Source of the DNA: a virus
Virus record (IMG/VR): IMGVR_UViG_3300035670_000114
Location: 22,867 to 86,866 of that record
Direction: 5' to 3' (one strand)
Length of the DNA: 64,000 nucleotides
Shown here: positions 1 to 64,000 of the stretch, in pieces
Position numbering within the stretch: the stretch's first letter is position 1
Layout: every line of letters begins with the position of its first letter
The notes under the pieces: generated by a model
Database searches by the model: none
The model's input: only the letters and a program-made list of their open reading frames with translations
What the model was told of the DNA's origin: nothing
Translations under genes and position numbers: made by a program

Positions 1-151
1 TGTATTGGTTTTTGCCGTAGGCGGCTCGGCTGCGCTAGAGATTTCAAACGCCCGACTCTCCTGCTACTCCATCGGCGAGTCACTAAATCTAGCCCTGCTC
101 GACGCCAGGATAACCACCCTGATGCAAGCACTGTCCATTGCAATCCCATGA
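1..151 (+). CDS. 3' end of accessory tail/lectin-like protein (partial)
   Basis: Open frame from base 2 ending ...SNARLSCYSIGESLNLALLDARITTLMQALSIAIP*; C-terminus resembles cyanophage tail-associated proteins; first of a tandem series. Confidence 0.55.
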   Translation, partial: VLVFAVGGSAALEISNARLSCYSIGESLNLALLDARITTLMQALSIAIP

Positions 152-153
152 CA

Positions 154-175
154 CTAACCCATAGCACTACGAGGA
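154..175 (+). repeat. 22-bp intergenic direct repeat, copy 1 (CTAACCCATAGCACTACGAGGA)
   Basis: 18/22 identical to 908-929; both immediately precede a tail-cassette ATG. Confidence 0.7.
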
Positions 176-176
176 A

Positions 177-899
177 ATGACGATCTACGTCCCCGGAAAG
201 CTGACGTTTCGGAAGCAGACCGTATCTGCAGATCCGTACTACAACAACGTCTCGCTGCTGCTTCACGGCGATGGTGTTAACGGCAGCACGACCATCGTGG
301 ATAGCAGCCCATCGCCCAAGATTGTCACTGCTGTAGGAAACGCGCAGATCGGCACTGCGCAAAGCAAGTTTGGTGGGGCAAGTATTGCGTTTGATGGTGC
401 GGGAGATTACTTGCAGTCGCCATCTAATTCAGGTTTTCAAATTGGTACAGGCGATTTCACCCTCGAAGCCTGGATACATCCTCTTGCGTTCGCAAGTGAG
501 CCTAATTTCAACGATTTCGGTTCTATTTTTGATTTTCGCACCGCAGGCGTTAGCCAAGTAAACATACTTTTGACATTTTTGGGTAGTTCTAATCTTGTTT
601 TTTTTGTAGATGGCCTAACTCGCATCACCGGAGCCGCAATATCCGTAAATCAATGGACACACGTTGCATTATGTAAATCAAGCGGAACCACCAGACTATT
701 TATTAACGGTGCGCAATCCGGGGTAAATTATTCAGACGCAAACAATTATACATCATCTGCATTCAGGATAGCAGGCAATGTCAGCGCGAATGCTTTTTTC
801 CACGGCTACATAGATGACGTAAGAATTACGAAAGGAATCGCCCGCTATCAATCGGCGTTCACCCCGCCCACCGCACCGTTCCCCGAGGTACTCGGATGA
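177..899 (+). CDS. LamG/concanavalin A-like lectin domain protein (tail fibre/adhesin)
   Basis: DPYYNNVSLLLHGDG, GTGDFTLEAW, WTHVAL, GYIDDVRITKG motifs. Confidence 0.85.
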   Translation: MTIYVPGKLTFRKQTVSADPYYNNVSLLLHGDGVNGSTTIVDSSPSPKIVTAVGNAQIGTAQSKFGGASIAFDGAGDYLQSPSNSGFQIGTGDFTLEAWIHPLAFASEPNFNDFGSIFDFRTAGVSQVNILLTFLGSSNLVFFVDGLTRITGAAISVNQWTHVALCKSSGTTRLFINGAQSGVNYSDANNYTSSAFRIAGNVSANAFFHGYIDDVRITKGIARYQSAFTPPTAPFPEVLG

Positions 900-907
900 C
901 CCCCACC

Positions 908-929
908 CTAACCATTGCCACTACGAGGA
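908..929 (+). repeat. 22-bp intergenic direct repeat, copy 2 (CTAACCATTGCCACTACGAGGA)
   Basis: See copy 1. Confidence 0.7.
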
Positions 930-933
930 CGCC

Positions 934-1770
934 ATGAGCTGGATTATCACGCCGCAGCAGAAGCATCCGGTTTCACCATTCCTCCTTGACACTTATCCCG
1001 GCGCTGCTGCTGCATACAGCCTAAGACAGCTTCGCACAGGCGTTACAAATGTTGTCCGCGTACGTCGCAGTAGCGATAACGCAGAACTGGACTTCACGGC
1101 TGCGCAAGTCACTAATGGCACGCTAACTGGATGGGTTGGAGCTGGGAATAATGGGTTTGTGCGGACGTGGTATGACCAAAGCGGCAACGGAAGGGATGCT
1201 TCACAAACCACAACAAGCCAGCAGCCCGAAATTGTCTTAAATGGAGCGTTAATAACCGAAGGCTTAAAACCTGCCCTAAGTTTTAATGGAATCAGCCATT
1301 CATTCAACCATAATTATTCAATAACTACTGCCTCAACGATATTGGCCGTCGCCAAACTAACTGCTGTAGCAAGCTCAGTTGAGCCAATCTACGAAGCTAC
1401 AGCCCCAAATACATCTTTAAGAAATGGGATGATTGGTGACGCCAACAACTCTGGCCAATGGGGCACATATATGAATAGTTGGAAACTGTCAGGCTATTCG
1501 GCGCAAGGCACTCGCCGACTAATGATTAGCATTAGCGATGGCTTGACATCAGGAACAGTTCAAAACACTTTAGCCACAAACGGGGCAGTTACAACAGTTA
1601 CGGATACTGGACGCTATGCAGGTGACGCACTGGATAGGCGGTCAATTATGCGAACCTCACTCGATTTTACCCGAGGCGTTGTCCAAGAGATAATTGTATG
1701 GCCAACAGCGCAAACCTCAAGCAGGGTTGGGATTGAATCCAACATCAACGGCCACTACGCCATCTACTGA
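934..1770 (+). CDS. Arabinofuranosidase-B-like/lectin-fold accessory tail protein
   Basis: LLDTYPGAAAAYSLR...VRVRRSSDNAE.DF...WYDQSGNG motifs. Confidence 0.75.
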   Translation: MSWIITPQQKHPVSPFLLDTYPGAAAAYSLRQLRTGVTNVVRVRRSSDNAELDFTAAQVTNGTLTGWVGAGNNGFVRTWYDQSGNGRDASQTTTSQQPEIVLNGALITEGLKPALSFNGISHSFNHNYSITTASTILAVAKLTAVASSVEPIYEATAPNTSLRNGMIGDANNSGQWGTYMNSWKLSGYSAQGTRRLMISISDGLTSGTVQNTLATNGAVTTVTDTGRYAGDALDRRSIMRTSLDFTRGVVQEIIVWPTAQTSSRVGIESNINGHYAIY

Positions 1771-1812
1771 CACCTCCTAGTGTCCCCGTCTAAGGCGACC
1801 ACCTGACGCCAA

Positions 1813-1821
1813 GGAACCCTA
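1813..1821 (+). promoter_or_regulatory. Putative phage late-promoter motif GGAACCCTA
   Basis: Member of recurrent GG(A/C)ANNNTA motif in intergenic gaps. Confidence 0.5.
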
Positions 1822-1868
1822 GCTTGCGCCCGCCGCGTCGTGCGCCAAGCTTCCCTCGCCTCATACCG

Positions 1869-2423
1869 ATGTCCGCTCCAACCGTCCCGCCGGCCATCCG
1901 CGCCTCACTGCTCGCCCTGGCGCTCCCCCTGCTCGCCGGCGGCTCCTACGTCTGGATCAGTTGCGAGCGATTCGCCTCCAAGCCTGGCGAGTGCGCCCTG
2001 CAGTGGACTCAGGCCGCTGGCGTTATCAGCACCGGCGTCGGCTGGGTCCAAGGCTTCTGGCAACCCAACCAGGTGCTCCGCAAGCGCGAACAAGAGCTCC
2101 TGCTCACGCCTCCGCCGGTTGCCGCCGGCCCCGCGCCCGAGCCGCCCGCCTCGCCCTCCTTCTCGTTCTCGACGCAGCCCTACTCTCCGCCCTCTCTTTC
2201 GCTTACCCCTGTTCCACCCGCAAGCGACGACGTCTCCTGGTCCTTCCCGGAGCCAACCCCTCCCCCGGCGGCCGACACCTATTCGACCGACGAGCTGGAG
2301 GCCATGACCGTAGTCGAGCTGCGCGAACTCGGCCGCAGGCTTGAGCTGCGCCCCCTCCACTCGAACGCCAGAAAGGGCGAGCTTGTCGAGTGGATCGCCG
2401 GCCAGCCCAAGCTCGTCGACTGA
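1869..2423 (+). CDS. Membrane protein with Pro-rich linker and C-terminal Rho_N/HeH-like domain
   Basis: Two hydrophobic segments; LEAMTVVELRELGR...RKGELV. Confidence 0.6.
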   Translation: MSAPTVPPAIRASLLALALPLLAGGSYVWISCERFASKPGECALQWTQAAGVISTGVGWVQGFWQPNQVLRKREQELLLTPPPVAAGPAPEPPASPSFSFSTQPYSPPSLSLTPVPPASDDVSWSFPEPTPPPAADTYSTDELEAMTVVELRELGRRLELRPLHSNARKGELVEWIAGQPKLVD

Positions 2424-2472
2424 CGACTACGAGTGGGGTCGTGATAGGGTGTGAGCAGCACCCCAAGGCATC

Positions 2473-3333
2473 ATGACCCCAACCCTGCAGCAGACCTGGC
2501 ACCAGTTTCTGGAGGAGCGCAAGATCTCGCTGTCGCCCACCAGCGTGGTCACCGACTACACGCAGGTGACCAAGTGGCTTGCTCGCTGCCCCGTCCAGGA
2601 CCTCGAACAGGGCCGACGCATCTTGATCTGGATCCTCCAGCAGGAACCCGTCAAGTCGTCCCGCCGCGTCTGCATGTTTGTGCGCTCCATGTACAAGTGG
2701 GCCTCCTCGGAGGACGTCGGCATCCTGCAGCGCAATCCCGTCGGCAACTTCAAGATGCCCAAGGCCCCTCAGGGCAACGGGGAGATCGTCGTCATCAACA
2801 AACAGGAACTCAACCTGATCATGATCGCCCTGCGCGTCAAGTCTCACCACCGCAGCGTCGACTGGTCACTGTTTGCCGAATTCATGCTCCAGACCGGCAT
2901 GCGCACCGGCGAGGTACGCGCCCTTAAGTGGTCCGACATCCCGTCAGACGAGAACCGCATCCTGGTCCACAGCAACTACACCCTGACCCACGGCCACAAG
3001 CCCAGCACCAAAACCAACAAGCAGCGCTGGGTGCCGCTCAACGAGAGGTGTCTCGAAATCCTGCAGGAGCTCCCCCGCTCCAGCGAATACATCTTCCCCT
3101 GGAACCGTTACACCTTCCAGTCCTTCTTCCGCACCAAGGTCGACCAACTCCATCGCGCCGGCTTGATCAAGGGCCGCTATCGCCCCTACGACCTGCGCCA
3201 CGTCGCCATCAGTCGCTGGCTTGAAGCCGGCATCCCCGTCACGCAGGCCGCGTCGTGGGCCGGCAACACCAGCGAGGTCATCTGGAAGCACTACGCCAAC
3301 AGCACCCAAGACTACGCCATGCCCGTCCTGTAA
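2473..3333 (+). CDS. Tyrosine recombinase (short, XerC/D-like, no arm-binding domain)
   Basis: TGMRTGE, TKT, YDLRH, WAGN, IWKHY catalytic boxes; 286 aa. Confidence 0.92.
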   Translation: MTPTLQQTWHQFLEERKISLSPTSVVTDYTQVTKWLARCPVQDLEQGRRILIWILQQEPVKSSRRVCMFVRSMYKWASSEDVGILQRNPVGNFKMPKAPQGNGEIVVINKQELNLIMIALRVKSHHRSVDWSLFAEFMLQTGMRTGEVRALKWSDIPSDENRILVHSNYTLTHGHKPSTKTNKQRWVPLNERCLEILQELPRSSEYIFPWNRYTFQSFFRTKVDQLHRAGLIKGRYRPYDLRHVAISRWLEAGIPVTQAASWAGNTSEVIWKHYANSTQDYAMPVL

Positions 3334-3356
3334 CTCGCCCCTACCGAGCTCCCTTT

Positions 3357-3365
3357 GGCAACCTA
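3357..3365 (+). promoter_or_regulatory. Putative late-promoter motif GGCAACCTA
   Basis: Recurrent motif. Confidence 0.5.
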
Positions 3366-3422
3366 ATGTGACGGCGCCAAACCTCTACGAGGCGCGTCTA
3401 CGTTCACCTCTGGAGACCCACA

Positions 3423-3827
3423 ATGGGAGCCCGCTCTACTTATCCGATTCGCGAGGCGTTTCATCTCGACGAAAACACCCGCATCACCACGACCGCCAAG
3501 GACCTGGGTGTTGACCTCGGCAACATCAAGACCATCCGCCTGATCGTCCTGGATGCCACCGTGGTGCAGGCGGCCGGCGGCGGCACCAACGCCACCATCC
3601 AACTGCAAGACGCCGACAACTCCGACGCCGTCTTCCACACCATCACCTCCGCCGACCTGGCCAACGTGGACGCCAATGGCGTGTACCTGGAGCACGTGCG
3701 CGGCGCCCTCTGGGAAGGCATCCGCAACGTGAAGTACGTCTACACCGCCGGCACCGCTGGCGGCGGCACCGCTGGCGCCATCTCCGGCTTCTCGGTGTAC
3801 GTGGACGCAGTGGAAGTCAACTACTGA
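3423..3827 (+). CDS. Hypothetical protein, possibly virion structural
   Basis: Strong codon bias, beta-rich, own promoter motif and terminator. Confidence 0.65.
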   Translation: MGARSTYPIREAFHLDENTRITTTAKDLGVDLGNIKTIRLIVLDATVVQAAGGGTNATIQLQDADNSDAVFHTITSADLANVDANGVYLEHVRGALWEGIRNVKYVYTAGTAGGGTAGAISGFSVYVDAVEVNY

Positions 3828-3852
3828 TCTCCCCACTCAAATCAGCCAACCA

Positions 3853-3877
3853 AGCCCCGGCCACCCGGGGCTCTTTT
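3853..3877 (+). terminator. Rho-independent terminator
   Basis: AGCCCCGG-CCAC-CCGGGGCT followed by CTTTT. Confidence 0.8.
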
Positions 3878-3879
3878 GT

Positions 3880-3888
3880 GGAAACCTA
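3880..3888 (+). promoter_or_regulatory. Putative late-promoter motif GGAAACCTA
   Basis: Recurrent motif directly after terminator. Confidence 0.5.
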
Positions 3889-3910
3889 AGTCACCGCACC
3901 CGCGCCTTCA

Positions 3911-4303
3911 ATGCACCTGCAGCCGTACCCCCAATACTTCCTCAAGGACGGTGAACGCCGTGCGGCCAACTACACCGTCGAGGCCCGCGAGCTGCTCGAA
4001 ACCGGCTGGGTCGCCGAGAAGAACGCCCTGATCGAGGCCCTCTCCTCCGCACCCACCACCGAACCCGCCCCCGAGCCCGAACCCGCTGAGCCGGCCGAGC
4101 CCGCCGAGCAAGTCGACGCCGACGTCGTCGAAGACGAAGACGCCGAGCCCGCGCCGATCGACGAGCGCATCGAGGACGCCGACGTCGTCGACTTCGCCGC
4201 CATGACCAGGCTCCAGCTCCTGGCCTACGCCGAGAAGCGCGGCGTTGACCTGCGCAACAACCTCTCGAAGGCCGAGCTGATCGAAGCCTGTCAAGCCCTC
4301 TGA
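3911..4303 (+). CDS. Acidic protein with C-terminal HeH/Rho_N-like domain
   Basis: MTRLQLLAYAEKRGVDL...KAELI. Confidence 0.65.
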   Translation: MHLQPYPQYFLKDGERRAANYTVEARELLETGWVAEKNALIEALSSAPTTEPAPEPEPAEPAEPAEQVDADVVEDEDAEPAPIDERIEDADVVDFAAMTRLQLLAYAEKRGVDLRNNLSKAELIEACQAL

Positions 4304-4485
4304 TGGAATTCGAGTACACCACAGGGCCCCGCTACCTGGAGGACGGCCGAAACCTCGACTCCGACGTCTCCGCCGTCCACCCGGTCGTAACCCGCCGCGA
4401 GATCAATCAGCCAGTGTCTGACGGCTCCCTCGGCGAACCCGGCTACGAACCAGGCCAGTTCAACAAGGACAACCTGCCCCTCTGA
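4303..4485 (+). CDS. Hypothetical protein
   Basis: TGATG coupling, codon bias. Confidence 0.55.
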   Translation: MEFEYTTGPRYLEDGRNLDSDVSAVHPVVTRREINQPVSDGSLGEPGYEPGQFNKDNLPL

Positions 4486-4487
4486 CC

Positions 4488-4568
4488 ATGGCAATGAGCA
4501 AAATCGCCGCCTCGGCCCACGGCTCCACCAAGAAGAAGCCCGCCCCCAAGACGACCAAAGGCAAATGA
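4488..4568 (+). CDS. Small Lys-rich peptide (26 aa)
   Basis: MAMSKIAASAHGSTKKKPAPKTTKGK fills the gap; ATGA overlap with next gene. Confidence 0.45.
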   Translation: MAMSKIAASAHGSTKKKPAPKTTKGK

Positions 4569-4840
4569 CCATCAAGTACAGGGGCGAAACCTTCGAGGAC
4601 TACAACACGCCCAAGGCGACCCCGAATCACCCGACGAAGTCCCACGCCGTCTTGGCCCGAGAGAAGGGCAAAGTCAAGCTGATTCGCTTCGGCGAGCAGG
4701 GCGCTACCGGCTCGCCATACCGCAAGGGCGAGAGCAAGGCCGACACCCAGCGCCGCCGCGATTGGCTGAACAGGCACGAAGAGAACATCAAGAAAGGCAA
4801 GCTGTTCCCAGCCTGGTGGGCCAAGAAGGTCAAGTGGTAG
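4565..4840 (+). CDS. Conserved basic phage protein (KLIRFG...WA.KVKW family)
   Basis: KSHAVLA..KVKLIRFGEQG...AWWAKKVKW. Confidence 0.75.
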   Translation: MTIKYRGETFEDYNTPKATPNHPTKSHAVLAREKGKVKLIRFGEQGATGSPYRKGESKADTQRRRDWLNRHEENIKKGKLFPAWWAKKVKW

Positions 4841-4882
4841 CCCCACACAAAGGCAGCCTACTGCATGTTGCGGTGACCTCCA

Positions 4883-5179
4883 ATGGCTGAGGCAAAACGA
4901 AAGAGATCAACCGCTGACTTCTACGCCAGCAACCCCGAGGCCTACGCCAAGAAGCTTCGCTACGACAAGAAGCGAAACGCCAAGCCCGACCGCAAGAAGT
5001 ACCGCGCCGAGCTCGCCCGCGAGCGTCGCGCACGCGGCATCATGGGCAAGGGCGGTCCAGACGTCAGCCACACCGCTGGCGGTGGCTTCAAGCTCGAAAA
5101 TCCCTCTCGCAACCGCGCCCGAAACGGCCACGGCAACAACGGCCGCCTCGCGCCAGGCAAGGGCACCAGGCGCTCCTGA
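4883..5179 (+). CDS. Basic phage protein, degenerate HNH-like (DVSH...NRARNG)
   Basis: Motif; preceded by GGCAGCCTA at 4852. Confidence 0.65.
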   Translation: MAEAKRKRSTADFYASNPEAYAKKLRYDKKRNAKPDRKKYRAELARERRARGIMGKGGPDVSHTAGGGFKLENPSRNRARNGHGNNGRLAPGKGTRRS

Positions 5180-5246
5180 CCCAGTTGATCGACAGGCATC
5201 CTAGTTGGTAGCAAACGCCGAAGCGGAGCCCGGCCTGGTCAGCCCT

Positions 5247-5678
5247 ATGTCCAACGAGAATCCCGTCTTCGGCTCCGCTCCAGCCACCGAACAGGCTCAC
5301 GGCGTGCCATACGAACACCAGTCAATCTCGCCCGCCGACCTGTACCACAGACTCGGCAAGCTCGAAGGCCTGATGCAGGGCATGATGGGCAGCGTCGACT
5401 CCTTCGGGCAGGCGATCAAGGACATCCACGCACGCATCGACAGAGTCGAACAACGCCAGGGCATACTGGAAAAAAGCCAATCCCAGGAAGCCGGATCGGA
5501 CTCCGTCTTGCGCTCCATTTCCAAGGACTACGTCATCCCGATCGCAGCAATCGTCATCACCTGGTTCGCCGCCAAGTCAGGCACCGTGCCCTCCGAGCAC
5601 CACCCGAACAAGAGGTCGCAATACATCCTCGAAAGCAGACCCACGGCGATCATCACAACCCGCTCCACCATCTCGTGA
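5247..5678 (+). CDS. Coiled-coil plus single TM protein (holin-like position)
   Basis: RLGKLEG coiled coil, YVIPIAAIVITWF; overlaps endolysin start. Confidence 0.55.
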   Translation: MSNENPVFGSAPATEQAHGVPYEHQSISPADLYHRLGKLEGLMQGMMGSVDSFGQAIKDIHARIDRVEQRQGILEKSQSQEAGSDSVLRSISKDYVIPIAAIVITWFAAKSGTVPSEHHPNKRSQYILESRPTAIITTRSTIS

Positions 5679-6802
5679 ACCGCCAAACGATCTTCGATCT
5701 CGCCCAGCAAGCTGGCGCCAAGTTCCCTCAGCTCGTCGTAGCCCAATACATCCTCGAAAGCGGAGACGGCCAACACCTCAGCGGCAAATTCAACTACTTC
5801 GGCCTCAAGGGGCCTGGCACCCTCAAGACCACGGACGAATACTACAACGGAGTCAGGACAACCATTAAGGACCGCTTCAAGGACTTCTCGTCCCCGCAGG
5901 AAGCCGTCAACTACCTCGTCGAACGCTGGTACAAAAACTGGAAAGGCTACTCCGGCGTCAACAGAGCAAAGGCCCCCGAAGAGGCCGCCAACCTCCTGTA
6001 TTCGGAAGGATATGCTACTGACCCGAACTACGCCGCAAAGCTCATCAGGATCATGTCTCAGCTCCCCGCCCAGCAACCCGAGTACGCCAACATCCTGGAT
6101 GCGGCCAAGAACTACGAAGGCAAGCCCTGGCAGGACAAAGCCTTCTCCGACCTCGACGCCAGCCTGACCACCGAGCAGCGCAAGCTGTTCACCACCCTCT
6201 GGCGCCAGGGCCCACCCGCCACCGCCTCAAAACCCGCCGCCAGCAAGCCTTCTACCGGCAAGCCTTCGTTCCCACTCAAGGTCCCCTACTTCTACCAGCG
6301 CGACAGTAAGACGGGCCACGGCGAGCGCATGTGCTTCAGCAGCAGCATGGCGATGGCCATGGACTACCTCGACCCGTCGGCCATCGAGGGCGACGACGAC
6401 TCCTATCTGCGCGTCGTCTTCCGCTACGGCGACACCGTATCCTCCGATGCCCAGATCAAGGCCGCCAGGTCCCTGGGCTTCGACGCTCAGTTCCGCAACA
6501 ACCTGACGCAGGCCGACCTCCTGTCCCAGCTCGACAAAGGCATCCCGGTCCCCATCGGCGTGCTCCACAAGGGCAGCGTCAGCAACCCCACCGGCGGCGG
6601 CCACTGGATCTGCTTGACCGGCTACAACACTACCCACTTCTGGGTCTGCGACCCGTTCGGCGAAATGGACGTCGTCAACGGTGGCTACGTTCGCACCGGC
6701 AAGAATGACGGCAACCAGGTTCGCTACACACGCAAAAACCTGATGCGCCGCTGGCTGATTCAATCCAACAACGATGGCTGGGGGGTGATCTTCAAGAAAT
6801 GA
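5675..6802 (+). CDS. Endolysin: GH73 glucosaminidase plus C39-like peptidase
   Basis: AQYILESG, NYFGLKG, GYATDPNY; VPYFYQRD, CFSSS, GHW, DPFG. Confidence 0.9.
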   Translation: MNRQTIFDLAQQAGAKFPQLVVAQYILESGDGQHLSGKFNYFGLKGPGTLKTTDEYYNGVRTTIKDRFKDFSSPQEAVNYLVERWYKNWKGYSGVNRAKAPEEAANLLYSEGYATDPNYAAKLIRIMSQLPAQQPEYANILDAAKNYEGKPWQDKAFSDLDASLTTEQRKLFTTLWRQGPPATASKPAASKPSTGKPSFPLKVPYFYQRDSKTGHGERMCFSSSMAMAMDYLDPSAIEGDDDSYLRVVFRYGDTVSSDAQIKAARSLGFDAQFRNNLTQADLLSQLDKGIPVPIGVLHKGSVSNPTGGGHWICLTGYNTTHFWVCDPFGEMDVVNGGYVRTGKNDGNQVRYTRKNLMRRWLIQSNNDGWGVIFKK

Positions 6803-7020
6803 CACAAGTCATCCTCGATTATCTCCCGGGCTACATGTTCGACGGAGCCAGGGTCGTGTCAACCGGCTCTGCGCTACCCCCAACCCAACACATCAATCGC
6901 CGCAACGGCGAGATCATGTACTACGTCAGGCCTCTATTCGACGGCCAAACGAACGTCGGAATGTTCATCCGCCACAAGGGAATCGTCGACTCCATCAAGA
7001 ACAGGCTATCTTCGACCTAG
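6799..7020 (+). CDS. Hypothetical protein
   Basis: ATGA overlap. Confidence 0.55.
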   Translation: MTQVILDYLPGYMFDGARVVSTGSALPPTQHINRRNGEIMYYVRPLFDGQTNVGMFIRHKGIVDSIKNRLSST

Positions 7021-7439
7021 CCGTTGCTGCCGTAGTAGCTCAGCCCCGGAATGTTGCTAACAAGGCCGCCGAGGTACTCATGCACGCTATCTGCCTGCCA
7101 TCCACAGCGCAAGCATAGGCCATTGGCGATCTGATTGAACGCGATGGTGTGATACCTGGTCCACATTCCGCGTTGAACGGCGTCGTCACAAACCTGGCTA
7201 GCCGAGCGCAGGAGCGCCAGCTCGGTCATCTCGTGATACTGCAGACGCATGGCGGTACTGTGCTCGTACCGACGCTTGTCGATCAACTTCAGCGCAAATC
7301 CAGAAACGTAAGCCATGGCCACCGTCAGGCCATTCGACAACCCGGCAACCAGGTTGGCGACCGCAGTGCCTGCAGACACGTTGGCGGCAATCAGGCCACC
7401 GCTGGCCGTCAGGATAACGCCAAAGAGCCAATTCTTCAC
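7017..7439 (-). CDS. Hypothetical membrane-associated protein
   Basis: Coupled to helicase stop. Confidence 0.55.
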   Translation of the reverse strand: MKNWLFGVILTASGGLIAANVSAGTAVANLVAGLSNGLTVAMAYVSGFALKLIDKRRYEHSTAMRLQYHEMTELALLRSASQVCDDAVQRGMWTRYHTIAFNQIANGLCLRCGWQADSVHEYLGGLVSNIPGLSYYGSNG

Positions 7440-9220
7440 GAAATCGTTCTCCGTGCTTTCAGGATCAAAGAATGCTGAAGGGTGTCGTCCGACTTTAGGC
7501 TGCAGGTCTTGTAGTCGATCTGCACCACAGACTTGTCGACCATGCCACCCTCAAGCATTGTAAGGCGATCATCGAGGCCGGAGGAGTGCCAGATAACCTG
7601 ACCGTCCCGTGCCTTATTGTGCCAAACCTCGACCCTCTGGTTTGACGGTTCACCGACCACCTGCTTTTGCTTGCGCACCAACCACACGGCATGCGACACG
7701 TGGCTCAAGGCGTCGGTCCCCCTGATCTGGTCAGCGGTCGGCGGTGGCGGTGGTGCGTCCCCCCTGGTCCCGGCTTCGGCCTTCAGGCTTACCTGGTTCA
7801 TCTGTGCAGCAACAAATAGATCAACTCCAAGCTCCTTGGCCGCGCCAGTCAACTTGTAGGCCCTCTCCTCAAGCATCGAGGCATCGTTCGACGGCGCACC
7901 CTTATGCCTGGCAAGGCAATGAAAGTGGTCAAGAATCACCACCCGTAACTCAGGATTCTTCGCCTTCATCGACCGCATCGAGTTGATCGCCGCATCAACG
8001 CACGCGCCCCACGGCGCATCAACCAGTAACTTGCCGCCAATCGCCTGCAGCTCTCCGGCCAGCCTCCCCAGCAAGCTTGCAATTCCGGCCCTCCTCTCCT
8101 TCTCGGGATTCAACAACTCCACCACCGTGACGTACCCAAGTCCCTCCTGACTTGCGGTCCAGTGGTATCCCTGCCTGCCGAAGATCTTCCTGGTCAACGA
8201 CGCAAACAGCCTGGCCTCGACCGCCTTCAACCCCAGCTCCGCCGATATAAACCCAACCGTCAACCCACCGGCCGCCAGCGACGTGGCAATATGACACGCG
8301 CAAGCGGTCTTACCCGTCGAAGGCCGCGCCGCAAAGGTAAACAACCTCCCCTCTGCCGGCGCATTGATCTTCGGTCTACTGACGCCACCGCCAATATCCA
8401 GATCAATCGCGGGAAAGCCCGTCGACACTGGCCTCTCGATGTCTTCGGCAACCATGAGGCCGTCCACCCAGTTCTTCCTCTTGTTACCTGGCGACCCAAT
8501 AATCGAGTCGATTGCGCTGATCGCATGCCCCTGCGATCCAATGGCGCCACGAATCATGCCGACGCCCTCCATCGCCCGATGTTGGAGGAACTCCAGCGCC
8601 CGCTCAAGTTTCTCCTCGGCCTTGATATTTTGCGCCGCAACGTGCAGCGTCTCCGCATACAAGGAGCGAACCCTGTATTGCTTCAGCACATCCAGCGCCG
8701 TAGCCCACTCCGAGTTGCCGTCGCCATAGGACTCCATCAGCATGGGATCCGACAACTCGTAGATCGCCTTGTTGAAGTCCAGCACCGACACAAATCGACT
8801 GCTGTCCGACCTCATCGAATAGCTAGCAATCAGTGACTCCCTGGAAATCAACTGGCTGACATTTTGCCCCACAAAAGTCAGATCAATTTCATGCGATATG
8901 GCCCGAAACCGATAATCCGACCACAGGCTCATGGGCACCGACTGCCCGTGCCCAACTCCAAACGCACTCCTGAGCTCAGCCCACAACTCACGCGCCATGC
9001 CCGACGGACATGTCAGCACTCTGCTGAGAACGATTGCCTCCTGCTGGGTGGTGTCTTCTCGCTCGCGCACGCTCGTCGGCTGAAGCTTGTCGACGATCCG
9101 CGCAACCAGCACCGCCTGATCCAGGGCCTCGTGGTTACACGACGAAATGCGCCCATCCTTGACCTCAAGCAGGCCGAGCTCGGCGGCCCGCTGTATGTAG
9201 TGCGGCAGCTCAGCCTGCAT
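7436..9220 (-). CDS. DnaB-like replicative helicase
   Basis: STGFPAID, Walker A AARPSTGKT, FISAE, VILDH, AAQMN, KARDG. Confidence 0.88.
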   Translation of the reverse strand: MQAELPHYIQRAAELGLLEVKDGRISSCNHEALDQAVLVARIVDKLQPTSVREREDTTQQEAIVLSRVLTCPSGMARELWAELRSAFGVGHGQSVPMSLWSDYRFRAISHEIDLTFVGQNVSQLISRESLIASYSMRSDSSRFVSVLDFNKAIYELSDPMLMESYGDGNSEWATALDVLKQYRVRSLYAETLHVAAQNIKAEEKLERALEFLQHRAMEGVGMIRGAIGSQGHAISAIDSIIGSPGNKRKNWVDGLMVAEDIERPVSTGFPAIDLDIGGGVSRPKINAPAEGRLFTFAARPSTGKTACACHIATSLAAGGLTVGFISAELGLKAVEARLFASLTRKIFGRQGYHWTASQEGLGYVTVVELLNPEKERRAGIASLLGRLAGELQAIGGKLLVDAPWGACVDAAINSMRSMKAKNPELRVVILDHFHCLARHKGAPSNDASMLEERAYKLTGAAKELGVDLFVAAQMNQVSLKAEAGTRGDAPPPPPTADQIRGTDALSHVSHAVWLVRKQKQVVGEPSNQRVEVWHNKARDGQVIWHSSGLDDRLTMLEGGMVDKSVVQIDYKTCSLKSDDTLQHSLILKARRTIS

Positions 9221-10220
9221 ACCCGACCTCGTCTGCGAAGGTCCAGTTTATCACTCGCGACTCTTCGGGCTCAGGCGTGCCAGTTGGCCAACGGTCCAAT
9301 CCGTACTTGAACCGGAACCGCGCCGGATCCAGTCCCGCCTCAACCAGATTGGTCTCTGTCCTGATCACGAATAGCTCCACGTCCCGGGTGATGGTCCCCT
9401 GCGACCAAGCCTGCTGGTAACTGTGCTGCGCATCCTCGTAGTCCGAGATCAGCTTCCTGACGGAGGGGTCGTACACGATGGTATCACTCCGATCCTCCTC
9501 CTTGGTCGGCTCGGCCGGGGAGTCGACGCCCGCGTTGAACAGGTTGTAGACGTTCGAGCGCTTGGTGTCGCTAGGCGTGCCAACCCCCGTGATGCTGTTC
9601 AGCGTCCTGCTTCTGTTCTGGTTGGACCAGAAGTCAGACGATTCCACGCCGGCCTTAATAACCGAGAAGAATTCCTCGTAGTCGTGCGCCTTGATACCAA
9701 GATCCTTCATGTGTATGTCGATTGCCCTCACCAACTGCATGCTAATCCGCCTGATCTTGGCGTAATCCTTGGGCCTGTACTTATTCCAGGCATCAGTAGC
9801 CTCCTGCAGGTAGTCGCGCTTGGCCCTCTGCACACCCAAGTCGCCACCAGTCTGCTCACCTTCGGTTACTGCGCTCTTGCACGCAATCATCTTGTCGTAC
9901 TCCTCTTCCACCCTCGCCTTGTCCCTCTTGAGCTTGTCGATAATCGGCGCAGGATCAGCCAACATCGGATGAGAATCCGGCCCACTAATGAAGCCGAGCT
10001 GCCTTAGCTCATCCATGCACCTAATCCTCGTTGAGCGATGTACCCCAACACAGCGATCAACAAAGGTTATGCCTCTAGTCTTGAACCCAACGTGATTCAG
10101 CAACGCCAAATAAATCACCCTAGAGGTTGGGTGCAATTCCTGGCAAAACAGGATGGCAATTGGGCACTTCACGTATGGCGTGCTGTCCCAATCTGACTCC
10201 TTTGAAACAGTGAAAGTCAT
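9210..10220 (-). CDS. Replication initiator with N-terminal HTH
   Basis: IYLAL...GVHRSTRIRCMDELRQLGFI; lies between iterons and helicase. Confidence 0.7.
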   Translation of the reverse strand: MTFTVSKESDWDSTPYVKCPIAILFCQELHPTSRVIYLALLNHVGFKTRGITFVDRCVGVHRSTRIRCMDELRQLGFISGPDSHPMLADPAPIIDKLKRDKARVEEEYDKMIACKSAVTEGEQTGGDLGVQRAKRDYLQEATDAWNKYRPKDYAKIRRISMQLVRAIDIHMKDLGIKAHDYEEFFSVIKAGVESSDFWSNQNRSRTLNSITGVGTPSDTKRSNVYNLFNAGVDSPAEPTKEEDRSDTIVYDPSVRKLISDYEDAQHSYQQAWSQGTITRDVELFVIRTETNLVEAGLDPARFRFKYGLDRWPTGTPEPEESRVINWTFADEVGYAG

Positions 10221-10295
10221 TAAACGCTTTTACAGAACAGGGGCGTATCCAGATCCTAGCACCGCCGAAATCAACCCGCCAGGCGGCTCGATCTG

Positions 10296-10494
10296 GTTGC
10301 ATTTTGCAACCGAGCACGTTGCATTTTGCAACAGGCATCCGAAAAAACGGTATCACCACGGCACCAAAGCCTGGCAAGCGGTTGCATTTTGCAACTACAC
10401 ACGTTGCATTTTGCAACCAAGGACGTTGCATTTTGCAACCACACACGTTGCATTTTGCAACAGCACCCCCTGCCGACCTGTTGCATTTTGCAAC
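10296..10494. repeat. Iteron array/putative replication origin: 7 x GTTGCATTTTGCAAC
   Basis: Copies at 10296, 10318, 10381, 10403, 10425, 10447, 10480; AT-richer tract follows. Confidence 0.88.
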
Positions 10495-10684
10495 GTGATT
10501 AAGAGATCTCTGCTTAGAAAGCAATCTCTAAAGGGTTTCTTCCTCTAAGGCTGTTCCCCTTGAATACCAAACCACTACTAAGACCTCCTTCTAACGCGGG
10601 CATGCGCTCCGCGCCTTCTTGTCGAGGTAGTTGACCACACGGGGAAATCCGGCTAACCTTCAGACCGTGCCCCTTGCCCAGCCC

Positions 10685-11020
10685 ATGGATCAAGCCCCGG
10701 AGGTCGACGCCGGCTACGACGAGGTCGGCAGGATCGTCGTCCCACCCGTGCTTGAGGGCATCAAGTCCCGCTCCTGGGCCTGCGAGCTGATCTCGCTAGC
10801 CGAACACGACCCCAACCAACTCGACGCATGGATCAAGCGCTACCGACGCGAAAACCGCGAGTCCCTGAAGGCCCAAGCACGCAAGCGCAAGCGCCGCGCC
10901 GCCAAGATCGAACGCCTCAAGGCCGAAGCCAACAAGCTCGTCGTCGAAGGACTACATCAAAACCTCGACTCCAGGGAACCACCAACCGCACGAAACCAAC
11001 GGCCTGGATGCTCGACGTGA
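10685..11020 (+). CDS. Hypothetical protein
   Basis: Codon bias. Confidence 0.55.
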   Translation: MDQAPEVDAGYDEVGRIVVPPVLEGIKSRSWACELISLAEHDPNQLDAWIKRYRRENRESLKAQARKRKRRAAKIERLKAEANKLVVEGLHQNLDSREPPTARNQRPGCST

Positions 11021-11232
11021 CGGTGCCAAGTTGCCCAACCTTTGCGCCACTCGCCGTCGACGGCTCGCCCAACTACCGCGTTGCTGTTGCCCTCGACCGC
11101 AGCCCCGGCCCACTCGTCGGCGTGTGCTCCGAAGCCGGCCCCGAAGACTGCGCCGCCTGGGTCGCCGAGAATCCATCCTGGTTGCTCGACTTCGGACCCA
11201 GTCGCACCGCAAGGCACCAAACACACCGCTAA
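11008..11232 (+). CDS. Hypothetical protein
   Basis: Fills gap, C-ending codons. Confidence 0.4.
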   Translation: MLDVTVPSCPTFAPLAVDGSPNYRVAVALDRSPGPLVGVCSEAGPEDCAAWVAENPSWLLDFGPSRTARHQTHR

Positions 11233-11266
11233 GCTTCAGGGCGGAACCCGAAAGACACCCACCCCA

Positions 11267-12028
11267 ATGCCGGAAGCCATCCCAAACCTTGCAGGAGTCG
11301 CCACCAAGGGCCTGGTTGAGTCCATCGGCAGCGGAAGCTACAAGGCCGACTACATCAACTGGTCCCGCACCATGAACCTCCTGCGGGACTACGCCCCGGG
11401 CTGGATGGCCGAGGCGGTGCCCACGACCGACGGCGCCCTCGTCCACCCGTCCTCGGGTCCTGGCGGCTACCTGCTGATCCGCTTCCGCCACGTCGACGGC
11501 ACCGTGACGCCATCCGTGCCCCAGGCGGTGATGGACCACAAAAACAAGGCGATTGCCCTCGACAACATCACGGCCCGCGACATCACCGACACCCACCGTC
11601 GCGGCTGCTGCCTGGCTGCAGCCTTCACCTTCGGCCTGGCCTACGAACTCTGGGCCAAGATGCCCCTGGAGGCCGCCGCACCGCCGATCCCCTCCGAAGA
11701 CGCCCCCGCCGACACCCAGCCCGCCACGCGCCCCACCCGCCGCGCCGCAGCTTCTGCGTTGGCCACCCCGGCACCCGCCACCAGCGCCGAGTCGCAGGCC
11801 GCCCCGACCACCGAGCAGCCACCGGCAGATGAAGCGATTAGCGACAAACAGCGCTTCATGGAGGCCGCCATCGAGAAGGGCCTCACGACGCACGCCATCG
11901 AGAGCCTGATCAGTCGCATCGGCTCCGACTTCCTCGGCGGCATCGAGAAGCTCAAGGAGAAGGACGCCGCCTGGGTGCGCAGCTACAACGAAGCCAGCGA
12001 CCCGGCCAACGACGCAAAAAAGTTCTAA
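11267..12028 (+). CDS. Single-strand annealing protein (Sak/DUF1071-like)
   Basis: YINW, QAVMDHKNKAI, DITDTHRR, FGLAYELW. Confidence 0.75.
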   Translation: MPEAIPNLAGVATKGLVESIGSGSYKADYINWSRTMNLLRDYAPGWMAEAVPTTDGALVHPSSGPGGYLLIRFRHVDGTVTPSVPQAVMDHKNKAIALDNITARDITDTHRRGCCLAAAFTFGLAYELWAKMPLEAAAPPIPSEDAPADTQPATRPTRRAAASALATPAPATSAESQAAPTTEQPPADEAISDKQRFMEAAIEKGLTTHAIESLISRIGSDFLGGIEKLKEKDAAWVRSYNEASDPANDAKKF

Positions 12029-12150
12029 CCTCAGCGTTCCCCAGGCTCCCGGTTGTCGTCGACACGGAGCCTGGCCCGCCCTGCATCGACTCTGCTAGTA
12101 TTGCCTTTGCTGCCGCCTTTGGTGGCGCCATTGTCCCTCCCGAGTAGTCG

Positions 12151-12987
12151 ATGCAGTCAAACCATCAGTCCGAGATCACCGCCTGGCTGAACGCCGCTGG
12201 TCGCTTCCCCTTGATCCCCCCGGAAGAGATCAACCTGATCGCCAGGCGCATCCAGGCGATGCCTGAGTCTCGTGCCCGCCGCAGGCTGATCAACAAGCTC
12301 GTAAGCCACAACCTGCGTCTCGTGGTCAGGCTGACCAAGACCTACATGCAGGGACACGGCCGCCACCGCTGGGGCAGCATCGAAACCCTCGACTTCCTAC
12401 AGGTCGGCGTCATGGGCTTGATCCGAGCCGCCGAAAAGTTTGACCCGGCTCGCGGCTACACCTTCTCGACGTACGCGGCCCACTGGATTCGCTCCACCAT
12501 AGGCCGTCACAACATCCGCACCATCACCCCCGTGTACGTGCCCGAATCCGCGTCACGACGGATGGTCTTCTTCGAGCGCAACGGACACATCAAGACCCGG
12601 GGCGGCAGCGGCCTGATGCCCGAGCGGCAGATCGACCAACTGATCGACAACATCCGCCTGGCCTACAGTTGCGTCTCGACCGACTATCGCATTGACCCGC
12701 GCACGACCATCGGCGAGCTAATCCCCGACACCAACACCTCCCACGGCACCAACGAGGTCTCCTACACCATCGAGGAGTCGCTTCGTGAGGCCGGCGTGGA
12801 TCCAATCGGTTGCCAGATCCTGATCCGCAACTACGTCATGAGCCAAAGCCTTCAGGTGATCGCCAAGGACCTCGACATGACCGTCGACCAGGTCAGGATC
12901 AAGAAGAAGAAAGCGATGAATGTCGCTCGCCGACACCCAGATGCCTTCCAGAACGCCTACACTGAGCTTGTACCAACAGCCCCATAG
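12151..12987 (+). CDS. RNA polymerase sigma-70 factor (RpoD-like)
   Basis: GRFPL, NLRLVV, GLIRAAEKFDPARGYTFSTYAAHWIR. Confidence 0.92.
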   Translation: MQSNHQSEITAWLNAAGRFPLIPPEEINLIARRIQAMPESRARRRLINKLVSHNLRLVVRLTKTYMQGHGRHRWGSIETLDFLQVGVMGLIRAAEKFDPARGYTFSTYAAHWIRSTIGRHNIRTITPVYVPESASRRMVFFERNGHIKTRGGSGLMPERQIDQLIDNIRLAYSCVSTDYRIDPRTTIGELIPDTNTSHGTNEVSYTIEESLREAGVDPIGCQILIRNYVMSQSLQVIAKDLDMTVDQVRIKKKKAMNVARRHPDAFQNAYTELVPTAP

Positions 12988-12995
12988 GGGAACCG

Positions 12996-13349
12996 ATGGC
13001 CTCAATTTCAATCGCCGGCAAAGTCGTCTGCAAAGAAGGCACCGCACCGGTGGCACTCAAGACCTTCGACAACGGCGGCACGCTCGCCAAGTTCTCGGTG
13101 GTCGACAACGAATACTTCTACGTGAAGGAAGGCGACGACCGCGCCGGCCAGTTCTACGAGGTCGAAGTCAACGGCAAGGCCGCCGAGATCTTCGCCGAAC
13201 GACTCCTGCGTGGCGACCGCGTCGCGGTTCACGGCCAGCTCGTCCAGCGGGTCTACAACGACAAGACCTACCTGACCGTCAAGAACGCTCGCGTCACCTC
13301 CCTGGAGCCCCGACGCGACCAATCCGCTAATCAGGAAATCCCTTTCTGA
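12996..13349 (+). CDS. ssb: Single-stranded DNA-binding protein
   Basis: OB-fold pattern, RGDRVAVHGQL, C-terminal EIPF. Confidence 0.88.
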   Translation: MASISIAGKVVCKEGTAPVALKTFDNGGTLAKFSVVDNEYFYVKEGDDRAGQFYEVEVNGKAAEIFAERLLRGDRVAVHGQLVQRVYNDKTYLTVKNARVTSLEPRRDQSANQEIPF

Positions 13350-13369
13350 CACGCGGTTTTATCGCTTTC

Positions 13370-13398
13370 GCCCCGGCCCCGGTCGGGGCCTTTTCTTT
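13370..13398 (+). terminator. Rho-independent terminator
   Basis: GCCCCGGC/GTCGGGGC stem followed by TTTTCTTT. Confidence 0.75.
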
Positions 13399-13438
13399 GG
13401 AGCCGTGCTACGCTTGACGGGTCACCACACGGCTAGTC

Positions 13439-13789
13439 ATGCCCGAGTCACCCGAACTGATCATCAACGAAGAGGCCTTGGCCCTCCTGAAAACCTGGAA
13501 CGGAGCAAACCAGCTCGAAAACCAGGAAAAGCACACCGCACTGCAGGCCCTTGCCTACTGCCTTGGCCGCAACTACCGCGCCGCCGCCGAGGGAGCCAAG
13601 GACGGCGTCTTCACCTTGAGCTTCCGCGTCAAGTTTGACCGCAACGAGGTCCCGACTGCCATCAAGGCCGTCTCTCGCTGCTCAACCGTGTCGACGGCCG
13701 ACATCGACCTCACCTGCCCCTTCCCCGACAACGAAGACGACGCCAGCTCCGAGGCCCAGGCCAACGAAGGCACCCCTTCGCTTTTCTGA
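13439..13789 (+). CDS. Hypothetical protein
   Basis: Codon bias; TGCTACGCT upstream. Confidence 0.6.
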   Translation: MPESPELIINEEALALLKTWNGANQLENQEKHTALQALAYCLGRNYRAAAEGAKDGVFTLSFRVKFDRNEVPTAIKAVSRCSTVSTADIDLTCPFPDNEDDASSEAQANEGTPSLF

Positions 13790-13856
13790 TCCACTAGCCA
13801 CCGGGCGACGTCCAACCGGTGTCGCCCACCACTTATTCATCCCCTAGATCAAAGCG

Positions 13857-14306
13857 ATGGAGCAAATCGACCCCTACGAGGTCGCCCCCAGTACCGTTGG
13901 CGCCCTCTTCGACGACGTGCCACGCCTGACCACGGCCCTCGTGCGACCGCACGTCATCGCCGGCCTGATTCACCGTGGCGCCATTCGCTATTCGGAAATA
14001 CTGGCCTCCATCACCCCATACTGCAGTGTCGAAGACCTGAAGGTCGGCAACTGGGATCCACTCGAAGGCGACTACTGCGACGACTGCACCCGTCTCGAAA
14101 GGCTGCTGGACGAGGTCCTCGGCGAATTCGTTGGCGCAGGACTGGTGCGCTACAACGAAGAGAAGGAACTCTGGGTCTTGACCGCCAAAGACATCCCCAA
14201 GGTCATCTCCTGGGTCTCAGTCCTTGGCGGCCGGATGCCCGATCACTTCCTCCTCTACCTCAGCCAACAGCAGACACTGCGCTACAAGCAGAATGATCAA
14301 GCGTAG
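13857..14306 (+). CDS. Hypothetical protein
   Basis: Codon bias. Confidence 0.6.
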   Translation: MEQIDPYEVAPSTVGALFDDVPRLTTALVRPHVIAGLIHRGAIRYSEILASITPYCSVEDLKVGNWDPLEGDYCDDCTRLERLLDEVLGEFVGAGLVRYNEEKELWVLTAKDIPKVISWVSVLGGRMPDHFLLYLSQQQTLRYKQNDQA

Positions 14307-14532
14307 CCATGCCTCCAAGTCCACCAAACCAAGGGACCACGAACGGCTGGCCGCTCGACCGACGCCTGTTCGCATCTACGCACGCCACTCAAGCGTCGAG
14401 GTCTACCTTGGCTGCGGCTGGAAGAAGGGCAGCGTGATCTCAAGCGATCGGGACGGCTGCTCCGTCTGGCTCGGCTCGGAGCAGCGCATGACCCGCTGCT
14501 TCGACAACCGTAACATCCGTCCAGCCTCCTAA
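14293..14532 (+). CDS. Small SH3-like hypothetical protein
   Basis: VEVYLGCGWKKGSV...DNRNIR. Confidence 0.55.
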   Translation: MIKRSHASKSTKPRDHERLAARPTPVRIYARHSSVEVYLGCGWKKGSVISSDRDGCSVWLGSEQRMTRCFDNRNIRPAS

Positions 14533-14577
14533 CGGCCAGCGCCAGCAATCTGCTAGACTCTATCCAAGCCTGCAACC

Positions 14578-14874
14578 ATGGAAGTATCACAAGCCAACAA
14601 ATTTGTCGGCCAAGACGTGATCATTCGCGTCATTGCCGGAATCGACTACGTCAGGGACATCCGTTGTCAAATCGTTTCACGAGAAGGCCGCAATCTTTAC
14701 ATTGACATCCTCGGCATGAAGGACTATATCTGGCTACCGGACGTCATCAGCATCACCCCAGACCCGAACCCTCCTGTCGAGCAATGGGACGGCACCGACG
14801 TCGAGCCAACCTTCCGCTTCACGTCCAATGGCGGCTCCACCACGCCGACAACTCCTTCCAGCCAGCAAGCCTGA
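14578..14874 (+). CDS. Hypothetical protein
   Basis: TGCTAGACT upstream. Confidence 0.55.
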   Translation: MEVSQANKFVGQDVIIRVIAGIDYVRDIRCQIVSREGRNLYIDILGMKDYIWLPDVISITPDPNPPVEQWDGTDVEPTFRFTSNGGSTTPTTPSSQQA

Positions 14875-14920
14875 AGCCCGGCCCACTTAGACTCTGTGGT
14901 CCGCCAATAGAGTCACGGCC

Positions 14921-15352
14921 TTGAGTCCCACGCAAGCCGATCCAACCTTTCCGGGCGAGTCCTATGAGCTGCGCGTGCGAATGCCGCTGTGGTCCAAGCA
15001 GCGACCGAGGTTTACCCGCGCTGGCCATGCCTACAAGAACCCCGCCTACGACCAGGCCTTGAAGGACATGCGAAGCTCGCTGTCCGAGCTGTGGCCGTAC
15101 CCGCCGATCGACTACCCCATATCGGTCCACCTCCACCTTTGCGGCGAAGGCCGAGGCGACCTCGACAACATTGCTGGCTTCATCCTGGACGCCGCAGGCC
15201 CCGTCAGAGCCACCAAAAAGAAGGAGGCCCTCCCTGGCGTCTTGTGGGTCGACGACCGGGTGTCGATCATCAGCCACCTCTCGATTTCCTGGACAAAGGG
15301 CGAGAAGGCTGACTCCTGCTGGGATCTGCGAATCGTTAAACTGAGGCCCTGA
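14921..15352 (+). CDS. rusA: RusA-like Holliday junction resolvase
   Basis: SKQRPR, GDLDNIAGFILDA, WVDD. Confidence 0.85.
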   Translation: MSPTQADPTFPGESYELRVRMPLWSKQRPRFTRAGHAYKNPAYDQALKDMRSSLSELWPYPPIDYPISVHLHLCGEGRGDLDNIAGFILDAAGPVRATKKKEALPGVLWVDDRVSIISHLSISWTKGEKADSCWDLRIVKLRP

Positions 15353-15363
15353 GCTACGTCGCC

Positions 15364-16245
15364 GTGTCCGCTTCGGTCAGCTACCTCCAGGCCGACCCCT
15401 CCTACCGGAAGGACCCTGGGCATGCGCAATCGAGTGTCAAGCACATCCTCAAGTCGCCAGCGCACTACCAGGCCGAGAAAAAGAAGAAGATCGCCCCAAC
15501 CCTGACGATGCAGATCGGCACCGGGGCCCACTGCCTAACGCTTGAGGGCAAGGAGCAATTCGAGAAAGACTTCGTCCTCAAGCCGGATGGCCTGAGCCTG
15601 GCGACCAGGGAAGGCAAGGCCTGGAAAGAAGAAAACAAGTCGAAGACGATACTCTCGCAAACGGACCAATACCAGTCCTGGGACGCCGTTCACGGCATGG
15701 CCGCCGCCCTGCAGGAGCTCGACTGGTTCGACCCATCTCAAGCCGACTACCGCAAATTCAACGAAGTCAGCCTGTACTGGCGCTCGGAGGGCCTCGACTG
15801 CAAGGCCCGCATAGACAGGCTGCTGCTGTCGGACACTCACGCAACCATTCTGGACGTCAAGAGTACCGACGGCGTCAAGATGGAGGACTTCAGGAAGAAG
15901 GTCATCGGTGACTTCAACTACATGTTTCAGGCCGCCTGGTACACCGACGGCGTCGAGCAATACTACAAGCTGCCGACAAACTTCATCTTCGTCGCCATCG
16001 AGCGAACCCCTCCCTACCAGATCGGCATCTTCGACATCAGCGACGAGATGATCGACGAGGGCTTCCGTCAGATCAGGCACGCCAGACGACTCCTGAAGCA
16101 CTGCCTCCAAACGAAAGACTGGGGGCGTCCTCCCATCGTCTCCGGCACCCTGGAGCTTCCGCCCTACTACCGTTCGCCACTGGGCGATGCTACACTTGGC
16201 TCGTCAATGGAAGCTCTCGAAGAGGCCTTCTCGATCCCCGCCTGA
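15364..16245 (+). CDS. RecE/exonuclease VIII-like PD-(D/E)XK nuclease
   Basis: SPAHY, GTGAH, CKARIDR, DVKST, YMFQAAWY, FIFVAIE. Confidence 0.88.
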   Translation: MSASVSYLQADPSYRKDPGHAQSSVKHILKSPAHYQAEKKKKIAPTLTMQIGTGAHCLTLEGKEQFEKDFVLKPDGLSLATREGKAWKEENKSKTILSQTDQYQSWDAVHGMAAALQELDWFDPSQADYRKFNEVSLYWRSEGLDCKARIDRLLLSDTHATILDVKSTDGVKMEDFRKKVIGDFNYMFQAAWYTDGVEQYYKLPTNFIFVAIERTPPYQIGIFDISDEMIDEGFRQIRHARRLLKHCLQTKDWGRPPIVSGTLELPPYYRSPLGDATLGSSMEALEEAFSIPA

Positions 16246-16250
16246 CCCAT

Positions 16251-17984
16251 ATGGTGCGACCGGCCACTAGAGACCCACGCTTCCGGGTCGACCTGATTTT
16301 CGCCACACCCAATCCCCAGCAGTGCATCTATGCCGCGATGCACCAGGACTACAGCGAAGGGTTCGTGGCGGCCGACCGCGCCGACTGGCCGGATGAGACC
16401 CGCGCCGGCGAAATCTGCGTGAAACGGCTGCTGGCCGGCGAGCGGGGCCACTACGGCTGCTACTCGGCCGACACCGAGGTCTTGACGGAAGCAGGCTGGA
16501 CTCCCTGGCCGGACGTGACGACGTCAACAATGCTTGCTGCCGTCGACATCAGCAGTGGCGCAGTCAACTTTGAAGTCCCAACCGCGATCCAGTGCATTCC
16601 CATCAAAGAAGGCGACAGCCTCTACAGTTTTGAATCCCAGCGTCTAAGCCTCGCCGTCACGCAAGATCACCGGATGGCCATATCCAGCCGCAAGTCGACC
16701 GGATGGAGCCAGTGGCGCTTCGAGCCAGCCTCTTCTGTAGCCGGCAAAGCTGTTCGCTACAGGCTTGCCGGAAATCTTAAGAAGCGCAGCATCCCCGACG
16801 ACTGTCCGCAAGGCGTTGATCTCGTCAGTCTATTCAAGGTCGCCGGCTTCTTCTTCGGCGATGGCTGCCGCAGCCAGTCAAAAGATCCTAAATGCCTCAG
16901 ATTCCGCTTGCGTCGCGCTCGTAAGATTGCTTACCTGAAGAGCTGCGGCTTCGCTGTCAAAGAAACGAAAGGCGATCGGTTTGTTCTCAGAGATGCAACC
17001 GTTTCCCGGTGGATCCACAAGCACTTCCAGGCTGAAGAGGGCAAGCGTGTGCCGTCCTTCATCATGTCTCTTCCTGAGGGCCTGTTTCAAGCATTCGCCG
17101 ATGGATTGAAAAACAGCGACGGCACAGCCAAGCGGCAAACGTGGGCATTTGACTCCGTGGAAAAGGCCGCCCTGGACGTCATTCAGGCCGCCTTCCACCT
17201 CAACAACCAGGCCGCCTCCTTAACGCTGAACAACTCGAACGAGGGAGACATCCACAAGAATCATAAGCCTTGCTGGCGCCTGCACGTCTCGTCTCGCGAG
17301 CCCTACGCCCGGGCTGAGGTCAATCAACAAGGACGCACTCGCGGAACCGAAAAGCTGATCCCGTACGAAGGCAACGTCTACTGCGCAACTGTCTCAACTG
17401 GAGCGCTCCTTGTACGTCGCAACAACAAGCCAGTGGTTTGTGGGAACTGCCTGGAACATCCCAGTATCACCTTGAACACTGGCTGGTTCCCCCATTCCGT
17501 TCTCCAGCAGGCACGAACCCACCGTGTGGGAATTTCGTTTGATTGTCAAAGTCTGAGATATACTGGAAAGCGTATATCTCAAGTCGCAAATGGAGAGCTA
17601 GATGCGGAAGAGGTATTTTACCTGCGACCAGTTGGCAGTTATAGCGACCGCAAAGGCAAGAAGTATTCCTACACCCAGCAACAGCGCGACATAGACCTTG
17701 CTTTATGCCGCAACGCCGCGAGGCGCTACGATGAACTCATCCAACTCGGATACGCCGAAGAGCACGCCCGTGGTATCCTGCCGTTCGACTATCGCCAGCA
17801 CTTCGTGGTGAGCTTCTCCCTGAGAGCCTTTCTGCATTTCCTGGACCTGCGTGCCAAGCTTGACGCCCAAGAAGAGATCCGCGCCCTCTGCGACCTGATG
17901 TGGCCTCACCTGCAGGCCTGGACACCAGAGATTGCCGCCTGGTACGAGTCCGCCCGCCTTCACAAGGCAAGGCTTGCGCCCTAG
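16251..17984 (+). CDS. thyX: Flavin-dependent thymidylate synthase with intein
   Basis: GHYG|CLEHP, QQARTHRVG.SFD.QS.RY, AEEHARG, DAQEEI. Confidence 0.93.
   Translation: MVRPATRDPRFRVDLIFATPNPQQCIYAAMHQDYSEGFVAADRADWPDETRAGEICVKRLLAGERGHYGCYSADTEVLTEAGWTPWPDVTTSTMLAAVDISSGAVNFEVPTAIQCIPIKEGDSLYSFESQRLSLAVTQDHRMAISSRKSTGWSQWRFEPASSVAGKAVRYRLAGNLKKRSIPDDCPQGVDLVSLFKVAGFFFGDGCRSQSKDPKCLRFRLRRARKIAYLKSCGFAVKETKGDRFVLRDATVSRWIHKHFQAEEGKRVPSFIMSLPEGLFQAFADGLKNSDGTAKRQTWAFDSVEKAALDVIQAAFHLNNQAASLTLNNSNEGDIHKNHKPCWRLHVSSREPYARAEVNQQGRTRGTEKLIPYEGNVYCATVSTGALLVRRNNKPVVCGNCLEHPSITLNTGWFPHSVLQQARTHRVGISFDCQSLRYTGKRISQVANGELDAEEVFYLRPVGSYSDRKGKKYSYTQQQRDIDLALCRNAARRYDELIQLGYAEEHARGILPFDYRQHFVVSFSLRAFLHFLDLRAKLDAQEEIRALCDLMWPHLQAWTPEIAAWYESARLHKARLAP
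16458..17447 (+). mobile_element. Intein (330 aa) with LAGLIDADG-type endonuclease region
   Basis: CYSADTEVLT start, VTQDHRM block B, AGFFFGDG and DGLKNSDG, VYCATV...VVCGN|C end. Confidence 0.92.
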
Positions 17985-18009
17985 ACTTCACCCAAGCTTG
18001 CTGATCCCC

Positions 18010-18585
18010 ATGGCCCCGAAGCTCGTTCTGTTCAACGGCCCCCGCCACTCCGGCAAGGACACCGCTGCAGCGAAGTGCGTCGAGCGCTTCAATGCGCTTC
18101 ACTTCAAGATGTCAGGTCCAATCAAGGCAGCCATCAAGGCCACCTTTTCGTTGACTAACGAAGACGTCGAGTACCTGGAGTCCATCAAGACCGAGCCCTG
18201 CGACCTCCTATTTGGCAAGAGCTACGTCGACGTCCAGATCACCTTCAGTGAAAAGTGGGGCAAGAAGCAGTTCGGCGAGCAGTTCTTCGGCAACCTGGCG
18301 GTGCGCCACGTCCGGCAACTGCTGGCAGATGATCAGCGCCCAAGCCCACTCGTGGTGTGCAGCGACTCCGGCTTCTCCCATGAAGCCAAACCGCTACTGA
18401 ACACCATCTTCGACGTCGAAGACGTCCTGCTTGTCAGACTCCATCGCCCCGACAAAAGCTTTGATGGCGACAGTCGCGGCTACATCAAGCTCGATGACGT
18501 TGCCACCATTGAGGTCTGCAACGATGGCGACATCGACCTGTTCCACAAGCGAATCGTCGACGTCGTCTCCGTATTCGCCGAGTAG
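18010..18585 (+). CDS. Deoxynucleoside monophosphate kinase
   Basis: NGPRHSGKDT P-loop, SDSGF. Confidence 0.75.
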   Translation: MAPKLVLFNGPRHSGKDTAAAKCVERFNALHFKMSGPIKAAIKATFSLTNEDVEYLESIKTEPCDLLFGKSYVDVQITFSEKWGKKQFGEQFFGNLAVRHVRQLLADDQRPSPLVVCSDSGFSHEAKPLLNTIFDVEDVLLVRLHRPDKSFDGDSRGYIKLDDVATIEVCNDGDIDLFHKRIVDVVSVFAE

Positions 18586-18614
18586 CCGCGCAGGCGGCTT
18601 CTGTCGGCACAATA

Positions 18615-19253
18615 ATGTGCCGAAACTCGCTGTGCCAGGTGGAATGGAAGGAAGCCAAGCCCCCAAAGCGCACGCCTGGCCCGATCTATAACTTCAGGCG
18701 CGGCTACAACCTGTCGAGCTCAGGTAGGCACGAGACCGCTGATCAGTACGCGGCCTTCCAGGTCTACCTGAAGCTCAACGGCAACAGAACCTTCATCGAC
18801 ACCGCCAAGCTCTCCGGCTACGACGACAGGACGATCGCACGATGGTGCAAGACGTTCTGCTGGGAGTCACGCGCCGCCAGGTGGGACAGGGACCAAATGG
18901 CGATCGTCTGGAAAGAAGCCGAGGCCCTCAAGCGCAACGCACACAAGGAAGCCATCGTCGAGTTCCGCGACGCGGCACAGCGTCAGGCCGAGATGATGTC
19001 GAAGGTCTCCGAGGACCTCGTGGGCCTGCTCAGCAACCGCATCGAAAAGGCCATCGAGAAGAAGGAAGACATCCCCATGGGGATGGTCGCCGGACTCCTG
19101 AAGGCGGCCTCTAGCGTCTCCGAACAATCCCGTCAAGCTTGGGCCAACTCCCTGGGCGTGAACGAACTTCTGTCCGTCGTCGACTCCGACATCCAGCAGG
19201 TGCGGGTTGACGACGTCACCCACGACCCGTACGAATTCGAGATCGAGGAATAA
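18615..19253 (+). CDS. Probable terminase small subunit
   Basis: AFQVYL...W..RA..WD HTH pattern; directly upstream of terL. Confidence 0.65.
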   Translation: MCRNSLCQVEWKEAKPPKRTPGPIYNFRRGYNLSSSGRHETADQYAAFQVYLKLNGNRTFIDTAKLSGYDDRTIARWCKTFCWESRAARWDRDQMAIVWKEAEALKRNAHKEAIVEFRDAAQRQAEMMSKVSEDLVGLLSNRIEKAIEKKEDIPMGMVAGLLKAASSVSEQSRQAWANSLGVNELLSVVDSDIQQVRVDDVTHDPYEFEIEE

Positions 19254-19259
19254 CCATTC

Positions 19260-20789
19260 ATGGTCAGAAGAATTGGCGACGACTTCCTGGGTCACGCCGC
19301 CAGTCAACTCGATCTCGTCCGAGAGGCCAAGGCCAAGAGGGAGTACGAAAGCGAGAACGGCAAGGAGGTCATCTTCCACCGGTTCATCAAGCAGATCAAC
19401 CCCAACTACCGCTTCTACAGGTTCCACGGCGAGCTCGTCAAGCAACTGCAGCTCGTCATCAGTGGCCAATGCAAGAGGCTCATCGTCAGCACGCACCCCA
19501 GGATCGGCAAGAGCCTGCTCTCCTCTAAGCTCCTGCCTGCCGCCTACCTGCTCGCGCATCCAGAGCGCTACGTCGCCATCTGCTCCTACAGCGCCGAGCT
19601 GGCCGAGGGCTTTTCCAAGGACGCCAGAGAATACTACGAGCAGGCCGGCGGCCGACTGGACCCCAGCAGCAAATCCGTCAACCAGTGGGGCACAACTGGC
19701 GGCGGCGGCTGCTGGGCGGCAGGCATCGGTGGCTCCGTGGTGGGCCGCTCAGCAAGCCTGATCATCGCCGACGACACCATCAAGGGCAGACAGGAGGCCG
19801 ACAGCGAGGCCGCCATGGACAAGCTCTGGGGCTTCTACCAGGGCTCTCTCTATACCCGCCTCGAACCCGGGGGCGCCGTCGTGGTGGTGGCCACCCGCTG
19901 GACCGAGCTCGACCTGACCGGTCGCCTGCTGGAGTTGGAGGCCTCCGTCCCCGAAAGCCAGCGAGAAAACTGGACAATCATCGACTGGCCGGCAATCAGC
20001 GAGGACTCCGGCGATCGACCACCACTGCCGCAGCACTGCAACATCGTCAAAGACTGGCGAGAGGAACCCGGCCTGCCGCTGTGCCCTCAACGCTATGGCG
20101 TCGAAGACCTGGAGCGGATCCGTCACGTCGTCGGCGTCAGGGAGTGGTCGTCACAATACCAGCAACGGCCGGCGCCAATCGGCGGCAACATGTTCAACCC
20201 CGAGTGGTGGCAATACTACGAGTCGAGGGATACCCTGCCGACCATGGATCGCGTCATCATGAGCGTCGACTGCACCTTCACCGACAACAATGATTCCGAC
20301 TACGTGGTAGCAACCGTCGTCGGGCAGTGCGCGACGAAGTTCTACGTCATCGACATGCTGCGCCGCAAGACCGACATCGTCGGCACCATCTCGATGATCA
20401 TCTCGATGCTGCAGGAGCACTCCATCGACGGCACCATCATCGAGTTGGCCGCCAACGGATACGCCGTCTACCAGATGATGAAGACTCGCATCCCCGGCCT
20501 GATCGGCTACAAGACCGGCAACAGGCGCAAGGACGACCCCAGTCGCTTGGCAGCTATCGTGCCGTTAGTTGAAGCTGGCGACGTCTACCTGCCAGAAAAC
20601 GTGTCCTGGCTCGACACATTCATCAACGAATTCAGCCTCTTCCCGGCGGCCAGGAACGACGACATTTGCGACAGCATCTCCATGGCAATCAACTACATGA
20701 GTCAGCGCACTCCGCCACAAATTACTCCCGTACACTGGGGGCGCTCGTCCGCGCTTCCGAGCCCAGTGGAGCGCAACATGCCCTGGTAA
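19260..20789 (+). CDS. terL: Terminase large subunit
   Basis: HPRIGKS, IIADD, TRW..DL.G, YQQRP, SVD, NDDICD. Confidence 0.93.
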   Translation: MVRRIGDDFLGHAASQLDLVREAKAKREYESENGKEVIFHRFIKQINPNYRFYRFHGELVKQLQLVISGQCKRLIVSTHPRIGKSLLSSKLLPAAYLLAHPERYVAICSYSAELAEGFSKDAREYYEQAGGRLDPSSKSVNQWGTTGGGGCWAAGIGGSVVGRSASLIIADDTIKGRQEADSEAAMDKLWGFYQGSLYTRLEPGGAVVVVATRWTELDLTGRLLELEASVPESQRENWTIIDWPAISEDSGDRPPLPQHCNIVKDWREEPGLPLCPQRYGVEDLERIRHVVGVREWSSQYQQRPAPIGGNMFNPEWWQYYESRDTLPTMDRVIMSVDCTFTDNNDSDYVVATVVGQCATKFYVIDMLRRKTDIVGTISMIISMLQEHSIDGTIIELAANGYAVYQMMKTRIPGLIGYKTGNRRKDDPSRLAAIVPLVEAGDVYLPENVSWLDTFINEFSLFPAARNDDICDSISMAINYMSQRTPPQITPVHWGRSSALPSPVERNMPW

Positions 20790-20790
20790 G

Positions 20791-21429
20791 ATGAGACGGA
20801 TCACGAAATTCCAGCTCACACCCGAGCAACGGGATCTCGCGGAGCGCAACATGGATCTAGCCAGGCACCAAGCCTGGATCTACAAGCGCAAAACCGGCAT
20901 CGAGTACAAGGTGCTCGAAAGCGAAGCCTTCCTGGGCCTTTGCCAGGCTGCCGCCAAGTACGACATCAATCGCCTGCACGAGCAAACTGGCCAACCTCTC
21001 AAGTTCTCGTCCCTGGCGGTCCCCTATATCAGGGGCAGTATCCTGCATTACATCAGGGACAAGACGTACGCCATGCGTCTGACCTACGAAACCAGGGACA
21101 TCTGGACGCGAGGCAAGCGCTACCTATATGCCGGCTTCACCGACCTGGAGGTCTGTGAGCTCCTTGGCATCGAGCTGTCGAAGTGGCAGGAGGCCAAGTC
21201 TGCCTGCTCGGGTCCTCCCCTTGAGCTCGCCGACCACGCCACGCCCTCCGAGCCCCTTGAGCCCGACGAGGTCGACAACCTGACCATCTTCCGTCAGGAT
21301 GCCGCCGAACTCCTCTCCAAGCTGACGCCAGCCACGCGGCAGCGCCTGGATCGCTTCATGGAGGCCCGGGCCAGTGACGTGCCCAAGACCGTCATCAACG
21401 AGTTGCGGCAACTGGTCTTCGGGGGCTAG
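20791..21429 (+). CDS. Second sigma factor (SigF/FliA-like)
   Basis: GLCQAAAKYD, KFSSLAVPYIRGSILHYIRD. Confidence 0.85.
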   Translation: MRRITKFQLTPEQRDLAERNMDLARHQAWIYKRKTGIEYKVLESEAFLGLCQAAAKYDINRLHEQTGQPLKFSSLAVPYIRGSILHYIRDKTYAMRLTYETRDIWTRGKRYLYAGFTDLEVCELLGIELSKWQEAKSACSGPPLELADHATPSEPLEPDEVDNLTIFRQDAAELLSKLTPATRQRLDRFMEARASDVPKTVINELRQLVFGG

Positions 21430-21453
21430 ACTGCGGCCAGTCGCCCAAACCGA

Positions 21454-23037
21454 TTGGCAATCAGGGACAGCACCGTTGAGCAGGTGCGCCAGGTGCCCGT
21501 CACGCAGGTACTCAAAAACGAAGGCATCGAGATGAAGCGTGTCGGCCGCGAGGCCGTCACCTTGTGTCCCTGGCACAACGACTCCAACCCATCTCTGACG
21601 CTCAACGACGACAAGAATATCTGCTTCTGCTTCGCCTGCGGCGGCGGCAGTGACGCCATCGCCTACATCCAGCAATATCACAGCCTCAGCTTTTCTGATG
21701 CCGTCGCACGCATCGCCGAGAAGAACGGCATCGACGTCCTGTTCGACGACCTCGATCCCGCCGAAGCCCTGCGGGCCGCCGAAGAGCGCCGCAGGCGACA
21801 GGAGGCCATCGACAAGCAGCAGGACGCCTTCCGAAGCGGCATACAGTCGAGGCACGGTATCGACGCCCGCGCCTGGCTGCTTTCTCGCGGCATCAGACCC
21901 GAAACCTGCCGAGAATTCGGCATCGGTTGGGCCCGGGACGGCCGCTTTGCCCGCCGCGTCACGGTGCCAATCCATGACCACAGGGGCTCCCTGGTCGGCT
22001 TCACCGGCAGGACAATCGACGACGTCACCGACGAAAACAGGAAGTACGTCAACTCGTCATCGAGCGACCTCTTCCAGAAGGGCGCACTCGTCTACAACGA
22101 ACACAAGGCAATCCGCGCCGCCAGGTCAAACGGCTTCCTGGTGTTCGTCGAGGGTCACTTCGACGTCATTCAGATGTGGCAGTACGGGATACCGAACACC
22201 GTTGCCATCCAGGGCACCGCAGCGCCCATGCTGCAGTCCATCAAGAGGTTGTCGAGGTACTGCAAGCGCTTTGTGCTCTGCTACGACGGCGACAGCGGCG
22301 GCCGAAAGGCCATCCAGAACTTCGTGGACGTCTGCGGCCTAATGGCCTGTAAGGGTGAAGTCAGCATCACGGTTGCCAGCCTTCCTGAAGGCAGCGACCC
22401 CGACGACTGCATCAGAAACAACGTCGACCTGCACGGCATCATCGAGTCGGCTCCGCAGTGGCTCGACTGGCAGATCGACAACTGGCTGAATGAAGTCGAC
22501 AGGTCCGACACCCACCGCTTCTCGCAGATCGAGACCGCCATCCGCAAGCTCGTCGAGTCGATCACGTCCCCGGCCCTCCGGCAGCACTACATCGACAAGG
22601 CCTCCAAGGTGCTCACCGACAACCAGAAGTCGGCCGTCAGGCTGGCCCAGAAGTGGCGCCAGGACCTGCCAGCCATTCGCGTGTCGGCGCAATGGGAAAA
22701 GCCGGATCCGGCGTGGACCCGCCACCAGGTGGAGAAGCGTGCAATTCGCGCCTACATCCACGTCCCCGAGTGCCGCGAGAGGCTGGCGCCCCTGATGCAT
22801 CACCTGCAGACGCCCTCCTTCTCGTGGCTGTGGGGTCGCATCCAAGAGCTCGAACGGCTCACCGAAAACCTCGACTCGCACTTACTTATGTCGGTGTTGG
22901 TCGTGGCAGAGCCGCAGTACCTCAGGACCCTGCGCCCGATTGTCGTGCCAACCATTGAGGTCTCGATGGACGACGGAACCTACTCCCATATCGAGCGTAC
23001 AATGTCAAGCACGCTTGCGATGGACCTTCGACTGTGA
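21454..23037 (+). CDS. dnaG: DNA primase
   Basis: CPWH..CFAC zinc finger, FTGR, KYVNS, EGHFDV, YDGD, DPDD. Confidence 0.93.
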   Translation: MAIRDSTVEQVRQVPVTQVLKNEGIEMKRVGREAVTLCPWHNDSNPSLTLNDDKNICFCFACGGGSDAIAYIQQYHSLSFSDAVARIAEKNGIDVLFDDLDPAEALRAAEERRRRQEAIDKQQDAFRSGIQSRHGIDARAWLLSRGIRPETCREFGIGWARDGRFARRVTVPIHDHRGSLVGFTGRTIDDVTDENRKYVNSSSSDLFQKGALVYNEHKAIRAARSNGFLVFVEGHFDVIQMWQYGIPNTVAIQGTAAPMLQSIKRLSRYCKRFVLCYDGDSGGRKAIQNFVDVCGLMACKGEVSITVASLPEGSDPDDCIRNNVDLHGIIESAPQWLDWQIDNWLNEVDRSDTHRFSQIETAIRKLVESITSPALRQHYIDKASKVLTDNQKSAVRLAQKWRQDLPAIRVSAQWEKPDPAWTRHQVEKRAIRAYIHVPECRERLAPLMHHLQTPSFSWLWGRIQELERLTENLDSHLLMSVLVVAEPQYLRTLRPIVVPTIEVSMDDGTYSHIERTMSSTLAMDLRL

Positions 23038-23252
23038 CGCCCTTCTACGTCATTCACGTCATCCCCGACTGCCCCTGGTGTACTAGGGCTAAGGCGCTAC
23101 TGGAGGCCTACTCGCTGGACTACTCGACGACCTCCGAGCCCTGCGACGAGTGGCCGACTTGGCCGGCAATCTACCTTACCACCGAAAACACCAAGGAGCT
23201 AATCGGCGGCTATGACCAACTGTGCTCCCACCTGTCGTCGCGGAACGCTTGA
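23034..23252 (+). CDS. Glutaredoxin
   Basis: CPWC, TWPAI, IGGYD. Confidence 0.85.
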   Translation: MTPFYVIHVIPDCPWCTRAKALLEAYSLDYSTTSEPCDEWPTWPAIYLTTENTKELIGGYDQLCSHLSSRNA

Positions 23253-23416
23253 GTCCTACCAGGACGCCGTCGACAGCCTGACGATGTTCGCGGCATCGCA
23301 TCCCGAGTGGCGCCGCCCACTGGAGGACATCGTCCTCTACGTCGAAACTCTTCGACCTGGCGCAATCCTTCACGAACCAGGCCTCTAGCAAAGGCACCCT
23401 ATGCTACTGTGCTCGG

Positions 23417-23692
23417 GTGCCGGATTCTTTTATGATCGACCCGATGAGCCTGAGCCTCGCTCAAAAGTTTGAGCTTGAGCGTTCGCTGCGAGCCATTGAC
23501 GAGGCCAGGGACATCGAGGAGCTCCGCCGCTTGGCGAAACAGCTCGCTCATTCCTGGTTCTCCCAGAAGGCAGCCACTCAGTGGATGATGAAGCAAACGC
23601 TTGGAGCACCTCCAACCGTCTGCGCAAGTGCTACCATGACGACTGCCACCCACCCTCATTCAAATGAAGCAGACCACCAAGAAGACGCTTAA
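23417..23692 (+). CDS. nblA: NblA-like phycobilisome degradation protein
   Basis: LSLAQKFEL...IEELRRLAKQL...QKAA two-helix pattern; start may be 23432. Confidence 0.7.
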   Translation: MPDSFMIDPMSLSLAQKFELERSLRAIDEARDIEELRRLAKQLAHSWFSQKAATQWMMKQTLGAPPTVCASATMTTATHPHSNEADHQEDA

Positions 23693-23801
23693 CGGTGCCT
23701 CCGTCCAGATCTCGCCTGGTCGCAAGAAGACCCGCCAAGGTAACGGCCTCAACTCGAAGCCACGTGGCACCCGCAAGCTAAAGGTGGGGCAAGGTGGCTG
23801 A
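23664..23801 (+). CDS. Small basic cyanophage protein
   Basis: KKTRQGNG...GQG motif; TGCTACCAT upstream. Confidence 0.6.
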   Translation: MKQTTKKTLNGASVQISPGRKKTRQGNGLNSKPRGTRKLKVGQGG

Positions 23802-24093
23802 GGTCGTTACGTCGCAACAAGTCCACCGATCAACTTCAGTTCTCCTGAGGATGTTTGAGGAGCTTCGTTACGACGAAGCATGCCTCTTTTTGCACAATCT
23901 GCATACCCATCACCTCGAAGAGTGGCTTCAGGTCAAGAGAATCCTTCTTGACATGAGGCTGAGAACGAGCCCAACACTCATTGCGACCCTGATCGACTGC
24001 TCCTCCAGGAAGGACCTGTCCTCCTGCGATCCGGTCGTGCCGGGTCTTTTCCTCTACTCCAGAGACCGCGAACCAGGCGAGCTGCTGGATTGA
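23794..24093 (+). CDS. Hypothetical protein
   Basis: Fills gap. Confidence 0.45.
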   Translation: MAEVVTSQQVHRSTSVLLRMFEELRYDEACLFLHNLHTHHLEEWLQVKRILLDMRLRTSPTLIATLIDCSSRKDLSSCDPVVPGLFLYSRDREPGELLD

Positions 24094-24112
24094 TCTTATC
24101 CCTCCATACCTA

Positions 24113-26488
24113 ATGTCTGAATTTCGCGATTCGGCCCCTTCCGCGTCCGCTGTTTTTTACAGAAGCTACTCCCGCCGGAGGCCCGACGGCCGTCGTGAGT
24201 CCTTCTCGGAAGCCGTCACCAGGACGGTCACCGACCTCGCCCAAATTGGCGGCCTGAGCCAGGAGCAGTTCAACCTCTGCCTCGACATGGCGCTGAATCA
24301 GCACACGCTGCCCAGCGGTCGTGCCATGTGGGTCGCCGGCACCGAGTGGAGCAAGAAGCCGCAAAACTTCCCCGGCTACTACAACTGTTGCTCACTCCAG
24401 GTCGGCGACCCCTCGATCTTCGGCCTGCTAATGGAGCTGGCCATGATGGGTGTCGGCACCGGCGCCGTCCTGGAGCAACATGTCGTCGACAAGTTGCCGA
24501 TCGTCACGGCCTCCATCAACGTCGTCAACGTCTTCGAGAATCCCGGCAAGTCCGGCGGCCAGGAGCTCACCACCCTGACGCTGGAGCGCGACGACGCCGA
24601 CGAGGCCGCCCTGCGCCTGACCGTCGGCGACTCGCGGGAGGGCTGGGCCAGTGCCTACCAATACCTGATCCAACTGGCCTACCGTAACCTCTACGACCCC
24701 GATCTGTTTTCCAAGGAGGTCTACGACTTTGCGTCTGCCAGCAACAAGCTTGACGTCATCCTTGACCTCACACAGGTTCGCCAGGCCGGCGAAAGACTCA
24801 AGGGCTTCGGTGGCGTCGCAAACCCCGTCAGACTGAGGGCCTCCCTGGAAAACGCAGCCAAGCTGCTGTCCAAGGCCCGGGGGCGCCGCCTCGCACCGAT
24901 TGAGTGTTGCCTGTTGATCGACGAGGCCGCTAGTGCCGTGGTTGCCGGAAACGTGCGTCGCTCGGCGGGCATGAAGCAGTTCTCGTCTGACGACGTCGAG
25001 GCCGCATCCGCCAAGGAGGGCCTCTACCGCCAGTCGGAAGACGGCTCGTGGTCCGTCGACCCGGAGCGCGAGGCCCTGCGGATGTCCAACCACACCCTCT
25101 GCTTCCACCGCAAGCCAACCCTGGACGAGGTCACGGCGTCCGTCACCAAGCAGTTCTACAGCGGCGAAGGCGCCATTCAGTATGTCCCCGAGGCCATCGC
25201 TCGCGCCAACGCCGACCTGCTGACGACCCCTCGCCTGAAGCAGCGTTTCCTCGACACCTACGTCACCGCAGGCCCCTACCTCGCCCGCGAGCTGCTGTGC
25301 GACCTGGCCATGGCTGCAGGCCTGCCGTCCGACGAGCGCATCCTGGATCACCGCATCTCGCGCTACGGCCTCAACCCCTGTGGCGAGATCCTGATTCGCG
25401 ACAACCTCTGCAACCTGGCGGAAGTCAACGTCAACACAATCGACCCCAGCAACGTCTCCCTGCAGCGGCGTGCCTTCTATGCCGCCGGCCTGCAGGTTGC
25501 CTCCCTCCTGCAGCACAAGTTCGTACCCGAGCCACTGGCCTACAGCAGGCGCGTCGACCCGATCGTCGGCGTCGGCCTGACTGGCGGCTTTGACTTCATG
25601 GTCCACGCCCTTGGCGCCGACTGGCTGGAGTGGATGATGCGCGGTCGCCCGACCGGGGCCCGTTATCGTCGCTACACGGACGTCGAGCGCGACTTCCTCG
25701 TGGCCTGGAGGAACTACGCCGAGGCCGGCGTCAAGGACTACTGCCGCGAACACGGCATCGAGGCACCCAACCGCTTCACCGACCTCCAGCCCAGTGGCTC
25801 CAAGAGCCTGCTGACCGGCGCCTCTCCTGGCTGGCATCCGCCGAAGGCTCAGCGATTCATTCGCCGCATCACCTTTGGCCGCAACGATCCGTTGGTGGCC
25901 GCCCTGCGCGACTACGGCTACTCCGTCATTCCCGCCCAGAGCGCTCGCGACGAGAGCGGTAACCTGCTCGACGACATCGCGGATCCCCGGGTCACCGAGG
26001 TGCTGGTCGAGATCCCAACCGAGGTCAGTTGGGCGAACCTGCCTGGCTGCGATCAGCACGACCTGTCTCGCCTGCCGGTCGAGGCCCAGTGGGGCTTCTA
26101 CATGCAGTTCCAGAACCACTACACCACCCACAACACGTCCGCCACAATCGAATTCCGGCAAGACGAGATCCCGGCGCTTTCGCGTCTGATCTACGACAAC
26201 ATCCAAGCTGACGGCGGCTACATCTCGGCCGCTCTGCTCGCCCGATTCGACGCCAACGAGACGTTCCCTCGCCTCCCCTTTGAGCCAATCTCGAAGCAGA
26301 CCTACGACTCCATGATGCTCCAGATCAAGGCGTATCGCTCGACGCTGGCGCCAGGCACCACCGTGCTTGACCTACTGGAGCAATACGACCACCCCGATCA
26401 CATCCTGGCTCCGCAAGATTCGGCCTGCGCCTCTGCAGCCTGCATCGCTCGGGCCGACAAGGACGAATCACTGGGCATCGGCGCCTGA
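24113..26488 (+). CDS. nrdJ: Class II (B12-dependent) ribonucleotide reductase
   Basis: YNC, GNVRRSA, NPCGE, CNLAE, QPSGSKS, HNTSAT, C-terminal Cys pair. Confidence 0.95.
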   Translation: MSEFRDSAPSASAVFYRSYSRRRPDGRRESFSEAVTRTVTDLAQIGGLSQEQFNLCLDMALNQHTLPSGRAMWVAGTEWSKKPQNFPGYYNCCSLQVGDPSIFGLLMELAMMGVGTGAVLEQHVVDKLPIVTASINVVNVFENPGKSGGQELTTLTLERDDADEAALRLTVGDSREGWASAYQYLIQLAYRNLYDPDLFSKEVYDFASASNKLDVILDLTQVRQAGERLKGFGGVANPVRLRASLENAAKLLSKARGRRLAPIECCLLIDEAASAVVAGNVRRSAGMKQFSSDDVEAASAKEGLYRQSEDGSWSVDPEREALRMSNHTLCFHRKPTLDEVTASVTKQFYSGEGAIQYVPEAIARANADLLTTPRLKQRFLDTYVTAGPYLARELLCDLAMAAGLPSDERILDHRISRYGLNPCGEILIRDNLCNLAEVNVNTIDPSNVSLQRRAFYAAGLQVASLLQHKFVPEPLAYSRRVDPIVGVGLTGGFDFMVHALGADWLEWMMRGRPTGARYRRYTDVERDFLVAWRNYAEAGVKDYCREHGIEAPNRFTDLQPSGSKSLLTGASPGWHPPKAQRFIRRITFGRNDPLVAALRDYGYSVIPAQSARDESGNLLDDIADPRVTEVLVEIPTEVSWANLPGCDQHDLSRLPVEAQWGFYMQFQNHYTTHNTSATIEFRQDEIPALSRLIYDNIQADGGYISAALLARFDANETFPRLPFEPISKQTYDSMMLQIKAYRSTLAPGTTVLDLLEQYDHPDHILAPQDSACASAACIARADKDESLGIGA

Positions 26489-26505
26489 CGCCCGCCGCAA
26501 CTCCT

Positions 26506-26534
26506 GGCCACCTCTCCGGGGTGGCCTTTGTTTT
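26506..26534 (+). terminator. Rho-independent terminator
   Basis: GGCCACCTC/GGGGTGGCC followed by TTTGTTTT. Confidence 0.8.
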
Positions 26535-26570
26535 GGCCCCTAAACTTTCCACTGGGACTCGTAACTCGCC

Positions 26571-26990
26571 ATGCCAAGGAAGGAGCGCGAATACCGCGCC
26601 GAGTCGCACGACCACTACTGCCACGAGGTCCGCGAAAGGCTCTACCACTGGGAGCGCGACTGCATGGGCATGTATCTTTGCCACAAGGTCGAATTCAGGG
26701 AGAGGATCCTACTGATCGAAAGGATTCAATCCTCCTGGAATCGCCTGGCAAAGGCCCGCAAGCTTCACACCGGCACCGGCTTCTACCTGAACAAGGAGCA
26801 GTATGACGCCGCCGTGGAGAAGATGCTAGAGTCTGGGGCGAATCAGTCAACAGACGGCCATGCTTCTCTCGGACCAGCAGATCGCGCAAAGGGCAGCGGG
26901 GGGGATGATAACCCCGTGGGTGCCGAGTCTGATCCGCCAAGTAGAAGACCCTACAGGCCAATGCTGCAAGGTCTTAAGCTACGGTCTTAG
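26571..26990 (+). CDS. Hypothetical protein (3' end overlaps dcd)
   Basis: Codon bias in 5' two-thirds. Confidence 0.5.
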   Translation: MPRKEREYRAESHDHYCHEVRERLYHWERDCMGMYLCHKVEFRERILLIERIQSSWNRLAKARKLHTGTGFYLNKEQYDAAVEKMLESGANQSTDGHASLGPADRAKGSGGDDNPVGAESDPPSRRPYRPMLQGLKLRS

Positions 26991-27456
26991 CTCCTACGGC
27001 TACGACCTGCGTCTGTCTGGTCGACAGTTCCTGGTGTTCCGTCACGTCCCCGGAACTGTCATGAACCCCAAGCGGTTCAATCCTGCAAACCTGGAGCCCG
27101 TCCCGTTGCATCGAGACGAAGACGGCGAGTTCTTCATCCTGCCAGCCCACTCCTATGGACTGGGTGTAGCACTGGAGAGGCTCAAGATCCCCAGCAACAT
27201 AACCGTGATCTGTCTAGGCAAGAGCACCTACGCTCGCCTGGGGATCATCGCCAACACCACACCAGGCGAGGCCGGATGGGAGGGCCACCTGACCCTTGAA
27301 TTCAGCAACTCCAGCAGCGCCGACTGCAGGCTGTACGTCAACGAGGGAATCGCCCAGGCGCTCTTCTGCGAGGGCCAGCCCTGCTTGACGTCGTACGAGG
27401 ATCGCAACGGCAAGTACCAGGGGCAGTCTGAGGAGGTAACGCTGCCCAAGGTGTAG
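26860..27456 (+). CDS. dcd: dCTP deaminase
   Basis: SYGLSSYGYDLRL, GKSTYAR, EAGWEG.LTLE, GKYQGQ. Confidence 0.95.
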   Translation: MLLSDQQIAQRAAGGMITPWVPSLIRQVEDPTGQCCKVLSYGLSSYGYDLRLSGRQFLVFRHVPGTVMNPKRFNPANLEPVPLHRDEDGEFFILPAHSYGLGVALERLKIPSNITVICLGKSTYARLGIIANTTPGEAGWEGHLTLEFSNSSSADCRLYVNEGIAQALFCEGQPCLTSYEDRNGKYQGQSEEVTLPKV

Positions 27457-27473
27457 CCGTCAGCTAACTTGCC

Positions 27474-27482
27474 GGCAGACTA
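27474..27482 (+). promoter_or_regulatory. Putative late-promoter motif GGCAGACTA upstream of portal
   Basis: Recurrent motif. Confidence 0.5.
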
Positions 27483-27514
27483 AACGAGGCCGCAAGTGAC
27501 GGCCCCAAGCTGGC

Positions 27515-28978
27515 ATGGACATCACGCATCCGACGAACGATCCGGCGCTGGTCAGTTACCACCGCCCAGAGCTGATGTCCCTGTTGAGTGGACTTGAGCT
27601 TGCCCTCGATTGCTGGAGCCTGCTAAGCACCGCCTCCCGTGGCTCTGAAAAGAGCAAGTATCTCCCCAAGGAGCCAGGCGAGCCCACCTCTGCCTACAAG
27701 AGCCGCCTTCACCGCTCGACCTACACGCCAATCTTCCGCGATAGCGTCAGGGCGTACGCCGGCCTCTTGAGCCGGTTTCAACTCATCGACCCTCCACCAA
27801 GTCTACTGGAGTCACAGCACGACGTCGACCTGCGCGGATCGAGTATCCACGGCTTCTCAAGTCGATGCGATGAACTCGCCATCAGGGATGCCGGCGTCTA
27901 CGTGATGGTCGACATGCCCCCGGCTGGCGGCACCAACAACTTCGTCGACGAGCTCGCCGAAGGCCGCAGGCCCTATTGCATGATTGTGGAGCGCAAGGAC
28001 GTCATTAACTGGTCGCTTCGCTACGTCAACGGCAGGGAGGTCCTCGAAAGGGTGACGGTCCGGCAACTGCGTGCCATCTCCAACTCTGACGGCTACGGCT
28101 CAACGCTTGAACCCGTCTACCTCGTAATGAGGCCCGGGTCCGTCGAGGTCTTCCGCGTCGAGAAGAGCCAGTCGGGCTGGAGAAATGTCTCCCTTGGCCC
28201 ACCGATTCAAACCAGTCTGGACTACATTCCGATTCGCTGGTACGGCCTATCGACGTCGTCCTTTGCCCAGGGCGAGCTCGCCATGAACGGCCTCGCAGAG
28301 ATGAGCATCCAGCACTTTCAGATGCGATCTGACCTGCAGGAGCTGCTGCACAAGTGCGCCATGCCGGTCCCCGTCCGAAAGGGCGCTCCGGTTGGTTCTG
28401 ATGGGCGGTCTGCGCCAATGATTATTGGCTCCAACAGCGGCATGGATCTACCCGAAAACGGCGAGTTCCTCTTTGCCGAGCCAACCGGTCGTAGTATCGA
28501 GCGCCATCAAGCCGAAATCGCCCACCTTGAGGCCTTGATGGACAGGTCTGGTCTCAACTTCCTCTACGGCGCCAACGTCAAGACGGCAACCGAGGCATCC
28601 CTTCGCGCATCCCAGATCAGCAGTCAGGTGAACTCGCTGATCAGAAACAAGGTCGCCACCATGACATGGCTTTTCCGCGTCTGGGCCGAATACGCTGGTG
28701 AGACCGATAAGTTGACGTCGGAGTCGGGCATCCAGGTCAACGACTCGCTCATCAACCGACCCATCGACCCCAGTGGTATCGCCCAAATGATCAACCTCCA
28801 CAAAGCTAGGCTATCGAGCAAGAGGGTCGTGCTTGAGGAGCTGCAGCGCGGCGGCGTGCTTGATCCCGACATGAATATCGACGACGAACTCAAGAGAATT
28901 GCCAAGGAGGAGCGCGAAGAGTCCTCGCCGCCAGGCGTCGCGCCTCAGCTCCAAGACCCCTCTACCGTGAGGCCGTAA
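27515..28978 (+). CDS. Portal protein (DUF4055-like)
   Basis: YLPKEPGE...Y..RL, RRPY, VINW, KTATE; 487 aa. Confidence 0.85.
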   Translation: MDITHPTNDPALVSYHRPELMSLLSGLELALDCWSLLSTASRGSEKSKYLPKEPGEPTSAYKSRLHRSTYTPIFRDSVRAYAGLLSRFQLIDPPPSLLESQHDVDLRGSSIHGFSSRCDELAIRDAGVYVMVDMPPAGGTNNFVDELAEGRRPYCMIVERKDVINWSLRYVNGREVLERVTVRQLRAISNSDGYGSTLEPVYLVMRPGSVEVFRVEKSQSGWRNVSLGPPIQTSLDYIPIRWYGLSTSSFAQGELAMNGLAEMSIQHFQMRSDLQELLHKCAMPVPVRKGAPVGSDGRSAPMIIGSNSGMDLPENGEFLFAEPTGRSIERHQAEIAHLEALMDRSGLNFLYGANVKTATEASLRASQISSQVNSLIRNKVATMTWLFRVWAEYAGETDKLTSESGIQVNDSLINRPIDPSGIAQMINLHKARLSSKRVVLEELQRGGVLDPDMNIDDELKRIAKEEREESSPPGVAPQLQDPSTVRP

Positions 28979-29190
28979 TGATCGTCGCCCGCTTCGAGTT
29001 CAAGGAGTCGTGCAGCGACTACTTCTGCCCCGGCCCCAACCAGACCGTCATCGAGATCCTCTTCGAGAGCCCCGAGGCCCTGGTTTCTACGGCCGAGGGG
29101 TTTGGCCCTAACCTGTCCAACTGCTTGGCCCTGGTCAATGGTAAGGTGTGTGACTTGAGAGAGATTTCGGGTCTCAGTGCATCCCCTTGA
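28978..29190 (+). CDS. Hypothetical protein
   Basis: TAATG coupling. Confidence 0.55.
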   Translation: MIVARFEFKESCSDYFCPGPNQTVIEILFESPEALVSTAEGFGPNLSNCLALVNGKVCDLREISGLSASP

Positions 29191-29536
29191 GCACGGCGAC
29201 TGCCTCTCGTCACCCGGCGGCGGCTTCGTCTATCGCATCGTGGCCCCCTGCTGTCGTCTCTTCGACCGCGAAGAGTTGCCGTGGCCCTGCTGCTCTCTGA
29301 CTTGGAGGGGAAAGCAGCCAAGCTGGAATCGGGTGGGGCGCAGACTCGTGGCCGACCTTGCTTCCTCAAGGTGCCCGAGCTATGTTGTTGAGGCTCGCGA
29401 CAGATGGGGACACCAGTGGACGCAGATTCTGACCGTCTACAATCACAGGTTGACTCCAGAGGAGCGGCAGTGGTGGGTCACCAAGAAGCCACTGGCCGGG
29501 GAGTGGCCGGAGCCCCCCTCGCAAGCCGGCCAATAA
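29177..29536 (+). CDS. Hypothetical protein
   Basis: Cys/Trp-rich ORF overlapping previous gene. Confidence 0.55.
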   Translation: MHPLEHGDCLSSPGGGFVYRIVAPCCRLFDREELPWPCCSLTWRGKQPSWNRVGRRLVADLASSRCPSYVVEARDRWGHQWTQILTVYNHRLTPEERQWWVTKKPLAGEWPEPPSQAGQ

Positions 29537-29710
29537 GGGGCATCAACTGGCCTGCCATTTTCAGTTTGAGACCCGAGCTGACGCCACCCGGCTACGCCGA
29601 GGTCGCGGCCATCATGAGGGCCAAGAGGAACCCCGCCCACCCCGGCGCCTAGGTACCTATTGCTTCATGGCGCCTGAGCTGCTACGATCTTTTGGCAACT
29701 GGAGCACTCC

Positions 29711-30211
29711 ATGAAGGACTACAAGACCAGATCAAACCGACCCCTCACCGAATTCGCCTGCGACGGCTTCGACAGGTTCGCCGAAAGCGGACGCTCCCTG
29801 CCGTACAAAAGGGTCAACGGCAACACGACCATCGAAGTCCTGCCCGAGGACACGGTCAACGGCGACAGATGCAGTGTCTTTGTCGTCTCGCTGTTCGGCA
29901 GCCCAATCTTCGAGGCCAGGAAGACCTCCGACGGCATCGACTCACTCAAGATTGCCTTCACCGACTTCTTCGACGTCTGGGGTCAGCCGACCACCACAAC
30001 GGCCGAACGCCTCAATGGCCTGCTCGATCGCGCCGGGAACCACGAGGTAATCCCGAAAAACGTGCGAGTCTTCCGCTGCAAGGCCCCGGAAGCGTCTCTT
30101 ACCTACATCGGTAGAGGCGAGGAGCGGGTGGCGGTTGGCCGTCAATATGTCAAGGCCGTTGCGATTCAGCCCGACCCGAACGACCTCAAGCTCCTCCACT
30201 CCCCGGTCTGA
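29711..30211 (+). CDS. Hypothetical protein
   Basis: TGCTACGAT upstream; TTTTAERLNGLL motif. Confidence 0.6.
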   Translation: MKDYKTRSNRPLTEFACDGFDRFAESGRSLPYKRVNGNTTIEVLPEDTVNGDRCSVFVVSLFGSPIFEARKTSDGIDSLKIAFTDFFDVWGQPTTTTAERLNGLLDRAGNHEVIPKNVRVFRCKAPEASLTYIGRGEERVAVGRQYVKAVAIQPDPNDLKLLHSPV

Positions 30212-30383
30212 CATGCAAATGAGACGCAAACCAAAGCAGTACCTGGTCGACTTCGCCGACGGCTCCAGCGAGCTGGTGCCAGCCTATTACCTGTCACACG
30301 CCAGGGCTGTTGCGGCTCACCTGTATCCATCTCGATCCATCAAATCCATCTCCTTGGCCACACAAAGGCCTCCTGGAGAATGA
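30212..30383 (+). CDS. Small hypothetical protein
   Basis: Follows previous stop; start approximate. Confidence 0.4.
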
Positions 30384-30500
30384 AGCGGCAGACTACTTCT
30401 GCTATAATCTAGCAACGAGTCTCATTTGAGCGAGGCTTCCGATCATTTCCGGCGGTTGACGTTGACCGGCTTCAGCGTCGTCGAGTTCTCTACCTCCCTC

Positions 30501-30956
30501 ATGCTCTCGAAAAAACTTCTGACCATCTTGGCCGCTATCGCGGTGGCTCCGTCTCAAGCCTTGGCGATTCAGCCAGACCTCAACTTCCCCAAACCTTTCC
30601 AGCTCAGTCCCGGCCCACACCTGCATCAGTGGACCCCACCTGGAGCAAGAGACTTCAACTCGTCTGCGCTGGTAGCCTCGGTTGCTTCCTGGTACGGCCC
30701 CGGCTTTCATGGCAGACTCACCGCCAACGGCGAGGTCTACAACTCTTGGGCAATGACCGCCGCCCACCCCTCGCTACCGTTCGGCACATTGGTCCGTGTC
30801 ACCAATCGCAACAACGGCCGAGCTGTAGTCGTTCGCATCAACGACAGAGGTCCCTTCTACGGAGGCAGAGCCATTGATCTGTCACAGGCCGCCGCCGCCG
30901 CCATCGGCATGACCGCCACCGGCGTGGCGCCGGTAAGCATTCAGGTGCTTCGATAG
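30501..30956 (+). CDS. rlpA: RlpA-like lytic transglycosylase (DPBB)
   Basis: Signal peptide; [33 protein letters not shown]. Confidence 0.93.
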
Positions 30957-30971
30957 GGCGACTTACAACAG

Positions 30972-31559
30972 TTGCAACTGTTGCAACAATTGCGATTGGC
31001 TGCTACATTTGAGGATGTGGCAGCCTTTCGCGTGTCCATCAAAATTTTTCTGACTCAGGCGCAGCTTCAGCGTGCAGAGTCTGAAGCCGCAAGACGTCAG
31101 TCCTTCAACGCTGCGCGGGGAATGCGAGGTCGAAACGGTGCCCCGTCACTCGGCGCGAAGGCGATGGAGATGCACCGCATCGGCTGCATCGGCGAGATGG
31201 CGGTCGCCGCCCACCTGGGCCTTGACGAATCCATCTACTCCGACGTCAGCCCCAACAGGAAAAGAACCGACCTACCGGGGCGCATCGAGGTCAAGACTCG
31301 CGCCAAGCACCACTACGACCTGCTCGTGCAGCTCGACGACAGCGCCGACAAACTCTACGTCTTGGTCACGTACGAGGCGGGCGAGGCTCGCCTGGCTGGC
31401 TGGATCGACGGCTCAGAGGTGTCAAGCAAGGGGTCGGTGGTCGAATACGTCAGGGGACGCCCATGTCGAGCCGTGCGTCAATCAAGCCTGAACGACCCGA
31501 CCTTGTTGATCGCCGAGGTTCAGGCTAGGCTTAGCAAGGAACACTCTGGCGATTCCTGA
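30972..31559 (+). CDS. PD-(D/E)XK nuclease-like protein
   Basis: GCIGEMAVA...D...IEVKT. Confidence 0.6.
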   Translation: MQLLQQLRLAATFEDVAAFRVSIKIFLTQAQLQRAESEAARRQSFNAARGMRGRNGAPSLGAKAMEMHRIGCIGEMAVAAHLGLDESIYSDVSPNRKRTDLPGRIEVKTRAKHHYDLLVQLDDSADKLYVLVTYEAGEARLAGWIDGSEVSSKGSVVEYVRGRPCRAVRQSSLNDPTLLIAEVQARLSKEHSGDS

Positions 31560-31574
31560 TTCGCCGTCTCACCG

Positions 31575-31823
31575 ATGGACGAAAGACGCACCTGGAACAC
31601 CCCGGCCAGGGAGCCCTGGAACACCAAGATTCATTCGTTGCTCAACACGATAGACCTCCACACCAGGCTGCATTTACAGGCTAGCAACAGCGTTGACGCC
31701 GAGTTTCATGCTAGGATGGCCGAGAGCCTTAGGTCGTACGTTTCTGACCTCAAAACCTGGATTCATGCTCAGGAGCGCTTACCGAACCGTCTTGAGGCCT
31801 TAAAACATGACACCCACGCCTGA
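31575..31823 (+). CDS. Hypothetical cyanophage protein
   Basis: RTWNTP.REPWN motif. Confidence 0.6.
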   Translation: MDERRTWNTPAREPWNTKIHSLLNTIDLHTRLHLQASNSVDAEFHARMAESLRSYVSDLKTWIHAQERLPNRLEALKHDTHA

Positions 31824-32037
31824 AGATGCTTACAAAGAGCTGACAGAGCTCTATCGGAGTACGAATTTATGCGCTCCGCCTAGTCGCGAAGCGTTGCTGA
31901 GGTGGGCTGTTCACGCTGAAGAGTGGGCCACTGTCATGATTTCTCACTATGGCTGGACTTATCGTCGCGCTGAAAAAGTGGTCAACCGCTGCCGCGTGCT
32001 CCAGCCTTTGGCCCAACAGCACCAGCTACCAGGCTAG
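31807..32037 (+). CDS. Hypothetical protein
   Basis: Overlap coupling. Confidence 0.45.
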   Translation: MTPTPEDAYKELTELYRSTNLCAPPSREALLRWAVHAEEWATVMISHYGWTYRRAEKVVNRCRVLQPLAQQHQLPG

Positions 32038-32315
32038 CCGTTTTGCCCAGGATGCCCTTGCAGGTACTTGGCAGCGCTGGTGATTGAGTGCGACCTCATC
32101 GGCGCGGTGTCGCTGGTGCCTTCCGAGATCCTGACGTCGTGAGCTCCACCCCTTTCCTCGAAGAAGACGTCGTACCCCTTCTTTTGTGCCAAGTCGATCA
32201 ACTGGCGGGTGCTGCCATAATGCTTGGCTCTACTATGTATGTACAGCTTCGGCCTGCTGGTGTAGAGCAGGGAGAACGGATTGCTCGACATCGCTGCTTT
32301 CCTGATGCTTTCCAC
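32034..32315 (-). CDS. Hypothetical protein
   Basis: Convergent ORF. Confidence 0.45.
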   Translation of the reverse strand: MESIRKAAMSSNPFSLLYTSRPKLYIHSRAKHYGSTRQLIDLAQKKGYDVFFEERGGAHDVRISEGTSDTAPMRSHSITSAAKYLQGHPGQNG

Positions 32316-32329
32316 AGTCTAGCCGTCGA

Positions 32330-32476
32330 TCAAGCCTTCTTACGTCTCTTCTTCTTGGCCTTGGAAGCCTGACTGAGGGCTATGGCCACCGCTTGACCCT
32401 GCGACCTGCCCTCCTTCATCAACTTCTGAATGTTACTGGACACGGTTTTCTTGCCGTATCCTTTCTTGAGCGGCAT
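32330..32476 (-). CDS. Small basic phage protein (MPLKKG...QAVAIALS family)
   Basis: [35 protein letters not shown]; absent from ORF track; GGAATCATA upstream. Confidence 0.75.
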
Positions 32477-32523
32477 CGCAGTCACCCGGCTTCTACTATG
32501 ATTCCCGATAAGCGGCTTTTATC

Positions 32524-32745
32524 ATGATTCCAACTGACGACCAGGATTCCCTCGACCATGCGATGCTGATGCTTTTCACGGCGAGGTGGTCAATACCGAC
32601 CGCAGCGGCGCACCTCAGCATGAAAGCAACCGAGGAATCCTGGAGCCAACTCAAGGCACTATTCGCCGAATACTGCAAAATTCACGGCACGACCTACAAA
32701 GAAGAGCACCCCGGGAAGGATTCAAACCTTCGACCATCGGATTAG
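32524..32745 (+). CDS. Hypothetical protein (3' end antisense to tRNA)
   Basis: LF.ARWSIP.AA.H motif. Confidence 0.5.
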   Translation: MIPTDDQDSLDHAMLMLFTARWSIPTAAAHLSMKATEESWSQLKALFAEYCKIHGTTYKEEHPGKDSNLRPSD

Positions 32746-32779
32746 AAGTCCGTTGCTCTGTTCGCTGAGCTACCGGGGC
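32707..32779 (-). tRNA. tRNA-Arg (UCU)
   Basis: GCCCCGG acceptor, GCTC/GAGC D stem, CTTCTAA loop, GAAGG-TTTGAAT-CCTTC T arm; no encoded CCA. Confidence 0.85.
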
Positions 32780-32805
32780 GATTGCCTCTTGGCCATCAGA
32801 TTCTA

Positions 32806-33339
32806 CTACATTTGGCCGGGAAGCGTGTACACCAGCCTTTGCTTGATGAAGTCCAGGCTGACCGGAGCAAACCCATGGTTTTCGACGCAGGCATTAAAGT
32901 ACCTGCCGTCTGGTACGCCATCAGCCAAGACCTGACCGCGATGTAGGTGGCCATGCACGTTTGCCCGATAACTTGGCCTTGCGAGGCAGTCGGGATGGAC
33001 TGGAAAGTGCGAAAAGACGAGGCCATCCCTGTAGAAGCATCCACGCACGTCCTCGAAATACTTGCAATACTCCTTCAGTTCGTAGATGTCATGATTACCC
33101 CTCGCCAAAACCTTTCGGCCATTCAATCTCGACAGTATATCCAATCCCTTGCGCGAAAACGATACGTCGCCGAGATGGTAAACTCGATCGCGTGGAGACA
33201 CAACCGAGTTCCACTGCTCGACGATAAATTCATTCATCTCTTCGACCGAATCAAATGGTCTTAGCTTCAAATTGTTGTCCTTAGCTTCCACAATTCGCGT
33301 GTGATGGAAGTGTGTGTCTGATGTGACGAACGTCGTCAT
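32806..33339 (-). CDS. Calcineurin-like metallophosphoesterase
   Basis: SDTHF, LGDV, GNHD, SH.P, HGHLH. Confidence 0.92.
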   Translation of the reverse strand: MTTFVTSDTHFHHTRIVEAKDNNLKLRPFDSVEEMNEFIVEQWNSVVSPRDRVYHLGDVSFSRKGLDILSRLNGRKVLARGNHDIYELKEYCKYFEDVRGCFYRDGLVFSHFPVHPDCLARPSYRANVHGHLHRGQVLADGVPDGRYFNACVENHGFAPVSLDFIKQRLVYTLPGQM

Positions 33340-33392
33340 GGTTGGCTTGCGAGTAAGGTCGAGTGTAGCACGCCGTCCAGTGCGGCGGCCTC

Positions 33393-33629
33393 TTGTCTTA
33401 CCGCTTGCGCGGTGTTACCATCGCAAGACACGCCGCGAAGACCTTGATCAGCGAAGCGCCGATTCAAGCACTGCCCAAACTGTACGATTACGTCATTCAC
33501 GGCCTAATCGACGGCAAGTCGGCAACAGGCTTACTGGTTGACCACAGCAGGGATGCCGCCATACTGACAGCCAACGAGCTCTGGCCCGACATGCAGATCG
33601 TTCGAGTCGAACTCGAAGGCGACTGGTGA
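33393..33629 (+). CDS. Hypothetical protein
   Basis: Plausible ORF; start uncertain. Confidence 0.45.
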   Translation: MSYRLRGVTIARHAAKTLISEAPIQALPKLYDYVIHGLIDGKSATGLLVDHSRDAAILTANELWPDMQIVRVELEGDW

Positions 33630-33636
33630 CCCGGAC

Positions 33637-33822
33637 TCAATTCCCTCCGGCCTCCTCTCGCCCCATGGCCTCAAGCATGCGCTTCATCGCTAGCCTATCG
33701 GCCATGGCGTCCTCCTTCCAGTGCTCCGGCAGGTCAAGCGACTCCCAGGCCTTCTTTCTCGCCAGGTCCCGCCTCTGTTGAACAGAAAGCCGATTCGCCT
33801 TGTATCCGGTTTTCGCCGTCAC
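33637..33822 (-). CDS. Hypothetical protein
   Basis: GGAATCATA motif ~20 nt upstream. Confidence 0.55.
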   Translation of the reverse strand: MTAKTGYKANRLSVQQRRDLARKKAWESLDLPEHWKEDAMADRLAMKRMLEAMGREEAGGN

Positions 33823-33873
33823 GCGAGCTGGTCGTCTCGGCTTATGATTCCATCTCTACTCGTTTGTACGCAC

Positions 33874-33903
33874 AAAAGCCGCCAGTACCGAAGTATTGGC
33901 GGC
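33874..33903 (-). terminator. Rho-independent terminator
   Basis: GCCGCCAATAC-TTCG-GTACTGGCGGC-TTTT on minus strand. Confidence 0.75.
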
Positions 33904-33934
33904 CTCCTTGTTTTTGCCAATACACGTCAATACG

Positions 33935-34168
33935 TCAGGCCCTGGCTCTGTAGCTCGGCGGATTTTTGCCCTCCATCACTACAATTCTCCTGTTTTTGAC
34001 CAGGAAAGAGATGCTTTTTGCCTGCCTCTCCAGGATCATTCGACTTGTGGACTCCCCTTGGAGGTGCCATCGCGGGTTGTCGCAGGGCAGGATGTCCGAC
34101 ATCCACAAGGTAAAGGCCGGCGATCGGTCAAGCGTTGCCGCCATGAAGAAGACCTCAAACTGAGCCAA
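33935..34168 (-). CDS. Hypothetical protein
   Basis: Followed by terminator. Confidence 0.4.
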   Translation of the reverse strand: MAQFEVFFMAATLDRSPAFTLWMSDILPCDNPRWHLQGESTSRMILERQAKSISFLVKNRRIVVMEGKNPPSYRARA

Positions 34169-34268
34169 AGCCTAGCATGCCGTCAACCTGGTCGCCGTTG
34201 CATCGCTTGACACAACTCCCACTTACCAACGGGCGTACACTTGCGGTACTGCACACAAGGCTTCAGTC

Positions 34269-35192
34269 GTGAGCGAGGTCGTAGTCAAGGGCAACTGGTT
34301 CGAGCAGGATGGCGACCGCCTGCTGCTTGGCGGCTCTCACACCTGGAACAACGTGGTCTCAATGGGTGGAGTCCAGGCGCCTCTTGGCATCGGCAACGTC
34401 GAAAGGCTCTGGACCTACGAGGCGCGAGCGGTCAACACCGACTACGGCGCCCCCTGGGACACCGACGACATCAAGCGTGCCTCGCCGATCCCCTGGCGCT
34501 CAAGCAAGAAAGGCTTCGACCTCTCCTCGGTCAGCGAGGCCTACCTCACCAGGTTGAAGCAGGTCGTCAAGAGGGCTGCCCGAGCGGGCAAGATCGCCAT
34601 CGTCAACCTCTTCGAGGGCTCCCTGGCCTCCAGGAGCTGGAAATACCACGCCTTCAACCCATCCAACAACATCCAGCGCATCGGGCCCGCCGCCGCAAAC
34701 CTGGTTCACACCCGTGGACCTTGGAACAGTTATCAGTTTCGATACGCCAAGGCAGTTGTCAGGGCCTTGCGAGAGCAGGACAACGTCATCTTTGAGACCG
34801 GCAACGAGTTCCAAGGTCGGGCCTCGTCGATTCCGTTCGCCAGGGCCCTCATCAACAAGGTCTCGGGTTGGACCGACAAGCCGATTGGCGCCAGTCATAT
34901 TCCATCCACCCACTGGGGCTGGATGCGGTCGACGGGCGCCGACTGGTTTGCCCCGCAGACACCCTCTTCGATCAGGCCGGATCTCCCTGGCCCCGTGATC
35001 TGGGACGACGACCACCACTCCCCAGGCAGAAGCGTACCCCAGCAACTCCTGGATGCCCGCAGGGTTGGCATGATTCCGATCCTGATGGACTCCTACCGCA
35101 ACTCTGTGCTGTCGTTCCCGTCCTTGCGTGCCGAGCGAGACGCCATAACTGGCCTGCCACTGAGTCGACTCAATTTCAAGAAGTCTCCCTAA
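34269..35192 (+). CDS. TIM-barrel glycoside hydrolase-like protein (clan GH-A-like)
   Basis: FDL....Y..RL, NVIFETGNE. Confidence 0.6.
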   Translation: MSEVVVKGNWFEQDGDRLLLGGSHTWNNVVSMGGVQAPLGIGNVERLWTYEARAVNTDYGAPWDTDDIKRASPIPWRSSKKGFDLSSVSEAYLTRLKQVVKRAARAGKIAIVNLFEGSLASRSWKYHAFNPSNNIQRIGPAAANLVHTRGPWNSYQFRYAKAVVRALREQDNVIFETGNEFQGRASSIPFARALINKVSGWTDKPIGASHIPSTHWGWMRSTGADWFAPQTPSSIRPDLPGPVIWDDDHHSPGRSVPQQLLDARRVGMIPILMDSYRNSVLSFPSLRAERDAITGLPLSRLNFKKSP

Positions 35193-35227
35193 GGTGCTAG
35201 AATCGACAAAGCCCTCCACCTGGGACC

Positions 35228-35428
35228 ATGTCGAAGGTCAGAACACCCACCCTGTACGGAATCCGTGTAGCCTGGCGAACCACTGGGCACGAAAACGGCT
35301 TCTTTGTATTCCCTGCCACCGACCCTCCGGTCGTTGGCGACCTGCTGCAACGCGGCACCGGTGAAGCCGTTCTCCGGGTATCCGACGTCAAGGCCGATGC
35401 ACTGTCTTTGGTTGTGAGCCGCGCCTAA
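35228..35428 (+). CDS. Hypothetical protein
   Basis: TGCTAGAAT upstream. Confidence 0.5.
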   Translation: MSKVRTPTLYGIRVAWRTTGHENGFFVFPATDPPVVGDLLQRGTGEAVLRVSDVKADALSLVVSRA

Positions 35429-35433
35429 TTAGC

Positions 35434-35898
35434 ATGCTTCAGCGTCCCCTGCTACTGGGATCCTCGGACCCGGACCCCGTTCTACCGTCCGTTCACTCCC
35501 TCGCGGGGGACCGAGTCCCCGTCGCCGGTGAAATTGATCCAATAGGCCTGCATCCGGGGCTCGAACCCGGCGCGACGATGATGAGGATCATGAGGCGACT
35601 GGGAATGAGCAGGCGTCTCTGTCACTGTTATTCAGATTTTTCCTTACTGGCTCTCAATGGATCCGTTGGCCTTCACGATGACCCTGGACTCGGCTTAATC
35701 CTCAACTGGATTGTTGTTGACATCAGCCCGAGCAACATGGAGCCAGAAATAATAACCATTTCACCGAAGAATACGCAGCAAAAATACAACTTACAACTTG
35801 CCGTGGGGGACATCTTTCTGTTCGATGCCGACCAGCCTCATGCCTGGGTATCGAACGGCGAATCCATCCTCGTCCAGGTATCCGTTGACTGCAAGTAA
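35434..35898 (+). CDS. Cupin/DSBH HxD...H protein, paralog 1
   Basis: LHDDPGLGL...GDIFLFDADQPHAW. Confidence 0.65.
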   Translation: MLQRPLLLGSSDPDPVLPSVHSLAGDRVPVAGEIDPIGLHPGLEPGATMMRIMRRLGMSRRLCHCYSDFSLLALNGSVGLHDDPGLGLILNWIVVDISPSNMEPEIITISPKNTQQKYNLQLAVGDIFLFDADQPHAWVSNGESILVQVSVDCK

Positions 35899-35905
35899 CC
35901 AGCCC

Positions 35906-36496
35906 ATGAAAACCAGATTGAGCGGCAACAAGATCTACGCCGGAATCGGCGCCCGAAAGACGCCGCCAGAGATACTCTCAACCATTGAGACGTTCTCCGC
36001 CGTCATGGCCGCCGCCGGCTGGCGCCTAAGAAGCGGCGGGGCCGAGGGCGCCGACGAATCCTTCCTCAAGGGCGCCGACTACCTGCCCTTGCAGCGAGCG
36101 ATCTACCTCCCCGGCGCATCCTTCAACGGCAAGACCGCCGGCTCGGGTGGCTGTCACGACGCCACCAAGCTACCTGGCTGGAGCAAGGCCCTCGAAACCG
36201 TTGACCGCTATCACCCTCGTCCATCCGGCCTTTCCCCCTTTGCTAGGAAGCTGATGGCGAGAAACGCCATGCAGATCCTCGGCCCGTCCCTTGATTCGCC
36301 AGCAAACCTAGTGGTGGCCTGGACCCTCTGGGGGCAGGTCGTTGGCGGAACCGGCCAAGCCCTTCGTATCGCCATCGCCCACGGCATCCCCATCCTCAAC
36401 CTCGGACTACCAAAGGACCTTGAACGGGTGGAGGCAATCATCTCGGCCTGGGCCAAGAAGGTCGCCTCGCTCAGCGACCCAAAACAGACGCGATAG
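35906..36496 (+). CDS. DprA/SLOG-like protein
   Basis: YAGIGARKTP, LRSGGAEGAD, ARN, GGTGQA. Confidence 0.8.
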   Translation: MKTRLSGNKIYAGIGARKTPPEILSTIETFSAVMAAAGWRLRSGGAEGADESFLKGADYLPLQRAIYLPGASFNGKTAGSGGCHDATKLPGWSKALETVDRYHPRPSGLSPFARKLMARNAMQILGPSLDSPANLVVAWTLWGQVVGGTGQALRIAIAHGIPILNLGLPKDLERVEAIISAWAKKVASLSDPKQTR

Positions 36497-36894
36497 GCCC
36501 CCTCGAACCCCGACCAAAGTCCACCGTCCCCTCCTTGTACGCCAAGCGCCCCAGAGGCCGACTCCCGCTCCCCGACCACGGCCGAAACACTCGCGCCATC
36601 GGCGAGTCGATTTGAGAGCGGGCAAGGGAAACGGGTTCCTCCCTTCCCCACCTACCCACCTCCAGCTATCTAGCTCCTGTAGATTGCTAGTCTACTGTTC
36701 ATATATCTTCTTTTATATATAAGAACTATCTACCTATAAAACCTACTTTGGTAAAGGGGGTAGTCTGAAGGGGGAAACCCCTTTGTTGCCGAATTCCGGC
36801 ATTTCGGGGTAGTGACCCTAGTGGTAGCAAGGCTTTTCGGCGATTGCCCTTGTCAATCGCCCGTGCTAGAGTTCGCCAAGCAACCGCCCCACTG

Positions 36895-37440
36895 ATGCCG
36901 ACCCCGCTTGCCCACCACCTGCCACCACCACTGCAGGATGTACTTACCGAGCATCGAGAAGACATCGAAATCAAGGCCACCACCTACTTTCGGCGACCCG
37001 GAACTCTCTTGTCTTTGGATCACGCTTTTGTAGGCCCAAGTTTAGGAGAATGCTCTATACCGTTAGACTCGCAAATGTCACGCATATTTACTGGATTACT
37101 GGGCGCCCACGGCTATCGTTTGCGTAACTCAAGGCACATCATGCACAGTGGAGTCGCTATAATTGAAACAAGGCTAAATGTGCTTCCGCACGTCGACGCT
37201 GGCTTCGGCCTGACTGCCGCCTGGTTCATCGGCGCCATGTCGTCGACCGGAGACTGCATGCCATCATGGCTTCGGGACGGCTTCGCTGCCCTGGTCACGA
37301 AGAGCGGATACCTCAAGCTCTGTCCCGGCGACCTTTTCTTCTTCAACGCCAACAGGGAGCATGCGTGGATGTGCAACCATTACGCCTATCTCCTCGTGGC
37401 TCCCGTTACAAAGATTGACAGGTACGCCAGCCACGGCTAA
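36895..37440 (+). CDS. Cupin/DSBH HxD...H protein, paralog 2
   Basis: PHVDAGFGL...GDLFFFNANREHAW. Confidence 0.65.
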   Translation: MPTPLAHHLPPPLQDVLTEHREDIEIKATTYFRRPGTLLSLDHAFVGPSLGECSIPLDSQMSRIFTGLLGAHGYRLRNSRHIMHSGVAIIETRLNVLPHVDAGFGLTAAWFIGAMSSTGDCMPSWLRDGFAALVTKSGYLKLCPGDLFFFNANREHAWMCNHYAYLLVAPVTKIDRYASHG

Positions 37441-37464
37441 GCTGCCGCAACCCACTCGCCCCCC

Positions 37465-37746
37465 ATGTTCAAGTTTCAAGTCGGAACGATCGAGGACGCC
37501 TTCGTCTACGTGTGCGACTGCAACCTGGCCACCGTTGCTGATCTGGCTGGAAAGAGGTCCAGGACGAAGCATGAGTACGAAAGGCAGATCCAGATTGCTC
37601 AAACGGCGATCAACTGGATGCGCAGCTTTGGCGTCCGACCTTCTGGCAGGTCTTCCGATGTCCTGCAGGATTTCGGCGGCTCCGTCAAGAAGTGGGCTAG
37701 CCAGTGGGATGTGCTATCATCGGACAAGTCACAATCCTCCACATGA
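37465..37746 (+). CDS. Hypothetical protein
   Basis: DCNLATV motif. Confidence 0.55.
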   Translation: MFKFQVGTIEDAFVYVCDCNLATVADLAGKRSRTKHEYERQIQIAQTAINWMRSFGVRPSGRSSDVLQDFGGSVKKWASQWDVLSSDKSQSST

Positions 37747-38084
37747 GCCAGTTATCCGAAATGAGCTCCCCGATCGCCCCAATGATTTTACACGCCTCCG
37801 ACCCAGAGTTCTCCCGGCTTTACCCGTACGGAGCGAACGTCCACGACCGATTCGGTCGAAGGCTGCCTCAAGTGGTGTGGTGTAATCCCTTAACTGGTGA
37901 GGTTGATAGGGTTTGGATAACCCGAAATCCTCTTTTGCTCTTACCGAGTCTTCTTGGCTTACGGCTCAAGCCAAGGTCTTTCATGGGCTGGTATGAGTAT
38001 CAGGTTTCCCATCGCCATGGTTTCTGGCCTGCCCCTTTGACTATTACACCGCGAACTTGCGACGAGGCTGCCAGGGGCTGTTGA
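37743..38084 (+). CDS. Hypothetical protein
   Basis: ATGA coupling. Confidence 0.5.
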   Translation: MSQLSEMSSPIAPMILHASDPEFSRLYPYGANVHDRFGRRLPQVVWCNPLTGEVDRVWITRNPLLLLPSLLGLRLKPRSFMGWYEYQVSHRHGFWPAPLTITPRTCDEAARGC

Positions 38085-38341
38085 CGGTGGATCCCCTGCC
38101 TGAGCGCCTGTTTCGTTGCCTGCAAGCCTTGAAACAGCGATTCCCTGTGACCATCTCCTCCGACCACGGCCGAATCGGACCCTTCTGGTGGGTCAACGGC
38201 GTCACCAGTAGTTCCATCCTGCGAAATGCCGTGTATGATGGATCTGTTCACACTGTCTGGCGCCCTGGTGTCTCCGGGTGGGGCAACCCCCTCGGCCGCA
38301 CCTTCCGGTGGCGGACCATCAACACTAACCAAGAGGTCTAA
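38057..38341 (+). CDS. Hypothetical protein
   Basis: Tandem operon; start uncertain. Confidence 0.4.
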   Translation: MRRGCQGLLTVDPLPERLFRCLQALKQRFPVTISSDHGRIGPFWWVNGVTSSSILRNAVYDGSVHTVWRPGVSGWGNPLGRTFRWRTINTNQEV

Positions 38342-38616
38342 TGGCTGTAACTGGTTTACCTGATCAAGTGGAACTGGCCGCACTTCTTGAGTCTTCAAGA
38401 AATCGCGAGCCTATTGAGCTGATGCAATTCCGCGCAAAGCCGTGTGATGACTGTGCAGTTGTTTGTGGGTTTTATCTTGACTATAGTGAAGCGCTAAGAC
38501 TGGCACCACGAAACGAGCAACTCATTCTATCGCGTCAGTGGTTTTGTCATCAAACACCAAGGCTTGCGTGTCGTGGTAATGCCGACAATCTCAAACTGAT
38601 TAACAAGGAGAGCTAG
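38341..38616 (+). CDS. Cys-rich hypothetical protein
   Basis: CDDC, FCH, CRG. Confidence 0.55.
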   Translation: MAVTGLPDQVELAALLESSRNREPIELMQFRAKPCDDCAVVCGFYLDYSEALRLAPRNEQLILSRQWFCHQTPRLACRGNADNLKLINKES

Positions 38617-38621
38617 GACCA

Positions 38622-38927
38622 ATGAGCACCGATTTCAAAATTGAGCCTCCGTGGCAAGAAGAGGGAGGAAGAGTCAACATACCATCCAGGTACACCGTTG
38701 TCGCCGAGCTGCCGTGCATCACATGGGGGTGGGAGCTTGATCGCTACTATTGGATTCTCAAGGACCAAAATGGCGCTTTGGTCCTTGGGGGATCTGATCA
38801 TGGACGTTTTTGTGTCGCCAATACTGATTCGCTGAGGGAGCAAATCAGTACCTTGTCTGGCTACATCGAAGCCACTAAATCAGCGCTGCAATTGCTTGAG
38901 TCCTCTGATGGAGAACTAAGACCATGA
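38622..38927 (+). CDS. Hypothetical protein
   Basis: Tandem operon. Confidence 0.55.
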   Translation: MSTDFKIEPPWQEEGGRVNIPSRYTVVAELPCITWGWELDRYYWILKDQNGALVLGGSDHGRFCVANTDSLREQISTLSGYIEATKSALQLLESSDGELRP

Positions 38928-39184
38928 ACAATTCGCGTTATCCCTACACCTACGCCTGCGATTTTATCCGCATGGCTGGGCCAGTCAGCTCGGACGGCGT
39001 TGTCCTTTCCCGCTCTGACGCATCCCAAATTCGTCAACACATCGCCAATGCTCTTGGTATGGACGACCATGAGCTGGCTTGTAAGCTGGCTGATGCTGAG
39101 CTTGCTAGGGAAAACGATCCAGAAGCCCTGAAGCAGCAAACAGATCGACTCCTGGCTGCTATGCGACTCGGATTCGCCTCGTAG
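38924..39184 (+). CDS. Hypothetical protein
   Basis: SRYPYTYACD motif; ATGA coupling. Confidence 0.55.
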   Translation: MNNSRYPYTYACDFIRMAGPVSSDGVVLSRSDASQIRQHIANALGMDDHELACKLADAELARENDPEALKQQTDRLLAAMRLGFAS

Positions 39185-39194
39185 TGACCGCCTA

Positions 39195-39446
39195 ATGACT
39201 GAACTTTCACCAGCAGCATTAAAAGTCCGCGAAGCCGCCGAAAGGGAAACGGACCTTGATTTTCGGTATGCGTCACAGATTGCCGCCGCCATCATCGAAG
39301 CGCTGGCGAATCAGGTGGTGCCGACAAACTTGCTCGGACCTCCGGAGAACGCTGCTGCGGCACAGCGCGAGATCACGCGAGCAAGCATCCTCGACATTGC
39401 CGCCGAACTGCGCGGCACCGCGATTCCTGAAACCCGGACACGTTGA
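39195..39446 (+). CDS. Hypothetical protein (LSPAA...IAAEL family)
   Basis: Module shared with 42289 ORF. Confidence 0.55.
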   Translation: MTELSPAALKVREAAERETDLDFRYASQIAAAIIEALANQVVPTNLLGPPENAAAAQREITRASILDIAAELRGTAIPETRTR

Positions 39447-39667
39447 TGACTGAAAACGCCAACCTGTTCCGAACGATGGACGCAAGGGCGTGGGCTGCTG
39501 AGTTCATGCGAGTCACGGGCGGCACTGTCGACGAGCCAACTATGGCCTCCTGGTTCGCTAATGCGATCATGTGCGGTTGGGATCATCACTACTGGCAGTC
39601 CGAGGAATACAGGCAAACGATCGCTCGTGTGCTACCATTGGATGGTCCCGCAGGCGAAGGAGGTTGA
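39443..39667 (+). CDS. Hypothetical protein
   Basis: DA..WA.EF...WFANAIM motif. Confidence 0.55.
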   Translation: MMTENANLFRTMDARAWAAEFMRVTGGTVDEPTMASWFANAIMCGWDHHYWQSEEYRQTIARVLPLDGPAGEGG

Positions 39668-39673
39668 TTCTCC

Positions 39674-39931
39674 GTGAAAATCTACTGCTTGTTTGCCCAG
39701 CAAAGATGTCACTACCAGAACGAATACGCCCCTGACCTGAGGGCCGCTATTGACGAGTATGGCAATAGCGACAATCCACGTTACCTTGATAACGAGGAAG
39801 AAAAGCTGCGCAAGGACAGCACCATCGCGTTCTGGAGGCGCATCATCATTGAAATTGATGACGCTGAGTTCGACCGACTGTTCCATCCCTCTTCAGACGT
39901 GCTCAAACCGATCAGTGTCAACCACTCTTAA
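39674..39931 (+). CDS. Hypothetical protein
   Basis: Tandem operon. Confidence 0.5.
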   Translation: MKIYCLFAQQRCHYQNEYAPDLRAAIDEYGNSDNPRYLDNEEEKLRKDSTIAFWRRIIIEIDDAEFDRLFHPSSDVLKPISVNHS

Positions 39932-39947
39932 AAGAAAAAAGACATCA

Positions 39948-40466
39948 ATGACTCAACTCCTGATTACTCCACCTATTGCGCCTTGCGCAAAATGCGGTGC
40001 GCAGGCCAAATGTGTTGATTGGTTTTACCGGGACCTGTGGCGTGTCATGTGTGACAATAATCACACATCGACCGAGGAATGCGCTACCCCGCATCGGGCA
40101 ATCTGTAAATGGAACAACAGGCAAGCCGAGTACGCAGGGCTAAAGACAGCTTCTGCCACAAGTGAAGGAGTCGCTAGTTACCCCATGAAAGAACAAGTCA
40201 CCATCTACTGCACCAAGTACGCCTTGACACGAGGCATTTTCCAATTGACTGGCCATTTATTGGAAAACGGCAAGTATTTTAGCGAGGATGCCGGCACTGG
40301 AATTGGCATTTTTTTGAACAGCAAAGAGTTCTGTTTCACAGAAGAGGAGGCCGTGTCCCAGTTCGAGCAAAAGAAGGCGGCAAAAATCGCCTCGGCTCGC
40401 GAGCAGCTCGCAAAACTGGAGGCGACTCAGCCAGTTTTCAATGATTCCCCAGGAGGGGTACGCTAA
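39948..40466 (+). CDS. Lar-like Zn-finger fused to second phage domain
   Basis: PCAKCG...AICKWN followed by TKYALTRGI. Confidence 0.55.
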   Translation: MTQLLITPPIAPCAKCGAQAKCVDWFYRDLWRVMCDNNHTSTEECATPHRAICKWNNRQAEYAGLKTASATSEGVASYPMKEQVTIYCTKYALTRGIFQLTGHLLENGKYFSEDAGTGIGIFLNSKEFCFTEEEAVSQFEQKKAAKIASAREQLAKLEATQPVFNDSPGGVR

Positions 40467-40888
40467 TGGCTGAGGTCATCCTAAATGGCGGCAACCCGCT
40501 AAAAGACTGTCCAACCGACTGGGCCGAAGCCAGCAGATGGGAGGCCGAGGTGAATGGCGGGAATCAGGCATTTGAAGCCCCAATCTGGAAATGGGACTGC
40601 GGTTTTAAGCTTGACTTTGACGGACCACTGCTTCGCTTTAGTAGTCGCTTTTACCCTCCCAAGACTCATTATGGCAGCACCTGGAGTGGAACCTTGAGTG
40701 TTATCGTGCTCGGCCAAGAAATTGAAAAAAAGAACTTTGAATGTGAAACACTCGATGTACTCCGCACTCAGGTCGAAGCATTTAAGGACTCTTACGCACA
40801 AAAACTTGTCAGGGTTTTATCCCCTACCGAGGAGAGCATCGCTGTCGAACTGGATTGCGCTTCCACTACCACGAACGACCACCACTAA
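40466..40888 (+). CDS. Hypothetical protein
   Basis: TAATG coupling. Confidence 0.55.
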   Translation: MAEVILNGGNPLKDCPTDWAEASRWEAEVNGGNQAFEAPIWKWDCGFKLDFDGPLLRFSSRFYPPKTHYGSTWSGTLSVIVLGQEIEKKNFECETLDVLRTQVEAFKDSYAQKLVRVLSPTEESIAVELDCASTTTNDHH

Positions 40889-40893
40889 TCACT

Positions 40894-41397
40894 ATGGCAA
40901 ACGCATCAACCGACACGTTTCGCTCTCTGTGCGCTGAACTAGCAAAGACCCTGGCCGAACACCAGCGCCAGTTAGAGGAGTTGTATCACCCTGACAACCC
41001 AAAGGCCGCTTGGCTAGACGCGGCCGCCCGACTGCTCGACCGCGCTGAGGTCGCCCTGGCCCAGTCCGAGTCAAGGGGGCCGGTAAGTCAAGAGCTACTG
41101 GATGCGTGGGAAGAATGCAAAAGCGCTGAGCCAGACCCGTCATTTCCCAAGCCGATTGTCTTCGCTCGCGCTATCCTCGCCCGCTTTGGCCACTTAACCA
41201 TCAAACCAGTACCTATCAGCGAGGGGCTACCGAAGGCCAAAGACTGCGATACACGCGGCTGGTGCTGGGTGCTGTACGGCCCCTATGCCACGTGGACGTT
41301 GGAGCCACCCCTGGACAGCAACCGGCAACCTTGCGGCTGGTCCCACTGGCTCCCCGCTACCGCCCTGCCACTGCCAGCAAGTCAGGAGGATCAATAA
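40894..41397 (+). CDS. Modular WLP..ALP.P family protein 1 (DUF551-like)
   Basis: ARAILARFG...PVPISE.LP...DCD...HWLP. Confidence 0.65.
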   Translation: MANASTDTFRSLCAELAKTLAEHQRQLEELYHPDNPKAAWLDAAARLLDRAEVALAQSESRGPVSQELLDAWEECKSAEPDPSFPKPIVFARAILARFGHLTIKPVPISEGLPKAKDCDTRGWCWVLYGPYATWTLEPPLDSNRQPCGWSHWLPATALPLPASQEDQ

Positions 41398-41399
41398 GC

Positions 41400-41651
41400 A
41401 TGGACTGCATATTTGATAATCCAATCACTTTCCAACGAGAGGTATGGGTAGATGGCAAGAAAACATGCTGGATTTCTGCGCAATTGATTGACCAAAGAGA
41501 CACCCGTTGGCGCGATCGGCTGCCTCGTGGCCCGGAAATCGAACGCCTATGGGTAGAATCGTTTTCTCCCAGAAAGTGTGACGGAGATCCAGCCGCCATG
41601 GAAGCACTAGCGACAAACAGCACAGCTAAACCCACTGGAGGAACACGCTAA
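41400..41651 (+). CDS. Hypothetical protein
   Basis: Tandem operon. Confidence 0.45.
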   Translation: MDCIFDNPITFQREVWVDGKKTCWISAQLIDQRDTRWRDRLPRGPEIERLWVESFSPRKCDGDPAAMEALATNSTAKPTGGTR

Positions 41652-42082
41652 TGGCCAAAACACTTTCAATACCTGCTGCACGCTTTTACCAGTCTCCGCC
41701 CTATGCTCGAATTCAGCTTGACGCGGACTCAGATGCGCTTTGCTTTATTGTCTCCAATGCCGAGGTATTCCGGCTGACTTCAGACGGAATGGAACACAAG
41801 GGGCAAGTTGTGTACGATGCCGGTGTTGCTTATCAAGAGGTCACTGCCTTCTTCGCTGCCGCAAGAAAAGCAATGAGAGAGATGACAAGGGCGGAGCTGA
41901 ATCAACGGTTTGACCAGTGGTGGTATCACGAAGGTAGTGGAATGCCTCCACTACCCGAAGAGGATCAGGAGGCGCACGTCCATCGCGTCAGCCAGATCGC
42001 CTGGCGTAACGGCGCCTATGTCGTGAGGCAGGGTCGTTCGACTGCCGAGCCGGCGCCCACTCCTTGCGGCGAGGAGGCCTAA
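41651..42082 (+). CDS. Hypothetical protein
   Basis: TAATG coupling. Confidence 0.55.
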   Translation: MAKTLSIPAARFYQSPPYARIQLDADSDALCFIVSNAEVFRLTSDGMEHKGQVVYDAGVAYQEVTAFFAAARKAMREMTRAELNQRFDQWWYHEGSGMPPLPEEDQEAHVHRVSQIAWRNGAYVVRQGRSTAEPAPTPCGEEA

Positions 42083-42282
42083 TGAGCGTCTATCAAACAA
42101 ATCTCTGGGTTTGCGAAGTGTGTGGCAAGCATTCGGTTGCGGCTAACGAGGTTAGCCCCTATAGTGATCCTGTTGTTTTCCCACCTGAAGGCGAGAAATG
42201 GGACTACGTCGGCGAGCCGCTGCACGAGAAGCTGGCTTGCCCCGAATGCGTTGATAGGGTAAACTGTAAGCCCCTTACGTGA
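42082..42282 (+). CDS. Zn-ribbon protein
   Basis: CEVC...CPEC. Confidence 0.55.
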   Translation: MSVYQTNLWVCEVCGKHSVAANEVSPYSDPVVFPPEGEKWDYVGEPLHEKLACPECVDRVNCKPLT

Positions 42283-42288
42283 AGACCT

Positions 42289-42807
42289 ATGACCAGGCAA
42301 CATTCCGCTGTCCCGCCGCAAAAGCTGGTAGACGAGTGGACTTCTTTGGCTAATGAAGAAGATGGCGCTGAGGTTTGGACTAAGTTTGCTACCTGGGCCT
42401 CTCAATGGGGCGCCGACCAAGAACTGGAGGCGTGCTGTGCCTGGGTTGACGAGAACACCGAGGGACTCCAGGCAGAATGCGCTGCAGCTTCGCTCCGCTC
42501 CGCTCGTCGCCCAGAACCAGCGAGCCTCAAGCAGGAAGCGCTGATTGCGTCGGCTGACCTCTCCCCCGTCGCCCAAGCCGCTTGGACTGCCTACCTCGAC
42601 CAGTCAGGGATTGATGAAACCCCTGCAGATCTTCCCGCTCTAGCCGCCGCCTTGCGAGCTATTGCTGGATCCGTTCCCCGGGTCAACCGGGGAGGCAAGT
42701 ATTATGCTGCCGGATTTCACGATGGGATTGCTTTTTCTTGTCAATTCTTGCGCGGACTAGCATCTGAGCTGGACCGTGCCTCCGCTGCCACAAATGAGGA
42801 GAACTGA
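42289..42807 (+). CDS. Modular ADQEL..CC family protein
   Basis: WGADQELEACC...RRP plus LSPVAQA module. Confidence 0.6.
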   Translation: MTRQHSAVPPQKLVDEWTSLANEEDGAEVWTKFATWASQWGADQELEACCAWVDENTEGLQAECAAASLRSARRPEPASLKQEALIASADLSPVAQAAWTAYLDQSGIDETPADLPALAAALRAIAGSVPRVNRGGKYYAAGFHDGIAFSCQFLRGLASELDRASAATNEEN

Positions 42808-42981
42808 TCGCCATGACTGTTGAGGACAGATTTACAGGCCGACTTTATGACAAACTTAGTGACTTGCTCCCTAGCCCAAATGGCAGCACCTGTGATTACT
42901 GTGGGCATTTCATAATAGACAGATGCCCCATGTGTGGGGCTCCACAATGCTGCCCTAGGTGCTGTAGAGAGGAGAACTACG

Positions 42982-43209
42982 ATGCCTGAGTTTGAAAAGC
43001 TGCCAAACGGTTTTTACTGGATCAGCACCAAAAGTTATCCAGATGAACGCAGCCTAGTTCGGCTTTACACAAATCCAGGCACCGCGCAAAGGGGTGTTGG
43101 CTTCGGCATCTGGGATGGCTGTGCATTCGTACCGCTAAGTGACTTGATCGAAGATGCGGTTTTGGCGCCTGCGCTGTTGTCCGAAAGCAACACAAGTGAC
43201 CACCACTAA
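42982..43209 (+). CDS. Hypothetical protein
   Basis: GAGGAG RBS. Confidence 0.5.
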   Translation: MPEFEKLPNGFYWISTKSYPDERSLVRLYTNPGTAQRGVGFGIWDGCAFVPLSDLIEDAVLAPALLSESNTSDHH

Positions 43210-43369
43210 TGGCTAACCTTCGCGCCGAACTTGAGCAAGCAGCTAGAGAGCTGGAGCTTGCGGAAAACGCATTGCTCTGTTCATCGTTCCACAACAGTGC
43301 AGCCCGAGCGAAATCCGCCGCCCATCGGATCCGTGCTATCCTCACCAAACCCACCACCGCAGAGATTCC

Positions 43370-43687
43370 GTGACCAACCTTGATGACCATGCCGAGCTCC
43401 TGGTCGAAGAGTTCGAGGAAGGCGAAAGTGTTCGTCAGGGCATTGCTCGTGTGCTGACGCGCATCACCGAAACCCTTGACAGCTACATCGACGAGGACGA
43501 GTCTGACCACGTCGTCAGGATCTCGGTTCTACAGGGCTTGATCGAAAAGCTTTCGGCTCCATCTCTTCTTGAGCGAGCTCTGGCGGGTGACCGCGCTGCT
43601 GCCCGTGAATTTCTCCAGCAGCTCGGAATGATCGACGCCGATGGCCAACTCGTAGCACCATATCGCCCCGAGGACCTCAAGGACTAG
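43370..43687 (+). CDS. Hypothetical protein
   Basis: Codon bias. Confidence 0.5.
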   Translation: MTNLDDHAELLVEEFEEGESVRQGIARVLTRITETLDSYIDEDESDHVVRISVLQGLIEKLSAPSLLERALAGDRAAAREFLQQLGMIDADGQLVAPYRPEDLKD

Positions 43688-43768
43688 GCGAACCGCGAGG
43701 TCTCTAGCCCCCTTGGTCCAAGGCGCTCACCCGCCGTGATATGATCATCCGATGCCCACCCAGCGACG

Positions 43769-44149
43769 ATGATCAATCCCTACGAGTCTTTGTGCAACTA
43801 CGACCCCAGGAACCCGGACTACGCCTGGCGAATGGATTGCTACGAAAAGGACGAAGTGCCCACCAAGGGGTCCGACTGCGCTTGCGACAACTGCTTTTAC
43901 GGCCGCACCAGTTTGGCCGAAAAGATCATCCGCCTTCGCGAGGGCCCTCCACACGACTTGGCTCAGATCGCTGATCAGGCTCTTTCGCATCTTGCATCCG
44001 CCGCCGCCAGCTCGATGGACACCACCGAGGCCGAGTCGATCATCCGCCGTGCCTTGTCTGTGGTAGCATGTGGTGAGGCCCGCAAGCCCGGGGATAATCC
44101 TCCGGCTGCGACTCCCGCGTCATCCGTCGCCAACACCCAGTCACCATGA
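43769..44149 (+). CDS. Hypothetical protein
   Basis: LC.YD.RNP...CACDNCFYGRT motif. Confidence 0.55.
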   Translation: MINPYESLCNYDPRNPDYAWRMDCYEKDEVPTKGSDCACDNCFYGRTSLAEKIIRLREGPPHDLAQIADQALSHLASAAASSMDTTEAESIIRRALSVVACGEARKPGDNPPAATPASSVANTQSP

Positions 44150-44775
44150 GCAGCACCAAGGACACCGCGCCTCAGCAAGCCTTTGTGACACACCCAAAAC
44201 CCCCGCTCGGACTAACGCCCCGCCACCTTGTTGACGAGCACCGTTTGGCCGACATAGACGCTGCGCTTGAGCGCTATAGCCGCGCCGGCATGGCTCCGCC
44301 TCATGAGTGGCTAGTCGAAAGGCGCTCCTTGTGTGAAAGCCTGCGGCAGCGTCGCCTCAGCGATGTCATCCCCACTCAACCTGAGCCCAAGGAACCGACA
44401 GACGAAGACCTGCGGCAGTTCCTGCGCAATCAGGATCGGATCCGATTTGAACAGGAGTCCCCGTTTGGCTCGTCTGACTACGACGGCAGTAAAGCGAGGG
44501 CAGCCCGTGTTGCAGACATTCGCGCCGCCTTGGCCCGCTGGGGCCGCCCCGCCATCAAGCCGGTGCCGGTAGGCGAAGGGATGCCGGGACCGGAGAATGT
44601 AAACGACGATGGTGAAGTATGGGTCGAAGAGCCCGCATACGATTATCCGTTGGCTGACACTGGCGATTACGACACCGAGCCCGGCAGATGGGTGCTAAGG
44701 CCGCTCTCGTCCTTTGACAAGCGCAACAACCGACGCTGGCTCCCCCACCACGCCCTTCCGCTTCCTATCAAATGA
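44146..44775 (+). CDS. Modular WLP..ALP.P family protein 2
   Basis: KPPLGL.P, PTDEDL, ARWGRPAIKPVP, WLPHHALPLP. Confidence 0.65.
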   Translation: MSSTKDTAPQQAFVTHPKPPLGLTPRHLVDEHRLADIDAALERYSRAGMAPPHEWLVERRSLCESLRQRRLSDVIPTQPEPKEPTDEDLRQFLRNQDRIRFEQESPFGSSDYDGSKARAARVADIRAALARWGRPAIKPVPVGEGMPGPENVNDDGEVWVEEPAYDYPLADTGDYDTEPGRWVLRPLSSFDKRNNRRWLPHHALPLPIK

Positions 44776-45431
44776 CAGAGCTAATCACACGCCTCCCGGC
44801 ATTGGCAGAGAGAGCCGTAGACAAGGCACTGATATATGACTGCAGCGATCCTGAAGACCGCTACATCTACCGCGAACTGCAGGAGCTGCGCGAGCTGGTG
44901 CAGCAGCGGGCGGATGGGCCGACGGATGAAAAGATACTGATGACGTATCAGTATGCGGTATCTTCCAAGGTGGAAAGCATTGTTCAATCCACAGGCGGCT
45001 ATCAAGGAACATTGCGTGAACACGCAGCAGTGACATTGGCCGGCCTTCATGCCGTCCTTGCTCGGTGGGGCTGCTCCGCCATCGAGCCAGTGCCGGAGGG
45101 GCCGACGGATATGGACATAGAAGATCTGATGCGGCAGCACACCAGTAACCTTGGCGATAACCTGATTGGTGTTGCCACTCAAGATGTGCCTGCACTCATT
45201 CGCGCTGCCCTCTCTCACTGGGGTCGCCCCGCCATCGAGCCGGTGCCGCTGAGCGAGGGGCCACCCAAGGCGAAAGACTGCGACGCGGAGGGAAGGTGCT
45301 ATATCTGGGACTGGCTGTCATGCGAGTGGAGGGCCATTGAAGCTCTTAACAAGCCGTTGGATGGATGGGGTACGACGTGGTGGCTGCCCTTCCACGCCCT
45401 GCCGGCTCCCGCCAGTCAGGAGGTATCATGA
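44772..45431 (+). CDS. Modular WLP..ALP.P family protein 3
   Basis: Two GPTD...WG..AIEPVP units, DCDAEG, WLPFHALP. Confidence 0.65.
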   Translation: MTELITRLPALAERAVDKALIYDCSDPEDRYIYRELQELRELVQQRADGPTDEKILMTYQYAVSSKVESIVQSTGGYQGTLREHAAVTLAGLHAVLARWGCSAIEPVPEGPTDMDIEDLMRQHTSNLGDNLIGVATQDVPALIRAALSHWGRPAIEPVPLSEGPPKAKDCDAEGRCYIWDWLSCEWRAIEALNKPLDGWGTTWWLPFHALPAPASQEVS

Positions 45432-45727
45432 CCGAGCCCAGAAATGCGCTTCATGAGCTATTGCCTGACTGGGCTATTGGTCTCACTGATAGGTATTGCG
45501 TCGGTGCTCAGCTTTCTACCAGGGATGGACGCATAGTTGGTAATGCCGTGATTACTTGCAATCGTTTCCCTTGTCCCTCGCCCTGGGAGGTTGTAACCGA
45601 TGCGGGCAACATCATGAGGTTAGATGAAGATGAATTGAATGAGCTATATTGGCCACCGAAATACATCATGGCAGTCAATACATCGCCTGGCGTTCGCGCC
45701 AGGGCTACCCGAGACCCCGGATTTTGA
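45428..45727 (+). CDS. Hypothetical protein
   Basis: GAQL.TRDGR..GNA, TDAGN. Confidence 0.55.
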   Translation: MTEPRNALHELLPDWAIGLTDRYCVGAQLSTRDGRIVGNAVITCNRFPCPSPWEVVTDAGNIMRLDEDELNELYWPPKYIMAVNTSPGVRARATRDPGF

Positions 45728-45729
45728 CT

Positions 45730-46053
45730 ATGACTAAGCTGAACTGGCCAACAGACGAAGAACTGCTGGAGTTGGCCCAGGAATTGGACGACGTGCCGGT
45801 TCGCGCTCCATTCGCTTTTGCCCGCGCCGTCCTCGCCCGCTTCATGCCGTCCGCCGCTGCCCCAGTCTCCGTAGCCGATCGGCTACCCGACCCGATAGAC
45901 TGCACCTACCGAAACGGCGACCACTGGTGCTGGGGGCAGGAGCGCAGTGTGCTGACTGGTCATGGAGCCGCTCGCTGGACCCTCATGCGGATCAGCCGCA
46001 TTGAGGAAGAAGCCGTAGCATGGCTTCCTCACTACGCCCTCCCACTTCCATGA
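45730..46053 (+). CDS. Modular WLP..ALP.P family protein 4
   Basis: PTDEELL, FARAVLARF, V.DRLP, WLPHYALPLP. Confidence 0.65.
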   Translation: MTKLNWPTDEELLELAQELDDVPVRAPFAFARAVLARFMPSAAAPVSVADRLPDPIDCTYRNGDHWCWGQERSVLTGHGAARWTLMRISRIEEEAVAWLPHYALPLP

Positions 46054-46499
46054 CGAAAACCCTCAACGGCAAACGCTGGTGGACGATTGGAGTGCCATTG
46101 CGCAGCGGCGTGTGGGCCGATCAGTGTGACGGCCTGCGTGCGGCCTGGCGTGGCCCCGACCTTGCGGGTCAGGAGTTCCCTGTCTTGAGCGTTGTCGTCT
46201 ACCCTCCCGCGACTCGTCCAGCCAGTCAACGCATCGTCGGCCTCCTCGAATCCCTGCCGACTGCCGGTCTGCGCCTCTACTCGTCTGGCCTGCCTCCTAG
46301 CCCCGGGACGACGCCCTCTACCCTCGCGGCTACCCGCATCCGCAAATTCATCGACGAGTGTCGCAAGATGCGTGGCCTTGACCCGCAATGCGTTTACCGT
46401 GTTCATGCTGGCGACAGCGAGAGGGAGGCCTCGATTACGATTGACGACCTTGAGGAGCTGACCTTGTGTGTCTTGTCGGCTCAGGGGAAATGCGCGTGA
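46050..46499 (+). CDS. Hypothetical protein
   Basis: ATGA coupling. Confidence 0.45.
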   Translation: MTKTLNGKRWWTIGVPLRSGVWADQCDGLRAAWRGPDLAGQEFPVLSVVVYPPATRPASQRIVGLLESLPTAGLRLYSSGLPPSPGTTPSTLAATRIRKFIDECRKMRGLDPQCVYRVHAGDSEREASITIDDLEELTLCVLSAQGKCA

Positions 46500-46562
46500 T
46501 AATCGTTCTCAGTCGGCACTAGCCGTCACCTTGCATTACATCCACCTCACCCACCACCACCA

Positions 46563-46769
46563 ATGACCCGCCGCAACCTCGGTCCCCGCACCTCCGCCCT
46601 GGTAGGCCACCTGTTCACCAATGCAGTCGTCTTCCTCTGCGGAGGCATCTTCTTCCAGAACATCAGGCTAATCATCCCCTCCGCTGGCCTTGGGTACCAA
46701 CCAAGCTGGTTTGCCTTGGCGGCCTCCGTCGCCTACGCCGCCTACCATGTCAATCGCACCAGGCCCTAG
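46563..46769 (+). CDS. Small membrane protein
   Basis: Two hydrophobic stretches. Confidence 0.5.
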   Translation: MTRRNLGPRTSALVGHLFTNAVVFLCGGIFFQNIRLIIPSAGLGYQPSWFALAASVAYAAYHVNRTRP

Positions 46770-47034
46770 CGGTTTCTGCCGAGCCGTGTTATCGTTGCCG
46801 CAGCCTCCACTCTTTCCATGAGCCCAACGATCCAGCAGGTCAGGCTTGAAAAAAGCTTGCTAGGTACCGCTATCGGCGGCCTGCTCAACGAATTTCATGC
46901 CAGAAACGGTTGCAGCGTGCCTCAGGTAAGGGTCCAGCTTTTCAAGACACTCGATGGCTCGTGCCGTCACGTCGTTGAAGTCGAAATCGAGCTGTAGCTC
47001 GCCCAATCACACTAGCTCACGTCCTCCCCACTCC

Positions 47035-47292
47035 ATGCAGGACTACTCCGCCCTCGACGACGCCATCTGCCGCTTCCTGGAAGCCAACGACGGCCATCCG
47101 ACCAACAACAGCGCCCTCTGCGAGATCGCTGGCAAATACGCGCCAAGCAATGTCGCCTGGCGATTGGTCGATCGCCGCATGCAAGCCATGAAGAAGTCCG
47201 GTCGGATTGCTTTTGTCGGCAGGGGGCGCAACAACCCATCCGGCCGAAGCCATGGCTGGATTGTCCGTCAACCTGGATTTACCAATGACTAG
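47035..47292 (+). CDS. Winged-helix-like hypothetical protein
   Basis: DY..LD.AI...DRRMQAMKK.G.I. Confidence 0.55.
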   Translation: MQDYSALDDAICRFLEANDGHPTNNSALCEIAGKYAPSNVAWRLVDRRMQAMKKSGRIAFVGRGRNNPSGRSHGWIVRQPGFTND

Positions 47293-47830
47293 TACGACGC
47301 GCAAGATAAAGCGCGGAGCCTCGTGGTACAACCTTGGGCTTGCCCTCTGTTCATCTTTCTGCGTATCCTCCCCCTCGTGCCGGTTCAACACGGGCACCGG
47401 CCTCCGCCTTTGTTGCTCCCCTCCTGTTCCTCCGGTCATGCCTTGGGCTCCCACCGCCGCAGGCCACTTCTGTCTTGAATGTGTCTTGGATGTGCTTCTG
47501 GGGCTCAGTCCTGTAAGACATCTGCCGTGGTGTTTCCAGTTCGACTCAACGCCGCAGGGGTTCAGTTTCTGGTGGGACATTGCAGGTGGCAGGAAAGATT
47601 TCGACTGCGCTCGCCCGATCCTGCTGCATTGGGTCAGGCAAGCCTTCATCGAGTCACGCGCCGAGCGACGAGTGTTCCGCGATCTATGTGAAGACGTCCT
47701 TCGCTATTACCACGGCGAAGCCCCTTACGACTTCAGGTCGCTCAACCCGTACGATAGAGACAACGCACGCCACGACGCCTGGTCTGATATATCTCAGCGC
47801 CTGTCGTCTGCCCTGAAGGACTTTCCGTGA
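47285..47830 (+). CDS. Hypothetical protein with TPQG..FW motif
   Basis: FQFDSTPQGFSFW; start uncertain. Confidence 0.45.
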   Translation: MTSTTRKIKRGASWYNLGLALCSSFCVSSPSCRFNTGTGLRLCCSPPVPPVMPWAPTAAGHFCLECVLDVLLGLSPVRHLPWCFQFDSTPQGFSFWWDIAGGRKDFDCARPILLHWVRQAFIESRAERRVFRDLCEDVLRYYHGEAPYDFRSLNPYDRDNARHDAWSDISQRLSSALKDFP

Positions 47831-48033
47831 CCCTCCACCTATCAAGAGCCGACCGCATCTCCGTCGCGAAAGCCAAGGCAGTTCGATGTCGGATGCGAAC
47901 CCGCTCCTACAGACGCTATCGTTCGGCACTCGATGCCTTCGTTGCTGGCCTAAAGGCCGATGGCGTCTGGGAATCACTTCGTTCGGCCTACGTCTTCATG
48001 GGGCCCACTCAACCCGGCACGCTGCTCAAGTGA
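47827..48033 (+). CDS. Hypothetical protein
   Basis: GTGA coupling. Confidence 0.4.
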   Translation: MTLHLSRADRISVAKAKAVRCRMRTRSYRRYRSALDAFVAGLKADGVWESLRSAYVFMGPTQPGTLLK

Positions 48034-48197
48034 ACCCGCTCCTCCTGCTCTGCTGGCCACTCTATGCGGCTCTCGGGGTTGGCCTGATCCTTGGCGCCCT
48101 GCTCGGAACACGCCTGGCCTACCTCGCAATACGTGACCTGATGGACCACCGGCCGGATCCGTGATACCCTAGGTGGAGTTCACGCCGCATTCACCAA

Positions 48198-48662
48198 ATG
48201 TCCAGCGCAGACCACTTCGAGTTCGAGTACAACTCCATTAAGGTGCCTTATCCGTCCTCTGACCAGCTCAAGGGCTGGATTGCTAGTATTCACCGTTTCC
48301 ATCAACCGCCAAACGACATTCAAGTAGCTCAGCACGTTTCCCGCCTGACTGTCCAATTAGCTACTCCACTGATCGCCGACCAAGAGCTTCAATTTTGCTG
48401 CGAAGAAATCGAGAACCTTGAAGGCGTCAGCGTTGCCGAAAACTTGCACGCCTATCGCCGACCGACAGTAAGGAATCACGCAGACTCAGCCCTCGCCGTT
48501 CTAGCAGGGCTTGACGCTAACGAAGACCAGAAGCTAGTGATCTCGCGTGCCATTCATGCGCTGCGCCAAGCCGCCGAAACTCGGCAAAGGGTCCCCAGTT
48601 GCACTTTTAATGAGTCTCGCGTAAACTTTGGCTGCCCGCCCTTGGGCTCCACACCCTTCTAG
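48198..48662 (+). CDS. ADQEL..CC family protein 2
   Basis: ADQELQFCC...RRP. Confidence 0.55.
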   Translation: MSSADHFEFEYNSIKVPYPSSDQLKGWIASIHRFHQPPNDIQVAQHVSRLTVQLATPLIADQELQFCCEEIENLEGVSVAENLHAYRRPTVRNHADSALAVLAGLDANEDQKLVISRAIHALRQAAETRQRVPSCTFNESRVNFGCPPLGSTPF

Positions 48663-48666
48663 CACC

Positions 48667-49248
48667 ATGTCAACCCTTTACGGCCCACTGCACCAGATTC
48701 AACGCGAAGCCGGTTACCTTCGCTTCCCGTTGCCCGACCTGTCAACTTGCACCGAGCCCGAGCTCCTTGCGCTGGCCCGCGACTTTCAGGAACGAGTATT
48801 GCTTATCCATACCCCGGCGATGGCCATGGTGGAGATTGCGGTGGCAGAGCTTGAGTCAGCTCCTACCGGCACCTACGACCTGAAAGCCACCACCGCCACC
48901 CTGCCCGAGCCTGACGCGACTGTGTATCGCAGCGTACAGGCATGGCGCGAGGATCTCTACGCGGGCGATCTGTTCCGCGTCATTGACGCCGGCCTAGGCG
49001 CTGGCGGCTGGCGTTCGCCCACCATGCGGCAGAAGTACGCGATGGCGATCTTTGATGCCCTCACCTACAGCGGCTGGCGCGGTGGCGGCAGCCTGTGCCG
49101 CGTCCTCACCGAGGCGTTGCCGATTCAGCCGGTACCCGAGGCTAACTACTCGCTCCCGCGTGGGTGGTTCTGCAGCAGCCAATTCAAGGCTCACGCCAGA
49201 AGGCTTCGCCCGCAATACCTGCAGATAGCCGCGCAGGTTCTGGCTTGA
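48667..49248 (+). CDS. Hypothetical protein
   Basis: Codon bias. Confidence 0.55.
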   Translation: MSTLYGPLHQIQREAGYLRFPLPDLSTCTEPELLALARDFQERVLLIHTPAMAMVEIAVAELESAPTGTYDLKATTATLPEPDATVYRSVQAWREDLYAGDLFRVIDAGLGAGGWRSPTMRQKYAMAIFDALTYSGWRGGGSLCRVLTEALPIQPVPEANYSLPRGWFCSSQFKAHARRLRPQYLQIAAQVLA

Positions 49249-49300
49249 CGCCACGGCCCGCCGGAGCCCATCCTGCGCCCCATCCCATCGCATCTCACCC

Positions 49301-49741
49301 ATGAACAGCGTACGTGAGGCAAACGTCTCGGATTGGAGTCATATCGAAAACGGCTCCTTGATTAACGCTAAGACACCTTACTCTCTGTATCGTGCGCTGG
49401 TCGAGCTTCGCGCCCGCGTCGAAGCGCTGGAGGCGGCTAATCAATCGTGGAGCAAAAAGGCAAGCAGGCTTGCTGAAGTCGCTAAGAGTGTGTCTACAAA
49501 AGTGGCGGCCGTGGACAGGCTCCGTGCTCCTGCCGTCGAGCCCCGGTCTGAGGGGTTAGTGAAGATAGTTGCTGATGTGTTTCTGAGTGCGAGGTTCACC
49601 GCCGATGACTCAGTTGGTGCCCGCGCCGTGCTCCGTCAAATTGCCATCAACGCTCGGGCGCGAGATCTTGACGGTAAAGCCCGCCTGGTGACATGGGCGG
49701 GCGTCGCTCAGTGGCTTGAGCAGGAGGCCGACAATGGTTGA
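49301..49741 (+). CDS. Hypothetical protein (ELRARVEALEA family)
   Basis: Motif. Confidence 0.55.
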   Translation: MNSVREANVSDWSHIENGSLINAKTPYSLYRALVELRARVEALEAANQSWSKKASRLAEVAKSVSTKVAAVDRLRAPAVEPRSEGLVKIVADVFLSARFTADDSVGARAVLRQIAINARARDLDGKARLVTWAGVAQWLEQEADNG

Positions 49742-50003
49742 ACTGGCTATCGCATTTGTCGCTGGCTTCGCGGTAAGGGTGATGATTCACCTCCTGGTTC
49801 GCGGGCGGAAGCGTTACCACTGCGATAGCAATGGGCTGCTCATTCCTCCACCCGATGTTGCAGCAGCAATCAATCGACGGCTGGATCGGGACATCGCTGC
49901 TGAGCTTGATCGACGTCGGCAGCAGCGCAAAGCTACCACACAGCCTTCCCGGGCCCTTGACCCTCTGTCATCCCTGGTTGACGAAATAACAGAGGTCGAG
50001 TAG
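49734..50003 (+). CDS. Small membrane-anchored protein
   Basis: N-terminal TM. Confidence 0.45.
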   Translation: MVELAIAFVAGFAVRVMIHLLVRGRKRYHCDSNGLLIPPPDVAAAINRRLDRDIAAELDRRRQQRKATTQPSRALDPLSSLVDEITEVE

Positions 50004-50052
50004 GCTCGTAGCTGTGCATATCACCCCACCCCCATCCCAACACAGCACTCCA

Positions 50053-50469
50053 ATGCAATTCGACAACATCAGCGTGGGCGACGAAGTCCTTATTCGATCA
50101 ACATCTTGCTCTATTGGATGGGGTATTGTTGAGTTTCCGGGTGAACTGAAGAGTGTCCAGAAGGTCACCCCGACTCAGTTTGTCGCGGGAGACATTCGCT
50201 TTCGTAAAAGCGGCCTCGAAATAGGGTCCTGCCGTAGGAGGGCGCTACCTGTCACGCCCGAACTACGGCAAAAGGTGGTCACCGCTTCGGCCCTGATAGC
50301 CGCCGACAATCGAGTTCATGGCTTGCTCAAAGTCACGGAAGACAGGCTTAACGCATTCAGGGGCGGGGTACGTCGCGACCCCAAGACCCACGACCAAGCA
50401 CTAGCCACCCTGCAGCAAATCTCCGACCAACTCGAAGCCATCGCCAAACTGCTTCCCCCTTCTCCATGA
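50053..50469 (+). CDS. Hypothetical beta-barrel protein
   Basis: VGDEV...VTPTQF...RFRK.G. Confidence 0.55.
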   Translation: MQFDNISVGDEVLIRSTSCSIGWGIVEFPGELKSVQKVTPTQFVAGDIRFRKSGLEIGSCRRRALPVTPELRQKVVTASALIAADNRVHGLLKVTEDRLNAFRGGVRRDPKTHDQALATLQQISDQLEAIAKLLPPSP

Positions 50470-50933
50470 CCGCCAGTCCCACCTACACGGCCACATTTAA
50501 CCGCAACCAACTGCGCGTGATCATGCAGGCCCTTGACGCCTACCAGCGCCTGCAGATGGGGCAGATCGACGAGCTGGCGACCGTGCTGCCCGTCAAGCAT
50601 GGCGCCGACTGGAGTCGGGTGCATGGAGCCATCGAAGCCTTTGGGCGAGCCGTGGCCCCCTCACTCATCAGCGAAGTCGGCACCGGGGGTCGCTTCCTGG
50701 GCGTTGGTCGGGAGGGACTGCCAGCCGACAACGCAGTCGCCTACGACATCCGCCGCGTCATCGAGCACCACCTCGCCTGGGAGCGAGCCGTCGAGCAGGG
50801 CCTGGTCGAAAGCGTGGACTCGCCACGTGATTTCTCTGCTATGATGACCGTCGACTACGACCGTCCGGCCCACTACGGCTCCGAGCCGCTGCCGACGATC
50901 GCCCGCAACCAATCGCTACCCAACAAGCCGTGA
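50466..50933 (+). CDS. Hypothetical protein
   Basis: AL..Y.RL.MGQ motif. Confidence 0.6.
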   Translation: MTASPTYTATFNRNQLRVIMQALDAYQRLQMGQIDELATVLPVKHGADWSRVHGAIEAFGRAVAPSLISEVGTGGRFLGVGREGLPADNAVAYDIRRVIEHHLAWERAVEQGLVESVDSPRDFSAMMTVDYDRPAHYGSEPLPTIARNQSLPNKP

Positions 50934-51679
50934 CGACGCAACCCCTGGCTCGCGAACTTGACCAGATCGACCTGCCCAAGTGGGCCATTTGCGACGTCGA
51001 CGGCCCTTCGGTGACGCCCGTGCAGGCGAACGAGATCCTGGTTCGCACCAGGCCCGTGTACATCGACAGCAATGATAAGTCGTTTGCAAACGAAGTCGAC
51101 GCCATCTACTACCGTGCCCACCCGCTGGGCCGTCAATTCAAGGGCGAGTGGTGGCGTGACACCAGTAACTTCCAGGACATCCAGGCCTACCACGAGGCCA
51201 TGGGCCTACTGGACATTTACCACCTCGCCAACCACAGGGAGTGCTCCGCCTACATCGGCGGCCCGCATGGCTGGTGCGACTGGGATGGACGGATCCATCA
51301 GCGCGAAATCCGCGTTGGCAAGTGGCCTAACGTGAGCGAGGTCTACGACGATTGGCGTCAGGTGGCCGAGGCCTTCCCCTGGCTTTCGTTGGAGTGCCGC
51401 CTGATGGGGCACGACAGAGAGGACCCCGAGGATCCCGACGTGGAGATCCCGCAGATCGCGGTTGTCTTCGAGGTTGCTGGCGGCGAGGTGCGGGCCCGTC
51501 GCCCCGAGCAGGCTGACCACGACAAGGTGCAGGCTTCCCCAGACATTGACATCGACGCTTTTGTAGCAAGACTTGCCGGCGGCCCATGGCTTGAGCGTGG
51601 CGTGACGTTGTCCCGCTGGAGCGAAGCCTGCCTGCAGGTTGCCGACAAGATGGTCGCCCTTAACACCGGGAAGCCCTAG
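50930..51679 (+). CDS. Conserved phage hypothetical protein
   Basis: LPKW...Q..EILVRT...GGPHGWCDWDG...GKWP. Confidence 0.65.
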   Translation: MTTQPLARELDQIDLPKWAICDVDGPSVTPVQANEILVRTRPVYIDSNDKSFANEVDAIYYRAHPLGRQFKGEWWRDTSNFQDIQAYHEAMGLLDIYHLANHRECSAYIGGPHGWCDWDGRIHQREIRVGKWPNVSEVYDDWRQVAEAFPWLSLECRLMGHDREDPEDPDVEIPQIAVVFEVAGGEVRARRPEQADHDKVQASPDIDIDAFVARLAGGPWLERGVTLSRWSEACLQVADKMVALNTGKP

Positions 51680-51880
51680 GGTCAGGAACACTCACCCAAC
51701 CGAGTCCGTCCCATGCCTTCAGAGCTCTCCGTCGACGCCGCCATCGTAATCCTCCTGCTACCCGCTATCGTCACGGTGCTGCTCGGCGTTCGCGCCATGG
51801 TGCTCGACCTGGCCGACGACGGCCTGCGTCAGGCCACCCAAAGCCACCGCCGCCGCTAACCCCCCACACCCGCCAAACCC

Positions 51881-52240
51881 ATGCCCAGATCCATCGAGCA
51901 TCCCGAAACCACGCTGGTGTACGACTACCAGGCGAAGACCGTGGAGCTCTACACGACGTCGCGTTCGGCGTGGCTGCGGGCCATCGAGAGGAACCCGCAG
52001 TACCTCAAGGCCGAGGAGCTCAAGCCTGGCTACCGCCTGGAGTACGACCTGGCGGAATTCCGCTCGCCCGAGTCGGCACTACGTCGCCGGCCCGGTGGGC
52101 TGGAGATCAAGCTGCAGCACATGACCGAACGGGAGCTTGAGATCCGAGAGGCGACGCTGGAGCGCCTACGTCTCAGGCCGCTGGAGGGCAACCCGGCGAA
52201 TCAGGCTCCCAGGAAGCCTGCCGCGCAACCTTGCGGCTAG
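51881..52240 (+). CDS. Hypothetical protein
   Basis: Codon bias. Confidence 0.55.
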   Translation: MPRSIEHPETTLVYDYQAKTVELYTTSRSAWLRAIERNPQYLKAEELKPGYRLEYDLAEFRSPESALRRRPGGLEIKLQHMTERELEIREATLERLRLRPLEGNPANQAPRKPAAQPCG

Positions 52241-52282
52241 CGCCCGCCTGCTCTACACTGGTGGCACACTCGACCGCCTCCA

Positions 52283-52768
52283 ATGACGAGCAACCCGCAG
52301 GCTGAGTCCAATCCGCACGACTACGCCTGGCCGACGCTGCACGACTACCGCGAGGCCGGTGGCGGCCAGTCTGGCGATGGCGTCGACCCCTTTGCGCTTG
52401 GATGGACGCTGGCTCGCATGACGAATGCCGACCTGCAGGTTCTCGCCGACGAGGACAAGGAGGGCGACTCCGAACCGCCTGACGACAAGCCGACGGCACA
52501 CTCCCTGCTGGTGCGGGCCCGCGATCGACTGCTGCGTAAGGATGGCGTCACGCGAGAGTCGGCCGACACCGAGCTCGGCATGCTGCTCGACCACTTCCTG
52601 CGGACCAACAACTGCTGGATGGATGAAGGCGACGCCGCTGTGCCCTCGACCTGCGTGCTGGACGACGGGCGTCCCGAAGACTGCCTGGTTGCCTCGATGC
52701 TTGTCTCCCGGGGCGAGAGCAAGGGGGCCTGCCCCTACTGGAATGCGGGGCAACCCATCAAGCCTTAA
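52283..52768 (+). CDS. Hypothetical protein, Cys-rich C-terminus
   Basis: CVLD...DC...CPYW. Confidence 0.55.
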   Translation: MTSNPQAESNPHDYAWPTLHDYREAGGGQSGDGVDPFALGWTLARMTNADLQVLADEDKEGDSEPPDDKPTAHSLLVRARDRLLRKDGVTRESADTELGMLLDHFLRTNNCWMDEGDAAVPSTCVLDDGRPEDCLVASMLVSRGESKGACPYWNAGQPIKP

Positions 52769-52854
52769 CTGGCGCAAGGTGAGGTTATCGACACCCGAGG
52801 TTGACCACATTTCGCTGCGGGCCTACCCTTGTGGTGTTGCTTCACCCCTTCCTG

Positions 52855-53088
52855 ATGGATTCCTTTGACCTGCTGCCCTCGCTGCTGACGGCGCATCTCC
52901 TCATGAGCAGCATGGGCGGCGGCCTGTCGCTCGCCTTGCGGGACTACCCCCTGGTGCTGATCTGGTTGATCGTCGCCGTCTCGGGCGCCGTCTTCCTGGT
53001 GACCACTGCGGTCTCCTGGCTGCTAGTGTGGGCAGCGGCGGTGTGCGTCGTGCTTTGGGCCGCGTCCAAGTACAGCACGCCCGACTAG
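52855..53088 (+). CDS. Small membrane protein
   Basis: Hydrophobic. Confidence 0.5.
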   Translation: MDSFDLLPSLLTAHLLMSSMGGGLSLALRDYPLVLIWLIVAVSGAVFLVTTAVSWLLVWAAAVCVVLWAASKYSTPD

Positions 53089-53259
53089 GTGTTACCACCC
53101 TCTACAACAACTCCACCGTGGCCTTCATCCTCCCATCCTTGTCGATCAACCTGCTCCGCCGCCAGCCTGCTACGCGCAAGCATCACGACACCAGTGGCCT
53201 GATTTCGCGCATCGAGATTCGCGATGGCGGCACCGCTGTCGTGCGGCCGGCGACCACCA

Positions 53260-53508
53260 ATGCCTGACACTCGACCAACGCTCCCCGCCGACGTGCCGCG
53301 TTGCTCTGGCGTGGGCTACGAGGAGGACGGCGAGCGCTACTGGCGCGAAGGCTGCTACGAGTGCTTGCGGCGGGTTGGACCGGAGGACTTCGGCAGCTAC
53401 ACCATGATGTCGCCGCCGTCCATTGTCGTCTTCTTTTGCGAAGGCCTGATCGAGGCATCCGACCTTGATGCTACAATTCGTCCGTTCCCGCAACCACCTA
53501 CCAAATGA
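53260..53508 (+). CDS. Small Cys-containing phage protein
   Basis: DVPRCSG...CYECLRR. Confidence 0.55.
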   Translation: MPDTRPTLPADVPRCSGVGYEEDGERYWREGCYECLRRVGPEDFGSYTMMSPPSIVVFFCEGLIEASDLDATIRPFPQPPTK

Positions 53509-54026
53509 AGTTGACGCCCGTCCATGTTCGCCTTGACGATGACAAGGCTTACTTGATCAATGCTTGCCAGGTTTTACGCGAAGAGGTCGGCGACAAACCT
53601 TGGTATTACTGCCATGGACACCCAAGTTGGCGCGAAGAGGACAATCGGCGTGTCTGGTTCCTGGAGCCGCCGACGTCTAGTGACGCCAATGATAATGGTT
53701 TCGTGTACGCCGCCGACGACCGTGAGCAGATCCTTCGGCTTGCTGGCCTGGATCCGGCCGCCGCATCCGTCGAGCCCGCCGCCCCTCCGCACAGCCTCTC
53801 GGATCTCTGCGACCTCTTAAACCACCTTCGCGACAAAGTTGGCCACACCAAGGCGAAGCAAACGAAACTGTCGTTTCTGGCGCAATTCGACGAGGGCGAC
53901 TTCAAGGAATGCAGTCTTATGGACGTGAGGTTTGCGAACAACCAAAGCCCCCTGCCTGGCGAAAGCCTGATCTACATCGAGGCGCCCGTTCCGGCGGTGG
54001 TGCTGGTTGTCGACTGCAAGCCTTGA
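53505..54026 (+). CDS. Hypothetical protein
   Basis: ATGA coupling; TGCTACAAT upstream. Confidence 0.55.
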   Translation: MKLTPVHVRLDDDKAYLINACQVLREEVGDKPWYYCHGHPSWREEDNRRVWFLEPPTSSDANDNGFVYAADDREQILRLAGLDPAAASVEPAAPPHSLSDLCDLLNHLRDKVGHTKAKQTKLSFLAQFDEGDFKECSLMDVRFANNQSPLPGESLIYIEAPVPAVVLVVDCKP

Positions 54027-54063
54027 AACGACTCCCCTGCCCCCTCGCCCACCTATTCGACTA

Positions 54064-54327
54064 ATGGCCAACACACGCCTGCCAGCCCTCATGTACAGCC
54101 CGGGGCCAGACGAGGATGCGCAGTCGCCTGAGCGCATCTTGTCGTTGCTGGGTGTTTCGTGTTCGCGGAACATCAGGTTGGCACAAGGTGGCGCCTGGCT
54201 CTTTGTCGACTGCTGCTTTGTGCCCTCGCCGTTGCCAGCGAGGTGCGCCCTCGTTGGCGCCCAGCAGGCGGAAGTCATCCTCACCCACGCCGAGCGCCAC
54301 CAGTCGCCGACTTCCACCGCCGCCTGA
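54064..54327 (+). CDS. Hypothetical protein
   Basis: Plausible ORF. Confidence 0.4.
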   Translation: MANTRLPALMYSPGPDEDAQSPERILSLLGVSCSRNIRLAQGGAWLFVDCCFVPSPLPARCALVGAQQAEVILTHAERHQSPTSTAA

Positions 54328-54352
54328 CGGCAGCCCCGCTCCAGGGTGCTAG

Positions 54353-54396
54353 GATCACGGGTACGGGCTCAAACCCGCTCACCCGTGATCTTTTTT
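54353..54396 (+). terminator. Hairpin plus T6 abutting the next ATG
   Basis: GATCACGGGT...ACCCGTGATC followed by TTTTTT then ATG. Confidence 0.6.
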
Positions 54397-56382
54397 ATGC
54401 CTGACTTCCTGCCATTCGCCGAAGCCGTCAACCGCCGGCTCAAGGAGCTGACCGAGTTGCCGGGGCCCTCCAGGTTGCTTCGCGTCGATGCGCCGAACCT
54501 GTTCGACACCTACCTGGCGGCCTTCCCCGAGGGCACGAACCCCATCTTTCGCGAGCGCACTCACCACGACTGCAACTGCTGCAAGCAGTTCATCCGCAAC
54601 CTGGGGTGCGTGGTGGTGATTCGGGACCACCGGATTCACACCATCTGGGAGTCCCTAGGTGAGCTGCCGGAGCCCTACGGCGAGGTCGCCAGGGTGATGG
54701 ACATCGCCGTGCGGTGGAGCCCGATCTTGGGGGCCTACTACAGCAAGGAGGCCAGCTTCGGCAAGCGCAGCACCATCGAGGTGCCGCAGGATGCGACGCT
54801 GCCGACCATCACGTGGAACCACTTCTGGGGGGACGTGCCGGCGACGTCGGTTTGCTGCAACCCGGGCGAGAAGATCGGCAGGGCGGCCGACGCCTTCCAG
54901 GTACTGCGGCGGGGGCTGCAGCAGATCAAGTTGGAGCACCTCGACCTGGTGTTGGACCTGATCGACAACAACAACCTGTATCGGGGGCAGGAGCATCGGC
55001 AGGCGGTGCAGGGCTTCCGCGACCTGCTGCAGGCCTGGGTGGCGCTCGGGGGCGTCTACGAGGTCGACCTCTTTGCGTGGGAGCACGTCTTCTCGCCTCA
55101 CGCCTGCTTCCGCAACACGGTGATCGGGACCCTGCTGGTTGACCTGGCGGAGGGCCTTGAGGAGGAAATCGCCGTGCGTCGCTACGAATCCAAGGTGGCG
55201 CCCACGAACTACAAGCGGACGTCGGCCGTCATCACGCAGTCGATGGTGCAGCGGGCCGTTCAGCAGATCGAGCTACTGGGGCTCAAGGATGCTATTAACA
55301 GGCGATTTGCGCGTCCTGCGGACGTCAGCGTCAACGATGCCCTGTTTGTCGACAGAAGCATTGCCGGGGCCTTCAAGGACGGAATCACGTCCCTGCTGCA
55401 GGAGGAGGCGAAGCCGCCGAAGCTGGGGCAGCCGGAGAACATCACCATTGACGAATTCCTGGCCAAGAATCCCAAGCGGGTGGAGGTCGTACTGGAGCGC
55501 CCGCAGTTGAGCAACTTCGTCAGCCTGACGGCACCCGTGGACCCGGGTAGCGGCGTCCTGTTCCAGTGGGACAACGGCTTCGCGTGGAGCTACGACGGCG
55601 ACGTGGCGGACTCCATCAAGGAGCGGGTCGCCAAGGCTGGCGGCAACGTGGTGGACGCCAAGCTGCGGGTTTCGCTGGCGTGGAACAACTTCGACGACCT
55701 CGACATCCACTGCTTCGACCCCCGGGGGCTCCACATCTACTACGGAAACAAGCTTGACGTGCTTGACGTCGACATGAATGCCGGCCACGGCACCACCCGC
55801 GAGCCGGTCGAGAACCTCAGTTGGCGGGAGCCCGAGGATGGCGTCTACAAGATTGTGGTCAACCAGTTCTGTAAGCGGGAGAACGTCGACTTCGGCTTCC
55901 GGCTTCAGGTTGAGTCGAGCGGCGTTGTCCACGAGTTCGCCTACCCGCTGGCGGTAGCTGGGGAGGTGCCGTGCCTGCTGCTTACCGTCAGCGGTGGGCT
56001 GGTCACCGACCTGCAGGTGCTGACGCCAGCCATCGCCGGTGGCGTACTACATGGCGAGAAGTGGGGGATTCGGACCAGGTTGCCGGTGCGCGTCAACATG
56101 ATCACCCGGTCGCCCAACCACTGGGATGGTGCCGGCGGCAAGGGGAACCTGCATTGGTTCTTCTTCTTGGATGGTTGCCGCAACCCGGAGCCAACCCGGG
56201 GCATCTACAACGAATTCCTGCGCACCGACCTGCTGCCGCATCGGAAGGTGTTCGAGGTGCTTGGCGCCAAGACCAAGTGTGAGCCCACGGAGGAACAGCT
56301 TTCTGGGGTTGGCTTCTCGTCGGCCAGGGGTGATACAGTGGTCGCGGTGGCCGACCGCCGGCCGTACCGCATTCATTTCTGA
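54397..56382 (+). CDS. Large conserved phage protein with YfaP/DUF2135-like domain
   Basis: HDCNCC, VAP.NYKR, DLDIH...LDVDMN...PVEN, NEFL. Confidence 0.75.
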   Translation: MPDFLPFAEAVNRRLKELTELPGPSRLLRVDAPNLFDTYLAAFPEGTNPIFRERTHHDCNCCKQFIRNLGCVVVIRDHRIHTIWESLGELPEPYGEVARVMDIAVRWSPILGAYYSKEASFGKRSTIEVPQDATLPTITWNHFWGDVPATSVCCNPGEKIGRAADAFQVLRRGLQQIKLEHLDLVLDLIDNNNLYRGQEHRQAVQGFRDLLQAWVALGGVYEVDLFAWEHVFSPHACFRNTVIGTLLVDLAEGLEEEIAVRRYESKVAPTNYKRTSAVITQSMVQRAVQQIELLGLKDAINRRFARPADVSVNDALFVDRSIAGAFKDGITSLLQEEAKPPKLGQPENITIDEFLAKNPKRVEVVLERPQLSNFVSLTAPVDPGSGVLFQWDNGFAWSYDGDVADSIKERVAKAGGNVVDAKLRVSLAWNNFDDLDIHCFDPRGLHIYYGNKLDVLDVDMNAGHGTTREPVENLSWREPEDGVYKIVVNQFCKRENVDFGFRLQVESSGVVHEFAYPLAVAGEVPCLLLTVSGGLVTDLQVLTPAIAGGVLHGEKWGIRTRLPVRVNMITRSPNHWDGAGGKGNLHWFFFLDGCRNPEPTRGIYNEFLRTDLLPHRKVFEVLGAKTKCEPTEEQLSGVGFSSARGDTVVAVADRRPYRIHF

Positions 56383-56390
56383 GGTGCTCC

Positions 56391-56801
56391 ATGTCGCAAT
56401 CGCAAGACCTTTTCTTGGAGGCCACGCGCCTTCACCTTCGCTTTCCGTCGTCCCGTGGTGAGCTGACCACCGAAGATCTGTGGGACGTGCCCCTGCGGGC
56501 GCCGGGTCGTGACTTCAGCCTTGACTTCATCGCCAGGGAGCTGCATCAGCAACTCACCCAGGCTGGGCAGCCTTCCTTCGTGGACGACGAGAGTCCGGCG
56601 ACTGGCCGGCTTTCGCTGCAGCTTGAGGTCGTCAAGGCCGTCATTGCCGTCAAGAAGGAGGCCCAGACGGCGAAAGAGCGGCAGGCCGAGTTGGAGGCTC
56701 GTCGTCGACTGCTCAAGCAGGCCGTCAAGGCCAAGGAGGAGGAGTCGCTGACGGCGATGTCCCTGGCGCAGCTCAGGGAGGAGCTAGAGCGTCTGTCCTG
56801 A
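56391..56801 (+). CDS. Conserved partner protein (LRF..RG.LT.EDLWD.PL)
   Basis: Motif plus C-terminal coiled coil. Confidence 0.7.
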   Translation: MSQSQDLFLEATRLHLRFPSSRGELTTEDLWDVPLRAPGRDFSLDFIARELHQQLTQAGQPSFVDDESPATGRLSLQLEVVKAVIAVKKEAQTAKERQAELEARRRLLKQAVKAKEEESLTAMSLAQLREELERLS

Positions 56802-57022
56802 TGGAGCACTCGCATGCGTCAAGGCTTGCCTTTGCCAGCCTGCTTGGTTGGCCGGAGGCGGACCGCTACCCGGCGCTGCGAGGTGGGGCCTGCTGCAGGA
56901 GTGCGCACCGTGGTCGTTCGACCGCTCGCGCACTTCACTCTTCGAAGTTGGCGTATGGCTGCATAGGGTTTCGCCTCTTCGCCACGTGCTACAGTCCATG
57001 TTGTCTTTCGCAAATCGCTTCT

Positions 57023-57667
57023 ATGTCCACCACCACGCAAACCTGGGCCAAGGTTGGGCGCCAGTTGACCGTTGCGCTGCCCGACGGCGTTGAGCTCGTC
57101 CTCCTGGAGATTCCTGCCGGCGAATTCCTGATGGGTTCGCCCGACAACGAGCCGGGGCGATACGCCGACGAGGGGCCGCAGCACAAGGTCGTCATCGACA
57201 AGCCCTTCTACCTGGGCGAGACGGAGGTGACGCAACGGCAATGGCGCTCGATTGCGGCGCTGCCCAAGGTCAAGATCGACCTCAAGCCCGACCCCTCCCA
57301 CTTCAAGGGTGACGACCTGCCGGTCGAATCCATCAACTGGCACGAAAGCCAGGAGGCCGCCGCCCGTGTAGCCGCCTACACCGGCCTGGGCTTCGGCCTG
57401 CCGTCTGAGGCCAAGTGGGAGTACGCCTGTCGGGCGGGTACCACGACCCGCTACTACACGGGTGACACCATTACGAGCAACGACGCCAACTTCGACGACT
57501 CGGCCAATGGCGGGGTCTACCGAGCCAAGACCACGCCGGTTAAGACCTTCAAGCCCAACCCCTGGGGCCTGTACGACATGCACGGGAACCTGTGGGAGTG
57601 GTGTGACGACGACTGGCATCCGAACTACAACGGGGCGCCGACTGACGGCAGCTCCTGGCGCGACTGA
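57023..57667 (+). CDS. FGE-sulfatase (SUMF1/CLec-fold) domain lacking C-terminal RGGSW...GFR segment
   Basis: IPAGEFLMGS, EGPQH, VTQ.QW, LPVE, LPSEAKWEYACRAG, NPWGLYDMHGN.WEWC; frame is open back to 56801. Confidence 0.88.
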   Translation: MSTTTQTWAKVGRQLTVALPDGVELVLLEIPAGEFLMGSPDNEPGRYADEGPQHKVVIDKPFYLGETEVTQRQWRSIAALPKVKIDLKPDPSHFKGDDLPVESINWHESQEAAARVAAYTGLGFGLPSEAKWEYACRAGTTTRYYTGDTITSNDANFDDSANGGVYRAKTTPVKTFKPNPWGLYDMHGNLWEWCDDDWHPNYNGAPTDGSSWRD

Positions 57668-57807
57668 TCGGATTCGGCAGCGCCAAGCACGCCAACTGCT
57701 GCTCGGCGATTCCCGGGGCAACTCTCCCGGGGTCGCCGTTTAGTTTTGCTGAAGTGATGCGGGCCCAGTCCTGTCGCGCTTCGTGATTCCACCCCGAACT
57801 TTTCCGC

Positions 57808-58164
57808 ATGACTTCCTCTGATTCCGAGGCGTCACAGCCTCTTAACGTTGACTTCCGTCTGACCTGGGTTGCGCCGGCTGCTGGCTACAAGAAGTTGAGG
57901 CCGTTGCGTGGTGGTCCCTGGACGGATAGCCCCAGGTATTGCAGGTCGGCCCAGCGTCCTCCTCTGGGGGTCGGTAGCGCTTACAGCTTTATCGGTGTTC
58001 GCTTGGCCTGCCTTGAGCCGGCTACCGGTGAGGAGGGATGCAGATTGTTGCGCGGCGGCTCCTGGTACGACGACCCCAGGGACTGCCGCTCGGCCTATCG
58101 CGGCCACTACGAGCCCGACGACGCCATCAACGATGTCGGCTTCCGCGTGGCCTGCCTCCCCTAG
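57808..58164 (+). CDS. Protein made of two FGE C-terminal (DGR VR-like) modules
   Basis: RGGPW...CRSA...IGVRLAC and RGGSW...CRSAYR...VGFRVAC. Confidence 0.65.
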   Translation: MTSSDSEASQPLNVDFRLTWVAPAAGYKKLRPLRGGPWTDSPRYCRSAQRPPLGVGSAYSFIGVRLACLEPATGEEGCRLLRGGSWYDDPRDCRSAYRGHYEPDDAINDVGFRVACLP

Positions 58165-58219
58165 GACCTTTCTCTCGACCCTTGAGCCCTCACTCCTTTG
58201 GCCTAATCCGCTGCTTCTG

Positions 58220-58408
58220 ATGACTGATCAAACCTGGCATCACGTCGGCACCTGGCGGTGTCCTCACTGTGGGACCGAGCAGGAGGCCGTGGTTGCGCAC
58301 ACTAGGCCCGACTGGACGCCGATCGGCAACTGCTGCCGGTGCCATCGCTCGCTGGCGGGTGACCCAAGTGAAGACAGGGTCTTGACATCCGGCGATGGAC
58401 GGGGCTAG
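58220..58408 (+). CDS. Small Zn-ribbon protein
   Basis: CPHC...CCRC. Confidence 0.45.
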   Translation: MTDQTWHHVGTWRCPHCGTEQEAVVAHTRPDWTPIGNCCRCHRSLAGDPSEDRVLTSGDGRG

Positions 58409-58414
58409 GGTTGC

Positions 58415-58879
58415 GTGGTGTTTCTGGAGAATTCCATGGCGACGAGTGGCTGCATTTGGATCGACAAGCACCTTGTCAACCTGGACTCAATTGCTTTCAT
58501 ACGATCTCCTTTTGCGGTTTGCACGGGGCGATATGAGTACGTTCAGACGCCCTTTCCGCATTACGTGAACTTCTACATGAGCAGGGTCGGGTTTCAGCTT
58601 GCTGGGGTCGAGCATGGGATTTACTGTGACTCCGACTCGTATCGAGGTCCCCGGTTGACCGATCAGGCAAGGTCTACGTTCAGGAAGGCCGATCGGGAAG
58701 TGGTCGTCAACCTGCTGACCGAATGGGCCCTTGAGGAGGTGAATGCCAAAAGGCAGTCCTCAATGCTGTTCCGTCGTGTGGCGATGGAGCGCTGGGGACT
58801 GGCTTCGTCGCAGGTGCCATTCGAGGTGCCATCCGTTGAACAGGTTCTTGAGGCTAGCCTGCAGGAGGTGCTGAAGTGA
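58415..58879 (+). CDS. Hypothetical protein
   Basis: GTGA coupling to next gene. Confidence 0.5.
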   Translation: MVFLENSMATSGCIWIDKHLVNLDSIAFIRSPFAVCTGRYEYVQTPFPHYVNFYMSRVGFQLAGVEHGIYCDSDSYRGPRLTDQARSTFRKADREVVVNLLTEWALEEVNAKRQSSMLFRRVAMERWGLASSQVPFEVPSVEQVLEASLQEVLK

Positions 58880-59559
58880 GTTTTGTTTCGCGACGCGGTG
58901 CAAGCTGGTGGTCCACTGGTCCCCGTGTAGGTGGTTCTCCCCGTTGTATGGGCAATACCCCCGATACGCGTGCCTTTACCGGCCTCCGCCTCTATTGCGC
59001 CCCCTTAGCCGAAGAGCACCCCACCCCTGGTATCATCCCCCATCAGACCAATGCCCAGGGGGCCGTGGTTGGCGGCGGTTGGGCCAACCCCCTCGTCCAT
59101 TGCCGCTCGACCTCCCGTCACGGGCCACAGCAGTCATCGAAGCGCTGTACCCGGGGCTTCCGCCTCTATTGCTCCTCAATCTCCGACCAGCGCCATGACT
59201 ACGCCGACCTACTGGAGGTGGCGATCGAATGCACCCGCGCCGAGAGGGCGGTGGAGCTGGCTGACCTCAAGAAAAGGCTCGCGGCGCTTGATGCCTGCGG
59301 CGACAAGGTGAGTGCGGCGGCGTTTGGCTACCTGTTTGCTCGCAAGGAGCTGCTGCGTGGTGCGTCCTCGCTAGAGGAGGCCATGGAGTCGGAAGAGCTG
59401 AACCCCTGGAAGGCGCGGGTAATTGACGCACTAGTCGTCAACTTCTTGCTGAACGAGGAGAACGAGCGCGATCCGAAGCTGGCCTTGCGTGACATCGCCG
59501 AGTTCGAGCAACTGGTGGCCAGGGATCCCGTCTTGAATCCGAGGCCCGAAGCCGACTAG
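58876..59559 (+). CDS. Two degenerate VR-like modules fused to helical domain
   Basis: RGASW...GLRLYC; GGGW...CRS...GFRLYC. Confidence 0.6.
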   Translation: MSFVSRRGASWWSTGPRVGGSPRCMGNTPDTRAFTGLRLYCAPLAEEHPTPGIIPHQTNAQGAVVGGGWANPLVHCRSTSRHGPQQSSKRCTRGFRLYCSSISDQRHDYADLLEVAIECTRAERAVELADLKKRLAALDACGDKVSAAAFGYLFARKELLRGASSLEEAMESEELNPWKARVIDALVVNFLLNEENERDPKLALRDIAEFEQLVARDPVLNPRPEAD

Positions 59560-59594
59560 CTCCAGTAATCCCTCGTCCACTTACCTCCGATCAA

Positions 59595-60794
59595 ATGACT
59601 TCGTTTCTTGATGCGCTGAAGAAGGTCAGGCTGCCTTGGTTTTCGTCAATCGGCAACGGCAATCCTGGTCCGGTTGAGTCTACTGACCTGCAGGGGGCTT
59701 CATTTATCATGCGCGGCGGCTCCTGGATCGACTACCCCGGGGAATGCCGCTTAGCCGAACGTGCCCACGGCAGGCCTGACCTCGCTGACGACCTTGTCGG
59801 CTTTCGTCTTTTCTGCTCCCCCCTCCCTGATCGGCCCAAGATCGCGCCCCCGCCTGTAATGCGCGGCAGCTCTTGGCCTGATTTCCCCGTGGTTTGTCGC
59901 TCGGCCTACCGCGACTACGACGTACTTGACGGTGTCGACGACCTTGTCGGCCTCCGCCTCTCCTGCTCCTACCCACTTGATCGCCTGAAGAAGACAAGCC
60001 GTTCTGTTGTGCGTGGTTCCGACTGGGCTCAGGCCATTGCGAGACGCCGCTCGACTTACCGCCTCTTCAGCGGTTCCGCTAACACCAGCGACACCATCGG
60101 CCTCCGCCTCTCCTGCTCCTATCCGTCTAATCTCCCCAAGGCCGCAGTCTCCCTTGTCTCGCGTGGCAGCTCTTGGCTCAGCGCCCCCGGGCGTTGCTGT
60201 TCAGCCTTCCGCAACAACGACACATCCGACTGCGTCGACCACCTTATCGGCCTCCGCCTCTCCTGCTCCTCCCTCCCCGCTCAACCAATGGCCGCCAACT
60301 CGCCCAGCCTGTCGAATTCACCCGACAATCCGACCGCCGATTCACCTGATTCGTCGAACTTACTCAGTGAATCGTTTCTCAAGGAGGCGTCGCTGGACGA
60401 TATTTGTCATCTTGCGCAGACGCCGGTTAACTGTTTCCTCTCGGATTCCGGCAGAGCGATACTCTATTCCGCCTTCAAGTGGTCGAATTCACCACAAGGA
60501 TCGGGCTACTGGGCCAAACTGTCTACGCTTCGGCGACCCTTCACCCGGTCCGACAAGGTGATCCTGCTCGACTGGATCAAGCAAATCGAAGCCAGGGAGG
60601 CGCAGCAGGCCGCCGATACCACGCCTCAACCAAGCGCCACCACCCCACGAACACTCCAACCCACCCCAACCCCCACCCGCCAACAGGCCGCCGACGCCCT
60701 GCTTGACCTGGCGCTGGCGTGCGACCCCAAGAGTCCACAGGCTCGTGATGCGCTGCGGGTGCTGCAGGCTGTGGTGGAGTCGTTACCCAAATAA
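59595..60794 (+). CDS. Four tandem VR-like modules plus SPQG..YW domain
   Basis: 50-aa period repeats RGxSW...R...G(F/L)RL.CS. Confidence 0.7.
   Translation: MTSFLDALKKVRLPWFSSIGNGNPGPVESTDLQGASFIMRGGSWIDYPGECRLAERAHGRPDLADDLVGFRLFCSPLPDRPKIAPPPVMRGSSWPDFPVVCRSAYRDYDVLDGVDDLVGLRLSCSYPLDRLKKTSRSVVRGSDWAQAIARRRSTYRLFSGSANTSDTIGLRLSCSYPSNLPKAAVSLVSRGSSWLSAPGRCCSAFRNNDTSDCVDHLIGLRLSCSSLPAQPMAANSPSLSNSPDNPTADSPDSSNLLSESFLKEASLDDICHLAQTPVNCFLSDSGRAILYSAFKWSNSPQGSGYWAKLSTLRRPFTRSDKVILLDWIKQIEAREAQQAADTTPQPSATTPRTLQPTPTPTRQQAADALLDLALACDPKSPQARDALRVLQAVVESLPK
59709..60270 (+). repeat. 4 x 150-bp-period diverged tandem repeat
   Basis: Units start 59709, 59859, 60009, 60159; shared 3' TCGGCCTCCGCCTCTCCTGCTCC in three copies. 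Confidence 0.85.
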
Positions 60795-60809
60795 CCCTCA
60801 GGTTATTTG
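60788..60809. terminator. Inverted repeat spanning two convergent stop codons
   Basis: CAAATAACC-CTCA-GGTTATTTG. Confidence 0.5.
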
Positions 60810-60961
60810 TCGCTGGTGTGGAGCCAGTCGGGGAGCCAGGGCCAGCGGGTGTCGGCTTGCTTGAGGAGCCAGCGGCCGACGCGGATGGCGATGGGCTCGT
60901 AGATGGTCTTGAAGATCACCAGGGCGACGAAGGCATCGAGGCTAATGTGCAGATCTTGCAC
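60803..60961 (-). CDS. Small membrane protein (52 aa, absent from ORF track)
   Basis: VQDLHISLDAFVALVIFKTIYEPIAIRVGRWLL...; GGAACGCTA motif ~20 nt upstream. Confidence 0.6.
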   Translation of the reverse strand: MQDLHISLDAFVALVIFKTIYEPIAIRVGRWLLKQADTRWPWLPDWLHTSDK

Positions 60962-61032
60962 AGGTTGATCGCGGGTTCTTTAGCGTTCCGAGCGTTGCCG
61001 CTGGTAAGATGGATGCAGTTCGACGGCTCGGG

Positions 61033-61731
61033 ATGACCGAACTTGTTTTGATTGTTGACACCGAGACGACCGGGTTGAACCCGGAGGAAGGCTTCTGCAT
61101 TGAGCTGGGGGCCATTCTGTTTTCGGTGCGGCATCGGCGGACGGTCGCCCAGGTGTCGGTGTTGATGCCGTGCTTCGAGAATCCGGCCGAGCCCATTAAC
61201 GGGATCTCGGCGGCTCTGTCGAGGGTGGCCGATACGGCGCTCGTTGATGCCGGTATCGCTGCCTTCAACAGGATGCTGGAGCAGGCGGACGTGCTGCTGG
61301 CGCATAATGCCGAGTTCGACAGTAAGTGGTTTGGGGTTGGGGCGCTGCCGCCGGTCCACAAGCCGTGGGTGTGCAGCATGTCGGACATCCCGTGGCCGAA
61401 GGAGCTGGGGCTCAAGGGTCGGCCGTCGGTGACGGCGCTGGCGCTGGCGCATGGGGTGCCGGTGTGGGCGGCTCACCGGGCGCTCACCGATTGCATCTAC
61501 CTGGCGCAGGTACTGGAGCGGCGGAACGACCTGGAGGAGCTGCTGGAGGCCGCGATGCAGCCCAGGCAGTGGTATGCGGCGCTGGTGAGCTACGACGACC
61601 GGCAGCTTGCGAAGGATGCCGGCTTCTCGTGGGATGGGCAGCGGAAGCTGTGGTTGCGGCGCATGAGCGAGGCCGAGACGGCGGCCCTGGGGTTCAAGGT
61701 GCGGGCGGTTGAGGCAGGGGGTAAGCAGTGA
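61033..61731 (+). CDS. DEDDh 3'-5' exonuclease (DnaQ-like) with C-terminal DUF5710-like domain
   Basis: DTETTG, AHNAEFD, HRALTD; AKDAGFSWD..RKLW. Confidence 0.9.
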   Translation: MTELVLIVDTETTGLNPEEGFCIELGAILFSVRHRRTVAQVSVLMPCFENPAEPINGISAALSRVADTALVDAGIAAFNRMLEQADVLLAHNAEFDSKWFGVGALPPVHKPWVCSMSDIPWPKELGLKGRPSVTALALAHGVPVWAAHRALTDCIYLAQVLERRNDLEELLEAAMQPRQWYAALVSYDDRQLAKDAGFSWDGQRKLWLRRMSEAETAALGFKVRAVEAGGKQ

Positions 61732-61882
61732 TGGGGTTAGAAATGGGTGGCCTTTGTTTTTGTGTAAATTATCGGAGAGTTATGGCCTGGCCTGGGGTTT
61801 CGGGGAATTATGATTATTTCGGGGGTAATATGGGGGTGATTGCAGGTATGAAGGGGGTTGTTGAGTTTGGGGGGAATGGGGT

Positions 61883-62128
61883 ATGAGGTGGGGGGTCGGG
61901 CCGCTAACCATCATTCTATATCTTTCCGTAATTTATGCCGTTTTTACGGATCACCTAAACCTAACACAAGCCTTCCTGATAATCCTCGGCTTCCTCCTGC
62001 AGCGAATTATCGCGCTGCTGACCCAGATCCAGGCAATTTCGGCCGAAATCCTGCTGATCTGCATGGAAGACGACGAAATTCCCGGCGAAGACGACGACGA
62101 CGAGCCTTTTGTCCTCCCCGTACCGTAG
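61883..62128 (+). CDS. Small membrane protein with acidic tail
   Basis: Hydrophobic segments; start uncertain. Confidence 0.4.
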   Translation: MRWGVGPLTIILYLSVIYAVFTDHLNLTQAFLIILGFLLQRIIALLTQIQAISAEILLICMEDDEIPGEDDDDEPFVLPVP

Positions 62129-62164
62129 AATCGACTAGAAATCAGCTTTTCGCCCCTCCTCCGC

Positions 62165-62587
62165 ATGCCCTTCTTCCCCAAAGGAGTCTCCCTCGACCCC
62201 AAAACTGGCGCCAATTCCAAGTGCCGGCTCTTCCTCGCCCTCTTTAAGGACGGCCGCCTGACTCGCGGCAACGTCCAAGCCGCCGCTTACGACGGAAGCT
62301 CCGTCTGGTTCGACACCCAGCACCGCTTCGGCCCCCTGAAATTCAACACCCGGACGCGACTTCCGGCCTGCCTGAACGACTCGAAGTTTGAGAGCGACGC
62401 CTACTTCATCTCAAGGGATCCCAGGGAGGTCGAGGAGTGGGCCAACCGCAGACTCAGGGCCATCCGCGACGCCCTCCAGCTATCTCAGACCCGGGCCATT
62501 GTCCGCCTGCAGCTCGCCGACAAGCTCCTCAAGGAATCCGACGACCTGCTGGCCGGCTCCTTTGACGACGAAGGTGGCGCCTGCTAG
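62165..62587 (+). CDS. Hypothetical protein
   Basis: Codon bias. Confidence 0.55.
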   Translation: MPFFPKGVSLDPKTGANSKCRLFLALFKDGRLTRGNVQAAAYDGSSVWFDTQHRFGPLKFNTRTRLPACLNDSKFESDAYFISRDPREVEEWANRRLRAIRDALQLSQTRAIVRLQLADKLLKESDDLLAGSFDDEGGAC

Positions 62588-62612
62588 GATCATCGAGCAA
62601 CCGCAATTCGAC

Positions 62613-62864
62613 ATGTCTTCCGAAACCGCTACCTCCCAAGCGTCCTCCTTCCCCAACGGCTACATCGCCTTCTACCGGGACCTCCAAGCGCTGATTGACC
62701 GCCACGAGACCCTGCCCGTGGCGCTGATCAACGCGGCCTTGCATCAGGCGATCTTCTCCCACTGCTTCCGCCTCTCCCTGGAGGAGCTCGCCGGGGACGC
62801 CGTCCTCGTCGAAGGCTCCGAGGAACCCGAAACCTACGCCCCGGAGGACGAGCTCACCACCTGA
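62613..62864 (+). CDS. Hypothetical protein
   Basis: TGCTAGGAT upstream. Confidence 0.55.
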   Translation: MSSETATSQASSFPNGYIAFYRDLQALIDRHETLPVALINAALHQAIFSHCFRLSLEELAGDAVLVEGSEEPETYAPEDELTT

Positions 62865-62898
62865 AGGCCTTTACTGCAACCAGAAACACCAGGGCGGG

Positions 62899-63279
62899 TC
62901 ACTCCGCCCTTTCTGCTGAACCCTTGACCTGGGCCCTGACCTCCGCGTAGACCTCGGGCCTGTCGACGTGGATCGACTTAGGCCCCGTGTAGGCGTGCCC
63001 TTGGTTGAGGTGCCCCGCAATCATAATTGCAATCCGGTAGCCACTGGTCCGGCTCGCCCAATACTGACTATATATATGGATGTCCACCACGTTGGCGCCG
63101 ATCTTGGCCTCGTAGGTGCCGCGTTCCCTTGACCGCCTGACCTTGTAGCCGTAAACGACGGCGATCCCCTTGTCCCACCCGTCTTCAAGCGGCGGAAAGT
63201 GAACGCCGTAGCCGTCTACCCTATCGCTGTTGAAGCAGCCTTCGTACTTGTATGGCTCCTCGGTTGGTGGCAGATACAT
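62899..63279 (-). CDS. Hypothetical protein
   Basis: Plausible ORF; start uncertain. Confidence 0.45.
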   Translation of the reverse strand: MYLPPTEEPYKYEGCFNSDRVDGYGVHFPPLEDGWDKGIAVVYGYKVRRSRERGTYEAKIGANVVDIHIYSQYWASRTSGYRIAIMIAGHLNQGHAYTGPKSIHVDRPEVYAEVRAQVKGSAERAE

Positions 63280-63433
63280 GTTCTGAAGCTCCCCTCGGGT
63301 CCCGCCCTGGCTGCGGGTGCTCAAGGATTCCTTGCGTGAGTCTCGTGCGTTCGGTCGAGCAGGCATCCGGGTCCAGGGAGATCTTCCCAAGGGTAGCTGT
63401 CGATTTGAACCCGCGACCGACCCATGGCGCCGC

Positions 63434-63706
63434 TCAACCCTCGGGGCTTAAGTGGGCTACCACCTTGTCGATTATGTATTGCGGCACGACCGGCGGCTTT
63501 GGCGCCCACCGTGTCTTCGATTTCCTCCAGGCCTGCGCACGAGGATCCCATTGAGCGATCCGATTAAGCAGCGTCCGCCGCCCGTTGCTGCGGTAGAAGC
63601 GCACCATGTTGGGATCGCCACTGAAGATCGGATCCTGGGTGACGAGCCACCCGACCCCTGGCGTGTTCGCGTTCGTGCGCGAGTCGTAGATGACGTGCGA
63701 CAACAT
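63434..63706 (-). CDS. Hypothetical protein
   Basis: Coupled to upstream cupin gene. Confidence 0.5.
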   Translation of the reverse strand: MLSHVIYDSRTNANTPGVGWLVTQDPIFSGDPNMVRFYRSNGRRTLLNRIAQWDPRAQAWRKSKTRWAPKPPVVPQYIIDKVVAHLSPEG

Positions 63707-64000
63707 CAGCGCTTCCCCTTGCTAATCCGTGAAACAGTAATCGACACAGCGTAGGCAGTTTGATTGCAGATCCAGGAATGCGTCCGATCGGAGTCGAACA
63801 CCACGACGTCACCAATCACGAGGCTCACGTCCTCTCTCCGGGTGGCCAAGCAAGGAAGGTCACCTATCGTTTCGCCTGGGCTGATGTTGTGCTTGAGTGT
63901 GTTGAATCGTATTGGCTGGAGTCCGATCAACCAAAATGCCGACAAGCCAAAGCCGTCATCAATATGCGGCCCGATGCTGCCTCTGACCACCATCAACTGG
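63706..64000 (-). CDS. Cupin/DSBH HxD...H protein, paralog 3 (5' truncated by window)
   Basis: PHIDDGFGL...GDVVVFDSDRTHSW; frame open to window edge. Confidence 0.65.
   Translation of the reverse strand, partial: QLMVVRGSIGPHIDDGFGLSAFWLIGLQPIRFNTLKHNISPGETIGDLPCLATRREDVSLVIGDVVVFDSDRTHSWICNQTAYAVSITVSRISKGKR

What the first reader, a model, noticed from the sequence alone, without database searches (positions are those of the whole stretch)
56801..60270. Split FGE/CLec scaffold surrounded by a library of about nine free DGR-VR-like modules, with no RT or TR
Seen: an intact-looking FGE-sulfatase core (57023-57667) stops at GAPTDGSSWRD, exactly before the RGGSW-x3-P-x2-CRSAxR-x~11-GFR segment. 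That segment instead appears as separate diversified copies: about 56876, 57904, 58048, 58891, 59065, 59709, 59859, 60009 and 60159, spread over four ORFs, plus decayed copies near 57696 and 57775. Known: this segment forms the ligand-binding surface of FGE-type CLec folds and is the variable region of cyanobacterial DGR targets. Inference: a two-part binding system in which one scaffold is completed in trans by interchangeable specificity modules. Alternatively, the modules are a cassette reservoir for recombination, or decoys that poison host FGE-domain sensors. I know of no described system with this architecture.
Basis: partly seen in the sequence, partly recalled or inferred. Interest (0 to 1): 0.88.

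Follow-up and report, generated by a model that had tools for sequence, protein, structure and literature searches.

The report
Split phage lectin, free tip modules
A cyanophage encodes a lectin-fold binding protein without its last, ligand-contacting piece and encodes about eight to ten versions of that piece separately; the same layout recurs in unrelated phages, so it is probably a working two-part binding system, although binding between the parts is untested.

Summary
ORF 57023-57667 is an FGE-type C-type-lectin core that stops just before the RGGSW..CRSAxR..GFR segment. That segment recurs as seven robust copies, one marginal copy and two motif-only copies; one of these, at 47312, is new. 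The complete 86.9-kb phage has no reverse transcriptase and no template repeat.

This is neither a private accident nor an assembly error.
- The stop is reproduced in other runs.
- In a strain from another study, 8 of 9 core differences are synonymous.
- A 61%-identical protein starts and stops at the same places.
- At least 11 other IMG/VR loci hold tandem or duplicated modules. About eight of them pair a core that lacks its C-terminal module with modules in front of it or in separate ORFs. In one, the cistrons are chained by a ribosome-binding site and overlapping start and stop codons.
- Of the best 150 database hits, 71 are proteins made only of 2-5 modules.

Module M3 keeps a DGR target-type 3' flank. 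It is 80-83% identical to template repeats of picocyanobacterial DGRs.

Best reading (confidence 0.4): tip modules dock into the tip-less core. New tips would arise by recombination and perhaps by host DGR acting in trans.

This scan noted the same architecture earlier on other phage DNA (e1-6004433, e1-6004428, e1-5321439). I found no paper that describes it.

The parts
56873..56983 (+). M1, a degenerate module upstream of the core start. It lacks the SW..P loop. It is probably a relic of an N-terminal module like those of the m-CORE genes of other phages.
   Evidence: HMM 12.6 bits, E 0.011. GC by codon position is flat at 0.57/0.65/0.64, against 0.60/0.48/0.87 in the core. Orthologous m-CORE genes align from residue 21-26 onward.
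56987..56995 (+). Promoter-like motif TGCTACAGT, ending 28 nt before ATG 57023.
   Evidence: TGCTANNNT occurs 30 times in the window against 13.5 expected, and 0 of 100 shuffles reach 30. No further copy lies before 62582, so 57023-60794 may be one transcription unit (inference).
57023..57667 (+). FGE-type C-type-lectin core without its C-terminal variable segment (214 aa, protein P0163).
   Evidence: Pfam PF03781 positions 6-208 of 255. GC3 is 0.87. 8 of 9 differences in strain X4 are synonymous and the stop is unchanged. P0165 is 61% identical with the same start and end.
57696..57870 (+). Two decayed module remnants between the core and the 118-aa ORF. One is frame-shifted at the canonical distance after the core. 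The other carries an in-frame stop.
   Evidence: Read from the three-frame translation and the DNA. Both are below the HMM threshold, so this is a weak call.
57808..58164 (+). Module-only ORF (118 aa as called, P0053) holding M2 (57901-58011) and M3 (58045-58155). It belongs to a widespread family of two-module mini-proteins.
   Evidence: HMM 41.2 and 70.6 bits. It is 34-51% identical to 94-103-aa two-module proteins that start and end at the same places. In strain X4, M2 changes are mostly synonymous or conservative.
58156..58203 (+). DGR target-type 3' flank of M3 (IMH-like, ..CTCCCC TAGGACC..).
   Evidence: Up to 79% identical to the 3' flanks of 103 host variable repeats (median 65%). It reads AGGACC as in host VR flanks (CAGGACC), not the TR form CAGCACC. 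Flanks of the other window modules score a median of 17-44%.
58223..58879 (+). Two small genes packed inside the cluster: a zinc-ribbon-like ORF at 58223-58408 and an ORF at 58415/58436-58879. The second one's stop overlaps the GTG start of the next gene (GTGA).
   Evidence: ORF list. Weak CPxC-type Pfam hits only, and no PHROG hit.
58876..59559 (+). 227-aa ORF: M4 (about 58894-59000, motif only) and M5 (59065-59172) fused to a helical C-terminal domain of unknown family.
   Evidence: M5 scores 24.2 bits. GC3 is 0.67 in the module part and 0.80 in the C-terminal part. No Pfam or PHROG match. In strain X4 a contig skips 58891-58984.
59595..60794 (+). 399-aa ORF: a 35-aa leader, four modules M6-M9 at an exact 150-bp period, then a C-terminal domain with the motif F.W..SPQG..YW.
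   Evidence: HMM 53.2, 41.9, 17.6 and 30.9 bits. P0001 is 70% identical and has two chimeric modules. In strain X4 exactly one 150-bp unit (60096-60245) is missing, in frame, at a 25-nt stretch that fits both sides of the joint.
47207..47830 (+). Distant paralogue: one degenerate module (M0, RGASW at 47312 to GLRLCC at 47399) fused to the same SPQG..W C-terminal domain.
   Evidence: Motif scan and ORF translation. Alignment with the 399-aa ORF. Below the HMM threshold.

Best explanation
This is a phage early-region cassette that encodes an FGE-type C-type-lectin binding protein in two parts.

One gene makes the scaffold (214 aa). It lacks the last ~45 residues, which in intact proteins close the fold and carry the ligand-contacting, hypervariable positions. 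Neighbouring genes make that 'tip' segment separately. It occurs as a two-module mini-protein (M2-M3) and as 1-4 modules fused to the N-termini of other small domains.

Most likely a tip docks non-covalently into the tip-less scaffold (fragment complementation). One scaffold would then serve several specificities. Multi-module proteins would recruit several scaffolds, or tether their C-terminal domains to them.

New tips arise by unequal recombination between modules. M3 still has a DGR target site, so it is probably also rewritten by the DGR of the cyanobacterial host acting in trans.

Shown: the parts, their conservation, their linkage and their variability. Inferred: docking, the role, and the use of a host DGR.
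For: (1) The two parts are complementary in profile space: PF03781 positions 6-208 and 210-254.

(2) The tip-less core is maintained.
- 8 of 9 strain differences are synonymous and the stop is intact.
- Core GC3 is 0.87.
- The 61% orthologue P0165 has the same start and the same stop.
- In L086 versus L087 the core has dN 0.044 and dS 0.154.

(3) Linkage recurs.
- A scan for tandem modules (FRVVC..RGGSW) found 8 IMG/VR contigs of 52-88 kb. Seven hold a core with no C-terminal module, with modules in front of it or in separate ORFs.
- In L092 a 189-aa core-only gene ends ..WEAKS*. GGAGG and an overlapping GTGA start lead into module-only cistrons, and each of the next two ends with the same junction.
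- The terminases of these phages are unrelated.

(4) Module-only proteins are a real family. They make up 71 of the best 150 representatives in 1.84 billion proteins. They start a median of 7 aa before the first module and end a median of 8 aa after the last.

(5) Free modules keep the same framework as modules inside whole domains. Information content per position correlates at r = 0.95, and R, G, G, W, C, R, S, A, R, G, F, R are 73-100% conserved.

(6) The tips are the fast-evolving part.
- L086 versus L087: variable positions have dN 0.87 (26 of 32 residues differ), framework positions dN 0.042.
- Strain X4: 39 differences in 337 nt over M2-M3, against 12 in 809 nt over the core.
- Module number changes: 4 in the window, 3 in X4, 2 in P0001.

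(7) M3 looks like a DGR target.
- It is 80-83% identical in DNA to template repeats next to Avd/RT genes in Synechococcus, Cyanobium and Microcystis genomes.
- It has a VR-type 3' flank.
- Six variable codons differ between strains, with changes at the first two codon positions in all six; five keep a third-position C in both strains and the sixth goes TAT to TTC.
- The phage has a tyrosine recombinase, so a lysogenic phase is possible.

(8) In this phage and in five others the neighbours are replication, recombination or nucleotide-metabolism genes, with a lysis gene and a minor-tail match 4-6 kb away in two loci; none is a tail-fibre gene.
Against: - No structural or binding evidence exists. 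The core ORF folded alone and the two-module protein folded with a 39-sequence alignment both gave low confidence (pLDDT 33 and 46).
- Some phages place modules N-terminal to the core in one polypeptide (m-CORE), which may complete the fold in cis and leave no open site.
- Two module-bearing genes are far from the core or carry degenerate modules (M0, M4).
- The conservation comparison is partly circular, because the modules were collected by similarity to the motif.
- The DGR signature on M3 is not clean. Only 11 of 22 mismatches to the closest host TR are at TR adenines. Three synonymous framework changes accompany the variable-codon changes. Simple recombination with another VR explains these as well.
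- The L086/L087 module differences include third codon positions.
Confidence: 0.4

Rival explanations
1. Anti-sensor decoys. Free tips and the tip-less core swap into the host's own DGR-diversified FGE-domain conflict-system proteins. Tips would displace the host variable segment, and the phage core would capture it. This would blind host sensors early in infection.
For: - The likely hosts (Cyanobium, Synechococcus, Microcystis) carry many large proteins that end in CORE-m, next to Avd, RT and TR.
- Published work proposes such FGS/CLec domains as invader sensors (PMC7159879; PMC10907252).
- The phage module framework is close to that of host repeats (80-83% in DNA for M3).
- The cassette lies among early and DNA-metabolism genes in six phages.
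- Variable positions evolve at roughly neutral dN/dS within their own codons (0.87/1.21), as expected if only the framework matters.
Against: - Free tips alone would suffice, yet a tip-less core is adjacent in every evaluable phage locus and is translationally coupled in L092.
- No host protein with an open site is known.
- Fusion of modules to other domains is not explained.
- Nothing was tested.
Confidence: 0.2
2. The modules act on their own as a repeat or adaptor domain. They would be independent of any core, for instance as a short binding or oligomerising unit that was co-opted from the lectin tail.
For: - Modules are fused to unrelated C-terminal domains (ORFs at 47207, 58876 and 59595; also P0012, P0026, P0047).
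- One such gene lies 9 kb from the core.
Against: - The framework residues kept are exactly those of the embedded segment.
- There is no confident autonomous fold (weak evidence).
- A tip-less core sits next to the arrays wherever context could be read.
Confidence: 0.15
3. A cassette reservoir for recombination. Silent modules would donate sequence to one expressed module, as in pilin or VlsE antigenic variation.
For: - Recombination between modules is real. There is a 150-bp in-frame loss at a 25-nt stretch that fits both sides of the joint in strain X4, chimeric modules in P0001, and 2, 3 or 4 modules within one 90%-identity cluster (P0007).
- L084 and L090 differ in the modules beside the core but not in the downstream arrays.
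Against: - The variable module beside the core in L084/L090 is at most 59% identical to any array module, so no recent donation is visible.
- Array modules lie in ORFs with their own ribosome-binding sites and start codons.
- Window modules share only 60-72% DNA identity, apart from a 25-nt 3' block.
Confidence: 0.1
4. A relic. A host DGR target gene was captured, broken by a stop and a frameshift, and its 3' end was amplified by slippage. Nothing here is functional.
For: - Decayed copies lie between the core and M2.
- M1, M0 and M4 are degenerate.
- GC3 of the module parts (0.64-0.74) is lower than in typical genes of this phage (about 0.83).
Against: - The core is under purifying selection.
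- The same truncation occurs in a 61% orthologue and in unrelated phages.
- Cistrons are translationally coupled.
- 71 module-only clusters have conserved starts and ends.
- The 399-aa ORF has a 70%-identical orthologue.
Confidence: 0.1

Closest known systems
DGR variable proteins with the FGE-type C-type-lectin fold (Treponema denticola TvpA, PDB 2Y3C; cyanobacterial FGS-domain targets of Kaur et al. 2020, PMC7159879)
   Same: Same domain family (PF03781). The same ~40-residue C-terminal variable segment with an RGGSW..CRSAxR..GFR framework and hypervariable positions in between. Canonical homologues of the core match PvdO, FGE and TvpA chains.
   Different: Here the scaffold and the variable segment lie on separate genes. 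The segment is multiplied 8-10 times and fused to other domains. The genome has no RT, Avd or TR.
Bordetella phage BPP-1 Mtd and its DGR
   Same: A phage uses a C-type-lectin variable tip to vary binding specificity.
   Different: Mtd is an intact tail-fibre protein diversified by the phage's own RT and TR. Here there is no RT. The genes sit mostly among replication, recombination and nucleotide-metabolism genes rather than tail-fibre genes. The diversity is stored as a hard-wired set of tips.
Remote DGR targets of cyanobacteria (Vallota-Eastman et al. 2020, PMC7517822)
   Same: M3 has a variable repeat plus a target-type 3' flank at the 3' end of a gene, with no RT nearby. It resembles TRs of cyanobacterial DGRs.
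   Different: The remote targets described are whole CLec genes in the same genome as the DGR. M3 sits on a phage, in a mini-gene with no lectin core.
Cassette-based antigenic variation (pilE/pilS, vlsE)
   Same: Arrays of diverged copies of one variable segment with conserved flanks, and copy-number change by recombination.
   Different: The copies here are in translated ORFs with their own starts. No expression-site conversion was seen.
Earlier notes of this scan on other phages (e1-6004433, e1-6004428, e1-5321439)
   Same: A truncated FGE/CLec scaffold plus arrays of 4-12 mini-genes that encode only the variable tail. Those notes also report DGR-like marks without an RT.
   Different: In this window the modules are mostly joined in multi-module ORFs and fused to other domains. 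One module carries a recognisable DGR target flank. These are AI notes, not independent evidence.

Membership tests
FGE-sulfatase / FGE-type C-type-lectin domain (PF03781) | Profile match above the curated cut-off | tested here: met
   Core 136.6 bits, 118-aa ORF 37.1 bits, cut-off 23.3.
FGE-sulfatase / FGE-type C-type-lectin domain (PF03781) | Whole domain (profile positions ~1-255) in one polypeptide | tested here: not met
   The core covers positions 6-208 and stops. Positions 210-254 are found only in separate ORFs.
Catalytic formylglycine-generating enzyme | Paired active-site cysteines and copper site in the C-terminal segment | not tested
   No residue-level alignment to FGE was made. 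The modules show one conserved Cys in CRSA and one after GFRVV.
Diversity-generating retroelement (DGR) | DGR-type reverse transcriptase in the element or genome | tested here: not met
   No RVT_1 in the 86.9-kb phage, nor in five other phages that carry the cassette.
Diversity-generating retroelement (DGR) | Template repeat: a near-identical, adenine-rich copy of the variable repeat | tested here: not met
   Modules are 60-72% identical to each other. None is AAC-rich.
Diversity-generating retroelement (DGR) | Variable repeat at the 3' end of a gene, with a target-type (IMH-like) flank | tested here: met
   This holds for M3 only. Its flank is up to 79% identical to host VR flanks and reads AGGACC as in host VR flanks, not the TR form CAGCACC.
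Diversity-generating retroelement (DGR) | Differences confined to template adenines | tested here: inconclusive
   11 of 22 mismatches to the closest host TR are at adenines, which make up 21% of its bases. The strain differences in M3 hit six codons at the AAC-type positions, five of them NNC in both strains, but three synonymous framework changes accompany them.
Module-only mini-proteins (undescribed family found here) | Two or more tandem modules, no core, and an ORF that starts and ends within about 10 residues of the modules | tested here: met
   M2-M3 aligns at 34-51% identity with 94-103-aa members. The ORF as called has a 30-residue leader that includes a decayed module.
m-CORE genes (module in front of a core that lacks its C-terminal module) | An N-terminal module translated in one polypeptide with the core | tested here: inconclusive
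   ORF 56801-57667 is open, and homologous genes in the other phage loci align from residue 21-26. Against this, M1 is marginal (12.6 bits), lacks a coding GC3 signal, and a promoter-like motif lies between it and ATG 57023.

The most novel reading that the evidence does not exclude
The phage outsources hypermutation. The mini-gene tip M3 would be rewritten by the host's DGR in trans while the phage is resident. The diversified tip would then plug into the phage's tip-less scaffold. Useful tips would be copied into the fixed array (M2, M5-M9) by recombination. The result would be a retroelement-free, germline-stored repertoire of binding tips built on one scaffold.
Probability: 0.15. Interest if true: 0.9.

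Novelty: new variant of a known kind. Interest (0 to 1): 0.72.

Why it matters
C-type-lectin variable proteins are the best-studied natural scaffold for massive binding diversity. They have always been described as one polypeptide tied to a retroelement.

A scaffold and tip encoded separately would be a new way for a small genome to hold many specificities. Nine tips cost about 450 codons here, against more than 2,000 for nine whole domains.

It would also be a natural fragment-complementation system that protein engineers could copy.

A phage-borne DGR target without an RT, matching host template repeats, would make it directly testable whether host DGRs edit phage genes.

If the tips instead jam host DGR-diversified sensors, this would be a counter-defence against a proposed bacterial 'adaptive' sensing system.

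Tried and rejected
- Structure of the 288-aa ORF without an alignment: pLDDT 33, useless.
- Structure of M2-M3 with a 39-sequence alignment: pLDDT 46, no confident fold. No fold search was run on these models.
The neighbours of most metagenomic module-only proteins therefore remain unknown.
- Close relatives of this phage were not found:
  - GenBank phages hold only a short FGE match to Microcystis phage LMM01.
  - IMG/VR searches with the 399-aa ORF and with the 678-aa neighbour found nothing.
  - The one metagenome scan found only distant carriers of the SPQG..W domain.
- The search for related loci with a two-module alignment failed for lack of conserved stretches.
- Pairwise dN/dS among the window's own modules is saturated and uninformative (dS 0.4 to above 2, ratio 0.25-1.6).
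- Cassette donation into the module beside the core was not seen in L084/L090.
- A pure adenine-mutagenesis pattern was not seen in L086/L087: differences fall on all three codon positions.
- The L084/L090 contrast (arrays identical, upstream modules replaced) is better explained by a recombination breakpoint than by targeted diversification.
- No RNA holder was listed among public runs.
- The ESM Atlas gave only ~50-aa FGE-fragment clusters.
- Literature searches found no description of tip-only genes or split CLec targets. The library does not hold subscription journals.

Full report
**What the window is.** The window is bases 22867-86866 of an 86,866-bp IMG/VR virus record that CheckV rates as complete. 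It encodes a large terminase, a portal protein, ribonucleotide reductase, a primase, a helicase and an endolysin. It also encodes a tyrosine recombinase. It has no close relative in GenBank phages or in IMG/VR. GC is about 60%. The closest cellular homologues of its FGE-like gene are in freshwater picocyanobacteria (Cyanobium, Synechococcus, Prochlorococcaceae) and in Microcystis. A cyanobacterial host is therefore likely, though this is an inference.

**The observation.**
- ORF 56801-57667 matches Pfam FGE-sulfatase over profile positions 6-208 of 255 and then stops (GAPTDGSSWRD, TGA). The 118-aa ORF 57808-58164 matches positions 210-254.
- I built a profile of the ~37-residue module from database copies and scanned all six frames of the whole phage. 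It gives seven clear hits of 17.6-70.6 bits (M2, M3, M5-M9) and one marginal hit (M1, 12.6 bits). All lie on the + strand between 56.8 and 60.3 kb. Nothing elsewhere exceeds 9.4 bits.
- Two further copies are recognisable only by motif: M4 at 58894, and a new one, M0, at 47312.
- The modules share 60-72% DNA identity and none is AAC-rich. None is therefore a template repeat. No reverse transcriptase is present.

**Not an error and not private to this genome.**
- Contigs from other runs of the same study are identical across the stop codon.
- A strain from a different study (X4) covers 56980-57788 without an indel and has 12 differences there. Nine of them lie in the core, and eight of those nine are synonymous.
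- P0165 is 61% identical to the core. It begins at the homologous Met and ends at GAPTDGSAWIE-stop.
- Several other proteins end within a few residues of the same point.

**A recurrent cassette.**
- I searched the four-module stretch against 1.84 billion representative proteins. This gave 233 hits. Of the best 150, 71 are proteins made only of 2-5 tandem modules, 6 have modules in front of a core that lacks its C-terminal module, and 59 are canonical.
- The module-only proteins start a median of 7 residues before the first module and stop a median of 8 residues after the last.
- A DNA pattern specific for tandem modules found eight IMG/VR contigs of 52-88 kb. Seven show a core without a C-terminal module. 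In three of these the modules sit N-terminal to the core. In the other four one module sits N-terminal to the core and the rest lie in separate flanking ORFs.
- L092 is the clearest case. A 189-aa core-only gene ends WEWCLNDWEAKS-stop. The stop overlaps a GTG start that is preceded by GGAGG. The next two module cistrons (of four) end with the same WEAKS-stop junction.
- In L090 the linker LPREVTP-stop likewise encodes GGGAGG plus an overlapping ATGA.
- None of five such phage genomes has an RT. Their terminases are unrelated to this phage's, except for one at 34% identity.
- Where neighbours could be named, most are replication, recombination or nucleotide-metabolism genes. An endolysin and a minor-tail match lie 4-6 kb away in two loci. 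Here the cluster sits between a phrog_1735/phrog_2018 pair and an exonuclease.
- In 79 cellular loci the normal CORE-module order dominates. The isolated modules there are template repeats next to Avd and RT genes.

**What is expressed here.**
- A promoter-like TGCTACAGT lies 28 nt before ATG 57023. The motif class is enriched in the window, with 30 copies against 13.5 expected.
- The M1 region lacks the third-position GC excess of this phage's genes.
- The gene caller's product (P0163) and the orthologue P0165 both start at this Met.
- I therefore take the product to be a 214-aa core without any tip, and M1 to be a relic of the N-terminal module seen in other phages. The homologous genes of those phages do align from residue 21-26, so this point stays open.
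- Downstream genes are tightly packed, with a GTGA overlap at 58876.

**How the parts evolve.**
- The core is under purifying selection (dN/dS 0.28 in L086 versus L087; 8 of 9 synonymous differences here).
- Between L086 and L087, the canonical variable positions of the two modules differ at 26 of 32 residues (dN 0.87). Framework positions have dN 0.042.
- In strain X4 the M2-M3 contig has 39 differences in 337 nt, against 12 in 809 nt over the core. M2 changes are mostly synonymous or conservative.
- Module number changes by recombination:
  - X4 lacks exactly one 150-bp unit, in frame, at a 25-nt stretch that fits both sides of the joint.
  - P0001 (70% identical) has two chimeric modules.
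  - One 90%-identity cluster holds members with 2, 3 or 4 modules.
- Across 184 free modules and 103 canonical modules, the per-position conservation profile is the same (r = 0.95). There is some circularity in how the modules were collected.

**M3 and the DGR link.**
- M3 (58046-58172) is 80-83% identical to template repeats in picocyanobacterial and Microcystis loci. These repeats lie beside bAvd-like and RT genes.
- Its 48-nt 3' flank is up to 79% identical to host variable-repeat flanks and reads AGGACC as in the VR form CAGGACC, not the TR form CAGCACC. The flanks of all other window modules are unrelated.
- Its variable codons sit exactly where host TRs have AAC.
- Between the window and strain X4, six of these codons differ, with changes at the first two codon positions in all six. 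Five keep a third-position C in both strains and the sixth goes from TAT to TTC.
- The signature is not clean. Only half of the mismatches to the closest TR are at adenines, and three synonymous framework changes accompany the strain differences. Whole-repeat replacement from a different TR and plain recombination both fit.
- Cyanobacterial DGRs are known to serve many remote targets (PMC7517822). A phage-borne one on a core-less mini-gene is not described there.

**Mechanism.**
- The best-supported reading is fragment complementation. A tip docks into the tip-less scaffold, which gives several specificities, or tethered domains, from one scaffold. Tips would be renewed by recombination and possibly by host DGR action on M3.
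- This rests on complementarity, conserved truncation, physical and translational linkage, and a conserved framework.
- It has no structural or biochemical support.
- Four rivals remain:
  - decoys against host FGE-domain sensors;
  - an autonomous repeat function;
  - a recombination reservoir;
  - a relic.
- The relic reading is the weakest, given purifying selection and recurrence in unrelated phages.

**Novelty.** I found no paper describing tip-only genes or split CLec proteins. Earlier notes of this scan report the same architecture in other phages. This window adds multi-module fusion proteins, strain-level evidence, and a module with an intact DGR target flank.

Noticed in passing
window 60300-60794 and 47207-47830; L003:932-2419; L002:293-532: A small domain with the motif F.(W/F)..(S/T)PQG..(Y/F)W. 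It ends the 399-aa ORF, recurs in ORF 47207-47830, forms the N-terminus of an AAA-type ATPase-like ORF in a metagenome contig, and stands alone as a 79-aa ORF in another. It has only a faint match to phrog_16354 and no Pfam match.
   Followed up: partly
L004:6586-7650; L093:7195-8256; proteins P0225, P0272: Genes in which one or two extra copies of the module are read out of frame. They give an Ala/Pro/Ser/Thr-rich linker (..CAAGRGTTAPGAAAR..) between the core and the final in-frame module. This suggests tandem duplication of the variable repeat followed by a frameshift.
   Followed up: no
L090:680-1000; L085:1160-1460; many module-only proteins (P0015, P0018, P0020, P0022): The linker LP(R/Q/G)EV(A/T)PPRM between tandem modules encodes GGGAGG followed by ATG just before each module. 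In split versions the same sequence is the stop/start junction. Internal initiation at every module is conceivable.
   Followed up: partly
window, 30 sites, e.g. 54347, 56987, 62582: TGCTANNNT is over-represented (30 copies against 13.5 expected) and often lies 25-45 nt before start codons. The proposed late motif GGHANNMTA is not significantly enriched (23 against 17.4).
   Followed up: partly
window 54346-56801: A 678-aa protein (phrog_1735, E 7e-200) and a 136-aa protein (phrog_2018) form a pair. The larger one has homologues in more than 500 phages of many hosts. Its function is unknown. The stop of the small gene overlaps ATG 56801.
   Followed up: no
window 57389 (G>A): The single non-synonymous core difference in strain X4 (Gly to Asp) is also present in the database representative P0163. 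It is therefore a circulating polymorphism.
   Followed up: no
L013:8845-10338: In a Synechococcus MAG the bAvd-like match and the end of the RT fall in two adjacent ORFs between a variable repeat and its template repeat. The RT may be frameshifted in this assembly.
   Followed up: no
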